Below are positions 1 to 64,000 of a DNA stretch of 64,000 nucleotides, one piece after another (position 1 is the stretch's first letter; the number at the start of each line of letters is the position of its first letter). The translations under genes were made by a program, and so were the position numbers. Below the pieces are notes generated by a model, which ran no database searches, was not told the DNA's origin, and worked only from the letters and a program-made list of their open reading frames with translations. Location of the stretch: positions 4,811 to 68,810 of the forward strand of contig NZ_RAVX01000011.1 of NCBI RefSeq assembly GCF_003611605.1. The letters are read 5' to 3'. The DNA comes from Corallococcus sp. AB011P. Lineage in GTDB: Bacteria; Myxococcota; Myxococcia; Myxococcales; Myxococcaceae.

Positions 1-8428: not shown

Positions 8429-8977
8429 CTACCCCAGGGGTGAAGCAACGGGAGGAAGTGAGACGGCGACTTCGGGACGAACGGTGTCCGGACGGACGAC
8501 CCAGTAGGCGTGACGGTCCTGCTCCAGCGTGATGCGGCGCGCGTCCACGTGCAGCCCGGACCGCGCCCAGCCCAGCACCCGCTCCGACAGCGGGAGCCGC
8601 CCGGCGCCGGCCAGCGCCACCGCGGACTCCAGCCGGGTGCGCGCCTCCGCCAGCCGGCCCAGCTTCGCCAGCGCCAGGCCGTGCCGCTCGTGGTGCGCGG
8701 CCAGGTCCAGGAGGGCCAGGTCGCTCGTGGGAGGCTGCTGCTGGTAGTGGGCCTCCACGCGCTGGCAGAAGGAGATGACGGCCTCGTGGGCCCCCGAGCG
8801 CTCCAGCGACTCGAGCACGCACCACGCATAGTGACGCTGGCAGACGTCGGAGCCGCCCTGGAGCGCGGCCAGCCGCAGCGCTTCCCGGTAGTGGCGCAGC
8901 GCCTCGTCATGCCGGCTGGCCAGCGCGAACACCTTGCCCTGCTCCGCCACGCGGAAGTGGAGCGCGAGGGAGCTCAC
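8429..8977 (-). CDS. TPR-like helical repeat protein (gene J)
   Basis: 182-aa ORF with a GTG start at 8977 forming a GTGA overlap with the gene K stop. It has Ala/Leu-rich repeats (ALRHYREALRLAALQGG...LAKLGRLAEARTRLESAVALAGAG) and a 3-nt gap to gene I. Confidence 0.5.
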   Translation of the reverse strand: MSSLALHFRVAEQGKVFALASRHDEALRHYREALRLAALQGGSDVCQRHYAWCVLESLERSGAHEAVISFCQRVEAHYQQQPPTSDLALLDLAAHHERHGLALAKLGRLAEARTRLESAVALAGAGRLPLSERVLGWARSGLHVDARRITLEQDRHAYWVVRPDTVRPEVAVSLPPVASPLG

Positions 8978-10056
8978 TGGGCCACCAGGGAGGCCCGCGT
9001 GCCCCGCGCTTTCAGCTCCGCGACGAGCCAGCGTGCGCGCGTGTCCCCCACCGCGGGCTGGAAGGTATGCGGCAGCCGGGAGAGCGCGGTGCGCGCCTCG
9101 TTGGCGGGCAGCCCCAGCACCGGGGCCAGCAGCTCCGCGGCCCCGGCGGGGTCCTTCGAGTCCTCCACCGTCAGGCGGAAGCTGCGGAAGTTGAGGAGCT
9201 GCACGGCCAGCTTCGCGCCTGCGGCCTCCAGGGGAGCGGTGCGCGCCACCACGTCCGCGCGCGACAGTCCCGTGTGCAGCACCACCGGCAGCCGCTTGAG
9301 CACCTTCGGCACCAGCGCCGGGGGCATGCCGGTCTCACGCACCAGCAGCTCCGGGAAGCCGGCGTCGGAGGGGGCCTCCAGGAGGCTGACGTCGAAGCGC
9401 TGGAAGGCGTGGTCCAACAACCGCACCCCACCCCGCGCTCCCAGCTCCCGCCACACGCGCTCCGCCTGCTCATGCGAGAGGTCCCGGGCCACCAGCGGAG
9501 GCTCACCCGGAGTCACGCCCTGCGCCTCCAGCGCCGAGCGGACCACCGCGAGGCTGACCGCTTCCGTGGCGAAGACGTCATAGCGGGCCGTGGGCGGATG
9601 GCTGGCGTCCACCTCCGCGCCCAGCGGGGCGAAGCGCTCCCGGAGCGCGTCCACCGTGGCCTGGGAGACGGAGCCGAGCACCGTGGGAGGCGTGGCGCAG
9701 AGCGCCGCGGCGGCGTCCGCCAGGGGACAGCCCAGGACGGCCGCCAGCTCCGTGGAAACCTCACGGAAGCGCCCGCCGTCACGCAGGTACAGGGCCACGT
9801 CGTAGGTCTGCCCGGCGGGGGGAGGAAGGGGCGCGTCATCCGGCTCCACGACCACGCGCAGGCCGGCGTTGCCCAGCACCTCCGACAGACTCCTGGCGAG
9901 CTCCTCGGGCAGCCCTCCCGCCAGCACCGCGGGGGCGCGGAACAGCCGCGCGGCGAGCTCCGCCGGGGGCAGATCGAAGTGGGGCACCAGGGCGCGGACG
10001 ATGCTCGCGGAGCCTCGGTGAAAGGAGAGAACAGTGACGCGCCGTGAACCGTTCAT
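8974..10056 (-). CDS. Protein of about four tandem ribosomal L7/L12 C-terminal-domain-like repeats (gene K), first gene of the operon
   Basis: ATG 10056. Repeats include ELAAVLGCPLADAAAALCATPPTVLGSVSQATVDALRERFAPLGAEV, LVRETGMPPALVPKVLKRLPVVLHTGLSRADVVARTAPLEAAGAKLAV and AAELLAPVLGLPANEARTALSRLPHTF...WLVAELKARGTRASLV. Confidence 0.55.
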   Translation of the reverse strand: MNGSRRVTVLSFHRGSASIVRALVPHFDLPPAELAARLFRAPAVLAGGLPEELARSLSEVLGNAGLRVVVEPDDAPLPPPAGQTYDVALYLRDGGRFREVSTELAAVLGCPLADAAAALCATPPTVLGSVSQATVDALRERFAPLGAEVDASHPPTARYDVFATEAVSLAVVRSALEAQGVTPGEPPLVARDLSHEQAERVWRELGARGGVRLLDHAFQRFDVSLLEAPSDAGFPELLVRETGMPPALVPKVLKRLPVVLHTGLSRADVVARTAPLEAAGAKLAVQLLNFRSFRLTVEDSKDPAGAAELLAPVLGLPANEARTALSRLPHTFQPAVGDTRARWLVAELKARGTRASLVAQ

Positions 10057-10348
10057 CTGGAAACACGAGACACCATCCGGTGTTTTACTGTCAACGATTC
10101 GCGAGGTGTGAGGCGTTTACCAATGTCTGAGAAATGCCCGCTCGCTCCTCGGGATCCAACCTCCTCCGTCATGACGCGGGCTGATACACGCCCGTGAAAC
10201 ATCCGGGTGGGCCTGGGCCGGCGGGACGCGCCTGACGCCCTGCCTGCCGGGTCTGTGCTCACAGGCACACTGGCAACGGCTGAAGCGCGCATGGCCATGG
10301 ACGGAGGGCCTCCCCATCCTGCCCCCGCGACATTCATGGGGGTTGGAC

Positions 10349-10978
10349 ATGCGGACAGCGAAATTCTGGATGGGGACACTGCTGGCGGGCGCGCTGGCGC
10401 TGGGTTACGGGTGCGGAAGCGAGGCGAAGGATCCGACGCCGCAGGACGTGCCACAGCAGCAGGTCCCGGACGCGGGCACCGACGCGGGCGTGCTGCTGAC
10501 GCTCACCGACGCGCAGATCGCCCGCGTCCTGCAGGTGGCCAACGAGGGCGAGGTGATGCTGGGCCAGTACGCCGCGCCGCTCGCCACCACGCAGGCCGTG
10601 ATCGACTTCAACAACCAGATGGTGACGGAACACACCGCCGTGAAACAACGGCTGGACGCGGTGCTCGCGGACCAGGGCATCACGCCCGAGGACTCCGCCC
10701 TGAGCCTCCAATTGCAGACGGACATCCAGGAGTTGATGCAGGTCCTCGCCGGTCCGAACGCACCGGCCGCGGGCACCGCGCTCGACCTGGCGCTGATCAG
10801 CGCGCAGCTCGACGCGCACACCCGAGCCGCCTTCCTCTCCGACAGCCTGCTGACGACGCAGATCACCAACACGGCCCTGGCGCAGGAGGCGCTCACCGAG
10901 CGGCAGGGCGTGCAGCAGCACATCGACGCCGCGGGGGACATCCAGTCGAACCTGGTGCTCCCATCCGCCACGCCGTAG
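10349..10978 (+). CDS. DUF4142-like secreted/lipoprotein
   Basis: ATG 10349 (the track start at 10343 is TTG). Signal peptide MRTAKFWMGTLLAGALALGYGCGS. Repeated (D/T)xxf..A.EGEVMLGQYA / FNNQMVTEHT helical pattern typical of DUF4142. Confidence 0.6.
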   Translation: MRTAKFWMGTLLAGALALGYGCGSEAKDPTPQDVPQQQVPDAGTDAGVLLTLTDAQIARVLQVANEGEVMLGQYAAPLATTQAVIDFNNQMVTEHTAVKQRLDAVLADQGITPEDSALSLQLQTDIQELMQVLAGPNAPAAGTALDLALISAQLDAHTRAAFLSDSLLTTQITNTALAQEALTERQGVQQHIDAAGDIQSNLVLPSATP

Positions 10979-11011
10979 CCGGAGCGCTTTCCGTCTCTGG
11001 ATAAAAATACA

Positions 11012-11042
11012 GCTCGGGCTCTCAGAACCTGAGAGCCCGAGC
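11012..11042 (+). terminator. Perfect 13-14 bp stem-loop downstream of DUF4142 gene
   Basis: gctcgggctctcag-aacc-tgagagcccgagc, preceded by ataaaaatac. There is no T-run, which is common in high-GC genomes. Confidence 0.45.
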
Positions 11043-11126
11043 CTGTGCACACGACCCGTGGGGGAGGATTCGACCCAGGTGCTTTCCAATCGTGTCGGAC
11101 CGGTTTAGTAGGAATTTGGACCGCCG

Positions 11127-12782
11127 ATGCAAAAGCCAACCGAACCGACCTCCGCGCAGAGCGAGCCGTTGACGACGGGCCGGGTCCTGCGCTCCACGTA
11201 TGAGATTGGCACCGTGCTGGGCAAGGGCGGCATGGGCGCGGTGTTCCTCGCGCGCCACCTGCGCCTGCCGGGCAAGCAGGTCGCCATCAAGGTGCTGCAC
11301 GGCGCGGAGGAGCTGTCGGAAGAAGTGGCGGTGCGCTTCCGGCGCGAGGCGGAGATCGCCTCCCGGCTGGGGCACCCGAACATCGTGGAGGTGCTGGACT
11401 TCGATACCCTGGAGGACGGCACGCCCTTCATGGTGATGGAGTACCTGCGCGGTGAGGGCCTGTCGCGCCGGCTGCGCAAGCAGAAGCAACTGCCGCTGGA
11501 GGAGGTCTTCTCCATCTCGCGGCAGATGGGCGCGGCGCTCCAGGTGGCGCACCGTGCGGGCGTGGTGCACCGCGACCTGAAGCCGGGCAACGTGTTCCTC
11601 GTGCCCACGGAAGCGGGCGGCGTCGTGGGCGAGCGCGTGAAGCTGCTCGACTTCGGCATCTCCAAGCTCGTGGACTCGAGCACGGTGCAGACGCTGGACT
11701 CCGTGCTGATGGGGACGCCGCAGTACATGGCCCCTGAGCAGGCCATGGGCCACAACAGCAACGTGGACGCGCGCACGGACCTCTTCGCGTTCGGCTGCAT
11801 CGTCTACGAGATGCTCGCGGGCCGGCCGCCCTACTCCGGCGACAACGTCGCGGAGCTCATCTACCAGATCGTCCACCTGGAGCCCCCGCCGCTCCTGACG
11901 CTGGCGCCCCAGACGCCGCCGCACGTGGTGACGGCCATCTCCCGCGCGATGGCGAAGAAGCCGGATGACCGCTACCCGGACGTGGGCGCGTTCATCCTGG
12001 AGCTGACGGGCAGCCCGCTCCAGTCGCTCTCGGAGGTGAAGCCGGAGCAGCGCGCTCGCCCCGCCAATCCCACGGCCCCGCCGTCGGTGCCGCGTCCGCC
12101 GGACCGCGAGGAGCACATCCCCACGGTGGGCATGCGTCCCCACGCTGGCCGCGATACGTCCCCCCCTCCTTCCGGACCGGAGACGGCGTCCCTGGCCGCG
12201 CAGCCGCTGGCCCCCGCCCGACCGAAGTGGCCGGTGGCCGTGGCCGTGGGGATGGCGGTCATCATCGCGTTCGCGGTCGCCTTCTTCTGGAAGCGCCCGG
12301 GCGTGACGCCGCCCGCCGTCGTCGTGGTGAATCCCCCGGCCCAGCCCCAGCCCCAGCCCTCCACGCCCGTCACCCCGCCCGCCGTGGTCGTGACGCCGCC
12401 GGAGGACGTGAAGAAGCCCGTGGAGCCGGAGCCCCAGCAGACGCAGCCGACGGCGGAGAACTCCACGCAGCCCACGCCGGATTCGCCCACGGTGACGACA
12501 AAGCCGAAGCCTCGCGGCACCCCCGAGTCCATGCCGGACAGCGTGCGCGAGGACCTGGCGGCGGCGCAGAAGGCGCTGGACGCGTCGAACACGGCGGAAG
12601 CGCTGCGTCACATCCGGCGCAGTCAGCGCACGAAGATCACCGGCCTGTCGTTCTCGCTGCTCACCCGCGTGTACTGCCAGCAGCACGACCTGGCGAACGC
12701 GCGCGCGCAATGGACCCGCGTACCGGCAACGGAACGTCCAAGGGTCCGACAATACTGTTCGCAGTACGATATCGACCTGTAG
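11127..12782 (+). CDS. Hanks-type Ser/Thr protein kinase with Pro-rich linker, one TM helix and C-terminal extracytoplasmic domain
   Basis: GKGGMGAVF, VAIKVL, HPNIVEV, HRDLKPGNVFL, DFGISK, GTPQYMAPEQ. TM helix WPVAVAVGMAVIIAFAVAFFW. Confidence 0.85.
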   Translation: MQKPTEPTSAQSEPLTTGRVLRSTYEIGTVLGKGGMGAVFLARHLRLPGKQVAIKVLHGAEELSEEVAVRFRREAEIASRLGHPNIVEVLDFDTLEDGTPFMVMEYLRGEGLSRRLRKQKQLPLEEVFSISRQMGAALQVAHRAGVVHRDLKPGNVFLVPTEAGGVVGERVKLLDFGISKLVDSSTVQTLDSVLMGTPQYMAPEQAMGHNSNVDARTDLFAFGCIVYEMLAGRPPYSGDNVAELIYQIVHLEPPPLLTLAPQTPPHVVTAISRAMAKKPDDRYPDVGAFILELTGSPLQSLSEVKPEQRARPANPTAPPSVPRPPDREEHIPTVGMRPHAGRDTSPPPSGPETASLAAQPLAPARPKWPVAVAVGMAVIIAFAVAFFWKRPGVTPPAVVVVNPPAQPQPQPSTPVTPPAVVVTPPEDVKKPVEPEPQQTQPTAENSTQPTPDSPTVTTKPKPRGTPESMPDSVREDLAAAQKALDASNTAEALRHIRRSQRTKITGLSFSLLTRVYCQQHDLANARAQWTRVPATERPRVRQYCSQYDIDL

Positions 12783-12842
12783 GGTCGTCCGGGCGCGCGG
12801 AAACTCCAGAGCGGGGGCGCGCCCGCAATCCAAGGAGTCGTC

Positions 12843-13676
12843 GTGAGAGTGCTACTGGCAGTGGGGGTCGTGGCGCTGTCCCTGGGGTGTTCCCGGGGCG
12901 TGCGGCCCGACAGCGAGGTGGCGGGCACGAAGCCCACCACCGGCAAGGTGTATTCCAACGAGGCCGGCGAGAAGATCACCCTCATCGCGCTGGAGCCCGG
13001 TGACGCGAAGAAGGCGCTGGTCGCGTTCGAAGGCACGAAGAGCGAGCTGGACGGCCAGGTGCTGGTCGCGGGGGTGGACACCCAGCAGCGGCGCGCCGTG
13101 GAGTACTGGACGATGTGGCGCGGCCACAAGCAGCGCTTCGTCACCGTGCATGACCGGGGCGGCTACGAGGACCTGGTCTTCAGCGGCGTGAACCACACGG
13201 GCTACACGCACCTGAAGCCGGACACGGGCAAGACGGGCTCGCTGAAGGTGGAGAAGGTCTTCGAGCGCTACCAGGACCTGGAAGGCGACAAGAAGTACCA
13301 GGGCCTGCTCGCGTTCGACCGCAAGTTCTGGACGAGCCAGGCGGAGACGCAGCTGTCCGCGGCCCTGGCGGAGACGAACAAGGCGTGCGGCTCGAAGCTG
13401 ACGTCCACCGTGGCCTGGGACTCCATCACCAACGAGCAGCTCAACGAGATGTCCTTCGGCAGCTACTGCGCGGGCCCGCTGGAGTCGCTCCAGAAGCTGT
13501 GCGAGCGCTCCGACGAGGCGAAGCGCACCGTGCAGCAGAAGCTCCAGGCGTTGGAGTGCCGCATGGACGCCAAGGCCGCGCTGAAGCTGGAGGCCCAGAA
13601 GATCATCTGGTCCGTGGCTCCCAGGGAGACGGTCCAGTCGGATGCGACCACCTCCTTCTTCACCGACACCCTCTAG
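12843..13676 (+). CDS. Lipoprotein, unknown function
   Basis: GTG start; MRVLLAVGVVALSLGCS lipobox; G+C3-biased coding. Confidence 0.55.
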   Translation: MRVLLAVGVVALSLGCSRGVRPDSEVAGTKPTTGKVYSNEAGEKITLIALEPGDAKKALVAFEGTKSELDGQVLVAGVDTQQRRAVEYWTMWRGHKQRFVTVHDRGGYEDLVFSGVNHTGYTHLKPDTGKTGSLKVEKVFERYQDLEGDKKYQGLLAFDRKFWTSQAETQLSAALAETNKACGSKLTSTVAWDSITNEQLNEMSFGSYCAGPLESLQKLCERSDEAKRTVQQKLQALECRMDAKAALKLEAQKIIWSVAPRETVQSDATTSFFTDTL

Positions 13677-13694
13677 AACGAAAGCCCACTGACA

Positions 13695-14510
13695 ATGACG
13701 CTTCGACACATGGTCATCGCCCTGGGGCTCGTCCTGGCCCCGCAAGCCGCGCTCGCGCTGGATCCGCCCTGGAAGCAGGAGCAGAAGCTGCGCGACCGCA
13801 TGGTGCTGGAGTCCGCGAAGGTCTGCGCGGACGGCAAGGGCCACTACACGGTCCTCATCCCCCAGACGCCCGAGCACGAGGGCGACCTGTTCTACGGGGA
13901 CGGCAAGACGTTCACGCAGGTGGTGCCCGTGGGCTACACCTCCGCCACGGACGGCGCCTTCTTCGAGCCCCGCTTCTTCAACCCCAAGGCCAACGACAAC
14001 TTCCGCGGCACGGACTACCGGGTCGTCTCGGACGTGAAGCTGAGCGACGACTTCAAGACGTGCGCGCTGCGCTGCGGGGAGAAGAACCTGCCGCAGCAGC
14101 CGGTGCCGGCGGATCAGGCCAAGGAGCTCTTGCGCAAGGCCGCCTACCAGCCCAGCCCGGTGAAGTTCCAGCCGTACGCGCTGCTGCGCGACGACAAGGG
14201 CGTGTACTACCTGGTCGAGCGCGGCATCGGCGCGGACAACAAGAGCTTCCGCATCTTCACGGGCCAGCGCGGCCAGGTGAAGCAGCAGAAGATGCTCAAC
14301 GTCGTCACCGACTCGCAGGGAGAAATCTTCTCCACGCAGGGCGGCGACCTGCGCCTCGTGGTGGACCGCGAGGAGCCGTCGTTCTGGGTGGTGAAGAGCA
14401 AGCGCCAGAAGCTGCGCGCGGTGCCGGTGGGTGAGAACCTGCCCTTCATCTACAACGAGCTGGGCGTCTACACGGGCGCGCGGCTGGGCACGCCCTGCGA
14501 CGACGTGTAG
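13695..14510 (+). CDS. Secreted hypothetical protein
   Basis: Signal peptide MTLRHMVIALGLVLAPQAALA; coding bias. Confidence 0.55.
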   Translation: MTLRHMVIALGLVLAPQAALALDPPWKQEQKLRDRMVLESAKVCADGKGHYTVLIPQTPEHEGDLFYGDGKTFTQVVPVGYTSATDGAFFEPRFFNPKANDNFRGTDYRVVSDVKLSDDFKTCALRCGEKNLPQQPVPADQAKELLRKAAYQPSPVKFQPYALLRDDKGVYYLVERGIGADNKSFRIFTGQRGQVKQQKMLNVVTDSQGEIFSTQGGDLRLVVDREEPSFWVVKSKRQKLRAVPVGENLPFIYNELGVYTGARLGTPCDDV

Positions 14511-14540
14511 TCCCGTAACACCGGGGAGCCCCGGGCACGG

Positions 14541-17372
14541 TCAGCCGTTGAGCACCTTCACGGCCTTGACCATGTCCGGGGCCAACTCCTCGTGTTCCAC
14601 GAGGGTGAACCCCAGCTTCTTGCTGACGGCCTGCATGCCGCGGTTGCGCGTGAGGATGTCCGCGACGATGCGGCGCAGGCCCCAGTCCCTTCCAATATCC
14701 ACCAGCCGCCGGAGCAGCTCCGTGCCCAGGCCCAGCCGCTGCGCGGGGTCGCTGACGGTGATGGCGAACTCCGCGTCCTTCGTGCCGCGCAGGCGCGTGA
14801 GCCGGCCCACCGCGAGGATCTCTCCCCCGCCCTTCCCGTCCGGCGACGGCCGCTCGGCGACGAGCGCCATCTCCCGCGCGTAGTCGTTGAAGCAGATTCG
14901 CGCCAGGCGCTCGTGGGCCACGCGCTGGCTGAGCTTCATCAGGCCCGCGTAGCGCATGAACACGGTCTGCTCGGAGAGGGCCTGGTGGAAGCGGCCCATG
15001 GCGGGCTCGTCCTCCGGGCGGATGGGGCGCACCAGGAGCTGCTCGCCGTTCTTCAGCGTGAGCACCTTCGCGTACTGGTGCGGATACGGTTCGATGGCGA
15101 GCTTCGGCAGGGACGCGGCCGCGACGTCCGGTGGGTGCAGCACCACACGCGCGTCCAGCGCGATGATGCGCTCACCGGAGACGAGCAGCGGGTTGATGTC
15201 CAGCTCACGGATGAGGGGCTGCTCCACCACCAGCTGGCTGAAGCGCACCATCAGCCGCTCCAGCGCGCCCATGTCCACGGGGGCCCGGCCGCGCACGCCC
15301 TTGAGCGCGTGGTGGATGCGCGTGCGCTCCATCATCCGCCGCGCCAGCGTGGTGGTGAGGGGCGGCAGGCCCAGGGCCCGGTCCTGCATCACCTCCACCA
15401 GTGTGCCGCCCGCGCCGAAGAGCAGCACCGGCCCGAACTGCGCGTCCAGGCTGCTGCCCAATATCAGCTCGTAGCCGTCCAGCTTCGCCATGGGCTGCAC
15501 GGTGACGCCCTGGAACGCGTCCTGGAGGCCCCGCTCCGCGAGCGCGTCGCGGATGGCGCGGTAGGCCTCCCGCACGTGCGGCTCGTCGCGCAGGTCCAAC
15601 CGCACGCCGCCCACGTCCGTCTTGTGCGTCACCGTGAGCGAGTGCAGCTTGAGCACCACGGGGAAGCCCAGCGCGCGGGCCTTCTCCACCGCCTCGTCTT
15701 CCGACGTGGCGAGCCACGTCTCCACGGTGGGGATGCCGTAGGCGGCCAGCAGGCGCTTGGATTCGTATTCAGACAGGAGGGTGCGGCCGGAGGCGCGGGC
15801 CTCGTCCACCAGGGCGCGCGCCACGTCGCGGGCTCCGCCGGTGGGCTCCTCCGCCAGCGTGGGCGTCTCATAGAGCCCGGCGATGTTGTCCGAGTAGCGC
15901 CACATGTAGTTGAAGACGCGGGCCGCGGTGTCCGGGTAGCCGAAGGTCGGGATGCCCGCGTCATTGAGGATGCGCTCGCCGGCGGCGACTTCCGAACCGC
16001 CCATCCAGCTGGCGAGCACGGGCTTGCCGGGCAGCTTCGCGTAGCCCTTGAGGCGGTCCGCCGTCTTGGTGGGCTCCGTCATGTCCTGCGGGGTGAGGAT
16101 GACGAGCAGGCCGTCGCTGTTGGGGTCCGCGCCGGTGGTCTCCAGGGCCTTCGCGTAGCGCTCCGCGTCCGCGTCTCCCAGGATGTCCACCGGGTTGGCG
16201 TGGCTCCACGGCGGCGGCAGGAAGCCATCCAGCTGCTTCCGCGTGTCGTCGGACAGCACGGCCAATTCGCCACCGCCGGACACCAGCGCGTCCGTGGCGA
16301 GCACCGCGGGGCCGCCCGCGTTGGTGAGCAGCGTGAGCCTGCGGCCGGAGGGCCGGGGCTGGCGGGCCAGCACCTCCGCCATGTGGAACAGGTCCTCGAT
16401 GGAGTCCACGCGCAGCACTCCCGCGCGGCGGAAGGCGGCGGAGAGCACCTCGTCGCTGCCGGCCAGCGTGCCGGTGTGGGACGCGGCGGCCTGCGCGGCC
16501 TGCGCGGTGCGGCCGGCCTTGATGACGATGATGGGCTTGGTGAGGGCCACCTCGCGCGCGGCGGACAGGAAGGCGCGCGCGTCGCCGATGGACTCCATGT
16601 ACAGCAGGATGGAGCGCGTCATCGGATCATCCGCGAGGAAGTCGATGAGGTCTCCCCAGCCCACGTCCAGCATGGAGCCCACGGAGACGAAGGCGCTGAA
16701 GCCCACGGCCTCGCGCAGGCTCCAGTCGAGGATGGAGGTGAGCAGCGCGCCGGACTGGCTGATGAAGGCCACGTTGCCGGGGCGGGCCATGCCCTTGGCG
16801 AAGGTGGCGTTGAAGCCGCTCGTGGGGCGCATCACGCCCAGGCAGTTGGGGCCGATGATGCGCAGGTTCGCGGCCTGCGCGATGTGCAGCACCTCCTGCT
16901 CCAGCTTCGCGCCCTCCGGGCCCGTCTCCTTGAAGCCCGCGGAGATGATGATGGCGCCCTTGACGCCGACCTCCGCGCACTCGCGGATGATGGCCGGCAC
17001 GGACTTCGCGGGGGTGACGATGACGGCCAGGTCCACGGCCTCCGGCAGCGCGCGCAGGGAAGGCCACGCCTTGATGCCGAGCACGTTGGGGCGCTGCGGG
17101 TTCACCGGGTAGACGGTGCCGCCGAACGGGCTGCTGATGAGGTTCCAGAGGACGGTGCGGCCCACGCTGCCGGGCCGCTCGCTCGCCCCCACCACCGCGA
17201 CGCTGCGGGGGGAGAAGATGACCTCCAGCGGCTGACGGGTGCGCTGGTGGAGCAGGTCGATGGAGGGGTCCGTCCGGGCCGGGGGCGTGGCGGGGCGTTG
17301 CTCGTCCATGGTGCGCTCGTATTCGGTGGGTGGCCGTACCGGAGCAATCTCCGGCAGGCCTCCATCGTGCAC
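14541..17372 (-). CDS. Pat/PatZ-type protein lysine acetyltransferase (NDP-forming acyl-CoA synthetase-like domains plus C-terminal GNAT)
   Basis: It aligns along its full length with E. coli YfiQ/PatZ as I remember it ([15 protein letters not shown] CoA-binding; ATP-grasp; C-terminal GNAT ...[25 protein letters not shown]). The start is uncertain: GTG 17372 or ATG 17309. Confidence 0.8.
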
Positions 17373-17447
17373 CAGTTGGCAGGAAGAAGACGGGGCAGCG
17401 GACGTTCTCCTGTCATGTTCCTTATGCGAGCGAACGGGCGGACGCCG

Positions 17448-18341
17448 TCACGACGCGCGCGCCTGCTCCACCACCGGCTTGAGCACGGTGCTGGCGAACT
17501 CCGCCAGGGTGGTGGGCGTGGTGGTCTCCTTCGAGCGCGGCTCGGCCGGGTCCATGCGCCCGTCCTGGATGGCGCCGTACATCTCCACGAAGGTGTCCGC
17601 CGCGAAAGCAGGCATGCCCGCGCCCGTCATGCCGTTGCGCAGGTCCTCCAGCCCCACCCGCACGTACTTCACGGGCTGGCCCAGCACCTGGGTGAGGATG
17701 CTCGCGACCTCCGGATAGGTGAGGTCCTTGGGCCCGTGCACGCCCACGTAGCGGTGGCCCGTCCACGCCGTGTCCAGGAGCACCTCGGCGGCCTTGTTCG
17801 CGATGTCCGCCGTCGCGACCATCGGGAAGGCCTTCGTCTCCGGACTCGCGCTGAAGAGCGCGCCGGCCTTCGCCAGGCCCTGCACGTCGCGCAGCAGGTT
17901 CTCCATGAAGAAGCCCGCGCGCAGGCTGACGACGTTCGGCGCCGCCGCCTGGAAGGCCTCTTCAATGGGCTTCAGCACGGACACCGGCCCCGTGCCCGCA
18001 CCGCTCTGCGCGCCGACGCTGGAGAGGATCACCACGCGCTTCACGCCGTGCGCCTTCACGCGCTCCGCGGCCATCTTGCCGTTGGCCTTCGCCCACTCGT
18101 GAAAGTCCGGACGGATGGCGGGCGGAGACAGCCAGAACAGCGCCTCCGCGCCCACGAGCGCCGCGTCCAGCGTGGCCTGTTCGTCGATGGAGCCCTGCAC
18201 CACCTTCGCGCCCAGCTTCACCAGGTCCGCCACCTTCTCCGGCGTGCGCGAGATGACGGTGACCTTCCGGCCCGCCTTCAGCAGCTTCTCCACGAGGGGA
18301 CGACCGATGTTGCCGTTCGGGGTGTTGATGACGATGGGCAT
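17448..18341 (-). CDS. NmrA-family NAD(P)-binding protein
   Basis: Internal ATG 18341 with GGAGG upstream gives MPIVINTPNGNIGRPLVEKLLKAGRKVTVISR (Rossmann GxxGxxG). It is divergent from the LysR gene. Confidence 0.7.
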   Translation of the reverse strand: MPIVINTPNGNIGRPLVEKLLKAGRKVTVISRTPEKVADLVKLGAKVVQGSIDEQATLDAALVGAEALFWLSPPAIRPDFHEWAKANGKMAAERVKAHGVKRVVILSSVGAQSGAGTGPVSVLKPIEEAFQAAAPNVVSLRAGFFMENLLRDVQGLAKAGALFSASPETKAFPMVATADIANKAAEVLLDTAWTGHRYVGVHGPKDLTYPEVASILTQVLGQPVKYVRVGLEDLRNGMTGAGMPAFAADTFVEMYGAIQDGRMDPAEPRSKETTTPTTLAEFASTVLKPVVEQARAS

Positions 18342-18389
18342 GGGGTGCCTCCAGCGACAGCGAGATGGCGCAACAGTGCCCCCGCGCCC

Positions 18390-18406
18390 TGCATGAGGCC
18401 ACTGCA
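18390..18406. promoter_or_regulatory. Candidate LysR-type binding dyad (TGCA-N9-TGCA) in the 69-bp NmrA/LysR divergent intergenic region
   Basis: tgcatgaggccactgca; GCA-N9-TGC is an interrupted palindrome fitting the T-N11-A class. Confidence 0.35.
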
Positions 18407-18410
18407 TGCT

Positions 18411-19424
18411 ATGCATGGGCCCATGCGCCGCGTTCATGAAACCCCAGCGCCCTCCCCCACGGAGGTGGACCTCTCAGGCATCAACCTCAACCTGATGGTG
18501 GCGCTGGACGCGCTGCTGAAGGAGGCGCACGTCACCCGCGCCGCCGCGCGCGTGGGCCTCACCCAGTCCGCGATGAGCCATGCGCTCGCGCAGCTGCGGG
18601 AGCTGTTGGGCGACGCGCTCCTCATCCGCGGCCGGGGCGGAATGGTGCTGACGCCGCGCGCGCAGCAGCTGGCCGCGCCGCTCAAGCGGGGGCTGGCGGA
18701 GCTGCGGCGGGCCCTGCGCGACGAGCCCCCGTTCGCTCCCGCCACCGCGACCCGCCGCTTCACCGTGGCCACGCGCGACTTCTTCGGGTCGGTGCTGCTG
18801 CCGGGCGCGCTGGAGCTGCTGGGCCGCGAGGCCCCCGGCGTGGACCTGGCTGTGCTGCACGTGGACAGCCACACCTTCCCCAGCCACCTGGAGACGGGCG
18901 AGGTGGACCTGGCCATCATCGTCGCGCCCGTGCCGTCCGGGCCGGGCCTGCGCCAGCAGAAGCTCCTCACCGAGGACTTCGTCTGCGTGGTGCGCAAGGA
19001 CCACCCCACCGTGCGCCGCAAGCTGGACCTGGACACCTACCTGAAGCTGTCCCACATCCTCATCAGCCCGAAAGGCGACGGCGTGGGCGCGGTGGATCTG
19101 GCCCTGGCCCAGCGCGGCCTGCCCCCGCGCCGCATCGCCGTGCGTGTGCCCTACTTCCTCATCGCCCCGCTGGTGGTGTCGCGCTCCGACCACGTCCTCA
19201 CCGCGCCTCGCCGGCTCATCGCCGCGTTCCGCGACGCGTACGCGCTCCAGGTGTTCCCCCCGCCCATCCCCGTGCGCCCCTTCGACATCCTCCAGGTCTG
19301 GCACGAACGCTTCGACGGCGACCCCGCGCACCAGTGGCTGCGCGGACTGGTGGCGCGGGCCGTCAACACAGGGTCTGAAAACACCCGGAGTTCACGAAGG
19401 GTGCGGCGCGAGCCAGCTTCCTGA
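18411..19424 (+). CDS. LysR-family transcriptional regulator
   Basis: N-terminal wHTH INLNLMVALDALLKEAHVTRAAARVGLTQSAMSHALAQLRELLG plus a LysR substrate-binding domain. It is embedded in giant antisense ORF 14592..19424 of the track. Start is ATG 18411 or 18423. Confidence 0.75.
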   Translation: MHGPMRRVHETPAPSPTEVDLSGINLNLMVALDALLKEAHVTRAAARVGLTQSAMSHALAQLRELLGDALLIRGRGGMVLTPRAQQLAAPLKRGLAELRRALRDEPPFAPATATRRFTVATRDFFGSVLLPGALELLGREAPGVDLAVLHVDSHTFPSHLETGEVDLAIIVAPVPSGPGLRQQKLLTEDFVCVVRKDHPTVRRKLDLDTYLKLSHILISPKGDGVGAVDLALAQRGLPPRRIAVRVPYFLIAPLVVSRSDHVLTAPRRLIAAFRDAYALQVFPPPIPVRPFDILQVWHERFDGDPAHQWLRGLVARAVNTGSENTRSSRRVRREPAS

Positions 19425-19503
19425 CACTCGGGGGGCGCGACACTGAACGTCAGTACACAGGTGGGGGAGCATCGCATGGGGGGCTTCGTGTAGGGTGCTC
19501 CCC

Positions 19504-20121
19504 ATGAATCCTGAGAAGCTTGTCTTCGCCCAGACCGTCGACGCGCTCTTCGTCCGCGCGCTGGAGAACCGCCTGACGCCGGCGTGCCGCGAGCACCTGA
19601 AGCGGGCGGGGCTGGACCTCGACAAAAAGCTGGAGCGCACCTATTCGCTGGAGCAGTGGCGGGAGTTCCTGCGCATCGCGGCCGGGCACGTCTATGGCGG
19701 CGTGCCGGCGGAGGCCGCGTACTACTCCCTGGGCGAGCGCTTCATGGACGCCTACTTCGGCACCTTCTTTGGCCGTGCGCTGCTGGGCGTGGGCCGGCTG
19801 GCCGGTCCCCGGCGGATGCTGCTGCGGGCGGACCTGGGCTTTCGCGCCGGCAACAACTTCAGTGAAGTCAAAATCGTGGAGCGCAGCGCGACTTCGCTGG
19901 AGCTATGGATGAACGACGTGCTGGCGGATCAGCCGACGTTCGCGGCGGGGCTCCTGGCGCGCGCGGTGGCGCTGTGCGGGGGCTGGCGGGTGGTGGCGCT
20001 GCCGGAGGAGTTCGACGGCACGGCGGCGACGTTCCACCTGCGCTGGAGCGAGGCCGCCGTGGAAGGGGCGCTCAGCGCCACTGAGGATGGGTCCGGAGGC
20101 GACGCTCGACCTCAGGCGTGA
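19504..20121 (+). CDS. TIGR02265/DUF2378-like Myxococcus paralogous-family protein
   Basis: About 205 aa: MNPEKLVFAQTVDALFVRALENRLTP... The size and N-terminus resemble the M. xanthus TIGR02265 family from memory. Confidence 0.5.
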   Translation: MNPEKLVFAQTVDALFVRALENRLTPACREHLKRAGLDLDKKLERTYSLEQWREFLRIAAGHVYGGVPAEAAYYSLGERFMDAYFGTFFGRALLGVGRLAGPRRMLLRADLGFRAGNNFSEVKIVERSATSLELWMNDVLADQPTFAAGLLARAVALCGGWRVVALPEEFDGTAATFHLRWSEAAVEGALSATEDGSGGDARPQA

Positions 20122-20923
20122 GGGTCCCCCCGTGCGGGGCCCGGGAGGACGAGCGCTCCCAGCGCTCCAGCCACCGGGTTCCCAGCGGGGCCGTCAGCGT
20201 TTCGTAGCGGGTCGAGGCCACGGTGGTCTCCCCCTTGGTGCCGGTGGAAGCGCCGGCGCCCACGTAGAACCCCGCGAGCAGCAGCGTGACGCGGGTGGGC
20301 GTGGCCGCGCTGTAGGTCATCAGCAGGGCGCCCTCTGCGTCTTCCCGGCAGTGCCGGCGCACCCGGGCGAGGACGGCTTCGGTCCACATGTCCGGGTTGG
20401 ACGCGGGTGAGAACGGGTCGAAGAAGACGAGGTCCGCCGGGGGCAGCTTTGCGTCCGGCTCCAGGAAGGGCACGGCGTCCCCCAGCTTGAGGGTCCACTG
20501 GATGCCGGGCTCGCTCCAGGCGCCGTGCTTCATGAGGCGCTCACAGGCTTCGCGGAACGGCTGGAGGAAGGGGAAGCCCTCCGCGTCCGCGAGCGCGAGC
20601 CGCAGGGGGGCCAGGTCCACCTCGAAGCTGACGATGTGCAGGTCGCGGGCGCGGTCCGGGCCCAGCTCCCGGGCGCGGGTGAGCGCGGCGACGGCGTTGG
20701 TGGCGGCGCCCAGGCCCACGTCGTGGATGACGAGCGGCGGGCCGGGCTTGCGCAGGCGGTCCGCGAGTCCGGGCTGGTCGACGTAGAGGCGAAGGGCCTC
20801 CTGCCACGGACCCACCGCGGGGTGCATGACCTCGCCATGGCCCAGGTGGCGCACGGCGCGGTGGCCGTTGCGCAGGGTGACGAGCTCGAAGTCGCCGTCG
20901 CGCGGATGGGAGGGCTCGGACAT
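20072..20923 (-). CDS. MnmC-like class I SAM-dependent methyltransferase (DUF752/Methyltransf_30-like)
   Basis: The internal ATG 20923 with AGGAG upstream gives MSEPSHPRDGDFELVTLRNGHRAVRHLGHGEVMHP... with LVFFDPFSPASNPDMWT. The upstream part of track ORF 20072..22072 is antisense shadow. Confidence 0.6.
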   Translation of the reverse strand: MSEPSHPRDGDFELVTLRNGHRAVRHLGHGEVMHPAVGPWQEALRLYVDQPGLADRLRKPGPPLVIHDVGLGAATNAVAALTRARELGPDRARDLHIVSFEVDLAPLRLALADAEGFPFLQPFREACERLMKHGAWSEPGIQWTLKLGDAVPFLEPDAKLPPADLVFFDPFSPASNPDMWTEAVLARVRRHCREDAEGALLMTYSAATPTRVTLLLAGFYVGAGASTGTKGETTVASTRYETLTAPLGTRWLERWERSSSRAPHGGTLTPEVERRLRTHPQWR

Positions 20924-20971
20924 GGGGCTCCTGGCCTGGAGGGGACGTGTGGGAAAGGATGGGTGCCTAGC

Positions 20972-21958
20972 ATGACGACTCCAGGGCAGGAACATCGGGG
21001 CGCGCTTCACGGGGAGGACGTCCGGCACGGGGAGGCTCCATTCGAGGGCGGCCGGGTGCGGCTGTCGCTGCGGGTGGAGGCGGAAACGCGCACGGTGTTG
21101 GCGGCGGCGTGGGAGGCGTCGGTGGAAGCCTCGGGGCATCCGCTGGCGGCGTGCCTGGAGTCGCTGTGCCAGAACGCGGTGGGCATGGGAGTGGACGTGT
21201 TCCTGCGCTTCGACGACTTCCACCTGCGTTCGGGGTGTCCGGAGGGGTTGGAGGCGACGGAGGAGGCGGGGCTGGCGGTGCGGGTGTTCCGGCTGGCCTT
21301 CAGCCAGTTCCACCCCCGGGCCACGGGGCCCGCGTACCTGTCGAGCGGGCTGGTGCTGGCGAAGCTGCCCCGGGGCGCGCGTCCAGAGTGGGAGGAGCCG
21401 GGGTTCTACTTCGCGCACTACTACCGGGAGGAGCTGTGGCCCGCGGCGGTAGCGGAGGCGCGCCGGGGTGGCGTGCTGGGGCCTCGAGCGGCGTGTGCGT
21501 ACATCGATGCGCTGCTGGCGAAGGCCGATGACACGGTGGAGCTGGACTGGCCCGTGGAGCAGGGCACGGCGACCTGGGACTGGCTGACGCGTGTGTGCCT
21601 GCCGTCGGTGACGGGGGGCGTGGAGCGGACGCGGCAGCTGCTGGAAGGTGGGTACGGGGGCGCGAGCGGTACGGGGAGCTTCCCCTTCGGGCACCTGGAT
21701 GGAGGGCCGTGGCATCCGCCGGAGGGGCTGCCGGAGCCCGAGGACGTGGGGCACGCGGAGTTCATCCTCGGCGATTTGGAGCACCTGCTGCCGGAGCTTC
21801 CGAAGGACGGCGTGCTGCTGGCCGCGCCCCGGTGGATGGCGGTGGGACAGACGCGGGACTCCCCTGCCCTGCGCCGGGCGGACATCTCCAGTGAGGAGGC
21901 CGGGGGCTTCGGCCTGTTCAACGCGGCGGCGCACGACGTGGGTGAAGACGATGATTGA
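20972..21958 (+). CDS. Hypothetical protein
   Basis: ATG 20972 (MTTPGQEHRG...). Strong G+C3 bias. It is divergent from the MnmC-like gene with a 48-bp spacer. Confidence 0.45.
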   Translation: MTTPGQEHRGALHGEDVRHGEAPFEGGRVRLSLRVEAETRTVLAAAWEASVEASGHPLAACLESLCQNAVGMGVDVFLRFDDFHLRSGCPEGLEATEEAGLAVRVFRLAFSQFHPRATGPAYLSSGLVLAKLPRGARPEWEEPGFYFAHYYREELWPAAVAEARRGGVLGPRAACAYIDALLAKADDTVELDWPVEQGTATWDWLTRVCLPSVTGGVERTRQLLEGGYGGASGTGSFPFGHLDGGPWHPPEGLPEPEDVGHAEFILGDLEHLLPELPKDGVLLAAPRWMAVGQTRDSPALRRADISSEEAGGFGLFNAAAHDVGEDDD

Positions 21959-22691
21959 TGGGCGCCTGCTGGGTGGGCTGGTGGCCCTGCTCTGTCTGTC
22001 TTGCGCTTCGGGTCCAAGGCAGTACGCGCAGACGTCCGACTCCGCGACCAGTGGATGTCTGCGCAATCCCACCTGCTACACGCAGCCGGGGGATGAAGCG
22101 TTCCTGCCGTGGGTGGACAAGGCCGCCAGGGCCGCGGCCACGGCAGGCGCCACGATGAAGCTCCTGGAGGCGGCGGACGTCGCCCGCATCGAGCACCTGT
22201 TGGTGGAGTGCGCGAAGGAAGCGGACTTCATCGTCAATGAGCGTGAGTACGGCCAGGGGAGATACCCGGACGACAAGGAGTGCTTGCGAGTGGTCGGCCA
22301 TGACAAGAACGGCGACCCCATCCGACGGCAGGCCGAGCTTGGGACGATGAAGCATGACGTTGCTTTCGCATGCGTGCGGCGTGAAATCCTCCGGCTCTTC
22401 CCTGAAAATGTCTCGATTGAGCCGCGCTATAGCGGCGACGCCAGCGCTGGCGGCCCTACCTTGACGAGAATCTGGACGGGCTCGAACAAGCCCGACATCG
22501 TCCTTCACGCCACAGGACAGGCTCTCCAGATTCAATGCATCTTCGACTTCAAGTTTCCTTGCACCCTCTCAGGCAAAAGCCAGCCGCTCGCCAGTTCTGA
22601 GACCCGGAAGCAAATGGCCCGCTACAAGGATTTGGGCGGAAAATGCAAGCCGGCCATCATCACTCCTCAGTTTGGAGTCTTGCGTGAGTAA
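21951..22691 (+). CDS. Secreted/lipoprotein-like protein with PD-(D/E)xK nuclease-like C-terminal motif; low-GC islet
   Basis: ATG 21951 overlaps the previous stop by 8 nt. Signal peptide MIDGRLLGGLVALLCLSCAS. C-terminal ...KPDIVLHATGQALQIQCIFDFKFPC (PD ... D-x-K spacing). Local GC is about 56%. Confidence 0.5.
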   Translation: MIDGRLLGGLVALLCLSCASGPRQYAQTSDSATSGCLRNPTCYTQPGDEAFLPWVDKAARAAATAGATMKLLEAADVARIEHLLVECAKEADFIVNEREYGQGRYPDDKECLRVVGHDKNGDPIRRQAELGTMKHDVAFACVRREILRLFPENVSIEPRYSGDASAGGPTLTRIWTGSNKPDIVLHATGQALQIQCIFDFKFPCTLSGKSQPLASSETRKQMARYKDLGGKCKPAIITPQFGVLRE

Positions 22692-22743
22692 GTACCCCTC
22701 ATTCCACCACTTCGCCGATTCACTCCCCCGAGTCCAACTGGTC

Positions 22744-23688
22744 ATGCGCATTGCATTCTACTTGCCGCACGACCATGCAGTCGTAGCGCCAATCCTCCAA
22801 CGCGCCCTCGACATCTATCGTGAGTTCATCGAACTCAGTGGCGGGGCCCTGACCGTCGGAGAGGATTCCGACATCATTGAGGATGCCTTCCCGCTTCAAT
22901 CCGAGTTCTGGGAGGAAGTTCAACGCCACCTCACCAGGCCTCGATTTGAATACCTGGACGACATGGACCCGGACTCCTATTGGTTCCGGAGATTGACCAA
23001 GAGGAACTACGACACATGGGTTCTCCTCAAGGGAGGACATTCGGAACCGGATGGCTACGAATTCAGTTTCGAGTCTCGGCTCCCATGGCGAGGACCCTCT
23101 TCCGAGCACAGCGTTCTGAGCGTGCAGGTCCCGATTGGTTTCCTGGAGACTCAAGGTCCCGAGAAGGCCCTTGAACTGGCACGGTCGCTGGCGGAGCTCC
23201 TTCCGTTCTCCACGGGCCATGCCGGGCTGTCGCTCTCATTCCCGCGCGGGAGGTCGAAACTCCTTCCCCTTCTCAAGGAGCAGCTGGCCCGGCATCCCGG
23301 CTGGCACGTTCCGCCTACGCTGGCGTGGGGCTTGGGACCGTGGATCGACGACGTGCACTGGCTGAACTTCCTGGGCCCACCCCTCCTTGAAACCGTTGGC
23401 GGTCTCCAGGCGCTCCGCTCGCACCTGAGCCATCCGGAGACCCGCGTCCAGGAGCTCACCGGAGGCCGTGCGCTGATCAGCCTGGGCCCCGCGCCGCTCG
23501 CGGGGGACACGAAGCTGGGTGAGACACTGCCGGCGTATCGCGAGCTGGCCCGGTTCCTGGAGCCCTGGCTCCTGCCCCTCCCCCACGTCAACACCTGGGA
23601 CGGCTACACCGACGAGGAGGCACGTCTCTGGTGGCGCCGCTTCCTGGAGGCCCCTCCCAAGAAGACATCCGACCCACACGACGGGTAA
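22744..23688 (+). CDS. Putative cognate immunity-like cytoplasmic protein (hypothetical), low-GC islet
   Basis: ATG 22744 (alternative TTG 22672 overlapping the upstream gene). No signal peptide. Low GC. It sits immediately downstream of the secreted nuclease-like gene. Confidence 0.45.
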
Positions 23689-23817
23689 CCGCGCCGGATT
23701 TTTTCACGCATTGCCCCAGCACCCGGCGCACTGATAATCCGCAACCCGGAGTGCTTACGTCGAGCGGCGGGCCGACGGTCGTGTTCGCGCCAGCCCTCGC
23801 GGATCGGGGTTTCATCG

Positions 23818-26800
23818 ATGCGGTCACAACGCGCTGTCTGGAGCAGGCTCCTGTTGTTCGCCGCGAGCCTGGGCCTTCTTTCCTGCGGCGGGAACGAGCG
23901 CCCGGCGGCATCCGAGGGCATCCGCAACACGCCCGCCCGTCTCGCGGCGGCGCCAGCCTGGTACAACACCGCTTCCATGGCGACGGCCCGCGCGCGCCAC
24001 GCGGCCGTCCTGCTCCCCGACGGGAGGCTGCTCGTCGTCAATGGCGTCAACTCCGGCTTCGTGGGCACGGCGGAGACCTACGATCCCGCCACCAACACCT
24101 GGAGCTCCGCGGGCCCCACCAGCCTCACGGGCAACATCACCCTGGCCGTGCTCCTGCCCACGGGCAGGGTGCTGGTGCTGACCGATGGCTCGCAGGGGGG
24201 ACGCCTCTATGATCCCGCCAGCAACACCTGGACCTCCACGGGCAACATGTCCTCGACCCGCTCCTTCCCCACGGCCACGCTGCTGGGCACGGGACAGGTC
24301 CTGATCGCGGGCGGCACCGGCGGTGGCGGCGTCCGGCTCACCACCGCGGAGCTCTACGACCCCGCGACCAACACCTTCACCGCCACGGGCACCATGTCCA
24401 CGGGCCGCAGCCAGCACGTGTCGACACGGCTGCGCGACGGACGCGTGCTCGCGGTGAGCGGCTTCAGCGGCAGCGACGAGGTGCCCGGCGCCGACCTCTA
24501 CGATCCGGCCACCGGCACCTGGTCCGCCGCCGCCCCCCCGCTGGTCGCCCGTCACTACGCCACGAGCACCCTGCTCCCCGACGGCCGCGTGCTCCTCGCG
24601 GGCGGACAGACCGCTGGCGGTGCGACGGCCCAGTCGGAGCTCTATGACCCGGCAGCCAACACCTGGACCGCGACCGGCAGCCTCGCGTTCCCGCGAGCCA
24701 TCCACCGGGCCACGTTGCTGCCGGATGGCCGCGTCCTCGTCACCGGCGGCGCGGTCGACGGGAACCCGGCGCAGACCGAGTCCGAAATCTTTGATCCCGC
24801 CACCGGCACCTGGACCTCCGGCGGCACGCTGAACGTCGCCCGTGCGAACCACACCGCGACGCTGCTGCCTTCGGGCAAGGTGCTCGTCACGGGCGGCGAA
24901 TCCAACAACCCCGCCCAGACCTTCTTCGCGCAGACGGAGGTCTACGACCCCGCCAGGAGCCAGTGGTCTCCCGCTGGCGCCATGGGCACGCCCCGCACCG
25001 ACGCCGCGGTGGCGCTGCTGCCCTCGGGCCAGGTGCTCGTCGCGGGCGGCCGCGGCCAATTCACCTCGTCGGCCGCGGCGGAGCTGTACGACCGCGCGAG
25101 CAACGCGTGGACCGCCCTGCCCGACCTCCTCACGCCGCGCGAGCGCGGCACCGCGACCGTGCTGCGTTCGGGGCAGGTCCTGATCGCGGGCGGCCGCAAC
25201 GTCAACACCTCCACGCCCTCCACGGAGCGCTTCGACCCCACCACCAACACCTGGCTGGCCACCGCGGACCTGCTGAGCCCGCGCCACCTGCACACCGCCA
25301 CGCTCCTGCCGGATGGCCGGGTGCTCGTCGTCGGCGGTCAGCGCAACACCACCGTGCTGGACACCGTGGAGATCTACGCGCCCGACACGAACACGTGGAC
25401 CCCCGCGGCCCCGCTCTCCATGCCGCGCGGCGGACACCGCGCCGTGCTGCTCCAGGACGGCCGGGTGCTCGTCGTGGGCGGACGCACCGCCGGCGGCGCG
25501 GAGCTGGCCTCCGCGGAGCTCTACAACCCCACCAACGACGCCTGGGCCCCGGCGGCGAACCTCGCGGCCGCCCGCGAAGAGCTGACGCTGACGCTCTTGC
25601 CGTCGGGCCAGGTGCTCGCGGCAGGCGGTAAGACGGTCGCCACGGTGCTCACGTCCGCGGAGCTCTACACGCCCGGCACCAACACCTGGGCGTCCGTGGA
25701 CAACGATCTCACGCAGCCGCGCTGGCTCCACTCCGCCACGCTGATGCCTTCCGGCAAGGTGCTGGTCGCGGGCGGAATCACCACGACTGGCGAATACGCC
25801 AAGACGGCGGAGGTCTACGACCCCCTCCTCCGCGCGTGGACCAGCGTCGAGGACCCCGCCGCGGAGGGAGGCCTGTTCAGCGCCTCCCTGCCCTCGGGCG
25901 AGGTCCTGCTGGCGGGGGGGCAGGAGCCCACCAACGCGCAGCTGTATGACGACACCCGGGCCCTCCCCGCCTGGCGGCCGACGGTGACGAACCCGGCGAC
26001 CCTCGTCGCCGCCTGCCCCACCGTCGTGGAGGGCCTGCGCTTCCGGGGCATCTCCGGCGGAAGCAGCGGCAACACCGCGGACTCGCCCACCGACTTCCCC
26101 CTGGTGCGCCTGCGGGCCGCCGAGGGTGGACGCCTCTGGACGCTCCCCAGCAGCAACACCTCGGCCACCCGCGCGACGGTGACCGTGCCCGCCGACGCGC
26201 CGCTGGGGACCTACGCGCTCACGGTCTTCGCCAACGCCATCCCCGGCGGCCGCATGGTGACGGTCGTCCCCAACCAGCCTCCGACGGCGGCGGACCAGAC
26301 GGTCACCGTCCAGAAGGACACGCCGCTGGAGCTCGCCCTGGCCGGCACGGATCCGGACCCCGGCCAGGTGTTGACCTGGACGGTCGTCACCCAGCCGCAG
26401 CACGGCACGCTCGGCACCAGCGCGCAGGGGAACCTCGAGTACACGCCCGAGGCCGGCTTCGTGGGCACGGACAGCTTCACCTACCGGGTCCGTGACTGCG
26501 CCGACGACAGCAACGTCGCGACCGTGACCCTCAACGTGACGGAGGACGTGGTCACCCGCACCCTCACCTGCCCCGCGAACGTCGTCGTGGAGGCGACGGA
26601 TCCGGACGGCGCGCTCGTGACCTACGACCCCGCGGTCCTGGATCCGGCGGGAGGGCTCCCGGTGAGCTACACGCAGCCGTCGGGCGCGCTGTTCCCCATT
26701 GGCACCACGACGGTCACCGCGACCTCCACGGGCCTCACCTGTTCGTTCCAGGTGACGGTGCGGGACACCACGGCGCCCACGCTGACCTGCCCCGAGTCCC

Positions 26801-27120
26801 GGAGCGCGGCCCCTGGCGAGACGGTCACGTTCGAGCCCACGGCCACGGACGCGGTGACGGCCTCGCCGGTGGTGACGTCCTCCCCCGCTTCCGGCAGCCC
26901 CTTCCCGGCAGGCGCCACGACGGTCACCGTCACCGCCACGGATGACGCGGGCAACACCGCGCAGTGCACGTTCCAGGTCCGGGTCCAGGCGCAGGTCGTG
27001 GAGATCGCCGGCGGTGGCTGCAATAGCACCGGTGGCACCACGTCCGCGCTGGCGCTCCTCGCCGCGCTCGCGGCCTGGGGGAACTCGCGCCGCCGTCAGA
27101 ACCCGGCCCGGGGGAACTGA
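23818..27120 (+). CDS. Kelch-repeat (galactose-oxidase-like beta-propeller) lipoprotein with Ig-like/HYR domains and MYXO-CTERM sorting tail
   Basis: Lipobox LGLLSCGG. At least 13 repeats of ...TAELYDPATNTW...LLPDGRVLV(A/V)GG. HYR-like TCPANVVVEATDPDGALVTYDP / TCPESRSAAPGETVTFEP. C-terminal GGGCNSTGG...ALLAALAAW..RRRQ. Confidence 0.8.
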   Translation: MRSQRAVWSRLLLFAASLGLLSCGGNERPAASEGIRNTPARLAAAPAWYNTASMATARARHAAVLLPDGRLLVVNGVNSGFVGTAETYDPATNTWSSAGPTSLTGNITLAVLLPTGRVLVLTDGSQGGRLYDPASNTWTSTGNMSSTRSFPTATLLGTGQVLIAGGTGGGGVRLTTAELYDPATNTFTATGTMSTGRSQHVSTRLRDGRVLAVSGFSGSDEVPGADLYDPATGTWSAAAPPLVARHYATSTLLPDGRVLLAGGQTAGGATAQSELYDPAANTWTATGSLAFPRAIHRATLLPDGRVLVTGGAVDGNPAQTESEIFDPATGTWTSGGTLNVARANHTATLLPSGKVLVTGGESNNPAQTFFAQTEVYDPARSQWSPAGAMGTPRTDAAVALLPSGQVLVAGGRGQFTSSAAAELYDRASNAWTALPDLLTPRERGTATVLRSGQVLIAGGRNVNTSTPSTERFDPTTNTWLATADLLSPRHLHTATLLPDGRVLVVGGQRNTTVLDTVEIYAPDTNTWTPAAPLSMPRGGHRAVLLQDGRVLVVGGRTAGGAELASAELYNPTNDAWAPAANLAAAREELTLTLLPSGQVLAAGGKTVATVLTSAELYTPGTNTWASVDNDLTQPRWLHSATLMPSGKVLVAGGITTTGEYAKTAEVYDPLLRAWTSVEDPAAEGGLFSASLPSGEVLLAGGQEPTNAQLYDDTRALPAWRPTVTNPATLVAACPTVVEGLRFRGISGGSSGNTADSPTDFPLVRLRAAEGGRLWTLPSSNTSATRATVTVPADAPLGTYALTVFANAIPGGRMVTVVPNQPPTAADQTVTVQKDTPLELALAGTDPDPGQVLTWTVVTQPQHGTLGTSAQGNLEYTPEAGFVGTDSFTYRVRDCADDSNVATVTLNVTEDVVTRTLTCPANVVVEATDPDGALVTYDPAVLDPAGGLPVSYTQPSGALFPIGTTTVTATSTGLTCSFQVTVRDTTAPTLTCPESRSAAPGETVTFEPTATDAVTASPVVTSSPASGSPFPAGATTVTVTATDDAGNTAQCTFQVRVQAQVVEIAGGGCNSTGGTTSALALLAALAAWGNSRRRQNPARGN

Positions 27121-27123
27121 GAC

Positions 27124-28863
27124 ATGCGCTCCCTCTTTTCTCGAATGGATCTCCCCTTGCGTATGAAGGCCCAGAGCTGGGCGCTGGCCGCGCTGCTGGC
27201 CACCGCCGTCACCCCCGCCGCGTTCGCGCAGACCACCACGAGCCCGCTCGTCCCGCTGGACCTGGAGCGCCTGCGCTTCACGCCGGCGGCGACGGACTCG
27301 ATGCTGGTGGACACCGGCCGCGTGCTCCCCGAGGGCGGCTACCGCCTGCTCCTCATGGTCAACTACGAGCGCGGCATCCTCCTGCTCCAGGGCAGTGACG
27401 GGCTGGAGCGCTCCATCCTCCACTACCGCACCGCGGGCTGGCTGGCCGGCGCGTGGTCGCCGGTGGACCGGTTGGAGTTCTCCGCGAAGCTGCCCGTCAT
27501 CATCGCGCAGGGCGGTCACGGCGCGGAGCAGCTGGTGGGCGTGAGCGAGCCGGACTCGTTCGGCCTGGGCACGCCGGAGCTGGGCGTGCGCTACGAGCTG
27601 CTGCGGCGCGAGGAAGGCGCGCCGGTGTTCCTGGGCCTGGGCCTGGACATCGGGCTGCCGGGAGGCACGGCGGACGCGTTCGGCCGTCAGGCGGGCTGGG
27701 CCGGGTTCCAGTTCGCGCCCCGCGTGTCGGTGAGCCGCGAGCTGGGCCCCGTGGTGCTGGGCGCCAACGCGGGCATCCGGATCCGCTCGCGTGAAGTGGA
27801 GCCGGGCCGCGACGTGGGCACGGAGCTGGAGCAGGGCGTGGTGGTGGCCACGCGAGGCAAGGGGCTGCGCGGCGAAATCGCGCTGCAGGCCGCCGAGTCG
27901 CTCGTGGAGTCGGACTTCGCGCTGGAGCTGCTGGGCGGCGTGCGGCTGCCGGTGGGCGCGGGCTTCGAGGCGTTCGCGATCGGCGGGCATGGCTTCACGG
28001 ACATCCCGGGCACGCCGTCGTTCCGGCTGGCCGCGGGCATCGCATACGCGAACGAGCCCGAGCCCGTGGACCGCTGCCGCACCGGCCGCAGCCACACGCC
28101 GGAGCAGTGCCCCAACGAGGACGACGACGGCGACGGCGTGGCGAACAAGGACGACCGCTGCCCGCTGGAGTCCGGCTCCGTGGAGAACAACGGCTGCCCG
28201 GACAAGGACTCGGACGGCGACGGCGTGGTGGACCGCGAGGACCAGTGCCCGAACGAGGCCGGTCCCTCGTCCGAGCGCGGCTGCCCCGTGAAGGACTCGG
28301 ATGGCGACGGCGTGCCGGACAAGGACGATGCCTGCCCGAACGAGGCCGGTCCGTCGTCCGAGCGTGGCTGCCCCGTGAAGGACACGGACGGCGACGGCGT
28401 GCCGGACAAGGACGATGCCTGCCCGAACGAGGCCGGTCCGTCGTCCGAGCGCGGCTGCCCCGTCAAGGAACAGCCCAAGCCCGAGCCGAAGCCCGAGGAG
28501 AAGCCCGCGGAGGAGACGACGTCGCCGCTGGGACACATCGTCCAGTTCCCGGTGAACCAGTCGGAGTTCCAGGAGAACGAGCAGCAGCAACTGGACTCCA
28601 TCGTGGCCTACCTGAAGGCGAACCCGAAGCTGAACGTCCGGATTGAGGGCCACACGGACAACAGCGGCCCGGAGGAGGCCAACCGCACGCTGAGCCATCA
28701 GCGCGCGAACCGCGTGCGCGCGTACCTCATCCAGAAGGGCATCGCGGGCTCGCGGCTGGAGGCGAAGGGCTTCGGCCCCGACCGTCCGCGCGTGTCCAAC
28801 GAGACGCCGGAGGGCCGCAGCGCGAACCGCCGCGTGGAGTTCGTCCCCGTCACGGGGAGCTGA
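27124..28863 (+). CDS. OmpA-family outer-membrane protein with thrombospondin type 3 (calcium-binding) repeats
   Basis: Signal peptide ...ALAALLATAVTPAAFAQ. Three 29-aa repeats DxDGDGVxDxxDxCPNEAGPSSERGCPVKD. C-terminal OmpA domain NVRIEGHTDNSGPEEANRTLSHQRANRVRAYLIQKGIAGSRLEAKGFG...NRRVEFV. It lies 3 nt after the Kelch gene. Confidence 0.8.
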   Translation: MRSLFSRMDLPLRMKAQSWALAALLATAVTPAAFAQTTTSPLVPLDLERLRFTPAATDSMLVDTGRVLPEGGYRLLLMVNYERGILLLQGSDGLERSILHYRTAGWLAGAWSPVDRLEFSAKLPVIIAQGGHGAEQLVGVSEPDSFGLGTPELGVRYELLRREEGAPVFLGLGLDIGLPGGTADAFGRQAGWAGFQFAPRVSVSRELGPVVLGANAGIRIRSREVEPGRDVGTELEQGVVVATRGKGLRGEIALQAAESLVESDFALELLGGVRLPVGAGFEAFAIGGHGFTDIPGTPSFRLAAGIAYANEPEPVDRCRTGRSHTPEQCPNEDDDGDGVANKDDRCPLESGSVENNGCPDKDSDGDGVVDREDQCPNEAGPSSERGCPVKDSDGDGVPDKDDACPNEAGPSSERGCPVKDTDGDGVPDKDDACPNEAGPSSERGCPVKEQPKPEPKPEEKPAEETTSPLGHIVQFPVNQSEFQENEQQQLDSIVAYLKANPKLNVRIEGHTDNSGPEEANRTLSHQRANRVRAYLIQKGIAGSRLEAKGFGPDRPRVSNETPEGRSANRRVEFVPVTGS

Positions 28864-28967
28864 CTCACGCGACGCTCCACATGACGCCGCTTCGTGGACA
28901 CCCACGAAGCGGCGCGTGGAGGTTTCAGCGAGACGGGCGTGGAGGCCTCCTCCACGCCCGTTTTGCG

Positions 28968-29741
28968 TCAGGCCTCTTCGGGGTGCAGCTGCACCAGCGC
29001 GGGCAGCTCCGCCGCGCGGTCGCGCAGCCGGACCTTGGGCCGGATGGCCACCGGGACGCGGGCGGCCGCGAGCAGCTCCAGGTCGAACACGTTGTCGCCG
29101 AACGCGGCGTAGAGCGGCCGGTCCGTCCGCAGCCTCAGGCTGTTCACCTTGCCGGGGCCGTAGGGCACGGGCTCGAAGACGGACGTCAGCAGCCGCCCGC
29201 CCTCCTCCTTCGGCGTGCACGCCACCACGAAGTCGGGCGTGATGCCCACCTCGCGCACCGCGGCCTCCACCACCGCGCGCGGCGACGCGCTGACCACGTA
29301 GCAGTCCACACCCTGCCCCCGGGCCCACTCCACCACGCGGCGGGCCTCCGGATGGACGCGGCCGGCCACGCCCCGCTTCGCCACCACGTCGAGGGCGAAG
29401 CCGCGCATCTCCTCCGCGTGCCAGCCGGCGAAGATCCACGCCATCATCTCGTAGGTGTCCTTCTCCGGCAGCCGCCCGGCCTCGAACGCCTTGAACAGCG
29501 CGTGCGCCAGCGTCACCGCGTCCGGATGCGACTCCACGCCGTGGCGGGCCCCCAGCCGCTCCAGCGCCACGAGGGCCTCGGGGCGAACGCCGCCGTGCTC
29601 CAGCAGGGCCATGAACAGGTCGTCCCCCACGTCCCCGCTCCACAGCGTGCCGTCCCCATCGAAGGCCAGCACGCCGTCCGGCGTCCGCTCCACCTCGCGA
29701 CGGATGCGCTCCAGCGTCTCCTCGACCCGCTCAGTCCTCAT
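28968..29741 (-). CDS. HAD-superfamily hydrolase (HAD-IB-like)
   Basis: ATG 29741 with GAGGA upstream. The DxDxT motif is in LAFDGDGTLW. Confidence 0.7.
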   Translation of the reverse strand: MRTERVEETLERIRREVERTPDGVLAFDGDGTLWSGDVGDDLFMALLEHGGVRPEALVALERLGARHGVESHPDAVTLAHALFKAFEAGRLPEKDTYEMMAWIFAGWHAEEMRGFALDVVAKRGVAGRVHPEARRVVEWARGQGVDCYVVSASPRAVVEAAVREVGITPDFVVACTPKEEGGRLLTSVFEPVPYGPGKVNSLRLRTDRPLYAAFGDNVFDLELLAAARVPVAIRPKVRLRDRAAELPALVQLHPEEA

Positions 29742-29845
29742 GGCCGGCATCCTCGCTGGCCGCACCGTCCGGTGTCACCCGCGTCCTCGAAGCCGGGACG
29801 CGGGCTGTTCACCATCCAGGGGAACAGGTGGCTACTCTTCAGGGC

Positions 29846-30406
29846 ATGGCACGAACCGAGAAAGAGAAGATGCTCGCGGGCGAGCTGTACAGCGCCGTCG
29901 ACCCGCAGCTGGTGGCCGAGCGGGCCCGCGCCCGCAAGCTCCTGCGCTCCTACAACCAGTCCACCGAGGACGAGCTGCCGCAGCGTGAGGGTCTGCTCAC
30001 CGAGCTCCTGGGCAAGGTGGGCGCCGGGACGTGGATCGAACCGCCGTTCTTCTGCGACTACGGCGAGCACATCCGGATGGGCGAGCGCGTCTTCATGAAC
30101 TTCCAGTGCGTCATCCTGGACTGCAACACGGTGACGATTGGCGACGACGTGTCCTTCGGCCCGGGCGTGCAGGTGTACGCGGCCACGCATCCCGTGGATC
30201 CGGATGAGCGCATCAAGGGCCCGGAGCTGGGCCGGGCCATCACCATCGGTTCGAAGGTATGGATTGGCGGCGGCTCCATCATCTGCCCGGGCGTCACCAT
30301 CGGCGAGGGCTCCACCATTGGCGCGGGCAGCGTGGTGACGCGCGACATCCCGCCGTACGTCTTCGCCGCCGGCAATCCCTGTCGCGTCATCCGGAACCTC
30401 CGGTAG
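29846..30406 (+). CDS. maa: Maltose/galactoside O-acetyltransferase (left-handed beta-helix)
   Basis: MARTEKEKMLAGELY matches the E. coli Maa N-terminus MSTEKEKMIAGELY from memory. It has hexapeptide repeats. Confidence 0.8.
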   Translation: MARTEKEKMLAGELYSAVDPQLVAERARARKLLRSYNQSTEDELPQREGLLTELLGKVGAGTWIEPPFFCDYGEHIRMGERVFMNFQCVILDCNTVTIGDDVSFGPGVQVYAATHPVDPDERIKGPELGRAITIGSKVWIGGGSIICPGVTIGEGSTIGAGSVVTRDIPPYVFAAGNPCRVIRNLR

Positions 30407-30416
30407 CGCGCGGACT

Positions 30417-31184
30417 TCAGCCCACCGCCTGGTGGGTCTCGGTGACGCCCTGGTACCCGTAGAGGCCGCTGTCGTACGGGGTGATGGCGTCGTCGGCCTT
30501 CTTGGTGCAGGCCGCGGCGGTGGGGTCGAAGGCCTGGAACTGGCCCTTGTCGTCCTTGAACTCCACCCACGCATGGAGGCCCCGGTCCGTATTGCCGAAG
30601 ACGACTTGCGCGTCCACGCCGGCCTGCTCGAAGCGCTGTTCAGCCTCGATGGCCATGTCCACGCAGACGCCGGACTTGGACGCGTCGAAGGTGCTGGCGT
30701 TCTTCATGGCGGCATCCCACGACTTGCCGCCCGTGTAGTCGTATTTCCAGGACGTGGCCTCCTTCGCGATGTCCTGGGCCACCGCATCCGCGCTCTTGCC
30801 GGAGGACGGGCCCTTCGCGCCCTGCGCCTGCGCCTGCGCGGGGGCAGGCGCCGGGGCCGGCGCGGGCTGCGCCTTCTGGGCCTGGGCCTTGGACGGCTCG
30901 AAGCTGTCGCGCTGCCAGTTCTGCTGGAAGCTCTGTGAGCTATTGGTGGGCTTCGGGCCCTGGGCCTTCGCGCCCTCGCCCTTCAGCAGGGCCTCCTTCG
31001 TCAGGCCCAGCTCCTTCAGCAGCTTCGCGAACTCCTGGGGCTGCTTCGCGGAGTCCACCGTCTTCACGGGCGAGCCGTCCGGCTTCACGACCTTCACCAC
31101 GACATTCCGCGGGGCCTGCCCGGCTTCGGGGGAAGGCTTCGCGCACGGGCTGGAGGACGGACGAGAGAGGGAGGAGATCGCCAT
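30417..31184 (-). CDS. Transglutaminase-like (papain-fold) domain protein with Pro/Ala/Gln-rich linker
   Basis: The C-domain has a C/H/D triad context (GVCVDMAIEAEQRF ... LHAWVEFKDDKG ... FDP). Linker PAPAPAPAPAQAQAQ. The start is uncertain (ATG 31184 or ORF start 31271). Confidence 0.5.
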   Translation of the reverse strand: MAISSLSRPSSSPCAKPSPEAGQAPRNVVVKVVKPDGSPVKTVDSAKQPQEFAKLLKELGLTKEALLKGEGAKAQGPKPTNSSQSFQQNWQRDSFEPSKAQAQKAQPAPAPAPAPAQAQAQGAKGPSSGKSADAVAQDIAKEATSWKYDYTGGKSWDAAMKNASTFDASKSGVCVDMAIEAEQRFEQAGVDAQVVFGNTDRGLHAWVEFKDDKGQFQAFDPTAAACTKKADDAITPYDSGLYGYQGVTETHQAVG

Positions 31185-31363
31185 GGGACAGGGCCTCGAA
31201 GAAGCAGCGGGGATGCCCGTCCCATGAGCACGGCGTGTGCCAACGCTCGTGCTTCTTGGGGTGAACGCCAAACCCCTGTGTTTCCAGGACCCGTGGGCCG
31301 GGCCTCGTCAGCGGAGGCCCGCGCCGCTGATGACAGCCGTTGGCGGGGTGATGTCCGCCGTCA

Positions 31364-32548
31364 TCACCCTGCCGCCTCGGAGGCACCGTCGGGCTCCGGC
31401 TCCTCCGGCCCTTCCACGGTGCGCTCCAGCGTGCGAGCGAGCGCGGCCCGCGCCTCCGCCGCCTCCTCGAAGGGCTCATCGCTCCCGGCCCGCGCCGGAG
31501 GAGGCACCGTCGCATCCAGTTCGTCCGGGTGCAGGCGGAACCACTTCGCGACGAGCATCACCTCCTGGGACTCCTGAGCGCGGAGGCCAATCGCCTCCGG
31601 CTCCGGCACGTCGAAGATGGCCCGCACGCGCGCGTCCAGCGCCGCCTGCTCCTCCGGCGTCCGGGGCGTGGGCACCTCCGCGCGGATCCGTCCCCGCCTG
31701 AGCACATACGTGCGGTCCTCACCGCCGTGCCCGCGCGCCGTGTAGATCAGCGACAGCCGGCGCAGCGTGCGGCCCAGCTCGACGATCCACGCCTGCACGT
31801 TCTCCAGCCGCTCCGCGCGGTCGCGCAGCTCCGCCGCGTATTCGAACTGGAGCCGCCGCGCCGCCATCGCCATGCGCTCGCGCAGGATGACGAGCGGCCG
31901 GTCCGACTCGCCGTTGAGGAACGCCCGCGCCAGCGCGACCTGAGCCAGGTACTCCGCCGTCGTGCACCCACTCGCGCATGGAGACAGACACCGCGCCGTC
32001 TGCCCGCGCATGCACCGCGGATCGTCCTTCAGGGGGAAGAGCTGGATCTGATCCGCCAGCCGCATGGGCGTCTCGGACGGGCAGTCGCGCAGCTCCAGCA
32101 AGTCGTTCACCGCGCGCACCACGTCCGCCATGGTGTGCCGGCCGTGAAAGGGCCCGAAGTACTCCGCGCGCCCGTCACCGCCGGGCTGGCCCACCACGCG
32201 CAGGCGGGGCACGGCCTCGCGCGTGAGCTGGAGGAAGCAGTGCGCGCGGTCGCGCTTGTGCTCCACGTTGTAGAGGGGCCGGTGGCTCTTGATCAGCCGG
32301 AACTCATGGAGCAGCGCCGCGAACTCGCTGGCCGTGTACTCCCACTCCACCTGGTGCGCCTGGGCAACGATCTCCCAGGCCTTCTCGCCCTCGTCCGCGC
32401 GGAAGTACGACAGGAGCCGCGTGCGCACCCGCACGGACTTGCCCACGTAGAGCAGCTCCCCGGCGGGACCGAAGAACCGGTACACGCCGGGCCGGTTCTC
32501 CGCGCTCGCGCGGACGTGACTCAGGAGGGTGGCGACGCGCGGATCCAT
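31364..32548 (-). CDS. UvrC-like GIY-YIG nuclease (Cho-like excinuclease homolog)
   Basis: GIY-YIG motif GVYRFFGPAGELLYVGKSVRVRTRLLSYF plus a UvrC-homology region with a Cys cluster. Confidence 0.7.
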   Translation of the reverse strand: MDPRVATLLSHVRASAENRPGVYRFFGPAGELLYVGKSVRVRTRLLSYFRADEGEKAWEIVAQAHQVEWEYTASEFAALLHEFRLIKSHRPLYNVEHKRDRAHCFLQLTREAVPRLRVVGQPGGDGRAEYFGPFHGRHTMADVVRAVNDLLELRDCPSETPMRLADQIQLFPLKDDPRCMRGQTARCLSPCASGCTTAEYLAQVALARAFLNGESDRPLVILRERMAMAARRLQFEYAAELRDRAERLENVQAWIVELGRTLRRLSLIYTARGHGGEDRTYVLRRGRIRAEVPTPRTPEEQAALDARVRAIFDVPEPEAIGLRAQESQEVMLVAKWFRLHPDELDATVPPPARAGSDEPFEEAAEARAALARTLERTVEGPEEPEPDGASEAAG

Positions 32549-32680
32549 GCGGCGGAAGGTGCGCCGGGCAACAGAGCCCGGGCACCGCAGGCTAACCCGC
32601 CACGTCTCTCCGCACCGCCGTTCGCGTGGCGCCCTTCACAACCCGGCCGGAGGGCGGGCGGAGGGCCACGCGCCCGGACT

Positions 32681-34081
<1,401 letters not shown>

Positions 34082-34130
34082 TTACCGCGCGTCTTGGGTC
34101 GCCGCGCCATTTCCGTTACAAGCCGCCGCC

Positions 34131-35729
34131 ATGTTCAACGTCATCAACGTCTCCAAGGCCTACGGGCCCAAGAAACTTTTCGAGGAGGTCAACGTCGCCT
34201 TCTCGCCGGGCCGCCGCTACGGCCTGACCGGTCCGAACGGGGCCGGCAAGTCCACGTTCATGAAGATCCTCGCGGGTGACGAGGAGCAGGACATGGGCGA
34301 CATCATCCGCCCGCGGAAGCTGGGCATCCTGCGCCAGGACCACTTCCGCTACGAGAACGACCGCGTCATCGACGTGGTGCTGATGGGCAACCGCCACCTG
34401 TGGGCGGCGATGGACGAGAAGAACAAGCTGCTGGCCAAGTCCGACATCACCGATGAGGACGGCAACCGGCTGGGTGAGCTGGAAGGCATCATCGCGGAAG
34501 AGGACGGCTATTCGGCGGAGAGTGACGCGGCCACGCTGCTGGCCGGCCTGGGCATCGAGGAGTCCTTCCACGAAGAGCCCATGCGCCAGCTGACGGGCGG
34601 CCTGAAGCTGCGCGTGTTGCTCGCGCAGGCGCTGTTCGGCAAGCCGGAGGGGCTGCTGCTCGACGAGCCCACGAACAACCTGGACATCGATTCCATCCGC
34701 TGGCTGGAGAACTTCCTGCATGTGTACGAGGGCGTGCTGATCACCATCAGCCACGACCGGCACTTCCTGAACTCCATCTGCACGCACATCGCGGACATCG
34801 ATTACGAGACCATCATCCAGTACACGGGTGGTTACGACGACATGGTCCGGCAGAAGTCGCAACTGCGCACCCGGGTCGAGTCCGAGACGGCGGAGAAGAA
34901 GAAGAAGATCGCCCAGCTGCAGGACTTCGTGGCGCGCTTCCACGCCGGTACGCGAGCGTCTCAGGTGCAGAGCCGCATCAAGCAGATCGACAAGCTGAAG
35001 ACGGAGGACCTGAAGCGCTCGAACATCGCGCGGCCGTTCATCCGGTTCGACCAGAAGGTGGTCAGCGGTCGGCAGACGCTGATGTTCGAGGGCCTGAAGA
35101 AGTCCTTCGACGGGGTGCCGGTCATCAAGCCGTTCACGGGCCTGGTCTGCAAGGGCGAGCGCATCTGCGTCATCGGCCGCAACGCCGTGGGTAAGTCCAC
35201 GCTGGTGAAGATGCTGGCCAACCAGCTGGAGCCGGACGCGGGGACCATCACCTGGGGCCACCAGGCGACGGTGGGCTACCTGCCGCAGGACCACCACGGC
35301 GTCATCCACAAGGGGACGACGTGCTTCGGCTACCTGCGGGAGATCAGCGAGAAGCTGACGAACGAGGAGATCTCGGGCGTGTTGGGCCGGATGCTCTTCT
35401 CGGGTGAGGAGCGGATGAAGGCGACGGACACGCTCTCCGGTGGTGAGACGGTGCGAGTGCTGTTGTCCAAGCTGATGATCACGCAGGACAACGTGCTGAT
35501 CCTGGACGAGCCGACGAACCACCTGGACCTGGAGTCCATCGCGGCGCTGGCGGAAGGTTTGTCGAAGTTCGACGGCACGGTCATCTGCGTGACGCACGAC
35601 CAGGAGCTCATCTCCGAGGTCGCGACCCGCATCTGGAGCCTGGAGGCGGGCAAGGAAGTGCTCGACTTCAACGGCCCCTACTCCGAGTTCATGGAGAAGC
35701 ACGCGGACGCGGCGCTCAAGCGCCGATAG
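34131..35729 (+). CDS. ybiT: ABC-F family ATPase (YbiT-like), two ABC domains
   Basis: Near-collinear with E. coli YbiT from memory (GPNGAGKST, LSGG..., second Walker A GRNAVGKST). Confidence 0.85.
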   Translation: MFNVINVSKAYGPKKLFEEVNVAFSPGRRYGLTGPNGAGKSTFMKILAGDEEQDMGDIIRPRKLGILRQDHFRYENDRVIDVVLMGNRHLWAAMDEKNKLLAKSDITDEDGNRLGELEGIIAEEDGYSAESDAATLLAGLGIEESFHEEPMRQLTGGLKLRVLLAQALFGKPEGLLLDEPTNNLDIDSIRWLENFLHVYEGVLITISHDRHFLNSICTHIADIDYETIIQYTGGYDDMVRQKSQLRTRVESETAEKKKKIAQLQDFVARFHAGTRASQVQSRIKQIDKLKTEDLKRSNIARPFIRFDQKVVSGRQTLMFEGLKKSFDGVPVIKPFTGLVCKGERICVIGRNAVGKSTLVKMLANQLEPDAGTITWGHQATVGYLPQDHHGVIHKGTTCFGYLREISEKLTNEEISGVLGRMLFSGEERMKATDTLSGGETVRVLLSKLMITQDNVLILDEPTNHLDLESIAALAEGLSKFDGTVICVTHDQELISEVATRIWSLEAGKEVLDFNGPYSEFMEKHADAALKRR

Positions 35730-35743
35730 TCCTTCGCTACTTC

Positions 35744-35800
35744 AGGCAGTGCCAACGCCGCCCGTTTCCGGTCCTCCGGAAGCGAGGCGGCGTTTTCGTG
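35744..35800 (+). repeat. Direct repeat copy A (hairpin-forming about 55-bp element) at left border of low-GC island; also likely intrinsic terminator of the ABC-F gene
   Basis: aggcagtgccaacgccgcccgtttccggtcctccggaagcgaggcggcgttttcgtg. It forms an imperfect 17-bp stem and a T-run. Confidence 0.7.
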
Positions 35801-35896
35801 CGGGTGTCCATCCCTCTCCCGGGTGATGTCGCTTCCTTGAGCGGGTCGGCAAGACTCACGCCAGGCCGTCAGTCCATGGTGGCCTGGGGGTGAGCG

Positions 35897-37456
35897 ATGG
35901 TTCTGTCCATGATGTGGGGACTGTTGGCGTCGCTGTTCGCGGCCTTGTGGTTCCGGTCCCGCTCTCACGTTCACGAGTTGCAGGAGCGGTTCAAGCCCAT
36001 CGTGGACATTGAAGCCGAGAAGAGACGAATCACAGAAGAGATCGCACAAACACAACGGGCCGCCACAAAGGCCCTTGAAGCTGAGCGCCATCGGGCAGCC
36101 CAGGAATTGGCTGAAGCCCGTGGCATCGCTGCCAAGGAGCGCATCGACGAACAGACGCGAGTGCTCGCCCAGCTTGCTCGAGAAAAGGAGTCTTCCGCGA
36201 AGGCCATCGCCGAGGAGAAGAAGCAAGCGGCCTCGGAATGTCACCGCATGCGGGAAGAGGCTTCACGAGCAACGGTGGCCGCCGCACGGTCTGTGACTGA
36301 AGCGGAAGAACAGCGTCAGAAGCTGCTCTTGGAGCAACGGGAGCTGAAAGCCACCATCGTTCGGTTACGCGAAGAGCTTCGTCCCCTGGATGAAGAAGCA
36401 ATTCTCCTCTCCACCGGCTTCTACAAGTCGGTTTACGCCTTCTCCTCCGTCGAGGAGTACGAGCGCCGCCTCGATGCGCTTCGAGAGACGCAGAAGTCAA
36501 TGCTGCAGAACAAGGTGGCGGCGACCTGCTCTCTGGAGTGGGAGGTCAATGGCAGTAAGGCCGAGGGCAGAAAGCAAACGGAGCGTACGCTGAAGCTGAT
36601 GCTCCGCGCCTTCAACGGCGAAGCCGATGCCTGCGTCGCGAAAGTGACCTACAAAAACATCAAGACCATGGAAGCTCGCATCGAAAAGGCAGCGGATGCG
36701 ATCAATGCGTTGACGAAGATCCAGCAATGCACCATCGCGAGCAAGTACGTTGCCCTCAAGCTGGACGAACTGCGCCTGGCTCATGAATACGCCGAGAGGG
36801 TCCAGCAGGAGCGCGACGAGCAGAAGCGCATTCGGGAGCAGATGCGCGAGGAAGAAGCGGCGCAGCGCGAACTTGAGAAGGCGAAGCTTGAGGCGGAGCG
36901 AGAGGCGAAGCGAGACGCGGAGGCCCTGGCGAAGGCGAAAGCCGACTACGAAAGAGCCAAGGGCTCCGAGCAGCAAAAGCTTCTGGAGCGCATCGCGGAA
37001 CTGGAGCGCCGCGTCGCAGAAGACCTGGAAAAACAGAGAGCCATCTCCCAGGCCCAGCTCACGCGGACGGGGCACGTCTACGTCATCTCCAACATCGGCT
37101 CCTTTGGAGAGGGCGTGTTCAAGATGGGAATGACCCGGCGGCTGGTGCCCCAGGACCGCATCGACGAGCTGGGAGACGCGTCGGTGCCCTTCGAGTTCGA
37201 CGTCCACGCCATCATCCGGACCTCGGATGCCCCGGCACTTGAAAGCGCACTGCACAAGGCCTTCGCGAACCGGCGCGTCAACCGCATCAACGAGCGCAAG
37301 GAGTTCTTCCGCGTCGGCCTGGATGAGATCGCGGAGGCGGTCCGCAAGCATCACGGTGAGTTTGAATTGACCCGGATTGCTGAAGCTGCGGAATACCGGA
37401 AGACGTTGGCACTCCAAGAGGAGGAGCGCCTCACGCATGCTGAACGGGCGGCGTAG
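35897..37456 (+). CDS. Membrane-anchored coiled-coil protein with DUF4041-like region and C-terminal T5orf172 (GIY-YIG-like, MUG113) domain
   Basis: N-terminal TM helix MVLSMMWGLLASLFAALWF; long E/R/K coiled coil. The C-terminus GHVYVISNIGSFGEGVFKMGMTRRLVPQDRIDELGDASVPFEFDVHAII...KEFFRV matches the T5orf172 pattern. Local GC is about 58%. Confidence 0.65.
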   Translation: MVLSMMWGLLASLFAALWFRSRSHVHELQERFKPIVDIEAEKRRITEEIAQTQRAATKALEAERHRAAQELAEARGIAAKERIDEQTRVLAQLAREKESSAKAIAEEKKQAASECHRMREEASRATVAAARSVTEAEEQRQKLLLEQRELKATIVRLREELRPLDEEAILLSTGFYKSVYAFSSVEEYERRLDALRETQKSMLQNKVAATCSLEWEVNGSKAEGRKQTERTLKLMLRAFNGEADACVAKVTYKNIKTMEARIEKAADAINALTKIQQCTIASKYVALKLDELRLAHEYAERVQQERDEQKRIREQMREEEAAQRELEKAKLEAEREAKRDAEALAKAKADYERAKGSEQQKLLERIAELERRVAEDLEKQRAISQAQLTRTGHVYVISNIGSFGEGVFKMGMTRRLVPQDRIDELGDASVPFEFDVHAIIRTSDAPALESALHKAFANRRVNRINERKEFFRVGLDEIAEAVRKHHGEFELTRIAEAAEYRKTLALQEEERLTHAERAA

Positions 37457-37481
37457 GCTCTGAACCGCGTGTGCCTCGGTT

Positions 37482-39239
37482 ATGGTTGCGTCATCAATGG
37501 GCTCTGAGAAACTGCTTCCCTCGTTGGATGCGCTTCGTAGTGCGGTGAAAGCCGCCACACGCAAAAAGAAGATCGCATTCCTTGTCGGCTCTCCGCTCTC
37601 GATGCAAGAGACACCTGATGCGCCACAAGTCCCGGGCGTCACAGCAATGCTCCAATTCATTCGGAAGCGGGTTCCTTCCGAGCACCTAGAGCAGTTCGAT
37701 GCGGGACTGAAAGTAGACAGAGAGAATACTTACCAGTGGGCAATGAAGTTCATTCAGGACCGTGATAGCCGATCGGTCGCCAATGAGGTCATTCGAGAAG
37801 CGGTCCTACGAGCCCGGTTGCATCCTGATGCAGATCAGGGGCTTGAGGACGTCCAAATCGATACCGACTTCAGCGGATGGGCACTCCCCCCTGCAACGCT
37901 ACATCTCGGCGGATTGCTTGCTGAACATCCTGGACGTTTCGGTCCAGTCATGACGACCAATTTCGATCCGCTCCTTCCTGCTTCGGTAAAAGCTGCGGGC
38001 GGGGAGGTCCTTCGCACTGTCGTCGACCGCGACGAGCCTTTCAGCCAAGCAAAGCTCTCTGCCTCCAACTTCTCACACCTCGTCTACCTCCATGGCTATT
38101 GGCTGGAGGCGGAGACGCTCCACACCTCGATTGAACTCGCACGCGAGCGCCCCCGCGTCGCAGCCGACATTACCCATGTCTTAACCAGCCACACGCTCGT
38201 TGTCGTGGGATATGGAGGCTGGGATGATATCTTCACTCAGACTCTTGCTGCCATTAGCGCAGACCGCCATAAGCAGGTTGACATTCTGTGGGCCTTTTTC
38301 GACAAAGAGACCAGTGTCGTCCAGGCTCGCAACAAACATTTCCTTGACAGAGTCAGGGAACTGACGGGACGGAATCAACTCCGCCTCTATGGGGGCATCA
38401 ACTGCCATGAACTCTTCGCGAGGCTCCGTGAAGACTTCGGCACATCTGGCACCGCCACAACTCAGCCCCCAAACAAGGCACCCAAACAAGGCAAGGTTGA
38501 ACCGCAGCGGCCAGCACCAATTGCAACAAGCGCCAAAGCCCCTGAGCCGACGACCTCGACGCCTCACAGCACTACGAGCGCGCCTACGCCAACGCCCTCC
38601 GTGCCAAGCATCCCCGTCTCCCCATCCGTTCCGAAGACGGACGCCACGGCCAGTCCTCCGAAATCAACATCCAGCAGAATCCTGCCTTTTGCGGCTGCCG
38701 CGCTGTTTGCTGGCGGCATGGCTGCCGTATGGCCATCCCCCAGCAAAGGCGTGAGCAATGACGTCATCGCCATCCCACCTCCGCGCAATCTGAGACCTGT
38801 CCAGCCGCAGCCCCCGACGACGACCGCTCCGGCCCCGGTACCCGCAAGCACGCTCAGAAGCGTTCGCCAACAACACCAGGTTGTGGCAGCTTCGGACGCC
38901 GAACGCGGAACTCGCGTCTCACAACTTCCCCGGGGGCGCTACGCATTTGTCCCGATGAGCGCCGTTCCCACCTACAGTGCGGACACCACCATCTACGGCC
39001 CCATCCAGGAGGGAATCGAGCTTCACCGCGCGCTAGCGGATGGATCCTTGTATCTCGTGGGCTATGCGGATGCCCCAACCATGGCGGCCCTCGGATATCC
39101 GAAACCTGCGCCCATCGTCATTACCCCCACACCCGGTGGTAGAAGGACGCAGGTCGCGAGCATTCCGGTATCTCGGATGACCACCGCTGAAGTGCGCATG
39201 GATAAAGGCACCCGCGTGTTGGTTCTTCACCTCAACTAA
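37482..39239 (+). CDS. SIR2-like (SIR2_2) domain protein with Pro/Thr-rich linker, single TM helix and C-terminal extracytoplasmic domain
   Basis: IAFLVGSPLS, VMTTNFDPLL, VYLHGYW and VVVGYGGWDD match the DHS-like SIR2_2 fold. TM helix ILPFAAAALFAGGMAAVW. It lies 25 nt after the previous gene. Confidence 0.65.
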   Translation: MVASSMGSEKLLPSLDALRSAVKAATRKKKIAFLVGSPLSMQETPDAPQVPGVTAMLQFIRKRVPSEHLEQFDAGLKVDRENTYQWAMKFIQDRDSRSVANEVIREAVLRARLHPDADQGLEDVQIDTDFSGWALPPATLHLGGLLAEHPGRFGPVMTTNFDPLLPASVKAAGGEVLRTVVDRDEPFSQAKLSASNFSHLVYLHGYWLEAETLHTSIELARERPRVAADITHVLTSHTLVVVGYGGWDDIFTQTLAAISADRHKQVDILWAFFDKETSVVQARNKHFLDRVRELTGRNQLRLYGGINCHELFARLREDFGTSGTATTQPPNKAPKQGKVEPQRPAPIATSAKAPEPTTSTPHSTTSAPTPTPSVPSIPVSPSVPKTDATASPPKSTSSRILPFAAAALFAGGMAAVWPSPSKGVSNDVIAIPPPRNLRPVQPQPPTTTAPAPVPASTLRSVRQQHQVVAASDAERGTRVSQLPRGRYAFVPMSAVPTYSADTTIYGPIQEGIELHRALADGSLYLVGYADAPTMAALGYPKPAPIVITPTPGGRRTQVASIPVSRMTTAEVRMDKGTRVLVLHLN

Positions 39240-39245
39240 CAAACA

Positions 39246-39923
39246 ATGAAACTCAACAACAGAATCCTTTCCCTTGGGTTGATGTCACTCCTCTTGCTTG
39301 CGGGTTGTGGGCCCGAGGACTTCAACCCGGGCCCCTCCAATCCCGGCGTGGAAGATCCGCCGCCACTCGACGAAATTTGCACTGCCGGAAACTGCGCGGG
39401 TTGCTGTGATCCGACCACGAACAAATGCGTCCAGGTTCGCACCAACGACGCATGCGGTGCCAATGGCGTTACCTGCACGAAGTGCGCGACCGGGACCATC
39501 TGCCACCCATCACAGCAGCAGTGCTACACGCCTACCATTCGCACGAAGATCCGGGCCCTGCGTGCCACGATTTCTTCGCATGATCCCGCGGATGACAGCG
39601 ACTGGGATGTCGACGGCTCACCACCGGACGCCTTGATTGAACTGATCTGCCCCAACGCCCAGCCTGCGGTTTCCAGGTCGGAAGAGATTGAGAGCTTCAC
39701 CCCCAACTGGACGACAGGGGGATGTGATGTTCTCAGCACGGATCTGCTTTCCATGCCTGTCCAGTTCAACGTTCTCGATGTCGACGTCATCGTCGATGAC
39801 AAGGTTGCGTCAGCCCAATACCAGTTCACCCAAGCCGACATCGAACGTGGAGTCGTAGAATTGACGGTCTCCAATACACTGACCTCAGTGGTCTTCCAGC
39901 TCACCACCTACTACGCCGAATAG
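39246..39923 (+). CDS. Cys-rich lipoprotein (low-GC copy of a two-member family in this window)
   Basis: Lipobox LLLAGCGPE. Cys cluster GNCAGCCDPTTNKCVQV...CGANGVTCTKCATGTICHPSQQQCY. DGSPPD, TTGGCDV. It is a paralog of 47149..47769. It lies 6 nt after the SIR2 gene. Confidence 0.6.
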   Translation: MKLNNRILSLGLMSLLLLAGCGPEDFNPGPSNPGVEDPPPLDEICTAGNCAGCCDPTTNKCVQVRTNDACGANGVTCTKCATGTICHPSQQQCYTPTIRTKIRALRATISSHDPADDSDWDVDGSPPDALIELICPNAQPAVSRSEEIESFTPNWTTGGCDVLSTDLLSMPVQFNVLDVDVIVDDKVASAQYQFTQADIERGVVELTVSNTLTSVVFQLTTYYAE

Positions 39924-39957
39924 GCCGAAACCCAAGAGCGCCGTTTCTGAGGTTCCT

Positions 39958-40014
39958 GGCAGTGCCAACGCCGCCCGTTTCCGGTCCGTCCGGAAGCGAG
40001 GCGGCGTTTGTCGC
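39958..40014 (+). repeat. Direct repeat copy B at right border of the low-GC island
   Basis: ggcagtgccaacgccgcccgtttccggtccgtccggaagcgaggcggcgtttgtcgcg; about 47/48 identical to copy A with one 1-nt indel. Confidence 0.7.
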
Positions 40015-40301
40015 GTCAAGGCTCCGTTGGAGGCACCAGGAGCGCACGAGCAGGCGGGTCCGAGCAAATGGGCGGCAGTGCGCCTGCTGCACGGGAATGG
40101 CGCGGATGCTTCTTGAACAAGCATTGGAAGCCCGCGCCCGCACCAGGGTGTTGGCACCGACGGCACAGGCTTGGGCGTGCGCATTGAAGCCCTTACCGTC
40201 CGTTTCGCGGAACAATGCTCGATCCGTGAGGCTCCAACGGCTGGTGGCCCAGAAGCCGAACGTGACGGTGCGCGAGGCGTCAGCGGGTATGATGCAAGGC
40301 C

Positions 40302-41732
40302 ATGTACCCGACACGCCGTCTTCTGGCCCGTGGACCGTGGCTGTTTGATCTCAGACCGCATCGGCTCATCGTCTTCCACGGAGATGAAGCCGTGCGCCGG
40401 GAGGTCAGTGGAGACGTGCCGAATCCTCCGTCCGCGCCCGTGGTGCTCGCCGCACTGGATGAGGCAAAGGACGCCTGGGTGGGATGCGGGGATCAGCGTG
40501 TCTTCTCCGTGGGGGTCGGCGCAAGCGCTCCCGCCCAGGCCCTTCCGAGGGAGTGCTTCGATCTCATCACCGATGGGGACCGGCTCATCGCAACGGTGGT
40601 GGACGGCGCCCTCAAGCTGACCACCCTCTTCACGACCGATGGATCCGGGCAGCGATGGGAACCCATGACCTTGCCCAAGCCCGTGTCCGCCAGGCACGGG
40701 TACGGATACAGCGAGGGGCGCCCCCACCGTCAGTCCCCCGATGGGGCGTTCCTCGATACGAGCCCCTTTGGCATCACCGTCGTGGAGAAGGGCCGGGGCC
40801 GCGTCTACGTGCTCCGCTCGGGGGCGGCTCAGCCGGAGGGTGCGCTCCAGGTGGAGCCGGGCCATGAGCAGGACATCTGGCGGGCCCAGGCCACTCCCCT
40901 CGGCGTGCTCCTCCTGCTCGTCATCAACTACCGGCAGACGGCGCTCCTCCACTTCGCGCTCGATGGCACCCTGCTCGGATCCATCCCGGGGAGTGATGAT
41001 GATGACGATGAGGAGGAGGAACAGACCTGGGGCGGTGCCGGGGTGTGCGTCCTCGACGCGGCCCGGGCGCTCCTCTTCGTCCAGGACAAGATCCTCCTGG
41101 TGTCCCTGCCCGGGCTCCAGGTGCTCGAGACGCTCGTGGGAGAGTGGCCCCACTTCGTGTCCGTGACGCCCGCGGGTGCTGACCGGTGGTGGGTGGGCGC
41201 CGAGGACAGTGACGCGCTCTTCCTGCTCACCGCCGAGCCTGGACACCCCTTGCACCTCCACGCCTCACACCGTCCGGTGAGCCCGGGCGCGCCGCTCATG
41301 CACGTGGGCTACAAGACGCCCGCATTCCACTGGACCGAGTACACCTCGGCGCCGCTCACTGTGTCCTCGCCCGTGACCGAGACGTGGCGGGCGATGGTGC
41401 GCAATGACGGGACCGCGTGTGAGGCGGTGCGGATCCGCGTGTCCGGGGTGCTCGTCGGCGCTCGCGTGGTGGACGTGAGCGTGCGGTATCGCGGCCAGCC
41501 GCTCCCGATGGTGGAGGAGCACCGCGTGAACCTCGTGGGGAAAACCGCTGGACTGGAGGGAGGGTCCACCGCGGAGCTGGAGGTGACCTTCAAGCCCCGG
41601 AGCGAGGGCTCGGGACCGCTGACCATCACCGTCGAGCCGTGCTCCTGGCAGTGGCAGGGCAAGGACGAGCCTCGCGCCCTCGGAGTGACGGGCCATCCGG
41701 CATCCGTCCAATTCCTGCTCACGGTGGAGTAG
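40302..41732 (+). CDS. Hypothetical protein (476 aa) with acidic insert DDDDDEEEEQ
   Basis: Long ORF with G+C3 bias. The opposite-strand ORF 39885..41261 is low-complexity shadow. Confidence 0.45.
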   Translation: MYPTRRLLARGPWLFDLRPHRLIVFHGDEAVRREVSGDVPNPPSAPVVLAALDEAKDAWVGCGDQRVFSVGVGASAPAQALPRECFDLITDGDRLIATVVDGALKLTTLFTTDGSGQRWEPMTLPKPVSARHGYGYSEGRPHRQSPDGAFLDTSPFGITVVEKGRGRVYVLRSGAAQPEGALQVEPGHEQDIWRAQATPLGVLLLLVINYRQTALLHFALDGTLLGSIPGSDDDDDEEEEQTWGGAGVCVLDAARALLFVQDKILLVSLPGLQVLETLVGEWPHFVSVTPAGADRWWVGAEDSDALFLLTAEPGHPLHLHASHRPVSPGAPLMHVGYKTPAFHWTEYTSAPLTVSSPVTETWRAMVRNDGTACEAVRIRVSGVLVGARVVDVSVRYRGQPLPMVEEHRVNLVGKTAGLEGGSTAELEVTFKPRSEGSGPLTITVEPCSWQWQGKDEPRALGVTGHPASVQFLLTVE

Positions 41733-41777
41733 TGCGAACCGCGCCCCCTGTCCTCGATCAGTTCATGACGGGCGTGG

Positions 41778-42833
41778 TCACCACTTCCAGAGCAGGGCGC
41801 CGCCTCCGAGCAGGAACGCCAGGCCCACTGCCGCCGCGAGGATCCAGGCTCGTCCCAAGCGGGGCCGCGCCTGGCTCTCCGGGCCATCCGGAGCCGGGGC
41901 GGCGACGGTCGGGTCGTCGCTCGGAGAGACCTGCTGGACGAGCTGGGCCACCTGCCGCGAGGTCACCGGCTCCCCCTCCGAGCGGATGAAATCCTCCAGC
42001 TCCTTCCGGAACGCGTGGCAGTCCGGGTAGCGCTGATCCCGATCTTTCGCGAGCGCCCGGGCGAGGATGGCTCGAAGGGCATCGGGCAGGTCTGGCCGGT
42101 GCTGCTCGGCCGGCACGAGGGGCTCGGACACGACGACCCGAAGCAAGTCCCAGTCGGACGTGGACTCAAAGGGCCTGCGCGTGGTGAGCAGTTCGTAGAG
42201 CACCAGTCCCAGCGAGTAGACGTCCACCCGCCGGTCCACCGGCACGCCCATGATCTCCTCGGGCGCCATGTACCGGTACTTGCTCATGATGGGGATGTGG
42301 TGTTCGGGGGTCCACCGGGCCCGGAAGTAGTCGATGCCGAAGTCCACCACCTTGGCCGTCCCCTGGCGCGACAGGAGAATGTTGTACGGCCGGACGCAGC
42401 GGTGGATGAGCCGCAGCGGCTGTTTCGTCTTGGGGTCGGTGAGGTCGTGGGCATAGGCGAGCCCCTCGCAGGCTTGCGAGATGATGCGCGCGCACAGGGT
42501 CGCCGGCAGGGTCATCCCCTGGACCGACAGGTGCTTGATCACCCTTCGCAGACTGGGCCCATCGATGTGCTCCCTGGCGAGGAAGGATGTGCCGTCCGCC
42601 TCCCCCACGTCGAAGACCCGCACGAGGTGCGGGTGCGTGAGCCGGGCGGCGCTCATCGCCGTGTCGAGGAACATCTCCGGGAACTCCATCTGCTCGGCCA
42701 TGTCCGACCGGAGGCACTGGAGCACCAGCGTCTTCTCGCTGCCCTGCGGGCCGGCGGCCCTGGCCAGATAATCCTCGATGATGCCTTCGGCGAGCAGGCG
42801 GATGCGCTGGTATTTGCCGACGTGGGATGTCAC
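41778..42833 (-). CDS. Membrane-anchored Ser/Thr-kinase-fold protein, predicted pseudokinase
   Basis: The kinase fold is retained (DFG in VVDFGI, APE in YMAPEE, HPHLVRV). The Gly-rich loop is absent (LLAEGIIEDYL), the beta3 Lys is replaced (TLVLQCL) and HRD becomes HRC (IHRCVRPYNIL). C-terminal TM WILAAAVGLAFLLGGGALLW. Confidence 0.7.
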   Translation of the reverse strand: MTSHVGKYQRIRLLAEGIIEDYLARAAGPQGSEKTLVLQCLRSDMAEQMEFPEMFLDTAMSAARLTHPHLVRVFDVGEADGTSFLAREHIDGPSLRRVIKHLSVQGMTLPATLCARIISQACEGLAYAHDLTDPKTKQPLRLIHRCVRPYNILLSRQGTAKVVDFGIDYFRARWTPEHHIPIMSKYRYMAPEEIMGVPVDRRVDVYSLGLVLYELLTTRRPFESTSDWDLLRVVVSEPLVPAEQHRPDLPDALRAILARALAKDRDQRYPDCHAFRKELEDFIRSEGEPVTSRQVAQLVQQVSPSDDPTVAAPAPDGPESQARPRLGRAWILAAAVGLAFLLGGGALLWKW

Positions 42834-42921
42834 GAGTCGTCTGATTAGCAGACATCACAGGGCTTTGCCTGGCCTCACGTTCAGCCTCATCATTCAGCAC
42901 CTGACTTCCCCCTGAACGAGC

Positions 42922-44040
42922 TCAAGCTGGCGCGCTGTTCAGCCAGCGTTGCTGGATGACGGGTGGCATGTTCTTGCGGAGATTTTCCATCCAGCGTTCA
43001 CATATCGACTTCGCGAACCCTTCCCTCTCATTCTTGCCCGGCTCCACGCCAAGGGCCCACCTGAGGCTGATGACCGCTTCTTCCCTCAGCCTCTCCGCGG
43101 CCTTGAGCCGCGAGCGTGCCGCTGCCTCGAAGCCAGGATCCAGGAGGAGTGCGGCGACTGTGAGGGAGGGACACGCCCCACTTCTTCGATCGATCTGAGC
43201 CCACAGCGCCGCCAGCGTTTCCGGACGTGCTCCGCTGATCAGCATCGCGATGGCGGCCAGTTGGTGGAAGACAGGGTGTGTTTCACGGAGGAGCGCGAGG
43301 ATTTCAGCATCCACCCCAGGGCTCATCTCGACCGCTGCTTCCACATGCATCAGGATTTCCTTCCTGTTCAACCACCGGAGCGCACGCAGACCCGGGTCGA
43401 GCAGGATGGCATCGATGAACGAGGGGTACCCGCCATGCTCCCGGTAATAGCTCACGTCCGCATTGCCCAGTCCCGCCCGTTCATAGGTGCGCATCCGCCC
43501 CGAGAGGACGCCCGCGACGCAGGCTTCCTCCAGGTCACAGCAGGACAACTCCGCGCCTCGGAGATCAGCGCAGCGCAGGTCCGCCTTCATCAGCGTCGCG
43601 GCGGTCAAACGGGCATCTTTGAGCCGGGCTCGACGGAACGAACCGCGCACCAGATTCGAAGCTGTGAGGGTCGCCCCTTCCATGTTGGCATCGTCCCAGC
43701 AGGTGCTCATCGCGACACACGCCATCAAACTGGCACGCTCCAAGCGCGCCCAGAACAGCGAGGCACCCGACAACGTGGCGAAGTCGAGCCGCGCCTCGTT
43801 GAGCCCGCAGTCGTCCAGACGGGCACCCTCGAGCCGTGCATGGACGAGCTCCGCGCCCGGTAGCTCTTCCTGAGTGAGGTCGATGCCTCGGAGATCCCCC
43901 ACGAGGGGTCCCAGTGCATCCGCTCCCGGAAAGCCCTTGAGGACTTCACGCCAGGGTCCTTGGAATCCCGAGGCGATCAAGCGCTCGCGCCGACGCTGAC
44001 CGTCGGGTGTGAGCCAGCGTTCTGTCAGGTCGGACCCCAT
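42922..44040 (-). CDS. Pentapeptide-repeat protein with C-terminal helical domain
   Basis: ATG 44040 (MGSDLTERW...). Runs of A(D/N)LxxA(R/N)L pentapeptides: ARLEGARLDDCGLNEARLDFATLSGASLFWARLERASL... Confidence 0.65.
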   Translation of the reverse strand: MGSDLTERWLTPDGQRRRERLIASGFQGPWREVLKGFPGADALGPLVGDLRGIDLTQEELPGAELVHARLEGARLDDCGLNEARLDFATLSGASLFWARLERASLMACVAMSTCWDDANMEGATLTASNLVRGSFRRARLKDARLTAATLMKADLRCADLRGAELSCCDLEEACVAGVLSGRMRTYERAGLGNADVSYYREHGGYPSFIDAILLDPGLRALRWLNRKEILMHVEAAVEMSPGVDAEILALLRETHPVFHQLAAIAMLISGARPETLAALWAQIDRRSGACPSLTVAALLLDPGFEAAARSRLKAAERLREEAVISLRWALGVEPGKNEREGFAKSICERWMENLRKNMPPVIQQRWLNSAPA

Positions 44041-44075
44041 GACCGGGCTATAACATCCAGCACCCAAGGCATTCG

Positions 44076-45854
44076 ATGACCCTCCACGCATCCACCGTGT
44101 CTTCCAGCACCCGAAGGCTCATCGGGTTCCTGCTGGCGCTGCTGCCTTTCCACGTCGGCGCTGTTCCCATGCCTGAGGACGCGTTGGTGGGCATCTGGGG
44201 CAGTGAGCGCGTCCTCGGGCCTCAGGTTCGGGGAGAGCTGACATTGGTGCGGGCTGGGAACTCCTGGCGCGCGAGCATCGCCGGATTCGATGTTCCTGCC
44301 CGGGTTGAGGGCCGGAAGGTGTCCGTCGTCTTCCCAGGAGGCGAACTCCGAGCGACGTTGGCGGAGAACGGCCAGAGCATCACCGGCCACTGGATCCAGC
44401 CGCGCGTGCTCATGAGCGGCATGAAGTTCGCCACTCCCGTCGAACTGCGCACGCTTCAGCCGGGTGTGTGGCGCGGAGTCGTGGCGCCGCTGGAGGACCG
44501 GTTCTCGCTGTACCTCGTCGTCCAGAAGCAGCCTGACGGCTCCGTGACAGCGTTCATCCGCAATCCGGAGCGGAACTTCGGCAACCGGATGCTGTTCCGC
44601 GTGGAGCTCCAGGACCGCACGGTCCGGCTCACGTCCACCAAGGGCGACACCCAGATCGAGGGCACGTTCGACGCGCAGTCTGGACGGCTGTCCCTCCCCT
44701 ACCCTCCCTTCGACACGACGTTTGACTTCACCCGCCGGGACCGGTCCCAGGTTGTGGGCCTCTACTCCCGCACGCCTGCTCGCGGCCCCTACGCCTACCA
44801 GAAGCCCATCGCGGAGGACGACGGCTGGACCACGGCATCCCCCTCCGACGTCGGCATGGACGTCCAACCGCTCCAGCAGCTCGTGCAGCGCATCCTCGAC
44901 CAGGAACCGAGCCAGGAGTCAGTGCCCGCCATCCAGGGCCTGCTCATCGCGCGTCACGGCAAGCTCATCGTCGAAGAGTACTTCCAGGGCTTCGACAAGG
45001 AGCGTCCCCACGACCTGCGGTCCTCCTCCAAGTCCTACGCGTCCCTGCTGATTGGCATCGCCCTGGACCAGGGTGCCCCCTTCACCGTGGACACACCCGT
45101 CGCGTCCCTCTTCCCTGAGTACAAGGGCAAGGTCTCCAACCTGGACGCGCGCAAGCGCAAGCTCACCGTCGCGCACCTGATGACCATGGCGACAGGCCTG
45201 GCTTGTGACGACGATGATCCGGACTCACCCGGCAACGAGGACCGGCTCGAGGACTCCGTGCCGGATTGGTACAAGTACACGCTGGACCTCCCCATGGTCC
45301 GCGCTCCCGGCGGTGGGAAGGCCGTGTACTGCTCCGCGAACATCAACCTGCTCGGCGGCGTCCTTCGCAACACCACCCGCACCTGGATCCCCGAGTTCTT
45401 CACCCAGAACGTCGCCACGCCCCTCCAGATGCGCGGCTACCACCTGGACCTCATGCCCGATGGCGAGCAGTACCTGGGCGGCGGCATCTACATGCGCCCT
45501 CGCGATGCCCTGAAGCTCGGGCAGCTCTACCTCTCCGGTGGCACTTGGAACGGAAAGCGCGTGGTCAGCCAGCGCTGGGTGGAACGCTCCATCGCGAACC
45601 AGGCGACGATGCCGGACGGACGAACCTATGGCTACACGTGGTGGCGCCATGAGCTTCGCGTCGGCGACCGTGTGTATTCACAGTACGAAGCCAGCGGCAA
45701 CGGGGGCCAGCTGGTGATGGTCGTCCCGGAGCTGGACCTCGCCGTGCTGTTCACCGCGGGCAACTACAACCACGTCGCCCTCTGGCGGAAGTTCCGCGAG
45801 GAGCTCCTGCCCCGGTACATCATGGCCGCGGTCTCCACGCCCCCGCGGCCTTGA
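44076..45854 (+). CDS. Beta-lactamase-family serine hydrolase (class C/PBP-like) with N-terminal signal peptide and extra N-domain
   Basis: SxxK in DLRSSSKSYASLLIGIA; YxN-like and downstream motifs are consistent; signal peptide LIGFLLALLPFHVGA. Confidence 0.75.
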   Translation: MTLHASTVSSSTRRLIGFLLALLPFHVGAVPMPEDALVGIWGSERVLGPQVRGELTLVRAGNSWRASIAGFDVPARVEGRKVSVVFPGGELRATLAENGQSITGHWIQPRVLMSGMKFATPVELRTLQPGVWRGVVAPLEDRFSLYLVVQKQPDGSVTAFIRNPERNFGNRMLFRVELQDRTVRLTSTKGDTQIEGTFDAQSGRLSLPYPPFDTTFDFTRRDRSQVVGLYSRTPARGPYAYQKPIAEDDGWTTASPSDVGMDVQPLQQLVQRILDQEPSQESVPAIQGLLIARHGKLIVEEYFQGFDKERPHDLRSSSKSYASLLIGIALDQGAPFTVDTPVASLFPEYKGKVSNLDARKRKLTVAHLMTMATGLACDDDDPDSPGNEDRLEDSVPDWYKYTLDLPMVRAPGGGKAVYCSANINLLGGVLRNTTRTWIPEFFTQNVATPLQMRGYHLDLMPDGEQYLGGGIYMRPRDALKLGQLYLSGGTWNGKRVVSQRWVERSIANQATMPDGRTYGYTWWRHELRVGDRVYSQYEASGNGGQLVMVVPELDLAVLFTAGNYNHVALWRKFREELLPRYIMAAVSTPPRP

Positions 45855-45861
45855 CCTGCTC

Positions 45862-46521
45862 TCAATCCCGATCCGGCGCTCCCAGCGGGAAGAGCGGCCG
45901 GTACGGCCGTCCCCCGTCCACCGCGCGGGCAACGGACGGACGCGCGAGCAACCTCGCGCGATAGGCGCGCAGCTGGGGACACGACTCGGGGATCCGGTGC
46001 GTCCAGTCCGCGTAGAACAGCGACGGCGCCGCCGCACAGTCCGCCAGCGTGAAGTCGTTGCCCGCGGCCCAGGTCCGGCCCCCCAGCTGCCCTTCAATCC
46101 AGCCGTAGGCGCGCTCCAGCTTCTCCACCGCCAGCGTCATCCCGTCCTGGCGCTTCACCGGGTCCCCCGTCAGCGCTCCGTTCACGGCGTGCTGGACCAT
46201 GTTCATGACGTGCAGGTCGAAGAAGCGGTCGAGGAACCGTACGTCCAGCGCTGCCATCGGATCCTCGGGCAGCAGGCGCACCGGGCCGGGATGCTTCAGC
46301 TGGAGATACTCGATGATGATGCTCGTCTCGACGACCTGATGGTCACCGTCCACCAGCAGCGGGAACTTGCGCAGCGGCCAGCGGCGCAGCCATTCGGCTG
46401 AGTGCTCCGGCGTCTCCGGGCTGATGCTTCGAAACTCGAAGGGCGTGCCATTCTCATACAGCGCGATGAGCACCTTCTGCGTGTACGAGGAGAAATAGTG
46501 ACCGTAGACCGCGAGCGACAT
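45862..46521 (-). CDS. Glutathione S-transferase
   Basis: The internal ATG 46521 gives MSLAVYGHYFSSYTQKVLIALYENGTPFEF...ETSIIIEYL (GST N-terminal thioredoxin fold) plus a C-terminal helical domain. Confidence 0.75.
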   Translation of the reverse strand: MSLAVYGHYFSSYTQKVLIALYENGTPFEFRSISPETPEHSAEWLRRWPLRKFPLLVDGDHQVVETSIIIEYLQLKHPGPVRLLPEDPMAALDVRFLDRFFDLHVMNMVQHAVNGALTGDPVKRQDGMTLAVEKLERAYGWIEGQLGGRTWAAGNDFTLADCAAAPSLFYADWTHRIPESCPQLRAYRARLLARPSVARAVDGGRPYRPLFPLGAPDRD

Positions 46522-46581
46522 CGTCGGACCTTCCCTTTCGACCACTTGCGTTTCGCAATGGGTTGAACCGTATTTAGACCC

Positions 46582-46596
46582 CTTGCATACTGCAAG
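46582..46596. promoter_or_regulatory. Perfect 15-bp palindrome CTTGCA-TAC-TGCAAG in the GST/HxlR divergent intergenic region (candidate HxlR operator)
   Basis: cttgcatactgcaag read directly; it is centred 30 bp upstream of the HxlR ATG. Confidence 0.4.
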
Positions 46597-46618
46597 TATC
46601 AATTCCCGGAGAACGGCC

Positions 46619-47125
46619 ATGCCGCAGACGGGACGCTCCGGCTGCCCCATCAACCTGACGCTCGAACAGCTCGGCGACCGTTGGAGCCTGATCGTCATCC
46701 GCGACGTCATGTTCGGGAACCGGCGCAGCTACGGCGACCTGCTCTCCCAGAGCGAAGAAGGCATCGCCTCCAACATCCTCGCGGACCGGCTCAAGCGCCT
46801 GACCGCGTCCGGCCTGCTGTCGCGGCGCCCGGATCCGAAGCACCAGCAGAAAGGCGTCTACAGCCTCACGGAGGCGTCCATCCAATTGGTTCCCCTGCTC
46901 GCGCACATGGGTGCCTGGGGCCGCCGGCACACGGAGGTGAGCGAGGAGCTGTCGGTGCGCGCGGAGCTGCTGGAGAAGGGCGGCCCGCCGCTCTGGGATG
47001 CGTTCATGGAGGAGCTGCGCCACCTGCACCTGGACGCGCAGCGCCCTTCCCGCTCGGTGTTCCGGGAGCTTCAGGTCGCCTATGAGAAGGCCGTCGCGCG
47101 CAACGCTCGGGACGGACGGACCTGA
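46619..47125 (+). CDS. HxlR-family winged-helix transcriptional regulator
   Basis: ATG 46619 with GGAGAA upstream. CPINLTLEQLGDRWSLIVIRDVMFGNRRSYGDL...IASNILADRLKRLTASGLL. Confidence 0.75.
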   Translation: MPQTGRSGCPINLTLEQLGDRWSLIVIRDVMFGNRRSYGDLLSQSEEGIASNILADRLKRLTASGLLSRRPDPKHQQKGVYSLTEASIQLVPLLAHMGAWGRRHTEVSEELSVRAELLEKGGPPLWDAFMEELRHLHLDAQRPSRSVFRELQVAYEKAVARNARDGRT

Positions 47126-47148
47126 AGCGGGTAGCGTTCACCGCCCTC

Positions 47149-47769
47149 ATGAAAGTCATCGGCTGTTGGATGTTCGTCCTGCTGTGCGCGCTGTGGCTTC
47201 CCGCCTGCGGTCCCTACGACTGCACCGCGGAGAACTGCGCGGACGGCTGCTGCTCCGCGCTCAATGAGTGCATCCGCTACCGGAGTGACTCGGAATGCGG
47301 CCCCAATGGCGGCACCTGTGAAGCGTGCGCGGAAGGCAGTGTCTGCCGGCTCGACCAGCGCGCCTGCTACGCGGGCGTGATGCGCACCTACGTGCAGCCC
47401 CGGCGGGCCGTCATCGCGGACGTCGACCCGGACACGGGCGAGGACTGGGACTCCGACGGCTCCCCGCCGGACGTCGTCGTGGAGATGAAGTGTCCCTCCG
47501 CTCCCGAGCGCTCCCGCACCCCCGAGGACGAGAGCTGGGACCCCGAATGGCGCTCCGGCGGCTGCCAGGTCATCACCTCCAACCTCCTGCGCTACCCGCT
47601 CGAAATCTCCATCTTCGACAACGACGACTTCACCTTCGATGACGAGTTCGGCGGCCTCTCCTACCAGGTCACCCGCGCGGACCTGAACCTGGGCCGCATC
47701 GAGCTCTCCATCCCGCCCATCGTGAAGACGCTCGTCTTCGACCTGAGCCACAACTACGCGCCGCAATGA
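47149..47769 (+). CDS. Cys-rich lipoprotein, high-GC paralog of 39246..39923
   Basis: Lipobox LWLPACGP. ENCADGCCSALNEC...CGPNGGTCEACAEGSVCRLDQRACY. DGSPPD, RSGGCQV. Confidence 0.65.
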   Translation: MKVIGCWMFVLLCALWLPACGPYDCTAENCADGCCSALNECIRYRSDSECGPNGGTCEACAEGSVCRLDQRACYAGVMRTYVQPRRAVIADVDPDTGEDWDSDGSPPDVVVEMKCPSAPERSRTPEDESWDPEWRSGGCQVITSNLLRYPLEISIFDNDDFTFDDEFGGLSYQVTRADLNLGRIELSIPPIVKTLVFDLSHNYAPQ

Positions 47770-47817
47770 GCCGGGCCCGGCTGTAACCGCCGTCGCGCCC
47801 CTGGCGTAGTCCTGACC

Positions 47818-48300
47818 ATGCGCGCCCACCTCCTGCCGCTCATGGCCCTGTTCGCCGCCTGTGGTCCCTCCTCCTCCGTGGACGAGGGGCTCGGCGTCCT
47901 CCAGGGCATCGACACCTCCGAGAAGGGCATCACGGCCTTCGTCCGCTCGGGCCAGTACACCTCCTGGCTCGCGGAGCCCTCGGTCCACGACACGCGCGCT
48001 CCCCACGGCAGCAAGGTCCGCGTGTTCTTCAACGACGTCGTCGCGCAGTCGCTTCGCGACGGCAATGCCACGCACCCCGTGGGCAGCATCCTGGTGAAGG
48101 AGCTCTTCGAGGACGACGGGAAGACGCTCCGGGGCCACGCGCTGGACGTGAAGGTCGCGGAAGGACCCGGCAAGGACACCTGGCTCTTCTTCGAGGGCTT
48201 CGGCCCCGACTACACCCGGAACTACTACGGCCGCGCCCACTCGACCTGCCACGGCTGCCACTCCGACGGGACGGACTACGTCACCTCACCGCTGCCGTGA
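47818..48300 (+). CDS. Lipoprotein with C-terminal CxxCH haem-binding motif (cytochrome P460-like)
   Basis: Lipobox LFAACG. HSTCHGCHSDG (CHGCH = CxxCH) near the C-terminus. ILVKELFEDDGK upstream. Confidence 0.5.
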   Translation: MRAHLLPLMALFAACGPSSSVDEGLGVLQGIDTSEKGITAFVRSGQYTSWLAEPSVHDTRAPHGSKVRVFFNDVVAQSLRDGNATHPVGSILVKELFEDDGKTLRGHALDVKVAEGPGKDTWLFFEGFGPDYTRNYYGRAHSTCHGCHSDGTDYVTSPLP

Positions 48301-48362
48301 AAATGACGACGGGCGGCCCCCTTTCGAGGACCGCCCGCCGTTGAACGCCCTGTCTGCCCGGC

Positions 48363-49403
48363 CTACCGCGCCGTGGACTTGCGGCGCATCAGGAACACAC
48401 CCAGGCCCACGCCCGCGACCCACTTCGCCGCGGCGGCCAGCGGCGTCTTGCTCAGCGCCACCGGTCGGCTCTCGTACCGCGGCTGGGGCGGAACCGGACG
48501 GAAGTCCGTGGCGCCGGGGAGGTTCGCGCCCTCCTCTTCCGCCTCCGTCTTCGTCACGTTCGGTCCCGGCGCGTCCGGATCACGCGAACCCGGCGCCTTC
48601 CCGTCCGGCGACTTGTGCTCGAGGATGCCGTTGATCTCCGCGCCCAGCAGCACGACCATGCAGGAGATCTGCATCCACAGCAGCATCACGATGACGCCGC
48701 CGATGGCGCCGTAGTTCACGTCGTACGAGCCGAAGTTCGCCACGTACTTCGAGAACCCCCACGAGGCGATCACCCAGATGACCACGCTCACCACCGACCC
48801 CGGCGTGATGAACTTGAACTTCTGCTTCACGTCCGGCAGCACGTAGTACAGCACCGCCAGCAGCAGCATCATCAGCAGGCCCGCCACCGGCATGCGCAGC
48901 CACAGCACGATGCTGGTGAACGGCTCGCCCAGCCTGTTCGCGATCGCCGGCGTCACGATGGCGACGAGGGCCGCCAGCACCACCGTCACCGCCGTCCCCA
49001 GCGTCGTCAGTAGCGCGAGGCCGCGCTTCTTCCAGAACGGGCGCTTCTCCGTCACGCCGTAGACCGTGTTGAGCGCGTCCATCAGCGCCACCACACCGCC
49101 GGAGGCCGCCCAGATGGCGCCCACGCCACCGATCGTCAGCAACCCCACCGGATTGCTGCTCGCCAGCGCCTCCAGCCGCTCGCCCAGGATCTTCGTCACC
49201 TCCTGGGGCGCCACCTTCGACAGCTCCTGGATGAGCTGCTGCGCCTGGTGCGGATCAATCAGCACACCGGCCAGTGACACGAGGAACAGCAGGAACGGGA
49301 ACAGCGCCATGATGGCGGAGAACGTCAGCGCGCCCGCGACGTTGCCCACGTTGTCGCGCCCCCACTCGTCCTTGAGGGACTTGAAGAAATCCTTCCAACT
49401 CAT
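48363..49403 (-). CDS. YihY/BrkB-family inner-membrane protein
   Basis: The internal ATG (MSWKDFFKSLKDEWGRDNVGNVAGALTFSAIMALFPFLLFLVSL...) shows a typical YihY N-terminus and six TM segments. My hand count of the start is uncertain by 1-2 nt. Confidence 0.75.
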   Translation of the reverse strand: MSWKDFFKSLKDEWGRDNVGNVAGALTFSAIMALFPFLLFLVSLAGVLIDPHQAQQLIQELSKVAPQEVTKILGERLEALASSNPVGLLTIGGVGAIWAASGGVVALMDALNTVYGVTEKRPFWKKRGLALLTTLGTAVTVVLAALVAIVTPAIANRLGEPFTSIVLWLRMPVAGLLMMLLLAVLYYVLPDVKQKFKFITPGSVVSVVIWVIASWGFSKYVANFGSYDVNYGAIGGVIVMLLWMQISCMVVLLGAEINGILEHKSPDGKAPGSRDPDAPGPNVTKTEAEEEGANLPGATDFRPVPPQPRYESRPVALSKTPLAAAAKWVAGVGLGVFLMRRKSTAR

Positions 49404-49569
49404 TCCCCTGCCGGGCAGGACCATGCGTCTCCTCCTTGGAGGAGATTGGGCATTCCATCCCCCGGCTGGCTTCCTCCTCCGGGACGTTGCCCGCTCCCCT
49501 GCCTGCTCACCGCGCAGGGGGCGGGGAATGACAAGCCCCCGCGCCACGCCTGCCCGGCCGCCCCTCGCG

Positions 49570-50115
49570 TTAGAAAACGGGCAGCACGGGCGCGTCCTTC
49601 AGCCGGGGCGCGCGCTGATCCTTCGGCGAAAGCAGGGGCTCCTTCACGGGCCAGGGAATGGCCAGGTCCGGATCATCCCAGACGACACTCCGCTCGGACT
49701 CCGGGGAGTACAGCGCGGTGCACTTGTAGAAGAAGTCCGCCGAGTCGCTCACCACGCAGAACCCGTGCGCGAAGCCCGGGGGCACCCAGAGCTGGTGCTT
49801 GTTCTCGCCCGTCAGCTCCGCGGCCACCCAGCGGCCGAACGTGGGCGACCCCTTGCGGATGTCCACCGCCACGTCCCACACCGCGCCCGCCAGGCACTGC
49901 ACCAGCTTGCCCTGCGCGTTCGGCTCCTGGAAGTGCAGCCCTCGCAGCGTGCCCTTCACCGAGCGCGACAGGTTGTCCTGCACGAACGGGCCGACCACCC
50001 CCACGTCCGCGTAGCGCTTCGCGTGGAAGGACTCGAGGAAGAAGCCCCGGTCGTCGCCGAACACCTTCGGCTCGATGAGCAGGACGTCCGGAATCTCCAG
50101 CGGGGTGACCTTCAC
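49570..50115 (-). CDS. rfbC: dTDP-4-dehydrorhamnose 3,5-epimerase
   Basis: GTG 50115 ([26 protein letters not shown]) overlaps the rfbA stop (GTGA); 182 aa versus E. coli RmlC 185 aa. Confidence 0.8.
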
Positions 50116-50993
50116 GACACCGCCCCCCGCTTCTCCAGCAGGTCCAGCAGGTACTGGCCGTACTCGTTCTTGCGCATGGGCTCCGCCAGCGCCGTCAGCC
50201 GCTGCTCGTCGATGTAGCCCATGCGGAAGGCGATCTCCTCCGGACAGGCCACCTTGAGGCCCTGACGGCGCTCGATGATCTCGATGTAGTTGGAGGCCTG
50301 CATCAGCGACTCGTGCGTGCCGGTGTCCAGCCACGCGTAGCCGCGTCCCATCAGCTCCACGTTGAGCTGGCCGCGGCGCAGGTACTCCGCGTTGACGTCG
50401 GTGATCTCGTACTCGCCGCGCTTGCCCGGCTTGAGGTTCGCCGCGATGTCGATGACCTGGTTGTCGTAGAAGTACAGGCCGGTGACGGCGTAGTGCGACT
50501 TGGGCTTCGCCGGCTTCTCCTCGATGCTGACGGCCTTGTGCTGGGCGTTGAGCTCCACCACGCCGTAGCGCTCCGGATCCTTCACGTAGTAGCCGAACAC
50601 CGTGGCGCCCTGCGTGCGCTTCGACGCGCGCTGGGTGAGCTCCCCCATGCCGTGGCCGTAGAAGATGTTGTCACCCAGGATGAGCGACACGGGGTCCTTG
50701 CCCACGAAGTCCCGGCCGATGACGAACGCCTGCGCCAGTCCCTCCGGGCGCGGCTGCTCGGCGTACTGGAAGCGCACGCCCCACTGCTCTCCGTCGCCCA
50801 ACAGCTCGCGGAAGCGCGGCAGGTCCTGCGGCGTGGAGATGATGAGGATCTCCCGGATGCCCGCCAGCATCAGCGTCGTCAGCGGGTAGTAGATCATCGG
50901 CTTGTCGTAGACGGGCAACAGCTGCTTGCTCACCACGCGCGTCAGCGGGTACAGGCGCGTGCCCGACCCCCCGGCCAGAACGATTCCCTTCAT
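50112..50993 (-). CDS. rfbA: Glucose-1-phosphate thymidylyltransferase
   Basis: ATG 50993: [18 protein letters not shown]... Confidence 0.9.
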
Positions 50994-51065
50994 GCGTTCT
51001 CCCCTGTGTTCCACGGCCCGGCCGCGAAACGGATGCGCGCGGCCCTGCCGCCACGCGCTCGATGC

Positions 51066-51965
51066 TCACCCGGCGCGGTGCGCCTTCCAGGCCGCGTGGA
51101 AGCGCGCCAGCGACTCCGCCAGCTCCAGCGGCTGGGCCTTCAGCTCCGTGCGCACCTTGTCCGTCTTGAGGCCGCTGCGCAGCGGACGGGGGCTGGCCAG
51201 CTTCAGGTCCGCCATCCGCGTGGGCGTAATCAGCGACGCGTCGAAGCCGAACACCTCGCAGAGCGCCCGTCCGAAGCCCACCCGGTCGATGACCGTGCCG
51301 CCGCAGGTGTTCCACACCCCGCCGAGCCGGCGCTCACCCAGCTCCACCAGCATGGCGGCCACGCTGTCCGCGAAGCTGGGGGACACCACCTGGTCCTCGA
51401 AGAGCTTCACCGGCTGGCCCTTCTCCAGCGCCCCCACCAGCCAGGCCCCGAAGTTGGGACGCCCCGCCGCGGGCCAGCCATACACCACCGCCGTGCGCGC
51501 GATGGCACAGCCCGGCGCGAAGACGCGCGCCGCCTGCTCCGCCATGTGCTTCGTCAGCGCGTACACGCCGCGGGGGTTGGGCAGCGCGTCCTCGGAGTAC
51601 GGCCCCGCGTCCCCGTCGAAGACGTAGTCCGTGGAGACGTGCACCAGGTGCGCGCCCGCGAGCTTCGCCGCCCGGGCCACCGCCGCCGTGGCGTGGACGT
51701 TCGCCGCGTAGGCCGCGTCCGGGTCCTTCTCACACGCGTCCACCTCCGTCATGGAGGCGGGGTGGATGATGGCCTCCGGACGGGCCTGGGCGATGGCGGC
51801 GGCCACGTCCTGCTCGCGCGTGAGGTCCACCTCCACGTAGCCGTGCGTGCCGCCCGTGCGCCGGGGACCGCGCCCCAGGCCCACGACTTCATGTCCGCGC
51901 TCGGTCAGCTGCGCGCAGACGCGGCTGCCCACCAGACCGTTGGCCCCCGTGACGAGAAAGCGCAT
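51066..51965 (-). CDS. rfbD: dTDP-4-dehydrorhamnose reductase
   Basis: MRFLVTGANGLVGSRV...; 4 nt after the rfbB stop. Confidence 0.85.
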   Translation of the reverse strand: MRFLVTGANGLVGSRVCAQLTERGHEVVGLGRGPRRTGGTHGYVEVDLTREQDVAAAIAQARPEAIIHPASMTEVDACEKDPDAAYAANVHATAAVARAAKLAGAHLVHVSTDYVFDGDAGPYSEDALPNPRGVYALTKHMAEQAARVFAPGCAIARTAVVYGWPAAGRPNFGAWLVGALEKGQPVKLFEDQVVSPSFADSVAAMLVELGERRLGGVWNTCGGTVIDRVGFGRALCEVFGFDASLITPTRMADLKLASPRPLRSGLKTDKVRTELKAQPLELAESLARFHAAWKAHRAG

Positions 51966-51969
51966 GGTG

Positions 51970-52995
51970 CTAACCCCGCCCCTGCAGACGGGCCTTGTAC
52001 TGGGTGTCGAAGTACTGGCGGTAGGCGCCGCTGGTCACCCGCTCCCACCAGGCGCGGTTCTCCACGTACCAGGTCACCGTGTCCGCCAGCCCCTGCTCGA
52101 AGGTGTGCTTCGCCTTCCAGCCCAGCTCCGTGCGGATCTTCGTGGGGTCGATGGCGTAGCGGCGGTCATGGCCGGGGCGGTCCGCCACGTACTGGATGAG
52201 CGACTCGGGCTTCTTCAGCAGGCCCAGGATGCCCTTGACGATCTCGATGTTGCGCCGCTCGGAGCCGCCGCCGATGTTGTAGACCTCGCCCGCGCGGCCC
52301 TTCTCCAGCGCCACCAGCAGGCCCTGGCAGTGGTCCTCCACGTGGAGCCAGTCGCGCACGTTGGCGCCGTCGCCGTAGACGGGCAGCGGCTTGTCGTGCA
52401 GCGCGTTCACCACCATCAGCGGGATGAGCTTCTCCGGGAACTGGTAGCGGCCGTAGTTGTTCGAGCAGCGCGTCACCACCACGTCCATCTTGAACGTGTG
52501 GTGGTAGGCCAGCGCGACCAGGTCCGAGGACGTCTTGGAGGCGGAGTACGGGCTGGAGGGCTGGAGCGGAGAGGTCTCCGTGAAGGCGCCCGTGGGGCCC
52601 AACGAGCCGTAGACCTCATCGGTGGAGACCATCAGGAAGCGCTTCACGCCCCGGGCGCGGCAGGCCTCCAGGAGCTGCTGGGTGCCCAGCACGTTGGTGT
52701 TGATGAACACCTCCGGGCCCAGGATGGAGCGGTCCACGTGGCTTTCGGCCGCCAGGTGCATCACCGCGTCGATGCCGTGCTGGACGATGAGGTGCTCCAC
52801 CAGCTCCCGGTTGCCGATGTCGCCGCGCACGAAGACGTGCCGCGGGTCGCCTTCCAAATCGGCGAGCGTCTCGAGGTTGCCCGCGTACGTGAGCTTGTCG
52901 AGGTTGACGATCTTCCAGTCGGGCCGCTCGCGGCGGAGGTACTTCACCAGGTTGGAGCCGATGAAGCCGCAGCCCCCTGTCACCAGGACGTTCAT
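51970..52995 (-). CDS. rfbB: dTDP-glucose 4,6-dehydratase
   Basis: Internal ATG 52995 of track ORF 51970..54900: MNVLVTGGCGFIGSNLV...YSASK... The upstream 650 aa of that ORF is antisense shadow of the GT4 gene. Confidence 0.9.
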   Translation of the reverse strand: MNVLVTGGCGFIGSNLVKYLRRERPDWKIVNLDKLTYAGNLETLADLEGDPRHVFVRGDIGNRELVEHLIVQHGIDAVMHLAAESHVDRSILGPEVFINTNVLGTQQLLEACRARGVKRFLMVSTDEVYGSLGPTGAFTETSPLQPSSPYSASKTSSDLVALAYHHTFKMDVVVTRCSNNYGRYQFPEKLIPLMVVNALHDKPLPVYGDGANVRDWLHVEDHCQGLLVALEKGRAGEVYNIGGGSERRNIEIVKGILGLLKKPESLIQYVADRPGHDRRYAIDPTKIRTELGWKAKHTFEQGLADTVTWYVENRAWWERVTSGAYRQYFDTQYKARLQGRG

Positions 52996-53109
52996 TGACA
53001 CGCCACCACTCGTACGTCGGGAGAAAGCGCCCTCCGTAGCGGAGGGACGGATCCCCGTCAAGGCAAGCGCGCGCCCACTTGTGGCCGGTGCGGGCCAGGG
53101 GTAAATGCC

Positions 53110-54756
53110 ATGACCAACGTGAGCCTCTGGAACAGCAAGCGAGGGACCGCGTCCTCGAGTCCCGGAGCGGTCCACCAGCTCGTGCCGCGGCTGGCCTGGG
53201 GCGACGCCGTGGGCAACCAGGTGCGCTACCTGCGCGACCTCCTGCGCGGATGGGGGTACGCGTCGGAGATCTACGCGGAGCAGTGGGACGAGGCGTGCCG
53301 CGACGAGGTGCGCCCCGCGCTCGACTACGCGCGCGACGCGGGCCGGGACACGGCGCTGCTCGTCCACCACAGCTTCGAGTCGCGGCTGGTGCCGCTGGTG
53401 GCCAAGGCGAAGGGGCGCAAGGCGCTGCTGTACCACAACGTCACCCCCGAGCGGTTCTTCGAGGGCACGGACCGCCACGTCGCCCGCGGCTGCATGCTGG
53501 CGCGCGATGAGCTGCTCCAGCTGCGCGAGCACGTGACGCACGCCTGGGCGTACTCGCACTTCAGCGTGGAGGAACTGTCCGCCGCGGGGTACCCGGACGC
53601 GAGCGTCCTGCCCTTCGCGGTGGACTGGAACGCCTTCAACGTGCCGCCGGACGCGGCCCTGCGCGAGCAGGTGGAGGATGGGTGCGCCAACGTGCTCTTC
53701 GTGGGCCGCACCGTGCCCAGCAAGCGGCTGGAGGACGTGCTGCGCGTCTTCACCGCCTACCAGCGCCTGTACCAGCCCAAGAGCCGGCTGCTGGTGGCGG
53801 GGACGCTCTACAGCAGCGCGCCCTATGACGCGTCCGTGCTGGCGCTGCGCGAGCAGCTGGGGCCGGACCGCGTGGTGTTCCTGGGGCGGGTGGACGCCGC
53901 CCAGCTGTCCGCGTGCTTCGCCTCCGCCACCGCGTACCTCTCCATGAGCCGCCACGAGGGCTTCGGCGTGCCGCTGCTGGAGGCCATGTACCGGGGCGTG
54001 CCGGTGGTGGCCTACGGCGCCGCGGCGGTGCCGGAGACCATGGGCGGCGCGGGCCTCACCACCCTGTCGGACGACCCGTCGCAGGTGGCGGGGCTCCTGG
54101 CGGTGCTGGAGCGCGACCCCGCCCTGCGCTCGCGGGTGGTGGAGGCGCAGCGCCAGCGCCTGGCGTCCCTGGACCAGCAGTCCGTGGCCCAGCGCGTGCG
54201 CGAAGCGCTCATGCCCTTCCTCCAGGGGGACGCGCCCCCTCCCCGTCCGCCCGTCGGGCCCGCCGTCACCGTCGTGTGCCCGGGCTTCGACGCCGCGCCG
54301 GATGCGCCCATGTCCCGGTTGGCGCGCGCGGTGGTGGACCGGCTGCCGGACGCGAGCCTGTGGACGGTGCGCCGGCAGGTGCTGCCCCTGCGGCTGGCCC
54401 CGCGCGATGAGCGCGAGGGTGTGACGCGGGTGCGGCGCTTCACGCCGGACGAGCCCTCCTTCGGGTTGGACGGGGTCAGCCCGCCGTCCTCTTCGCTGGA
54501 GACGGGCGTGCGGTGCGCCCCGGGGCCGTTGCTGTTCGCGGGCGCCGGTGAGGAGGTGGCCCGGCGCACGGTGTCGCGGCTGCCGGCGGACACGCGCGTC
54601 GCGGGCGTCTGGGAGCCCCGCCGCGCGCCGGACGCCGGCGTCCGACAGGCCCTGGGGAAGAGGCTGTGGGAGCTCTCCCCGGGGCGCGACCTGACGTCGC
54701 TGGCGGCGGAGCTGGCAAGGGAGCTGGACGTGGGAGGACATCCGCATGCGCGCTGA
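53110..54756 (+). CDS. Glycosyltransferase family 4 (GT1-fold) with C-terminal extension
   Basis: The E-x7-E region is SRHEGFGVPLLEAMYRGVPVVA. Confidence 0.7.
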   Translation: MTNVSLWNSKRGTASSSPGAVHQLVPRLAWGDAVGNQVRYLRDLLRGWGYASEIYAEQWDEACRDEVRPALDYARDAGRDTALLVHHSFESRLVPLVAKAKGRKALLYHNVTPERFFEGTDRHVARGCMLARDELLQLREHVTHAWAYSHFSVEELSAAGYPDASVLPFAVDWNAFNVPPDAALREQVEDGCANVLFVGRTVPSKRLEDVLRVFTAYQRLYQPKSRLLVAGTLYSSAPYDASVLALREQLGPDRVVFLGRVDAAQLSACFASATAYLSMSRHEGFGVPLLEAMYRGVPVVAYGAAAVPETMGGAGLTTLSDDPSQVAGLLAVLERDPALRSRVVEAQRQRLASLDQQSVAQRVREALMPFLQGDAPPPRPPVGPAVTVVCPGFDAAPDAPMSRLARAVVDRLPDASLWTVRRQVLPLRLAPRDEREGVTRVRRFTPDEPSFGLDGVSPPSSSLETGVRCAPGPLLFAGAGEEVARRTVSRLPADTRVAGVWEPRRAPDAGVRQALGKRLWELSPGRDLTSLAAELARELDVGGHPHAR

Positions 54757-55261
54757 GGACCTCATCACCCACGACCCCACCGTGGAGGCGGTGCTGGAGT
54801 CCCTGGAGCGGCTGCCCACGCCCGAGCCCGAGAAGGTGGAGGCGCTGCGCCGACGCCTCGCCGCCACCCAGGCACAGGCCACCAGCACCGCGTGGCCCAC
54901 CTTCCTGGAGGGCGCGCGGCTGAAGCGCGACGCGCGCTACGCGGATCCGCCTTCGTCCCACCGGCCCCTGGTGGGGCCCGCGCTGGTGATGGCCAAGCGC
55001 GCCTTCCGGCTGGCGTTCCAGCCCTTCATCAACGAGGCGCTCCGGCGGCAGGTGGAGTTCAACGAGGCCATCCTGGACGCGCTCGCGCTCATCCACGAGC
55101 ACCAGCGCGTCCAGGCGCGCACGCAGTCCCTGTGGCGCCAGGAGGTGGAGCGCCAGTTGGAGCAGCTGACATCGCGCCCGCCTCCAGCCCCTCCGGAGCC
55201 CTCGCCGGAGCCCGAGAGGGAGCCGCCGCGCCGTGCGCCCTCGCGGCGACGGGGCCGCTAG
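54746..55261 (+). CDS. Hypothetical protein, overlaps GT4 stop by 11 nt
   Basis: ORF with a coupled start (ATGCGCGCTGA); Pro/Glu-rich tail. Confidence 0.4.
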   Translation: MRAEDLITHDPTVEAVLESLERLPTPEPEKVEALRRRLAATQAQATSTAWPTFLEGARLKRDARYADPPSSHRPLVGPALVMAKRAFRLAFQPFINEALRRQVEFNEAILDALALIHEHQRVQARTQSLWRQEVERQLEQLTSRPPPAPPEPSPEPEREPPRRAPSRRRGR

Positions 55262-55326
55262 CCTAACTGGGAGACTGGCGGACACGTGACGGGGGACGCG
55301 CGGAAGCAGTAGGGTGCCGCCCCCAT

Positions 55327-56238
55327 ATGTCCACCCCCTCGTGTCCCGCCTGTGATTCACCCTCGCTCCGTCCGTCCTTCCAGGGGCCCCGGCTGGACGT
55401 GGAGACCTGCGCTCACTGTGGCCACCGCGTGGCGAGCCACCGCGCGCCGCGCAACACCGCCGACTACCACGCGCAATATGACAGCGGCGGCTTCATGGAC
55501 TCGCTGCGCGTCACGCGCCAGCGCCAGGCCCGGCGCATCGTCGAGCGCCTGCGCCACCACGTCCCCCAGCCCTCACGGCTCCTGGACTTCGGTGCGGGCC
55601 GGGCCTGGTTCCTGGAGGGCTGCCGCGAGGCGGGCGTCCAGGAGCTGTCCGGCGCGGACATCTCCGAGCTGTCCGTCAACCTGATGCGCGACGCGGGCAT
55701 CCCCGCCATGCGCCTGCCCCTCCCGGAGGGCGGACAGTGGCACCTGCCCCTCCAGGACCTGCCCTTCCGTCCGCGCATCCTCACGCTGCTGGACGTGGTG
55801 GAGCACTTCCCGGGTGCGCACCTGACGGACATGGTGCGCCACCTCGTCACCCAGCTGGCGCCCGAGCTGGAGTGGGTGGTGCTGAAGGTGCCGGTGGCCA
55901 GCGGCCTGCTCTACCGCGTCTCGCGCGCCATGGCCGGCGTGGCCTCGTCGGGGCTGCTGGAGCAGCTCTACCAGGCGGGCACCTTTCCTCCGCACGAGAG
56001 CTACTTCACCCACGACTCCATGAAGGCCTTTCTCCCGCGCGTGGGCCTGGAGCTCGTGGACGCCTTCGGGGACCTGGACTTCGAGGCCGACAGCCTGGCG
56101 GACCGGGCACACGCCCTGAAGAGGCTCCCCCGGCCGCTCGTCTCCCTGGCGGGCCAGGGGCTGGGCGCGGTGGCCCGGGGCCTGAATCTGGAGGACGCGG
56201 GTATCTTCATCGCTCGGGTGAGTGGGAACCGGGCGTAG
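55327..56238 (+). CDS. Class I SAM-dependent methyltransferase with N-terminal Zn-ribbon
   Basis: CPACDS...CAHCGH; motif I LLDFGAGRAWFLEGC. Confidence 0.65.
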   Translation: MSTPSCPACDSPSLRPSFQGPRLDVETCAHCGHRVASHRAPRNTADYHAQYDSGGFMDSLRVTRQRQARRIVERLRHHVPQPSRLLDFGAGRAWFLEGCREAGVQELSGADISELSVNLMRDAGIPAMRLPLPEGGQWHLPLQDLPFRPRILTLLDVVEHFPGAHLTDMVRHLVTQLAPELEWVVLKVPVASGLLYRVSRAMAGVASSGLLEQLYQAGTFPPHESYFTHDSMKAFLPRVGLELVDAFGDLDFEADSLADRAHALKRLPRPLVSLAGQGLGAVARGLNLEDAGIFIARVSGNRA

Positions 56239-56298
56239 CGGGTTGTTCGCGCGTGCCGGGAAACGGTAGAAGGCCCGGAAGACGCAGGAGGGGGCTGA

Positions 56299-64000: not shown

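Follow-up and report, generated by a model that had tools for sequence, protein, structure and literature searches.

A lipoprotein nuclease and its downstream TsiV-family protein as a probable polymorphic toxin/immunity pair at a conserved locus of Corallococcus

We identified in Corallococcus sp. AB011P two overlapping genes (gene 1 and gene 2) that very probably form a toxin/immunity pair, gene 2 presumably neutralising the product of gene 1. A polymorphic toxin/immunity pair had been proposed in the initial annotation of the window (the whole stretch of 64,000 nucleotides analysed here), and the proposal is borne out by the TsiV identity of gene 2 and by the catalytic motif and fold of gene 1, which we observed together with the gene structure and the lipobox. 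Further support comes from the near-obligate linkage of the two genes, the modularity of the toxin domain and the hypervariability of the cassette that spans both genes. As an overall explanation, we consider it likely that a lipoprotein nuclease toxin and a TsiV immunity protein constitute a polymorphic module delivered between myxobacteria by outer-membrane exchange (OME). The pair is most likely a fast-diversifying weapon and antidote of myxobacteria against close relatives. The features of the locus are as follows:

21951..22691, forward strand: toxin gene (gene 1), an open reading frame for a 246-aa lipoprotein with a C-terminal PD-(D/E)xK nuclease domain
21951..22004, forward strand: type II signal peptide with lipobox L16-S17-C18, from the family alignment
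22020..22112, forward strand: linker motif YAQxxDSATSGCLRNPxCYTQPGxEAxLPW (residues 24-54, two cysteines), conserved across genera in the alignment
22170..22688, forward strand: PD-(D/E)xK nuclease toxin domain, residues ~74-246
22491..22496, forward strand: P181-D182, supplying the 'PD' of the catalytic core where a beta-strand begins, invariant in two alignments
22545..22553, forward strand: D199-F200-K201, supplying the '(D/E)xK' of the catalytic core where the next strand ends, from alignments
22611..22625, forward strand: Q221-x-x-x-Y225 motif, located in the helix that follows the DxK strand
22684..23688, forward strand: immunity gene (gene 2), encoding a 334-aa cytoplasmic TsiV/DUF3396 protein (Pfam, PADLOC, NCBI)
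22684..22691, forward strand: junction of toxin stop and immunity start, GTGAGTAA, an 8-nt overlap suggestive of translational coupling
22400..23350, forward strand: hypervariable low-GC allelic cassette delimited by nucleotide identity, covering toxin residues ~151-246 and about the first 220 immunity residues

The open reading frame of gene 1 and its signal- or lipoprotein-like leader are present as initially described, the LSC lipobox aligning with those of the family. An alternative GTG start at 21942, 9 nt upstream, is the RefSeq call (249 aa), and the GenBank entry is erroneously cut to a 192-aa form devoid of the signal peptide. C18 aligns with the lipobox cysteine of family members (LAGC, LAAC, QAAC and similar) and is the predicted lipidated cysteine (+1), with A19 at +2 and Q24 at +7; none of the 61 family lipoboxes that could be scored by the automated screen has a lysine at +2. 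The outer-membrane sorting rule applied to SitA is the absence of Lys at +2 and of Ala at +7 (PMC5562445). The gene 1 product thus combines, as SitA toxins do, a type II signal peptide, a lipobox and outer-membrane sorting residues, from which its lipidation and outer-membrane localisation are predicted. Between C18, the predicted lipidation site, and the nuclease domain lie no more than about 55 residues. They include the linker motif, which is predicted to be flexible (pLDDT 43-60 in the structure model), was found in a profile search only together with this type of toxin domain, and is a candidate minimal entry or escort element.

The PD...(D/E)xK motif noticed in the initial annotation was confirmed. 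In the KPDIVLH...DFKF motif of gene 1, P181, D182, D199 and K201 vary little or not at all among 32 family members (D199 being invariant and K201 conserved in at least 90% of the aligned sequences), and the PD, D199 and K201 residues are kept in the other architectures of the toxin domain. In the structure model, which displays a restriction-endonuclease-like alpha/beta core fold, strands 183-187 and 190-200 carry the PD and DxK elements. The domain lies outside every Pfam model: gene 1 had no match in Pfam (E up to 1) or NCBIfam, and the 32 family members had none in Pfam at E up to 10, VRR_NUC included. Searches of PDB sequences (phmmer and profile hmmsearch) returned only chance matches, and the comparison of the model with the PDB (Foldseek) gave nothing under E = 0.01; the VRR-Nuc proteins (TseV3, FAN1, T7 endonuclease I, TnsA) are not the closest structures. 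The conserved motif and the fold suggest that the gene 1 product is a nuclease, and presumably a toxic one.

Gene 2 matches the Pfam profile PF11876 (TsiV) with E = 1.3e-39 and 136.7-136.9 bits, against a gathering cut-off of 25 bits, over profile positions 58-271 of 271, and it weakly matches P. aeruginosa PA0821 (7drg). Its product, which has no hydrophobic leader, is listed at NCBI as WP_120565541.1 under the name 'type VI immunity family protein'. Because this 334-aa protein is identical and the start and stop codons overlap, by 4, 8 or 1 nt, in about 68 of the 76 homologous toxin-immunity pairs, we place the start at GTG 22684 and reject both ATG 22744 and TTG 22672. The initial annotation was therefore right about an open reading frame without a signal peptide and wrong about its ATG 22744 start, and the overlap that it suspected is real, running through GTG 22684 (8 nt) and not through TTG 22672.

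The linkage and the modularity of the pair were examined in relatives. Of 87 toxin copies from 78 myxobacterial loci, 80 are directly followed by a TsiV gene, and tandem arrays of two or three toxin/immunity pairs occur. The toxin gene was found at 202 loci in species-representative genomes; all 112 toxin homologues belong to Myxococcaceae or Archangiaceae, and every one of the 78 fetched loci comes from genera or MAGs of these families. Genomes carry several copies, at least six in Archangium minus. The same toxin domain is also fused to a Tox-PAAR-like domain, with a DUF2169 adaptor upstream and TsiV downstream, on remote homologues only (P0202, P0223); its other N-termini are DUF2380, a 696-aa secreted protein and leaderless forms, each again followed by TsiV. 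One toxin domain with alternative N-terminal modules and a constant downstream TsiV gene is the general arrangement of polymorphic toxins. The sampled copies are surrounded by housekeeping rather than defence genes; no PAAR, VgrG, Hcp or DUF2169 gene adjoins the pair, whether in the window or at the syntenic and the sampled loci, and gene 1 had no tblastn match in plasmid and phage collections. Our literature search found no paper joining DUF3396 or TsiV with Myxococcus, Corallococcus or SitA.

At least 10 Corallococcus genomes carry the pair at the same, syntenically conserved position and differ there only in its alleles; the islet is thus not strain-specific. Compared with C. coralloides KYC2213, nucleotide identity is 0.67 in the cassette and 0.90-0.93 in the flanks. 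The nearest cassette is that of C. carmarthensis (0.82), though the flanks of this species are less similar; overall, cassette identity is 0.58-0.82 where that of the flanks is 0.83-0.93, and the relationships are incongruent. The pair has dS values of 0.54-1.15, as compared to 0.09-0.45 in the flanking genes, a difference that lower codon bias could inflate; its dN/dS of 0.19-0.34, below 1 overall, indicates purifying selection. In C. carmarthensis, a toxin remnant sits beside an intact immunity gene. Hypervariability, allele exchange, toxin remnants accompanied by immunity genes and tandem diverged pairs are hallmarks of within-lineage discrimination. Such a hypervariable cassette at a fixed site offers a natural allele series for mapping toxin-immunity specificity.

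The extent of the cassette coincides with the minimum of GC and GC3. The initial annotation had reported a GC drop to 55-58% over about 1.7 kb; the drop is real and narrower. In 300-nt windows, values of 0.557-0.617 are confined to ~22250-23300, with a core of about 1 kb (22250-23250), and the full span 21951-23712 has a GC of 0.624 against a mean of 0.694 for the whole window. In 1-kb windows, GC at 22301 is 0.587 (z = -2.7), and no more than 16 of the 1260 windows lie below it. According to frame-specific GC3, the low-GC stretch does not extend over the entire genes but takes in the 3' half of gene 1 together with the 5' half of gene 2. Since homologous toxin/immunity pairs of every genus have a GC content 5-10 points lower than that of their own flanks, we dropped recent horizontal acquisition as the sole cause: low GC is a trait of the whole toxin/immunity family rather than a mark of recent acquisition.

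As to the surroundings of the pair, the A/T run noted after gene 2 exists as a T run at 23699-23704. It is not recognisable as an intrinsic terminator, a reading which we rejected: no hairpin of this type was found just before it and the fold z-score is only -1.8. Upstream, a conserved open reading frame (20957-21958) is co-directional with gene 1 and overlaps it. We considered it as a SitB-like accessory gene and rejected it, as it has neither a signal peptide nor a Pfam match and accompanies the pair only in the syntenic Corallococcus loci. The window also harbours, 13 kb from the pair, a defence islet (PD-Lambda-1, SIR2-like).

From these data we propose the following mechanism. The gene 1 product would be exported by Sec via its type II signal peptide, receive its lipid at C18 and be directed to the outer membrane. 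As with SitA, it would most likely pass from one myxobacterium to its neighbour through TraAB-mediated outer-membrane exchange, the short Cys-containing N-terminal motif possibly standing in place of the long SitA escort domain. Once in a cytoplasm, the C-terminal domain would kill by nucleic-acid cleavage as a metal-dependent PD-(D/E)xK nuclease with D182, D199 and K201 as catalytic residues, possibly aided by Q221/Y225 and an acidic residue in helix 1, and the poisoned cells would be those devoid of the matching immunity allele. Gene 2 may be translationally coupled to gene 1 through the start/stop overlap, and its cytoplasmic TsiV-family product would bind and block the cognate toxin allele, probably by occluding the DNA-binding cleft, by analogy with TseV3:TsiV3. 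Specificity would reside in the ~95 C-terminal toxin residues and about the first 220 immunity residues, within a low-GC cassette that may be exchanged, or kept as divergent alleles, at a fixed chromosomal site of Corallococcus. By analogy with SitA, OME delivery is plausible, and our confidence in this step is evenly balanced. Against it stand the predicted ~55-residue spacer, as compared to SitA escort domains of 375-500 aa, and the demands of outer-membrane exit and inner-membrane crossing on so short a protein. Furthermore, the vertical synteny across the genus, the housekeeping flanks and the absence from the plasmid and phage collections are less typical of mobile sitAI loci.

Alternatively, an outer-membrane lipoprotein nuclease might be aimed at prey or unrelated competitors, being shed in outer-membrane vesicles (OMVs) or freed at contact, with the immunity protein protecting the producer only against toxin that is mis-localised or re-imported. 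Myxobacterial predation involves OMVs; a lipoprotein signal and outer-membrane sorting residues suit vesicle cargo as well as OME cargo, the N-terminal region is short and has no SitA-type escort domain, and the locus is core-like in Corallococcus. We nevertheless regard such a use as unlikely: it does not readily explain why the hypervariable toxin C-terminus co-varies with the immunity N-terminus, why alleles are exchanged between species in an incongruent pattern, why toxin remnants retain immunity or why diverged pairs stand in tandem. The same hypervariable cassette and incongruent phylogeny argue against a nuclease of the periplasm or cell surface with a housekeeping role, restrained by an inhibitor in the cytoplasm after the pattern of barnase/barstar or NucA/NuiA and serving extracellular DNA scavenging or developmental lysis. 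The genus-wide conserved position, the co-directional overlap with the conserved upstream frame and the overall purifying selection would suit this function, which the presence of several diverged paralogous pairs and of tandem arrays in one genome, the sharing of the domain with PAAR-like toxins and an immunity family known from conflict systems nonetheless make highly improbable.

Two further explanations have their origin in public labels. Gene 1 and gene 2 match the PADLOC models PDC-M20A (E = 5.5e-68) and PDC-M20B (E = 2.2e-108), at least one PDC-M20 instance is embedded in a known defence system, and the PD-Lambda-1/SIR2-like islet is in the same window; under this explanation, the TsiV-like partner would restrain a nuclease released upon phage infection. 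Anti-phage defence is however very unlikely, because the lipoprotein signal keeps the nuclease away from the cytoplasm, the site of phage DNA replication. Moreover, PDC systems are predictions only (bioRxiv 10.1101/2024.01.29.577857), proteins of the TsiV family have been demonstrated to act in interbacterial immunity, homologues of the toxin domain occur in fusion with a T6SS PAAR-like domain beside a DUF2169 adaptor, and the genes around the sampled copies are not defence genes. The public name of gene 2 implies instead a type VI secretion effector/immunity pair, in keeping with the characterisation of the TsiV family alongside T6SS TseV effectors and with the Tox-PAAR-like domains of remote homologues. 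Yet a Sec/lipoprotein signal is unfit for loading on the cytoplasmic T6SS spike, lipoboxes occur throughout the family and the T6SS genes listed above are absent beside the pair, which leaves this explanation with hardly any credibility. We retain the lipoprotein toxin and TsiV immunity pair acting between related myxobacteria as the preferred explanation.

Comparison with known systems places this pair among, and apart from, several families. No sequence homology with the PD-(D/E)xK nucleases of the RecB, Cas4 and lambda-exonuclease types was detectable in the searches of PDB sequences; unlike these, gene 1 encodes a small stand-alone secreted domain in a toxin context, with four conserved cysteines arranged otherwise. 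The PAAR-linked toxin systems of the MXAN_0050 type in M. xanthus (PMC12077131) were checked and are unrelated. Both genes strongly match the PADLOC PDC-M20 HMMs (cassette CAS_00092), adjacent and in the same order, and the pair is therefore already catalogued as a unit. The proposal of PDC-M20 goes back to at least one instance that lies inside a BREX, DISARM or type I RM system (bioRxiv 10.1101/2024.01.29.577857); it is a guilt-by-embedding prediction with no mechanistic annotation, whereas the present evidence points to an exported interbacterial toxin. Our literature search found no paper that names PDC-M20 in its text. If the interpretation as OME-based kin discrimination is true, PDC-M20 would be a misassigned interbacterial toxin.

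The TseV/TsiV systems (Salmonella bongori TseV1-4/TsiV1-4; P. aeruginosa PA0822/PA0821) resemble the present pair in having an immunity protein of the PF11876/DUF3396 family, like gene 2, and a PD-(D/E)xK nuclease toxin encoded immediately upstream of it; a PAAR-like N-terminus of the same kind is found on remote homologues of the gene 1 toxin domain. TsiV/DUF3396 proteins have been shown experimentally to be the immunity proteins of TseV nucleases (PMC9635880). Gene 1 shares with the VRR-Nuc/TseV clade the TsiV gene directly downstream, but has no VRR_NUC match, no PAAR-like N-terminus and no T6SS genes nearby. If confirmed, our proposal would mean that a TsiV-type immunity protein and its cognate nuclease domain are deployed by a lipoprotein route, other than type VI secretion, and that the labels 'type VI immunity family protein' and 'phage defence candidate' (PADLOC) both mislead.

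The likeness to SitA/SitI suggested in the initial annotation holds as a probable mode of action and not as family membership. The escort or conserved regions of SitA3 and SitA1/2 (~375 aa, 441-507 aa) have no counterpart in the 246-aa gene 1 product, and its C. coralloides orthologue, COCOR_04790, is not in the published lists of C. coralloides homologues of SitA1/2/3. SitA4-SitA7 were reportedly defined in a PNAS paper of 2019. SitA4 and SitA6 carry AHH nucleases, unlike the PD-(D/E)xK domain of gene 1, and homology to them is therefore unlikely; SitA7, described as a non-modular 'predicted DNase', is a possible relative. We tentatively suggest that the family may be an unrecognised class of OME-delivered kin-discrimination toxin, with a mature lipoprotein of ~230 residues, a Cys motif of ~35 residues replacing the 375-500-aa escort, a TsiV immunity protein otherwise known only from T6SS, and anciently diverged, exchangeable alleles at a fixed site. 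Like SitA/SitI, the pair combines a lipoprotein with outer-membrane-type sorting residues, a C-terminal nuclease and an immunity gene directly downstream in the operon, with several diverged loci per genome in the same myxobacterial lineages; the distribution of SitA was reported to be limited to lineages that also carry the gene 1 family (PMC5562445). So short an outer-membrane-anchored toxin would provide a compact model for how nucleases delivered to the outer membrane cross the periplasm and inner membrane, a question shared with the SitA toxins.

Gene 1 and gene 2 of Corallococcus sp. AB011P constitute what we regard as a well-supported, real toxin/immunity pair. The initial annotation, which had proposed such a pair, is supported in substance, with corrections on where gene 2 starts, how far the GC dip extends and what it means, and strain specificity. 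The genes concerned are as follows:

20072 to ~21103, minus strand: MnmC-like methyltransferase gene, divergent from the next ORF
20957–21958, plus strand: 333-aa ORF with a high GC3
21951–22691, plus strand: gene 1, the toxin ORF (246 aa), whose product begins MIDGRLLGGLVALLCLSCAS
22684–23688, plus strand: gene 2, the immunity gene (334 aa)
23818–27120, plus strand: downstream gene for an 1100-aa Kelch-repeat/Big_9/HYR protein whose leader resembles that of a lipoprotein

Gene 2 encodes a member of the TsiV/DUF3396 family (PF11876; E = 1e-39; score of 137 bits, cut-off 25), which weakly matches PA0821 of P. aeruginosa and is identical to WP_120565541.1, named 'type VI immunity family protein' by NCBI. 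Experiments have established TsiV proteins as the immunity partners of the TseV PD-(D/E)xK/VRR-Nuc effectors, and the crystal structure of TseV3:TsiV3 shows TsiV3 protruding into the putative DNA-binding pocket (PMC9635880). Gene 2 had been thought to start at ATG 22744, a start that we rejected because the 20 codons upstream are conserved as protein in relatives carrying CTG or GCA at that position. We have moved it to GTG 22684, which overlaps the toxin stop (GTGAGTAA). Start/stop overlaps of this kind, namely ATGA/GTGA (4 nt), 8 nt or 1 nt, occur in about 68 of 76 homologous pairs, showing that the toxin and immunity genes are translationally coupled, which fits a balanced production of the two proteins.

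The gene 1 product has no match in Pfam, NCBIfam or the PDB sequences. In the alignment of 32 family sequences that we used to study the catalytic motif, P181-D182 and D199 are invariant, like K134-H135, E81, C87, C111, C141 and C204, and at least 90% of the sequences have K201. The PD, D199, K201, F202, C204, Q221 and Y225 residues remain conserved in an alignment extended to distant architectures, among them the PAAR-fused ones. In the AlphaFold2 model built from the 32 sequences (mean pLDDT 83; mostly >90 from residue 71, with 68 for residues 161–170 and 87 for 171–180; average of 81 for residues 61–70 and ≤70 for residues 1–60), D182 begins the strand 183–187, and D199-x-K201 ends the strand 190–200. 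The nearest structural neighbours of the model and Q221-x3-Y225, which we take to be a motif of the RecB/Cas4 branch, point to a fold nearer to that branch than to VRR-Nuc. In the wider toxin alignment, C87, C111, C141 and C204 are invariant in the lipoprotein forms and mostly retained in the PAAR-fused forms. The joint absence of C87 and C141 from the leaderless homologues P0239 and P0256 suggests that these two cysteines pair in a disulfide or a metal site. Two other homologues, from Melittangium boletus (P0100) and Cystobacter fuscus (P0080), both annotated without a leader, have DFYFPC for DFKFPC, which turns the catalytic Lys into Tyr; the conserved Cys that lies four residues before this motif is Arg in both, and they may be inactivated toxins.

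The databases disagree on the start of gene 1. RefSeq (WP_147443297.1, 249 aa) places it at GTG 21942, 9 nt upstream, whereas GenBank (RKG55870.1) reports a 192-aa protein starting at V55, in which the lipoprotein signal is lost; comparable toxin calls of 170–192 aa occur in further Corallococcus genomes. The long form is correct, and the GenBank form truncated, since the signal peptide, the lipobox cysteine and the motif YAQxxDSATSGCLRNPxCYTQPGxEAxLPW are conserved as protein from Corallococcus to Archangium, and GC3 is 0.85–0.92 in the frame of the long-form leader. Most full-length family members possess a recognisable lipobox (LAGC, LAAC, QAAC, LSC), the +2 residue being usually Ala and never Lys; the outer-membrane sorting rule used for SitA toxins, the myxobacterial lipoprotein toxins, is no Lys at +2 and no Ala at +7 (PMC5562445). 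The gene 1 product is thus a predicted outer-membrane lipoprotein. Among the secreted or lipoprotein forms, one subgroup (the metagenomic P0161, P0185, P0205, P0219 and P0164) carries another Cys-rich N-terminal motif, C..D.....CCLK..P.....C, in place of YAQ..DSATSGCLRNP.CY, with the same toxin domain.

The GC dip that had drawn attention to the pair exists, but it is narrower than the 1.7 kb initially claimed. In 300-nt windows, GC falls to 0.557–0.617 at about 22250–23300, against a mean of 0.694 for the window, and a 1-kb window in the dip has z = −2.7, with a lower GC in only 16 of 1260 windows. By frame-specific GC3, the dip occupies the inner halves of the pair, 3' in gene 1 and 5' in gene 2, GC3 staying at 0.82–0.92 in the outer halves. 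Low GC is family-wide, the toxin and immunity genes averaging 0.64 and 0.65 and their flanks 0.70. The A/T run described in the initial annotation is no recognisable terminator. The sole further low-GC stretch in the 64 kb, at 35.9–39.9 kb, is unrelated to the pair and looks like an anti-phage defence islet:

35897–39923, plus strand: low-GC islet (0.56–0.62) with three co-directional ORFs
35897–37456, plus strand: PADLOC PD-Lambda-1 match (E = 1.5e-150), Pfam DUF4041 and T5orf172
37482–39239, plus strand: SIR2_2 domain, weak matches to SIR2-type defence models
39246–39923, plus strand: ORF without a match

The expectation of a strain-specific islet fails, as at least 10 Corallococcus genomes share the order NmrA-like, DUF2378, MnmC-like methyltransferase, unknown 333-aa ORF, toxin, immunity and Kelch-repeat protein. 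The 333-aa ORF, which has neither a Pfam match nor a signal peptide, overlaps the toxin start with its stop (ATGATTGA) and is 82–93% identical in the syntenic Corallococcus loci; it is probably outside the toxin/immunity module, since it does not accompany the pairs found elsewhere. The Kelch-repeat protein is itself fast-evolving (65–83% identical between species; dN/dS of 0.46–0.61, the highest among flanking genes), whereas positions 23720–23899, comprising the intergenic region upstream of its gene and the initial ~80 nt of its coding sequence, are 0.87–0.98 identical.

The alleles of the pair are nonetheless markedly different. Relative to C. coralloides KYC2213, nucleotide identity is 0.90–0.93 up to 22399, 0.67 at 22400–23350 and 0.85–0.92 beyond. 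This variable block, which coincides with the GC minimum, spans toxin residues ~151–246, catalytic strands included, and approximately the first 220 immunity residues. The phylogenetic signals are incongruent, the cassette being nearest to C. carmarthensis (0.82) and the flanks to KYC2213. The dS values are 0.54–1.15 for the toxin and immunity genes versus 0.09–0.45 for the flanking genes, with dN/dS of 0.19–0.34. This raised dS indicates that the alleles either far exceed the DNA around them in age or are exchanged; faster evolution of the protein sequence does not by itself account for them. Part of the high dS may come from weaker codon bias. In C. carmarthensis CA043D (L020, 7001–8358), about 350 nt of the toxin 5' part (equivalent to 21980–22330) are gone and only residues 127–245 align, while the TsiV gene is intact (78% identity). 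A toxin remnant beside a kept immunity gene is the orphan-immunity pattern, as expected of conflict systems.

Scanning one genome per species yielded 202 loci, 78 of which were retrieved. All 78 belong to Myxococcaceae or Archangiaceae genera (Corallococcus, Myxococcus, Pyxidicoccus, Archangium, Cystobacter, Vitiosangium and Hyalangium) or MAGs, and a protein search also found a homologue in Melittangium boletus. A TsiV homologue lies directly downstream of 80 of the 87 toxin copies, the exceptions being contig ends, split hits and copies with TsiV upstream. Two Pyxidicoccus loci (L008 and L009, 6000–7720) show this reversed order, with TsiV directly 5' of the toxin and none detected 3'. Genomes can harbour multiple copies, including tandem arrays of 2–3 pairs (at least six copies in Archangium minus). 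The sampled non-syntenic copies have housekeeping neighbours (AstA, polysaccharide lyase, radical-SAM enzymes, M24 peptidase, desaturase), and the plasmid and phage collections searched contained no copy of this toxin gene. Searched with a profile, 1.84 billion representatives gave 240 relatives; the search found the lipoprotein N-terminal motif on no other toxin domain, and the toxin domain (profile positions ~75–251) at the C-terminus of several further architectures:

P0202, P0223: fusion to Tox-PAAR-like
P0179: DUF2380 protein
P0165: 696-aa secreted protein
P0212, P0220, P0239: proteins without a leader, N-termini coiled

A DUF2169 T6SS adaptor gene stands two genes upstream of the PAAR-like fusion. 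It is by such modularity that polymorphic toxin domains are defined, and, as TsiV is the next gene in every alternative architecture examined, the toxin-TsiV pairing is independent of the delivery route.

In the account that we propose, the toxin would be exported, become tethered by its lipid to the outer membrane and then enter the cytoplasm of a recipient, where its PD-(D/E)xK domain would cut nucleic acid. The cognate TsiV allele would protect the carrier cells, and the hypervariable cassette formed by the toxin C-terminus and the immunity N-terminus would determine allele specificity. The established route of outer-membrane lipoprotein nucleases in these taxa is outer-membrane exchange (PMC5562445, PMC8546572), and we give this delivery an even chance. 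The difficulty is the short N-terminal region: only ~55 residues precede the nuclease domain, whereas SitA families are defined by ~375-aa escort domains, with conserved regions of 441–507 aa in SitA3 and SitA1/2. The conserved, flexible motif of residues 24–54, with its cysteines C36 and C42, would be the sole candidate entry element. Exchange with so short a region, if true, would raise the significance of the family.

Regarding known systems, the pair would operate like TseV/TsiV, but gene 1 groups neither with VRR-Nuc nor with PAAR/T6SS effectors. It would also operate like SitA/SitI, but the gene 1 product carries no SitA escort domain, and its C. coralloides orthologue, COCOR_04790, is not among the published SitA1/2/3 homologues of that species. 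SitA4 and SitA6 are AHH nucleases, unlike this PD-(D/E)xK protein. SitA7 of M. fulvus HW-1 is a non-modular 'predicted DNase'; the gene 1 family is possibly SitA7, an identity that would lower its significance. PADLOC has already catalogued the pair as PDC-M20 (E = 5.5e-68 for gene 1 and 2.2e-108 for gene 2), a phage-defence candidate proposed by guilt-by-embedding, with an only predicted function. Three features argue that this label is a misassignment: the signal for lipidation, the relatives with PAAR-like domains and the pairing with TsiV. The literature searched contained no link between DUF3396 or TsiV and myxobacteria or SitA. Judged from sequence, the pair appears to be a lipoprotein-delivered, TsiV-guarded PD-(D/E)xK toxin.

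What the first reader, a model, noticed from the sequence alone, without database searches (positions are those of the whole stretch)
35744..40014. About 4.2-kb low-GC island bracketed by near-identical about 55-bp hairpin-forming direct repeats
Copy A (35744-35800, just after the ABC-F stop) reads aggcagtgccaacgccgcccgtttccggtcctccggaagcgaggcggcgttttcgtg. Copy B (39958-40014) reads ggcagtgccaacgccgcccgtttccggtccgtccggaagcgaggcggcgtttgtcgcg. They differ by one 1-nt indel, and then by a few distal bases. Each folds into an imperfect 17-bp stem (aacgccgcccgtttccgg / ccggaagcgaggcggcgtt). The three genes between them (35897-39923) have about 57-58% GC against about 70% outside. This is the signature of site-specific insertion that duplicated the terminator-like 3' end of the ABC-F gene (an attL/attR-like pair), or of a repeated mobile hairpin element. 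No integrase or transposase remains in the window.
Basis: seen in the sequence. Interest (0 to 1): 0.66.

Follow-up and report, generated by a model that had tools for sequence, protein, structure and literature searches.

The report
Defence-gene hotspot bracketed by duplicated terminator
The low-GC island is one strain's load of anti-phage genes in a slot just after a conserved ABC-F gene that holds different defence genes in almost every Corallococcus strain, and its two flanking repeats are two copies of that gene's terminator hairpin, probably left by recombination rather than by a classical mobile element.

Summary
Two hairpin copies (35745-35795 and 39958-40009) are identical at 51 positions with one extra base in the loop. 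They bracket a three-gene operon at 59.7% GC, against about 70% outside.

The window comes from Corallococcus sp. AB011P. The hairpin is not a genome-wide repeat: it is the terminator-like 3' end of the ABC-F gene and occurs at only this locus in each genome.

The interval between ABC-F and a conserved 476-aa gene is a hypervariable defence hotspot. Twenty-five strains show at least 12 cargo sets, including SNIPE/PD-lambda-1, Shedu, DRT8, OLD/AriA, Hhe and TIR. No integrase is present in any strain, and no empty site was found.

Here the cargo is SNIPE, a membrane-anchored SIR2 protein and a C2-like lipoprotein.

A second full or partial hairpin copy occurs in only a few strains, at junctions between stacked cargo blocks, and the extent of duplication differs between them. 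I read copy B as a scar of recombination-driven stacking that now also terminates the cargo operon. A classical attL/attR pair is less likely but not excluded.

Overall this is a new member of a known kind, the integrase-free core defence hotspot. Two modestly novel leads remain: a cassette-like hairpin junction and a conserved SIR2/lipoprotein pair.

The parts
34131..35729 (+). ABC-F family ATPase gene (532 aa). This is the conserved left flank of the hotspot.
   Evidence: Pfam ABC_tran x2 plus ABC_tran_Xtn. It is 100% identical to the Corallococcus sp. AB011P protein P0134. DNA identity to 24 other Corallococcus strains is 94-98%.
35745..35795 (+). Hairpin copy A, the terminator-like stem-loop of ABC-F (18-bp stem, bulged A, TTTT tail).
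   Evidence: It is present once, at the same position after ABC-F, in all 24 other Corallococcus strains whatever their cargo, though diverged in the C. praedator group.
35801..35828 (+). Conserved post-hairpin motif (CGGGTGTCCATCCCTCTCCCGGGTGATG, with a small inverted repeat CATCCC/GGGATG). For most strains, sequence shared with the window ends here.
   Evidence: It is conserved in strains with unrelated cargo. It is duplicated together with the hairpin in L017 and L028 (p=0.002 each). Its function is unknown.
35829..35896 (+). Cargo-specific leader upstream of the first island gene.
   Evidence: It is shared only with L014 (91%) and with L008, where homology runs to 35911 although the cargo differs. 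No sigma-70-like promoter was called.
35897..37456 (+). SNIPE / PD-lambda-1 homologue (519 aa): N-terminal transmembrane segment, coiled coil, DUF4041, GIY-YIG (T5orf172) nuclease.
   Evidence: PADLOC PD-Lambda-1 E=1.5e-150. Pfam DUF4041 1.9e-22 and T5orf172 4.2e-17. A hydrophobic N-terminus at residues 1-20. The family is described in PMC13190303.
37482..39239 (+). SIR2-like protein (585 aa; the database annotation starts at 37497). Layout: SIR2 domain about 10-320, Pro/Thr/Ser-rich linker, transmembrane segment about 398-418, confidently folded beta-rich C-terminal domain about 455-585.
   Evidence: Pfam SIR2_2 5.8e-7 and only weak SIR2-domain hits in PADLOC. The AF2 model has pLDDT 82-95 in the C-terminal domain. 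The best Foldseek matches are defence NADases: SPARSA, SIR2-HerA, KomC, DSR2 and ThsA. N160, D162 and H204 are invariant. It is 100% identical to P0145.
39246..39923 (+). Lipoprotein (225 aa): lipobox LLLAG-C21, Cys-rich region, C2-like beta-sandwich. It starts 6 nt after the SIR2 stop codon and is probably co-transcribed with it.
   Evidence: Sequence. The AF2 model matches the cPLA2 C2 domain with probability 1.0. A 34%-identical paralogue hits Pfam C2. A 41%-identical homologue follows the SIR2 homologue in Myxococcus.
39958..40009 (+). Hairpin copy B, a second copy of the ABC-F terminator hairpin, 35 nt after the lipoprotein stop codon.
   Evidence: An orthologous copy sits at the same place in L017, and a partial one in L028.
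40010..40231 (.). Strain-specific spacer (65.8% GC over 40010-40275) between copy B and the conserved right flank. It may be the remnant of older cargo or of a minimal site.
   Evidence: No match in any of 24 other strains or elsewhere in the window.
40232..40301 (+). Start of the conserved right flank. All strains share GGCGTCAGTGGGTATGATGCAGGGCCATG from 40276/7. Some share sequence from about 40232.
   Evidence: In L020-L022 an IS630-type element sits exactly at this boundary.
40302..41732 (+). Conserved 476-aa hypothetical gene (no Pfam family), the right flank of the hotspot.
   Evidence: DNA identity between strains is 87-91%.
41778..42833 (-). Ser/Thr protein kinase gene, part of the conserved right flank (followed in other strains by beta-lactamase, GST and HxlR genes).
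   Evidence: Pfam Pkinase 1.5e-26. Synteny is shown.

Best explanation
The region is one strain's allele of a chromosomal anti-phage defence hotspot. In Corallococcus, the interval between the conserved ABC-F ATPase gene and a conserved 476-483-aa gene holds a different set of low-GC, mostly defence-related genes in nearly every strain.

In this strain (Corallococcus sp. AB011P) the cargo is a three-gene operon:
- SNIPE/PD-lambda-1, a membrane-bound GIY-YIG nuclease.
- A SIR2 protein with a transmembrane segment and an extracytoplasmic C-terminal domain.
- A Cys-rich, C2-like lipoprotein.

The two 52-nt repeats are two copies of the intrinsic-terminator-like hairpin that ends the ABC-F gene. 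Copy A is the resident terminator and is present in all strains. Copy B is a junction scar, formed when two hotspot alleles were stacked by recombination that used the conserved ABC-F 3' end and hairpin as the shared sequence. Two routes fit: single-crossover (Campbell-type) entry of a circle carrying the hairpin, or homology-facilitated illegitimate recombination anchored in the right flank.

Once present, copy B probably terminates the cargo operon and insulates the downstream gene. It also offers a 52-90-bp homology arm through which the distal cargo can be swapped.

Shown here: the identity and rarity of the repeat, the hotspot, the nature of the cargo, the stacking order, and the absence of an integrase. 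Inferred only: terminator activity, the recombination route, and the defence activity of the SIR2/lipoprotein pair.

Confidence by part: about 0.9 that this is a defence hotspot with a duplicated ABC-F terminator, and about 0.5-0.6 that the duplication arose without a dedicated site-specific recombinase.
For: 1. The hairpin is the ABC-F 3' end and not a dispersed repeat. There is one locus per genome in four Corallococcus reference genomes and no repeat family in 185,579 species genomes. It lies directly after ABC-F in all 24 other strains.

2. The site is a hotspot. At least 12 cargo architectures occur in 25 strains between shared boundaries at about 35828 and 40232-40277.

3. The cargo is defence-related:
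- PD-Lambda-1, E=1.5e-150.
- Shedu, 1.6e-132.
- Hhe/PDC-S37, PDC-M51A, Drt8 with its PD-(D/E)XK partner, a TIR effector, AriA/Old, and a PNP/Avs-like protein.

4. The cargo is compositionally foreign: 59.7% against 70% GC, and GC3 0.62-0.75 against 0.85-0.94.

5. Second hairpin copies sit at junctions between stacked cargo blocks:
- L017: module, then hairpin plus post-hairpin motif, then the start of further low-GC sequence.
- L028: module, then a partial hairpin (right arm plus motif, p=0.002), then the radical-SAM cargo that lies directly after ABC-F in L010, L013 and L015.
- L009: Kelch gene, then a 40-nt ABC-F coding remnant plus hairpin, then the AAA_21-methyltransferase gene also found in L010. 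That remnant is 37/40 identical to the C. exercitus allele and not to the genome's own allele, p<0.0005.

6. The extent of duplication differs between events: hairpin only here, hairpin plus 32 nt on the 3' side in L017, and at least 40 nt on the 5' side plus the hairpin in L009.

7. No integrase or recombinase was seen in any hotspot or within 10 kb in the syntenic loci; only IS66 and IS630 copies occur.

8. No phage, plasmid, viral or metagenomic contig carries the hairpin or the island.

9. The module is old. Its alleles are 67-90% identical in DNA, against 94-98% for ABC-F.
Against: - Duplication of the 3' end of a conserved gene at both ends of an island is the textbook signature of integrase-mediated insertion. 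Two or more independent duplications at the same spot could reflect a preferred recombination site.
- The conserved post-hairpin motif, with its small inverted repeat, has no assigned role and could be a recombinase site.
- Only 8-21 kb per strain could be inspected, so a trans-acting recombinase elsewhere in these 9-10-Mb genomes is not excluded.
- Terminator activity is untested. The T-tract is short (4 and 3 T), and the simple terminator scan did not call either copy because of the bulged stem.
- No empty site and no excised circle were observed, so the direction of events (insertion proximal or distal to the older cargo) is not resolved.
- The near-identity of copies A and B here (51/52), against 6-7 differences between the two copies in L017, is unexplained. 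It could mean a more recent event or gene conversion.
Confidence: 0.68

Rival explanations
1. Classical attL/attR pair. The island is a decayed integrative element (CIME-like) that entered by site-specific recombination at the 3' end of ABC-F. Its integrase was lost or acts in trans, and stacking arose by successive integrations into the att site (accretion).
For: - Direct repeats derived from the 3' end of a conserved gene bracket foreign DNA.
- Blocks are stacked and separated by further copies in L017, L028 and L009, as described for CIME/IME accretion (PMC5704250).
- L009 copy b carries a foreign-allele remnant of the ABC-F 3' coding end, as an attP-borne copy would.
- A conserved motif with a small inverted repeat follows the hairpin.
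Against: - No integrase or recombinase in the hotspot of any of 25 strains, nor within 10 kb in the syntenic loci.
- The hairpin is absent from the viral and metagenome contig collections, and the island is absent from the phage and plasmid collections.
- The ends of the duplicated segment differ between events.
- The variable region extends 220-266 nt beyond copy B.
- The other 19 of 24 strains carry foreign cargo with only one hairpin copy. In five module-bearing strains, a pentapeptide-repeat gene replaces copy B.
Confidence: 0.2
2. A dispersed repetitive hairpin element (REP/BIME-, MITE- or IS200/IS605-PATE-like) that happens to flank the island.
For: The repeat is an imperfect palindrome of the size typical of such elements, and the two copies are in direct orientation.
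Against: - Only two copies in 64 kb.
- One locus per genome in four Corallococcus reference genomes, and nine loci in total among 185,579 species genomes.
- No Rfam family.
- Copy A is present in every strain whatever the cargo, so it is not the left end of a transposable unit.
Confidence: 0.02
3. Two independently evolved terminators, or a chance resemblance.
For: G+C-rich hairpins after stop codons are common in high-GC genomes.
Against: - 51 of 52 positions are identical, including the unpaired 5' lead GGCAGTGCC and the bulge.
- None is expected by chance.
- Orthologous second copies in other strains extend into flanking ABC-F-derived sequence.
Confidence: 0.01

Closest known systems
Integrase-free 'core defence hotspots' flanked by conserved core genes (for example cDHS1/cDHS2 of Pseudomonas aeruginosa; Johnson et al. 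2023, PMC10250203)
   Same: Both have fixed conserved flanking genes, highly variable and mostly defence-related content between strains, lower GC than the core genome, and no consistent mobile-element genes. In both cases transfer by homologous recombination of the flanks has been proposed. All of these features were found here.
   Different: The host clade is different (Myxococcota, Corallococcus). The hotspot is small (about 2-12 kb). Some alleles keep extra copies of the left-flank terminator hairpin at junctions between stacked cargo blocks, a feature that PMC10250203 does not mention ('direct repeat' and 'terminator' each occur 0 times in its text).
CIMEs and tandem accretion of integrative elements at the 3' end of a gene (Pavlovic et al. 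2004; reviewed in PMC5704250)
   Same: [quoted passage not shown]
   Different: No integrase, relaxase or remnant of one was found in any of 25 alleles. The repeat ends are not constant. Most alleles have a single copy.
Integron cassette arrays (attC hairpins, insertion next to a fixed site)
   Same: A folded imperfect hairpin follows a cargo unit. Cargo units are stacked downstream of a fixed site. The content is strain-variable.
   Different: There is no IntI gene. By inspection the hairpin lacks the R''/L''-L'/R' layout and the GTTRRRY core (the sequence reads GTTTTCG and GTTTGTC). The units are multi-gene and of different composition. Most arrays have only one hairpin.
SNIPE / PD-lambda-1 (Vassallo et al. 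2022; Saxton et al. 2026, PMC13190303)
   Same: Gene 1 has the defining layout of an N-terminal transmembrane segment, DUF4041 and a GIY-YIG nuclease, and it matches the PADLOC model over its whole length.
   Different: SNIPE is described as a single-gene system. Here, and in 10 other Corallococcus strains, it is always followed by the SIR2 and lipoprotein genes. Activity was not tested.
Defence-associated SIR2 NADases (ThsA, DSR1/DSR2, SIR2-HerA, SPARSA, SIR2-STAND Avs)
   Same: Gene 2 has the SIR2 fold, and its closest structural matches are exactly these proteins. N, D and H residues in the conserved TTNFDPL and LHGYW motifs are invariant. The closest sequence relatives outside Myxococcaceae are SIR2-STAND fusions.
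   Different: The SIR2 domain is fused through a disordered linker and a transmembrane segment to a small extracytoplasmic domain. It is paired with a C2-like lipoprotein instead of HerA, pAgo, SLOG or STAND partners. No PADLOC system model covers it.

Membership tests
Integrase-mobilised genomic island (attL/attR) | Direct repeats at both ends, derived from the target site (the 3' end of the target gene) | tested here: met
   The hairpin copies are identical at 51 positions with one extra base in copy B, and copy A is the ABC-F 3' end. In this genome only the hairpin is duplicated; the flanks are not significantly similar.
Integrase-mobilised genomic island (attL/attR) | A tyrosine or serine recombinase gene inside or next to the island | tested here: not met
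   Pfam scans of the three island genes and their neighbours found none. There is none in the hotspot or within 10 kb in 24 other strains; only IS66 and IS630 transposases occur.
Integrase-mobilised genomic island (attL/attR) | An empty site with a single repeat copy in related strains | tested here: inconclusive
   Nineteen strains have a single hairpin, but always followed by other cargo. No empty ABC-F-to-476-aa-gene junction was found. L031 lacks the module but also lacks the right-flank block.
Integrase-mobilised genomic island (attL/attR) | The same repeat end-points in independent insertions | tested here: not met
   The extents differ: hairpin only (window), plus 32 nt on the 3' side (L017), right arm plus the 3' motif (L028), and at least 40 nt on the 5' side plus the hairpin (L009).
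REP / MITE / PATE-type dispersed hairpin repeat | Many copies dispersed through the genome | tested here: not met
   Two copies in 64 kb, and one locus per genome in four Corallococcus reference genomes. The complete AB011P genome itself could not be scanned.
Integron cassette array | An IntI integrase with attI next to the array, and attC sites with R/L boxes | tested here: not met
   No integrase. The hairpin sequence lacks the GTTRRRY core by inspection.
Core defence hotspot (integrase-free, between conserved core genes) | The same conserved flanking genes in all strains | tested here: met
   TGT and ABC-F lie on the left. The 476-483-aa gene, Ser/Thr kinase, beta-lactamase, GST and HxlR lie on the right in 20 of 24 strains with enough sequence. 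Boundaries are at about 35828 and 40232-40277.
Core defence hotspot (integrase-free, between conserved core genes) | Strain-variable content enriched in defence systems, with deviant composition | tested here: met
   At least 12 architectures. PADLOC hits include PD-Lambda-1, SduA, Hhe/PDC-S37, PDC-M51A, Drt8, TIR effector, AriA/Old and PNP/Avs-like. GC is 50-64% against about 70%.
SNIPE / PD-lambda-1 | N-terminal membrane anchor, DUF4041 and GIY-YIG nuclease in one protein | tested here: met
   The layout is as in PMC13190303. Anti-phage activity cannot be tested with these tools.
Rho-independent terminator | A G+C-rich stem-loop directly followed by a U-tract, just after a stop codon | tested here: inconclusive
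   The stem is strong and lies 16 and 35 nt after stop codons. The T-tract is only 4 or 3 T, and the pattern scan did not call either copy. 3'-end mapping is needed.
Defence-associated SIR2 NADase | SIR2 fold with conserved N/D/H residues | tested here: met
   Pfam SIR2_2. The best Foldseek matches are SPARSA, SIR2-HerA, DSR2 and ThsA. N160, D162 and H204 are invariant. NADase activity was not tested.
Defence-associated SIR2 NADase | One of the known partner or sensor modules (HerA, pAgo/APAZ, SLOG, STAND, DSR2 C-terminal domain) | tested here: not met
   The C-terminal part is a linker, a transmembrane segment and a 130-aa beta-rich domain. The partner is a C2-like lipoprotein. Only domain-level PADLOC hits were found.

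The most novel reading that the evidence does not exclude
The ABC-F terminator hairpin together with the conserved post-hairpin motif may be a true recombination site, used by a recombinase encoded elsewhere in the genome. The hotspot would then be a cassette-like platform in which multi-gene defence blocks, each ending in or starting after a copy of the hairpin, are captured next to ABC-F and stacked. That would be an integron-like system for defence genes in Myxococcota, without a linked integrase.

A second and more probable novelty (about 0.4) is independent of the first. The membrane-spanning SIR2 protein and the C2-like lipoprotein may form a new envelope-sensing NAD-depletion defence module. 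They are conserved as a pair in Corallococcus and Myxococcus, always directly downstream of a nuclease gene (SNIPE or HSDR_N).
Probability: 0.12. Interest if true: 0.8.

Novelty: new member of a known kind. Interest (0 to 1): 0.45.

Why it matters
Integrase-free defence hotspots are known from Pseudomonas, E. coli, Acinetobacter and others, but how cargo enters them without mobility genes is an open question.

This small Corallococcus hotspot keeps visible junction scars: whole or partial copies of the left-flank terminator between stacked cargo blocks, and in one case a foreign-allele remnant of the flanking gene. Such scars give direct sequence evidence on how such slots are filled, and the locus is small enough to test experimentally.

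The locus is also a compact catalogue of myxobacterial defence genes. It points to an uncharacterised, conserved pair: a transmembrane SIR2 protein and a C2-like lipoprotein, sitting next to the membrane nuclease SNIPE.

Tried and rejected
- Exact-protein look-ups of the window's SNIPE, ABC-F and SIR2 proteins found no contig. Source identity was instead established by 100% matches to AB011P proteins.
It missed species whose hairpin differs at one base, and these were recovered through ABC-F look-ups.
- The hairpin pattern gave 0 hits in viral contigs and 0 in metagenome contigs.
- The island matched phages and plasmids only at the conserved SNIPE nuclease core.
- Rfam gave no family.
- The simple terminator and promoter scan called neither hairpin and no promoter.
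- I first read AGCGCCG(G)T upstream of copy B and of L017b as a remnant of the ABC-F coding end. Shuffle tests gave p=0.14 and p=0.27, so I dropped the claim for this genome.
- An IS200/IS605-PATE reading (subterminal hairpins) was rejected because copy A is present in all strains whatever the cargo.
- The integron attC reading was rejected for lack of IntI and of the attC core.
- blastn and tblastx of the 266-nt spacer found only the last 38 nt, which belong to the right flank.
- tblastn of the module proteins against L005 and L008 found nothing.
- The lipoprotein AF2 model is only moderate (pLDDT 61), so the C2 assignment rests on the model together with a Pfam hit on a paralogue.
- No paper on myxobacterial defence hotspots turned up in two searches.


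Full report
**1. Observation**

Positions 35745-35774 equal 39958-39987 (30/30) and 35775-35795 equal 39989-40009 (21/21). The only difference is one extra G in the loop of copy B.

The 30-mer, with up to three mismatches, occurs nowhere else in the window, and none is expected by chance. Each copy folds into an 18-bp G+C-rich stem with one bulged A, followed by TTTT or TTT. The z-scores are -4.6 and -5.5 against shuffles.

The DNA between the copies is 59.7% GC, against 70.4% to the left and 69.6% to the right. The three genes have GC3 of 0.62-0.75, against 0.94 for ABC-F.

Outside the 52 nt, the flanks of the two copies are not significantly similar.

**2. Source**

The ABC-F protein (532/532) and the SIR2 protein (580/580) are identical to proteins of Corallococcus sp. 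AB011P. Both are recorded on a 255,096-bp contig.

**3. The repeat is the ABC-F terminator, not a dispersed element**

A scan of one genome for each of 185,579 species with the 21-nt hairpin core found nine loci. Four are Corallococcus species, each with a single locus at the 3' end of the ABC-F orthologue. The hairpin follows ABC-F in all 24 other Corallococcus assemblies examined, though it is diverged in the C. praedator group. Rfam has no matching family. This refutes the REP alternative.

**4. The site is a hypervariable defence hotspot**

Context look-ups through ABC-F and SIR2 homologues gave 24 further strains. Sequence shared with the window ends at about 35828 on the left, 33 nt past hairpin A and after a conserved motif. 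It resumes at 40276/7, or at about 40232 in some strains, which is 26 nt before the ATG of a conserved 476-483-aa gene.

Between these points there are at least 12 cargo sets:
- SNIPE, SIR2 and lipoprotein: the window and L014.
- The same three genes preceded by a 1,725-aa Hhe/PDC-S37 helicase: L011, L012, L017, L024, L028, L029, L030 and L032.
- A 145-aa gene, a radical-SAM gene (PDC-M51A) and an AAA_21 ATPase, fused to a methyltransferase domain in L010 and L013: L010, L013 and L015.
- Shedu: L007.
- A Kelch/Ig protein plus AAA_21-methyltransferase: L009.
- An HTH-dNK protein: L016.
- DRT8 with a PD-(D/E)XK partner and a TIR effector: L018.
- An OLD/AriA-type nuclease: L019.
- A PNP/Avs-like 1,757-aa protein: L023.
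- Several sets of unknown genes.

IS66 and IS630 copies occur in some alleles. No integrase occurs in any hotspot or within 10 kb in the syntenic loci. No strain has an empty site. Myxococcus sp. SDU36 has neither the hotspot nor a recognisable hairpin.

**5. Where second hairpin copies occur**

Besides the window, a second copy is found in four kinds of allele:
- L017 has a full copy at the orthologous position: the same lipoprotein 3' end, then a 25-nt spacer. The copy continues into the post-hairpin motif (p=0.002), after which further low-GC sequence begins.
- L028 has a partial copy (right arm plus motif, p=0.002). It is followed by a leader resembling that of L010 and by the radical-SAM gene, which lies directly after ABC-F in L010, L013 and L015.
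- L029 and L030 have only a decayed relic, followed by a C2-like gene that in L031 lies directly after ABC-F.
- L009 has a full copy preceded by 40 nt of the ABC-F coding end, including the stop codon. That remnant is 37/40 identical to the C. exercitus allele rather than to the genome's own allele (p<0.0005). It lies between a Kelch gene and the AAA_21-methyltransferase gene.

In five module-bearing strains, a convergent pentapeptide-repeat gene takes the place of copy B.

Extra copies therefore mark junctions between stacked cargo blocks. They arose at least twice, and the duplicated segment has different ends each time.

**6. Age of the module**

The module is only 67-90% identical in DNA between strains, while ABC-F is 94-98% identical and the right flank 84-93%. 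The island is therefore an old, diverged allele and not a recent arrival. The two copies are nearly identical in this genome (51/52), whereas the two copies in L017 differ at 6-7 positions. This remains unexplained. It could reflect gene conversion, selection on the stem, or a later recombination event.

**7. Mechanism**

I favour recombination without a dedicated integrase. Two routes fit:
- A circle carrying the hairpin enters by a single crossover at the resident terminator.
- A linear fragment from another hotspot allele is anchored by homology in the right flank and joined illegitimately at its other end. This leaves the donor's ABC-F 3' end and hairpin as a scar, as in L009.

After that, copy B supplies a 52-90-bp homology arm for swapping the distal cargo, and probably serves as the terminator of the cargo operon.

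The classical att reading keeps about 0.2 probability. Duplication of a gene's 3' end and tandem accretion are its hallmarks (PMC5704250). A conserved motif of unknown role follows the hairpin, and only 8-21 kb per strain could be inspected. No phage, plasmid, viral or metagenomic sequence carries the hairpin.

**8. The cargo**

[quoted passage not shown] According to PMC13190303 this family cleaves phage DNA during injection.

Gene 2 has four parts:
- A SIR2 domain whose closest structural matches are all defence NADases.
- A disordered Pro/Thr/Ser-rich linker.
- A transmembrane segment.
- A confidently predicted 130-aa C-terminal domain.

Gene 3 is a lipoprotein with a Cys-rich region and a C2-like beta-sandwich. 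Its family has 285 representatives at E<=1e-3 among 1.84 billion cluster representatives.

Genes 2 and 3 are 6 nt apart. They recur as a pair with the same architecture in Myxococcus, at 35% and 41% identity, in a different low-GC locus. There the upstream gene is an HSDR_N nuclease instead of SNIPE. No PADLOC system model covers the pair. It is a candidate envelope-linked defence module. That is inference only.

**9. Comparison and verdict**

The closest known kind is the integrase-free core defence hotspot described in P. aeruginosa (PMC10250203). All of its defining features are met here. The terminator-copy junction scars and the SIR2/lipoprotein pair are the modestly new elements.

Noticed in passing
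window 22672-23688 (+): A second low-GC patch (55.6% GC at 22501-23000) holds a gene for a TsiV-family protein, the type VI secretion immunity protein for VRR-NUC effectors (Pfam PF11876, E=1.3e-39). A TsiV gene also lies upstream in the C. praedator locus L029.
   Followed up: partly
L025/L026/L027 8768-12519 (Myxococcus faecalis and relatives): The SIR2-TM-CTD protein and the C2-like secreted protein recur as an adjacent pair (35% and 41% identity). They lie in a 63% GC patch between a fatty-acid desaturase gene and carB, preceded by an HSDR_N-type nuclease instead of SNIPE. This suggests a nuclease + SIR2 + lipoprotein triad with an exchangeable nuclease.
   Followed up: partly
window 35801-35828, and the same position in most Corallococcus loci: A conserved motif lies directly after the terminator hairpin (TGTCCATCCCTCTCCCGGGGGATG, small inverted repeat CATCCC/GGGATG). 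It is kept in strains with unrelated cargo and is duplicated with the hairpin in L017 and L028. Its role is unknown; it could be an operator, part of the terminator, or a recombination site.
   Followed up: partly
window 40276-40304: The right boundary of the variable region is very sharp. All strains share GGCGTCAGTGGGTATGATGCAGGGCCATG and most diverge immediately upstream. TATGAT lies about 9 nt before the ATG, so the downstream gene may have a very short leader, with its -35 region inside the variable DNA.
   Followed up: no
L020 15816-16780, L021 5965-6929, L022 5903-6867: An IS630-type element (HTH plus DDE_3) sits exactly at the right boundary of the hotspot. It separates 38 nt that match window 40238-40275 from the rest of the right flank.
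   Followed up: partly
L008 3299-3410 (Corallococcus sp. CA053C): This strain shares the window's cargo leader and the first 14 nt of the SNIPE gene (to window 35911). It then continues with unrelated low-GC DNA that has no SNIPE, SIR2 or lipoprotein homologue. This looks like a scar of cargo replacement at an arbitrary point.
   Followed up: partly
L031 1969-2598; L029 21287 onward: A 209-aa paralogue of the island lipoprotein (34% identity, Pfam C2 hit) stands alone directly after ABC-F in one C. praedator-group strain, and after the full module in two others. In L031 the whole block from the 483-aa gene through kinase, beta-lactamase and GST to HxlR is absent.
   Followed up: partly
L011 1920-7097 and orthologues in L012, L017, L024, L028-L030 and L032: A 1,725-1,732-aa DUF4011/AAA_11/AAA_12/MTES_1575 helicase (PADLOC PDC-S37 at E=0; Hhe at 1.3e-285) precedes SNIPE in eight strains. 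It is absent from the window and from L014.
   Followed up: no
window 62581-62600: A weak match (5 errors) to the post-hairpin motif. It is probably chance.
   Followed up: no

Follow-up and report, generated by a model that had tools for sequence, protein, structure and literature searches.

Thoeris consists of ThsA (SIR2-SLOG or TM-Macro) and the TIR-domain protein ThsB. DSR1 and DSR2 are single large SIR2 proteins (>1000 aa) whose C-terminal part is a long cytoplasmic sensor. Lamassu comprises the effector LmuA and the SMC-like LmuB, with or without LmuC. In Kiwa (KwaA/KwaB) and Zorya (ZorAB-CD), a periplasm-exposed membrane sensor alerts a cytoplasmic effector when phage enters (PMC13434031). 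SNIPE is a named anti-phage nuclease (Nature 2026, PMC13190303), also described as PD-λ-1 (Vassallo 2022, PMC9519451; Saxton 2026, PMC13190303). It is an inner-membrane-anchored GIY-YIG nuclease that cuts phage DNA during injection, and in E. coli it works alone, with no partner required (PMC13190303). The membrane anchor is the usual architecture and occurs in ~66% of homologues, the N-terminal region being variable (PMC13190303).

The window analysed here is a stretch of 64,000 nucleotides from Corallococcus sp. AB011P. An initial annotation had proposed a two-gene anti-phage module (gene 1 and gene 2) on a horizontally acquired, low-GC island flanked by repeats. Both co-oriented ORFs are present exactly as it gave them, separated by 25 nt. 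However, the direct repeats enclose three genes, and the third (gene 3) had been overlooked. The features are as follows:

35745..35795, forward strand: left 51-nt direct repeat, a terminator-like hairpin 3' of the ABC-F gene (stop 35729)
35897..37456, forward strand: gene 1, SNIPE / PD-λ-1 homologue, 519 aa (PADLOC PD-Lambda-1, Pfam DUF4041 and T5orf172)
36593-36760, forward strand: DUF4041 of gene 1, aa 233-288 (Pfam, 1.9e-22)
37070-37348, forward strand: GIY-YIG/T5orf172 domain of gene 1, aa 392-484 (Pfam T5orf172/MUG113, 4e-17)
37482..39239, forward strand: gene 2, 585 aa (580 aa from the NCBI start M6), with a SIR2 head, a single TM segment between two linkers, and a predicted extracytoplasmic C-domain
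37497..38471, forward strand: SIR2_2 head of gene 2, aa 6-330 (Pfam), with conserved catalytic residues
37959-37961, forward strand: predicted catalytic N160 (TTNFD), invariant in 25 sequences
38091-38093, forward strand: predicted catalytic H204 (LHGYW), invariant in 25 sequences
38679..38732, forward strand: TM segment of gene 2, aa 400-417, ILPFAAAALFAGGMAAVW, the single predicted TM (KD 2.0)
38844..39236, forward strand: C-domain of gene 2, aa 455-585 (~130 aa), conserved, mixed α/β, predicted extracytoplasmic
39246..39923, forward strand: gene 3, 225 aa, its start lying 6 nt beyond the end of gene 2
Gene 3 aa 1-21, forward strand: signal peptide with lipobox LLAG/C (cut before C)
39366-39530, forward strand: Cys-rich region of gene 3, aa 41-95, with 10 invariant Cys
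39531-39920, forward strand: C2 domain of gene 3, aa 96-225, with invariant Asp clusters in two loops (predicted structure)
39958..40009, forward strand: right direct repeat, 52 nt with one extra base, 34 nt 3' of the gene 3 stop

The GC content of the island was 0.58-0.61, compared with ~0.70 in the surroundings, and the GC3 of its genes was 0.62-0.75, compared with 0.90-0.97 in neighbouring genes. The extra base in the second copy is the sole difference between the two repeats. Both contain a terminator-like hairpin with an 18-bp stem (left: -38.8 kcal/mol, z -5.05, also given as -5.1; right: -42 kcal/mol, z -6.6). The right repeat is probably the terminator of the island operon, and no terminator was found between the three island genes. 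The left-repeat element is present once in C. coralloides, 3' of ABC-F. In two other Corallococcus species, the same site is occupied by Hhe/PDC-S37. GC, GC3 and the repeats bear out the low-GC, repeat-flanked island, and its horizontal acquisition and link to defence look supported. Our main reading, with a probability of about 60%, is that the 4.2-kb cassette (35796-39957) is a horizontally acquired three-gene insert that holds two separate immune modules, located in a variable defence hot spot just 3' of the Corallococcus ABC-F gene.

Judged by its sequence, gene 1 is a full-length, ordinary SNIPE (PD-λ-1), and thus an already characterised single-gene system. Pfam assigned DUF4041 (PF13250) with 79.3 bits against a cut-off of 27, covering the full model, and T5orf172 with 62.9 bits. 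PF13250 is now named SNIPE. The PADLOC model PD-Lambda-1 (PDLC03977) matched with 1.5e-150 and 500 bits, aligning residues 79-513 of the protein to positions 41-478 of the 496-position model. Over 409 aa, gene 1 was 46% identical to a DUF4041 protein from an E. coli prophage, and the motifs GHVYVISNIGSFGE, KMGMTRR, FEFDVHA, ALESALH and RKEFF were aligned with the E. coli homologue. Residues 168-510 were 46-58% identical to plasmid DUF4041 proteins from several phyla, whose N-terminal region is variable. The N-terminal hydrophobic segment (aa 1-19, mean Kyte-Doolittle 2.0) is a predicted TM anchor. Residues 30-390 contain 17% Glu, 17% Ala, 11% Arg, 9% Lys and just 2 Pro, a composition compatible with a long helical region.

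Pfam and hydropathy agree with the domains initially assigned to gene 1 (N-terminal TM, DUF4041, C-terminal T5orf172/MUG113). This single gene has every element of SNIPE, from the N-terminal TM and the long helical region to DUF4041 and the C-terminal GIY-YIG domain, and deviates in the variable N-terminal region alone, as the SNIPE paper predicts. The initial annotation had recognised no described system and had suggested a PADLOC run. While PADLOC identified gene 1 as PD-Lambda-1, gene 2 gave just weak SIR2-domain matches and gene 3 matched no model. The literature also yielded no described system for gene 2, so the statement holds for gene 2 and fails for gene 1. By analogy with SNIPE of E. 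coli, gene 1 would form a module that acts alone on injected phage DNA and cuts it on injection by itself.

The gene 2 product is 100% identical to a "SIR2 family protein" of Corallococcus sp. AB011P. Pfam placed SIR2_2 at aa 156-277 (30.1 bits, gathering cut-off 24.5), and all gene 2 homologues carry PF13289. N160, H204 and the GYGGWDD motif were invariant among 25 relatives. In a profile alignment, TTNFD / HLHG of gene 2 matched TTNFD / HIHG of human FAM118B. The closest sequence relatives of the head were the SIR2 heads of SIR2-nSTAND5-TPR proteins (~37% identity over ~300 aa). The head is a predicted NADase.

The TM segment is flanked on both sides by low-complexity linkers rich in Pro/Ser/Thr, the first at aa 331-399 and the second preceding the C-domain. 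It is Ala/Gly-rich and moderately hydrophobic, and in two homologues it lies below the KD threshold of 1.6. An equivalent segment occurs in relatives with other heads. The predicted model of the C-domain was confident (pLDDT 92), and its motifs in the family are LRxxHxV, LPxGxFGFV, EVHR, LVGYV and SIPFxRI. The C-domain had no Pfam match and no significant structural match in the PDB. The C-domain is read as extracytoplasmic because the head has no signal peptide and is followed by a single TM segment, and because one relative (P0104) has a signal peptide and then three tandem C-domains. The predicted topology is therefore a cytoplasmic head and a periplasmic C-domain. This agrees with the initial description of gene 2 (SIR2_2 head, linker, one TM segment, C-terminal domain predicted outside), and the catalytic residues are intact.

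Gene 3 encodes a secreted protein that combines a Cys-rich region with a C2 domain and is probably a lipoprotein, with a lipid anchor in Corallococcus. The predicted model of the C2 part (pLDDT >90) is an eight-stranded β-sandwich with acidic loops, and Foldseek matched it to the C2 domain of cPLA2 (7e-7, TM 0.73). The invariant Asp clusters (D113/116/121/123/128 and D178/180/184/185) lie in two inter-strand loops, which in this model are putative Ca2+-binding loops of the C2 type. Paralogues of gene 3 with 32-38% identity exist as standalone, host-like core genes (GC3 0.91), and an HMM scan found no C-domain ORF at their loci. Hence, the C2 protein family is not intrinsically bound to the SIR2/C2 module.

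As the partner of gene 2, gene 3 takes the place that had been proposed for gene 1. In 8/8 complete SIR2-type loci, gene 3 directly followed gene 2 on the same strand, 6-116 nt away. A gene-3 homologue was found directly 3' of the C-domain protein in all ten complete loci (eight SIR2-type and two FMO-type; PNP-type proteins are outside this count). The two FMO-type cousins, L016 and L017 (Melittangium boletus; 32% identity, 1e-29), have the same order of TM, C-domain and gene 3 with a 0-nt gap. The gene upstream of gene 2 varies. The initially proposed pairing of gene 1 with gene 2 is restricted to Corallococcus, while Myxococcus-type gene 2 homologues are preceded by an HsdR_N protein or another gene, and still other genes take this upstream position elsewhere. 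The best reading is that gene 2 and gene 3 form an undescribed two-gene module independent of SNIPE.

The head of this module is not constant. The FMO head of P0103 matched Lamassu LmuA (9e-91), and the PNP heads of P0106 and P0107 matched the CBASS "Effector PN-superfamily" (1e-28 and 1e-22); one PNP-type relative carries EAD5 as well. Since these sister proteins have the same TM segment and C-domain, effectors can evidently be exchanged at the head position. The FMO, PNP and SIR2 matches and the invariant N160/H204 suggest that the heads are immune effector modules.

Gene 2 and gene 3 show fast, mosaic evolution. Within the same loci, the HsdR_N gene next to the pair was 83-91% identical, compared with 45-54% for SIR2 and 47-69% for gene 3. 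L001 and the window had 90% identity in the C-domain and 84% in the Cys-rich region of gene 3, but only 54% in the SIR2 head. The comparison with L005 showed the reverse pattern, and the window and L005 were the closest pair for the SIR2 head (70%), as the window and L001 were for the C-domain. SNIPE, in turn, was closest between L001 and L005 (82%). Across the eight loci, gene 3 identity correlated with that of the SIR2 head (r 0.76) and of the C-domain (r 0.82), and in Myxococcus-type loci alone all parts covaried. As gene 3 tracks the head nearly as well as the C-domain, the signal of a specific co-evolution of C-domain and gene 3 comes mainly from one mosaic trio.

The SIR2-nSTAND5-TPR proteins (about 940 aa) are Avs-like STAND NTPases with a SIR2 head, and the invariant motifs TTNFD / HLHG / GYGGWDD are common to them and gene 2. 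While they have PF25199 and TPR, gene 2 has no NTPase or TPR sensor. Their place is taken by a linker and TM segment followed by a periplasmic domain; sensing would therefore take place outside the cytoplasm. An Avs-like STAND identity was rejected for gene 2, as both the STAND NTPase domain and the repeat sensor are absent.

Gene 2 shares the SIR2_2-type head and the catalytic Asn/His with Thoeris ThsA, DSR1/2, SIR2-HerA and SIR2-APAZ/pAgo. By analogy with these effectors, its output is likely NAD+ depletion switched on by oligomerisation. However, it lacks SLOG, HerA, pAgo/APAZ, a DSR sensor region and such partner genes, and the PADLOC matches (27-38 bits) are at the domain level. Thoeris was rejected because none of the four proteins matched a ThsA/ThsB model in PADLOC and the cassette has no TIR gene. 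DSR1/DSR2 do not fit gene 2, which has only 585 aa, crosses the membrane at a TM segment and ends in a 130-aa domain predicted outside; nor did PADLOC give a DSR match. SIR2-HerA was discarded, the neighbours of gene 2 being SNIPE and the C2 protein with no adjacent HerA ATPase. The same applies to SIR2-APAZ / short pAgo (SPARSA): the Aga_SIR2 models match the SIR2 core alone (~130 aa, ≤38 bits), and there is no pAgo gene. Lamassu was also rejected, as no window protein matched LmuA/LmuB in PADLOC, the LmuA match being confined to the head of the cousin P0103. The heads of LmuA (FMO subtype) and of CBASS PNP effectors do occur on sister proteins with TM and C-domain, but gene 2 itself bears SIR2, and L017 showed neither an LmuB/SMC nor a CD-NTase partner.

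The envelope-sensing logic of Kiwa and Zorya is the same as that proposed for gene 2 and gene 3. Gene 2 also resembles a Toll-like receptor in being a single-pass receptor with the sensor outside and an enzymatic or signalling head inside. There is, however, no sequence or fold kinship to Kiwa/Zorya or TLR/SARM1. In gene 2, the effector is fused to the sensor and has a C2-domain partner, and activation would deplete NAD+ instead of leading to DNA binding or cleavage.

It is quite unlikely that all three proteins (SNIPE, SIR2-TM and C2) make up a single obligate multi-gene system, in which SNIPE might, for instance, be the first line at the injection site, signalling to or backed by the SIR2 NADase. 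SNIPE lies directly 5' of gene 2 in 4/4 Corallococcus-type loci (the window, L001, L005 and the fragment L011; gaps of 25-39 nt), the three genes share one repeat-bounded cassette with no internal terminator, and both SNIPE and gene 2 are predicted inner-membrane proteins. Given the upstream position of SNIPE and the shared cassette, some cooperation is conceivable. Yet SNIPE alone suffices in E. coli (PMC13190303), and no SIR2 neighbour of SNIPE was found in three unrelated loci of other phyla (E. coli, Hymenobacter, Leptospira); SNIPE preceding a SIR2/C2 pair is seen in the Corallococcus copies. Myxococcus and loci L008-L010 have gene 2 and gene 3 but no SNIPE, the FMO-type cousin in Melittangium likewise occurs without it, and the closest pairs for SNIPE, SIR2 head and C-domain differ, meaning that their histories are incongruent.

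Myxobacteria have a rich biology of kin conflict and developmental cell death. Gene 2 and gene 3 could be a conflict or cell-death module not aimed at phages, acting via NAD+ depletion (non-kin contact, outer-membrane exchange, envelope-targeting toxins, developmental death), but we consider this unlikely. The family was found in Myxococcota alone among matches carrying an organism name, and EAD5 on the PNP-type relative is an adaptor domain of conflict systems in multicellular bacteria. The Melittangium locus adjoins an AHH toxin / Imm11 cluster, one Myxococcus locus is near a TsiV immunity-like gene, and the sensor would face the periplasm, the compartment reached by contact-delivered toxins and exchanged lipoproteins. 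On the other hand, the Corallococcus module is located between the bona fide anti-phage genes Hhe and SNIPE, SIR2, FMO and PNP heads are best known as anti-phage effectors, and it is less evident what a cell would gain from suicide against a competitor than from abortive infection. Highly improbable is a role of gene 2 as a housekeeping signalling enzyme (e.g. an envelope-regulated sirtuin-type deacylase), with gene 3 as an ordinary envelope lipoprotein and no immune or conflict module. This would suit the core-gene paralogues of gene 3 and the synteny of the locus across Myxococcus species. However, the head is SIR2_2 and not a classical sirtuin, its nearest relatives occur in fusion with STAND NTPases, and it is swapped for Lamassu-FMO and CBASS-type PNP heads. 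The strongly atypical GC3, the fast divergence and the repeat-flanked insertion also argue against it.

Returning to the reading of two separate immune modules, guilt by association and shared domains suggest an anti-phage role for gene 2 and gene 3, which probably link a signal from the envelope to the depletion of NAD+. The sensor would consist of the periplasmic C-domain of gene 2 and the C2 protein, which we infer to be in physical contact. An envelope event (phage tail penetration, DNA injection, or Ca2+/lipid exposure sensed by C2) would alter their interaction. Gene 2 would then cluster in the membrane, bringing the SIR2 heads together and turning on NAD+ hydrolysis, and the infected cell would arrest or die (abortive infection).

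Tentatively, and at somewhat below even odds, gene 2 and gene 3 may represent a myxobacterial receptor-like immune family. In this family, a periplasmic domain of new fold and a Ca2+/lipid-binding C2 protein would sense phage penetration of the envelope, one TM helix would relay the signal, and the effector (SIR2 NADase, Lamassu-type FMO or PNP nucleosidase) would be exchangeable. If true, gene 2 and gene 3 would correspond in bacteria to TLR/SARM1-style receptors, with abortive infection set off from outside the cytoplasm.

Three co-oriented genes lie within 35.8–39.95 kb of the window, and no terminator-like site was found between them. A direct repeat (51/52 nt) brackets the block:

35745–35795: direct repeat, left copy
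35897–37456 (+): gene 1, ORF of 519 aa
37482–39239 (+): gene 2, ORF of 585 aa, 25 nt after gene 1
39246–39923 (+): gene 3, ORF of 225 aa, 6 nt after gene 2
39958–40009: direct repeat, right copy

Both repeat copies fold into a terminator-like hairpin with an 18-bp stem (z −5.1 and −6.6), the left one serving as terminator for the ABC-F gene upstream. BLAST found the repeat sequence just once in C. coralloides, 3′ of ABC-F. The island had a GC content of 0.58–0.61, compared with ~0.70 in its surroundings. GC3 was 0.75, 0.62 and 0.70 for genes 1, 2 and 3, and 0.90–0.97 for ABC-F, tgt and a nearby kinase. The ORFs, domains, repeats and composition described in the initial annotation were reproduced by the ORF, Pfam, repeat and GC/GC3 analyses. 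However, it proposed a two-gene module, and the repeats enclose a third gene, gene 3.

Just beyond the right repeat, a 476-aa ORF (40302–41732, +) had an intermediate GC3 of 0.845 and, as its sole family match, a weak CARDB hit. From 40 kb to a pentapeptide gene (~43 kb), the window is unlike C. coralloides; the variable region therefore reaches past the repeat-bounded cassette. A Ser/Thr protein kinase of 351 aa (41778–42833, −) was matched by many PADLOC PD-T4-6 models (best 1.2e-57). It is probably not a defence gene, because such kinases are very numerous in myxobacteria and the PD-T4-6 models are generic.

Gene 1 is an already known system. It carries DUF4041 and T5orf172/MUG113 domains (Pfam) and matched PD-Lambda-1 at 1.5e-150, with nearly the whole model covered (PADLOC). 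Over 409 aa, it was 46% identical to a DUF4041 protein that an E. coli plasmid encodes in a lambdoid region. Residues 168–510 were 46–58% identical to plasmid DUF4041 proteins of Bacteroidota, Spirochaetota and Proteobacteria, and the first ~167 residues had no match in the same comparison. A hydrophobic segment lies at aa 1–19, and the protein had no direct PDB sequence match.

PD-λ-1 was discovered by Vassallo et al. 2022 (PMC9519451) and renamed SNIPE by Saxton et al., Nature 2026 (PMC13190303). SNIPE is an N-out single-pass inner-membrane protein whose DUF4041 binds DNA and the tape-measure protein and whose GIY-YIG domain cleaves incoming phage DNA at the injection stage; it is sufficient alone in E. 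coli (PMC13190303). One TM segment is present in 59% of SNIPE homologues, and the N-terminal region is highly variable (PMC13190303). Judged from its sequence, gene 1 fits all of these published traits, including with its hydrophobic aa 1–19; its annotation as a membrane-anchored T5orf172 protein therefore describes ordinary SNIPE architecture. Gene 1 had been placed in an unrecognised system, but it is the known single-gene SNIPE. SNIPE loci in E. coli, Hymenobacter and Leptospira had no SIR2 neighbour.

Gene 3, rather than gene 1, is the partner conserved alongside gene 2. Most full-length homologues of gene 2 came from Corallococcus and Myxococcus, with a few on metagenome contigs. A genome-contig scan with gene 2 as the lone protein query gave two loci only, one of them useful.

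Gene order at loci with a gene 2 homologue (SIR2-TM)
L001, L005 (C. coralloides, C. praedator): ABC-F / Hhe (PDC-S37) helicase-nuclease / SNIPE / SIR2-TM / gene 3 homologue
L002–L004, L007, L008, L010 (Myxococcus spp. and two metagenome contigs): HsdR_N protein (402–412 aa) / SIR2-TM / gene 3 homologue
L009 (metagenome contig): unrelated upstream gene / SIR2-TM / gene 3 homologue

In 8/8 complete loci, gene 2 and gene 3 were adjacent, whereas the gene upstream differed among loci; the pairing of gene 1 with gene 2 proposed initially therefore held only in Corallococcus. The HsdR_N protein was 83–91% identical across loci where SIR2-TM was only 45–54% and gene 3 only 47–69% identical; the pair therefore evolves fast beside a slow neighbour. 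HsdR_N as a swapped-in SNIPE analogue was rejected owing to this far slower evolution, its syntenic setting beside a fatty-acid desaturase and its absence from L009 and from the Melittangium boletus locus L017. It was therefore treated as a resident neighbour. A locus labelled as a Hymenobacter MAG (L011, GCA_004211055.1), in which gene 2 is truncated, was used only as a fourth SNIPE–SIR2 adjacency. On its 7.6-kb contig, Rep3/SocA plasmid genes are joined to the C-terminal part of a Corallococcus-like SNIPE and to a SIR2-TM gene that is truncated and goes out of frame beyond the TM segment. The contig appears to be a chimera created during assembly or binning.

Gene 3 has a signal peptide and, in Corallococcus, a canonical lipobox (LLAG|C); in the homologues of other genera, the cysteine is invariant and the lipobox non-canonical. 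Next comes a Cys-rich stretch, in which ten cysteines are invariant. The C-terminal domain was modelled with a pLDDT of >90 and matched the cPLA2 C2 domain (Foldseek 7e-7, TM 0.73) and also the perforin C2 domain. According to the model, it is a C2 domain, and its invariant Asp clusters are predicted to sit in two inter-strand loops, like those of Ca2+-binding C2 domains.

A paralogue subfamily (32–38% identity) occurs as a standalone host-like gene, with copies in the window, Myxococcus and Archangium. The window copy (47149–47769, +; 206 aa) was 38% identical to gene 3 (3e-49), with a weak Pfam C2 match and host-like codon usage (GC3 0.91). C. coralloides (L001, ~14464–15084) and C. praedator (L005, ~10573–11298) carry it at a matching relative position. 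The standalone paralogue may be an ancestral envelope protein and the source of the island copy. In three Myxococcus loci (L012–L014, 6453–9232), it is flanked by a PIN-domain gene on one side and a convergently oriented PF25302 'NADase_transloc' gene of 508 aa on the other; the latter is another NAD-related neighbour of a C2 lipoprotein.

Gene 2 is 100% identical to a protein annotated as 'SIR2 family protein' in Corallococcus sp. AB011P, the source of the window. The head of gene 2 (aa 6–330) is a SIR2_2 domain. Its catalytic residues are intact: N160 (TTNFD), H204 (HLHGYW) and the GYGGWDD motif showed no variation among 25 relatives. The head had no direct PDB sequence match; a profile alignment placed its motifs on FAM118B, a human SIR2-like protein whose structure has been solved. 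The nearest sequence relatives were ~940-aa SIR2-nSTAND5-TPR proteins (~37% identity). The head is followed by a Pro/Ser/Thr-rich linker, a hydrophobic segment (aa 400–417), a Pro-rich linker and a conserved C-domain of ~130 aa. The C-domain matched no Pfam family. Its fold was predicted with a pLDDT of 92 and a pTM of 0.85, and it had no match in the BFVD fold library or among viral contigs. Whole gene 2 had no match in phage records.

Searched exhaustively with HMMER, 1.84 billion representatives yielded 34 relatives of the C-domain. Those with an organism name were from Archangium, Melittangium, a Myxococcaceae MAG and Corallococcus. Besides SIR2 proteins, the relatives included PNP_UDP_1-headed proteins (one with EAD5 too), proteins with a ~440-aa FAD/NAD(P)-Rossmann head and small proteins consisting of a TM segment and the C-domain alone. 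Nearly all multi-domain proteins shared one layout: head, low-complexity linker, one hydrophobic segment, linker and C-domain. In PADLOC, the PNP heads matched the CBASS "Effector PN-superfamily" and the Rossmann head matched the Lamassu LmuA head (9e-91); we take the latter to be the FMO subtype.

At two FMO-type loci, L016 (a single locus from a metagenome scan with a narrow C-domain alignment) and L017 from M. boletus, the gene 3 homologue begins right after the stop codon. The L017 homologue was 32% identical (1e-29), and no SNIPE or HsdR_N gene lies upstream. The invariant unit is therefore the TM segment and C-domain together with gene 3, and the predicted cytoplasmic head is an exchangeable slot for known immune effector domains.

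Further forms of the C-domain were seen. P0104, a 526-aa protein from a Logan metagenome, has a signal peptide and three tandem C-domains, carries no enzymatic head and is secreted. As read from this layout, it shows the C-domain working outside the cytoplasm, and its role might be that of a decoy or soluble binder. In one 9.79-Mb Corallococcus genome, a gene 2 homologue of 527 aa is encoded alongside a second protein, of 190 aa, that has only a TM segment and the C-domain (P0100, P0007). The latter was 46% identical to the window C-domain and may be an orphan sensor or a remnant.

The modules differed in identity among the three Corallococcus loci.

Identity (%) between the window, L001 and L005
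Window and L001: SIR2 head 54, C-domain 90, gene 3 Cys-rich stretch 84, SNIPE 71
Window and L005: SIR2 head 70, C-domain 49, gene 3 Cys-rich stretch 62, SNIPE 70
L001 and L005: SIR2 head 54, C-domain 49, gene 3 Cys-rich stretch 53, SNIPE 82

Thus, the head, the sensor module and SNIPE have different histories. The patterns fit recombining modules in which the C-domain and gene 3 appear to move together. A Mantel test over all loci (C-domain and gene 3, r 0.82; SIR2 and gene 3, r 0.76) did not split this covariation cleanly from shared descent. Adjacency kept across head types is therefore the stronger argument for a C-domain/gene 3 unit. Directly upstream of SNIPE, L001 (1184–6382) and L005 (1164–6347) have an extra DUF4011 helicase of 1727–1732 aa with an MTES_1575 nuclease domain, matching PADLOC PDC-S37 and Hhe (E 0 and 2.9e-285). 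With Hhe/PDC-S37 thus present downstream of ABC-F in both of these species, the site acts like a hot spot for defence genes.

Gene 2 and gene 3 had no PADLOC match as a system, and no literature description of them as a system was found. Membership tests rejected Thoeris, DSR, SIR2-HerA, pAgo-SIR2, Avs and Lamassu. From sequence features, the pair is best described as known effector heads joined to a new, predicted extracytoplasmic domain with a C2 partner. The head would be cytoplasmic and the C-domain periplasmic, because the head lacks a signal peptide and one TM segment follows; the secreted triple-C-domain relative supports a periplasmic C-domain. The C2 protein and the C-domain would make up a periplasmic sensor. 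An envelope event in infection would alter their interaction and cluster gene 2 in the membrane. The SIR2 effectors of Thoeris, DSR and SIR2-HerA are activated by oligomerisation, which leads to NAD+ hydrolysis; by analogy, clustered heads may hydrolyse NAD+, and the outcome would be abortive infection. Such envelope-sensing logic is plausible given that sensors acting at the envelope, such as Kiwa, Zorya and SNIPE, are already known. The neighbouring SNIPE would act independently of gene 2 and gene 3, and earlier.

That SNIPE, SIR2 and C2 form one obligate system is unlikely, as the arrangement holds only in Corallococcus. A slightly better, still small, chance goes to a non-phage conflict or cell-death module, which would suit the restriction to myxobacteria, the EAD5 domain in one C-domain relative and the toxin-immunity genes nearby. 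At L017 (11030–15032), an Imm11 / AHH-nuclease toxin / Imm11 cluster lies downstream of the FMO-TM-C-domain and C2 pair, so the module can sit not only in anti-phage islands but also in those of inter-bacterial conflict. A housekeeping signalling enzyme is a very improbable reading of gene 2, whose catalytic head is swapped among relatives.

The cues known to activate the SIR2, PNP and Lamassu-type effectors considered here are cytoplasmic, for example a phage protein, a nucleotide signal or DNA ends, whereas in this family such heads are wired through one predicted membrane helix to an outside domain with a C2 partner. Head swapping and mosaic recombination illustrate how myxobacterial defence hot spots assemble modules. 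If gene 2 and gene 3 respond to phage entry, they would provide a receptor-like route from the envelope to a suicide effector, alongside Kiwa, Zorya and SNIPE, and this would be the first proposed immune role for a bacterial periplasmic C2 domain.
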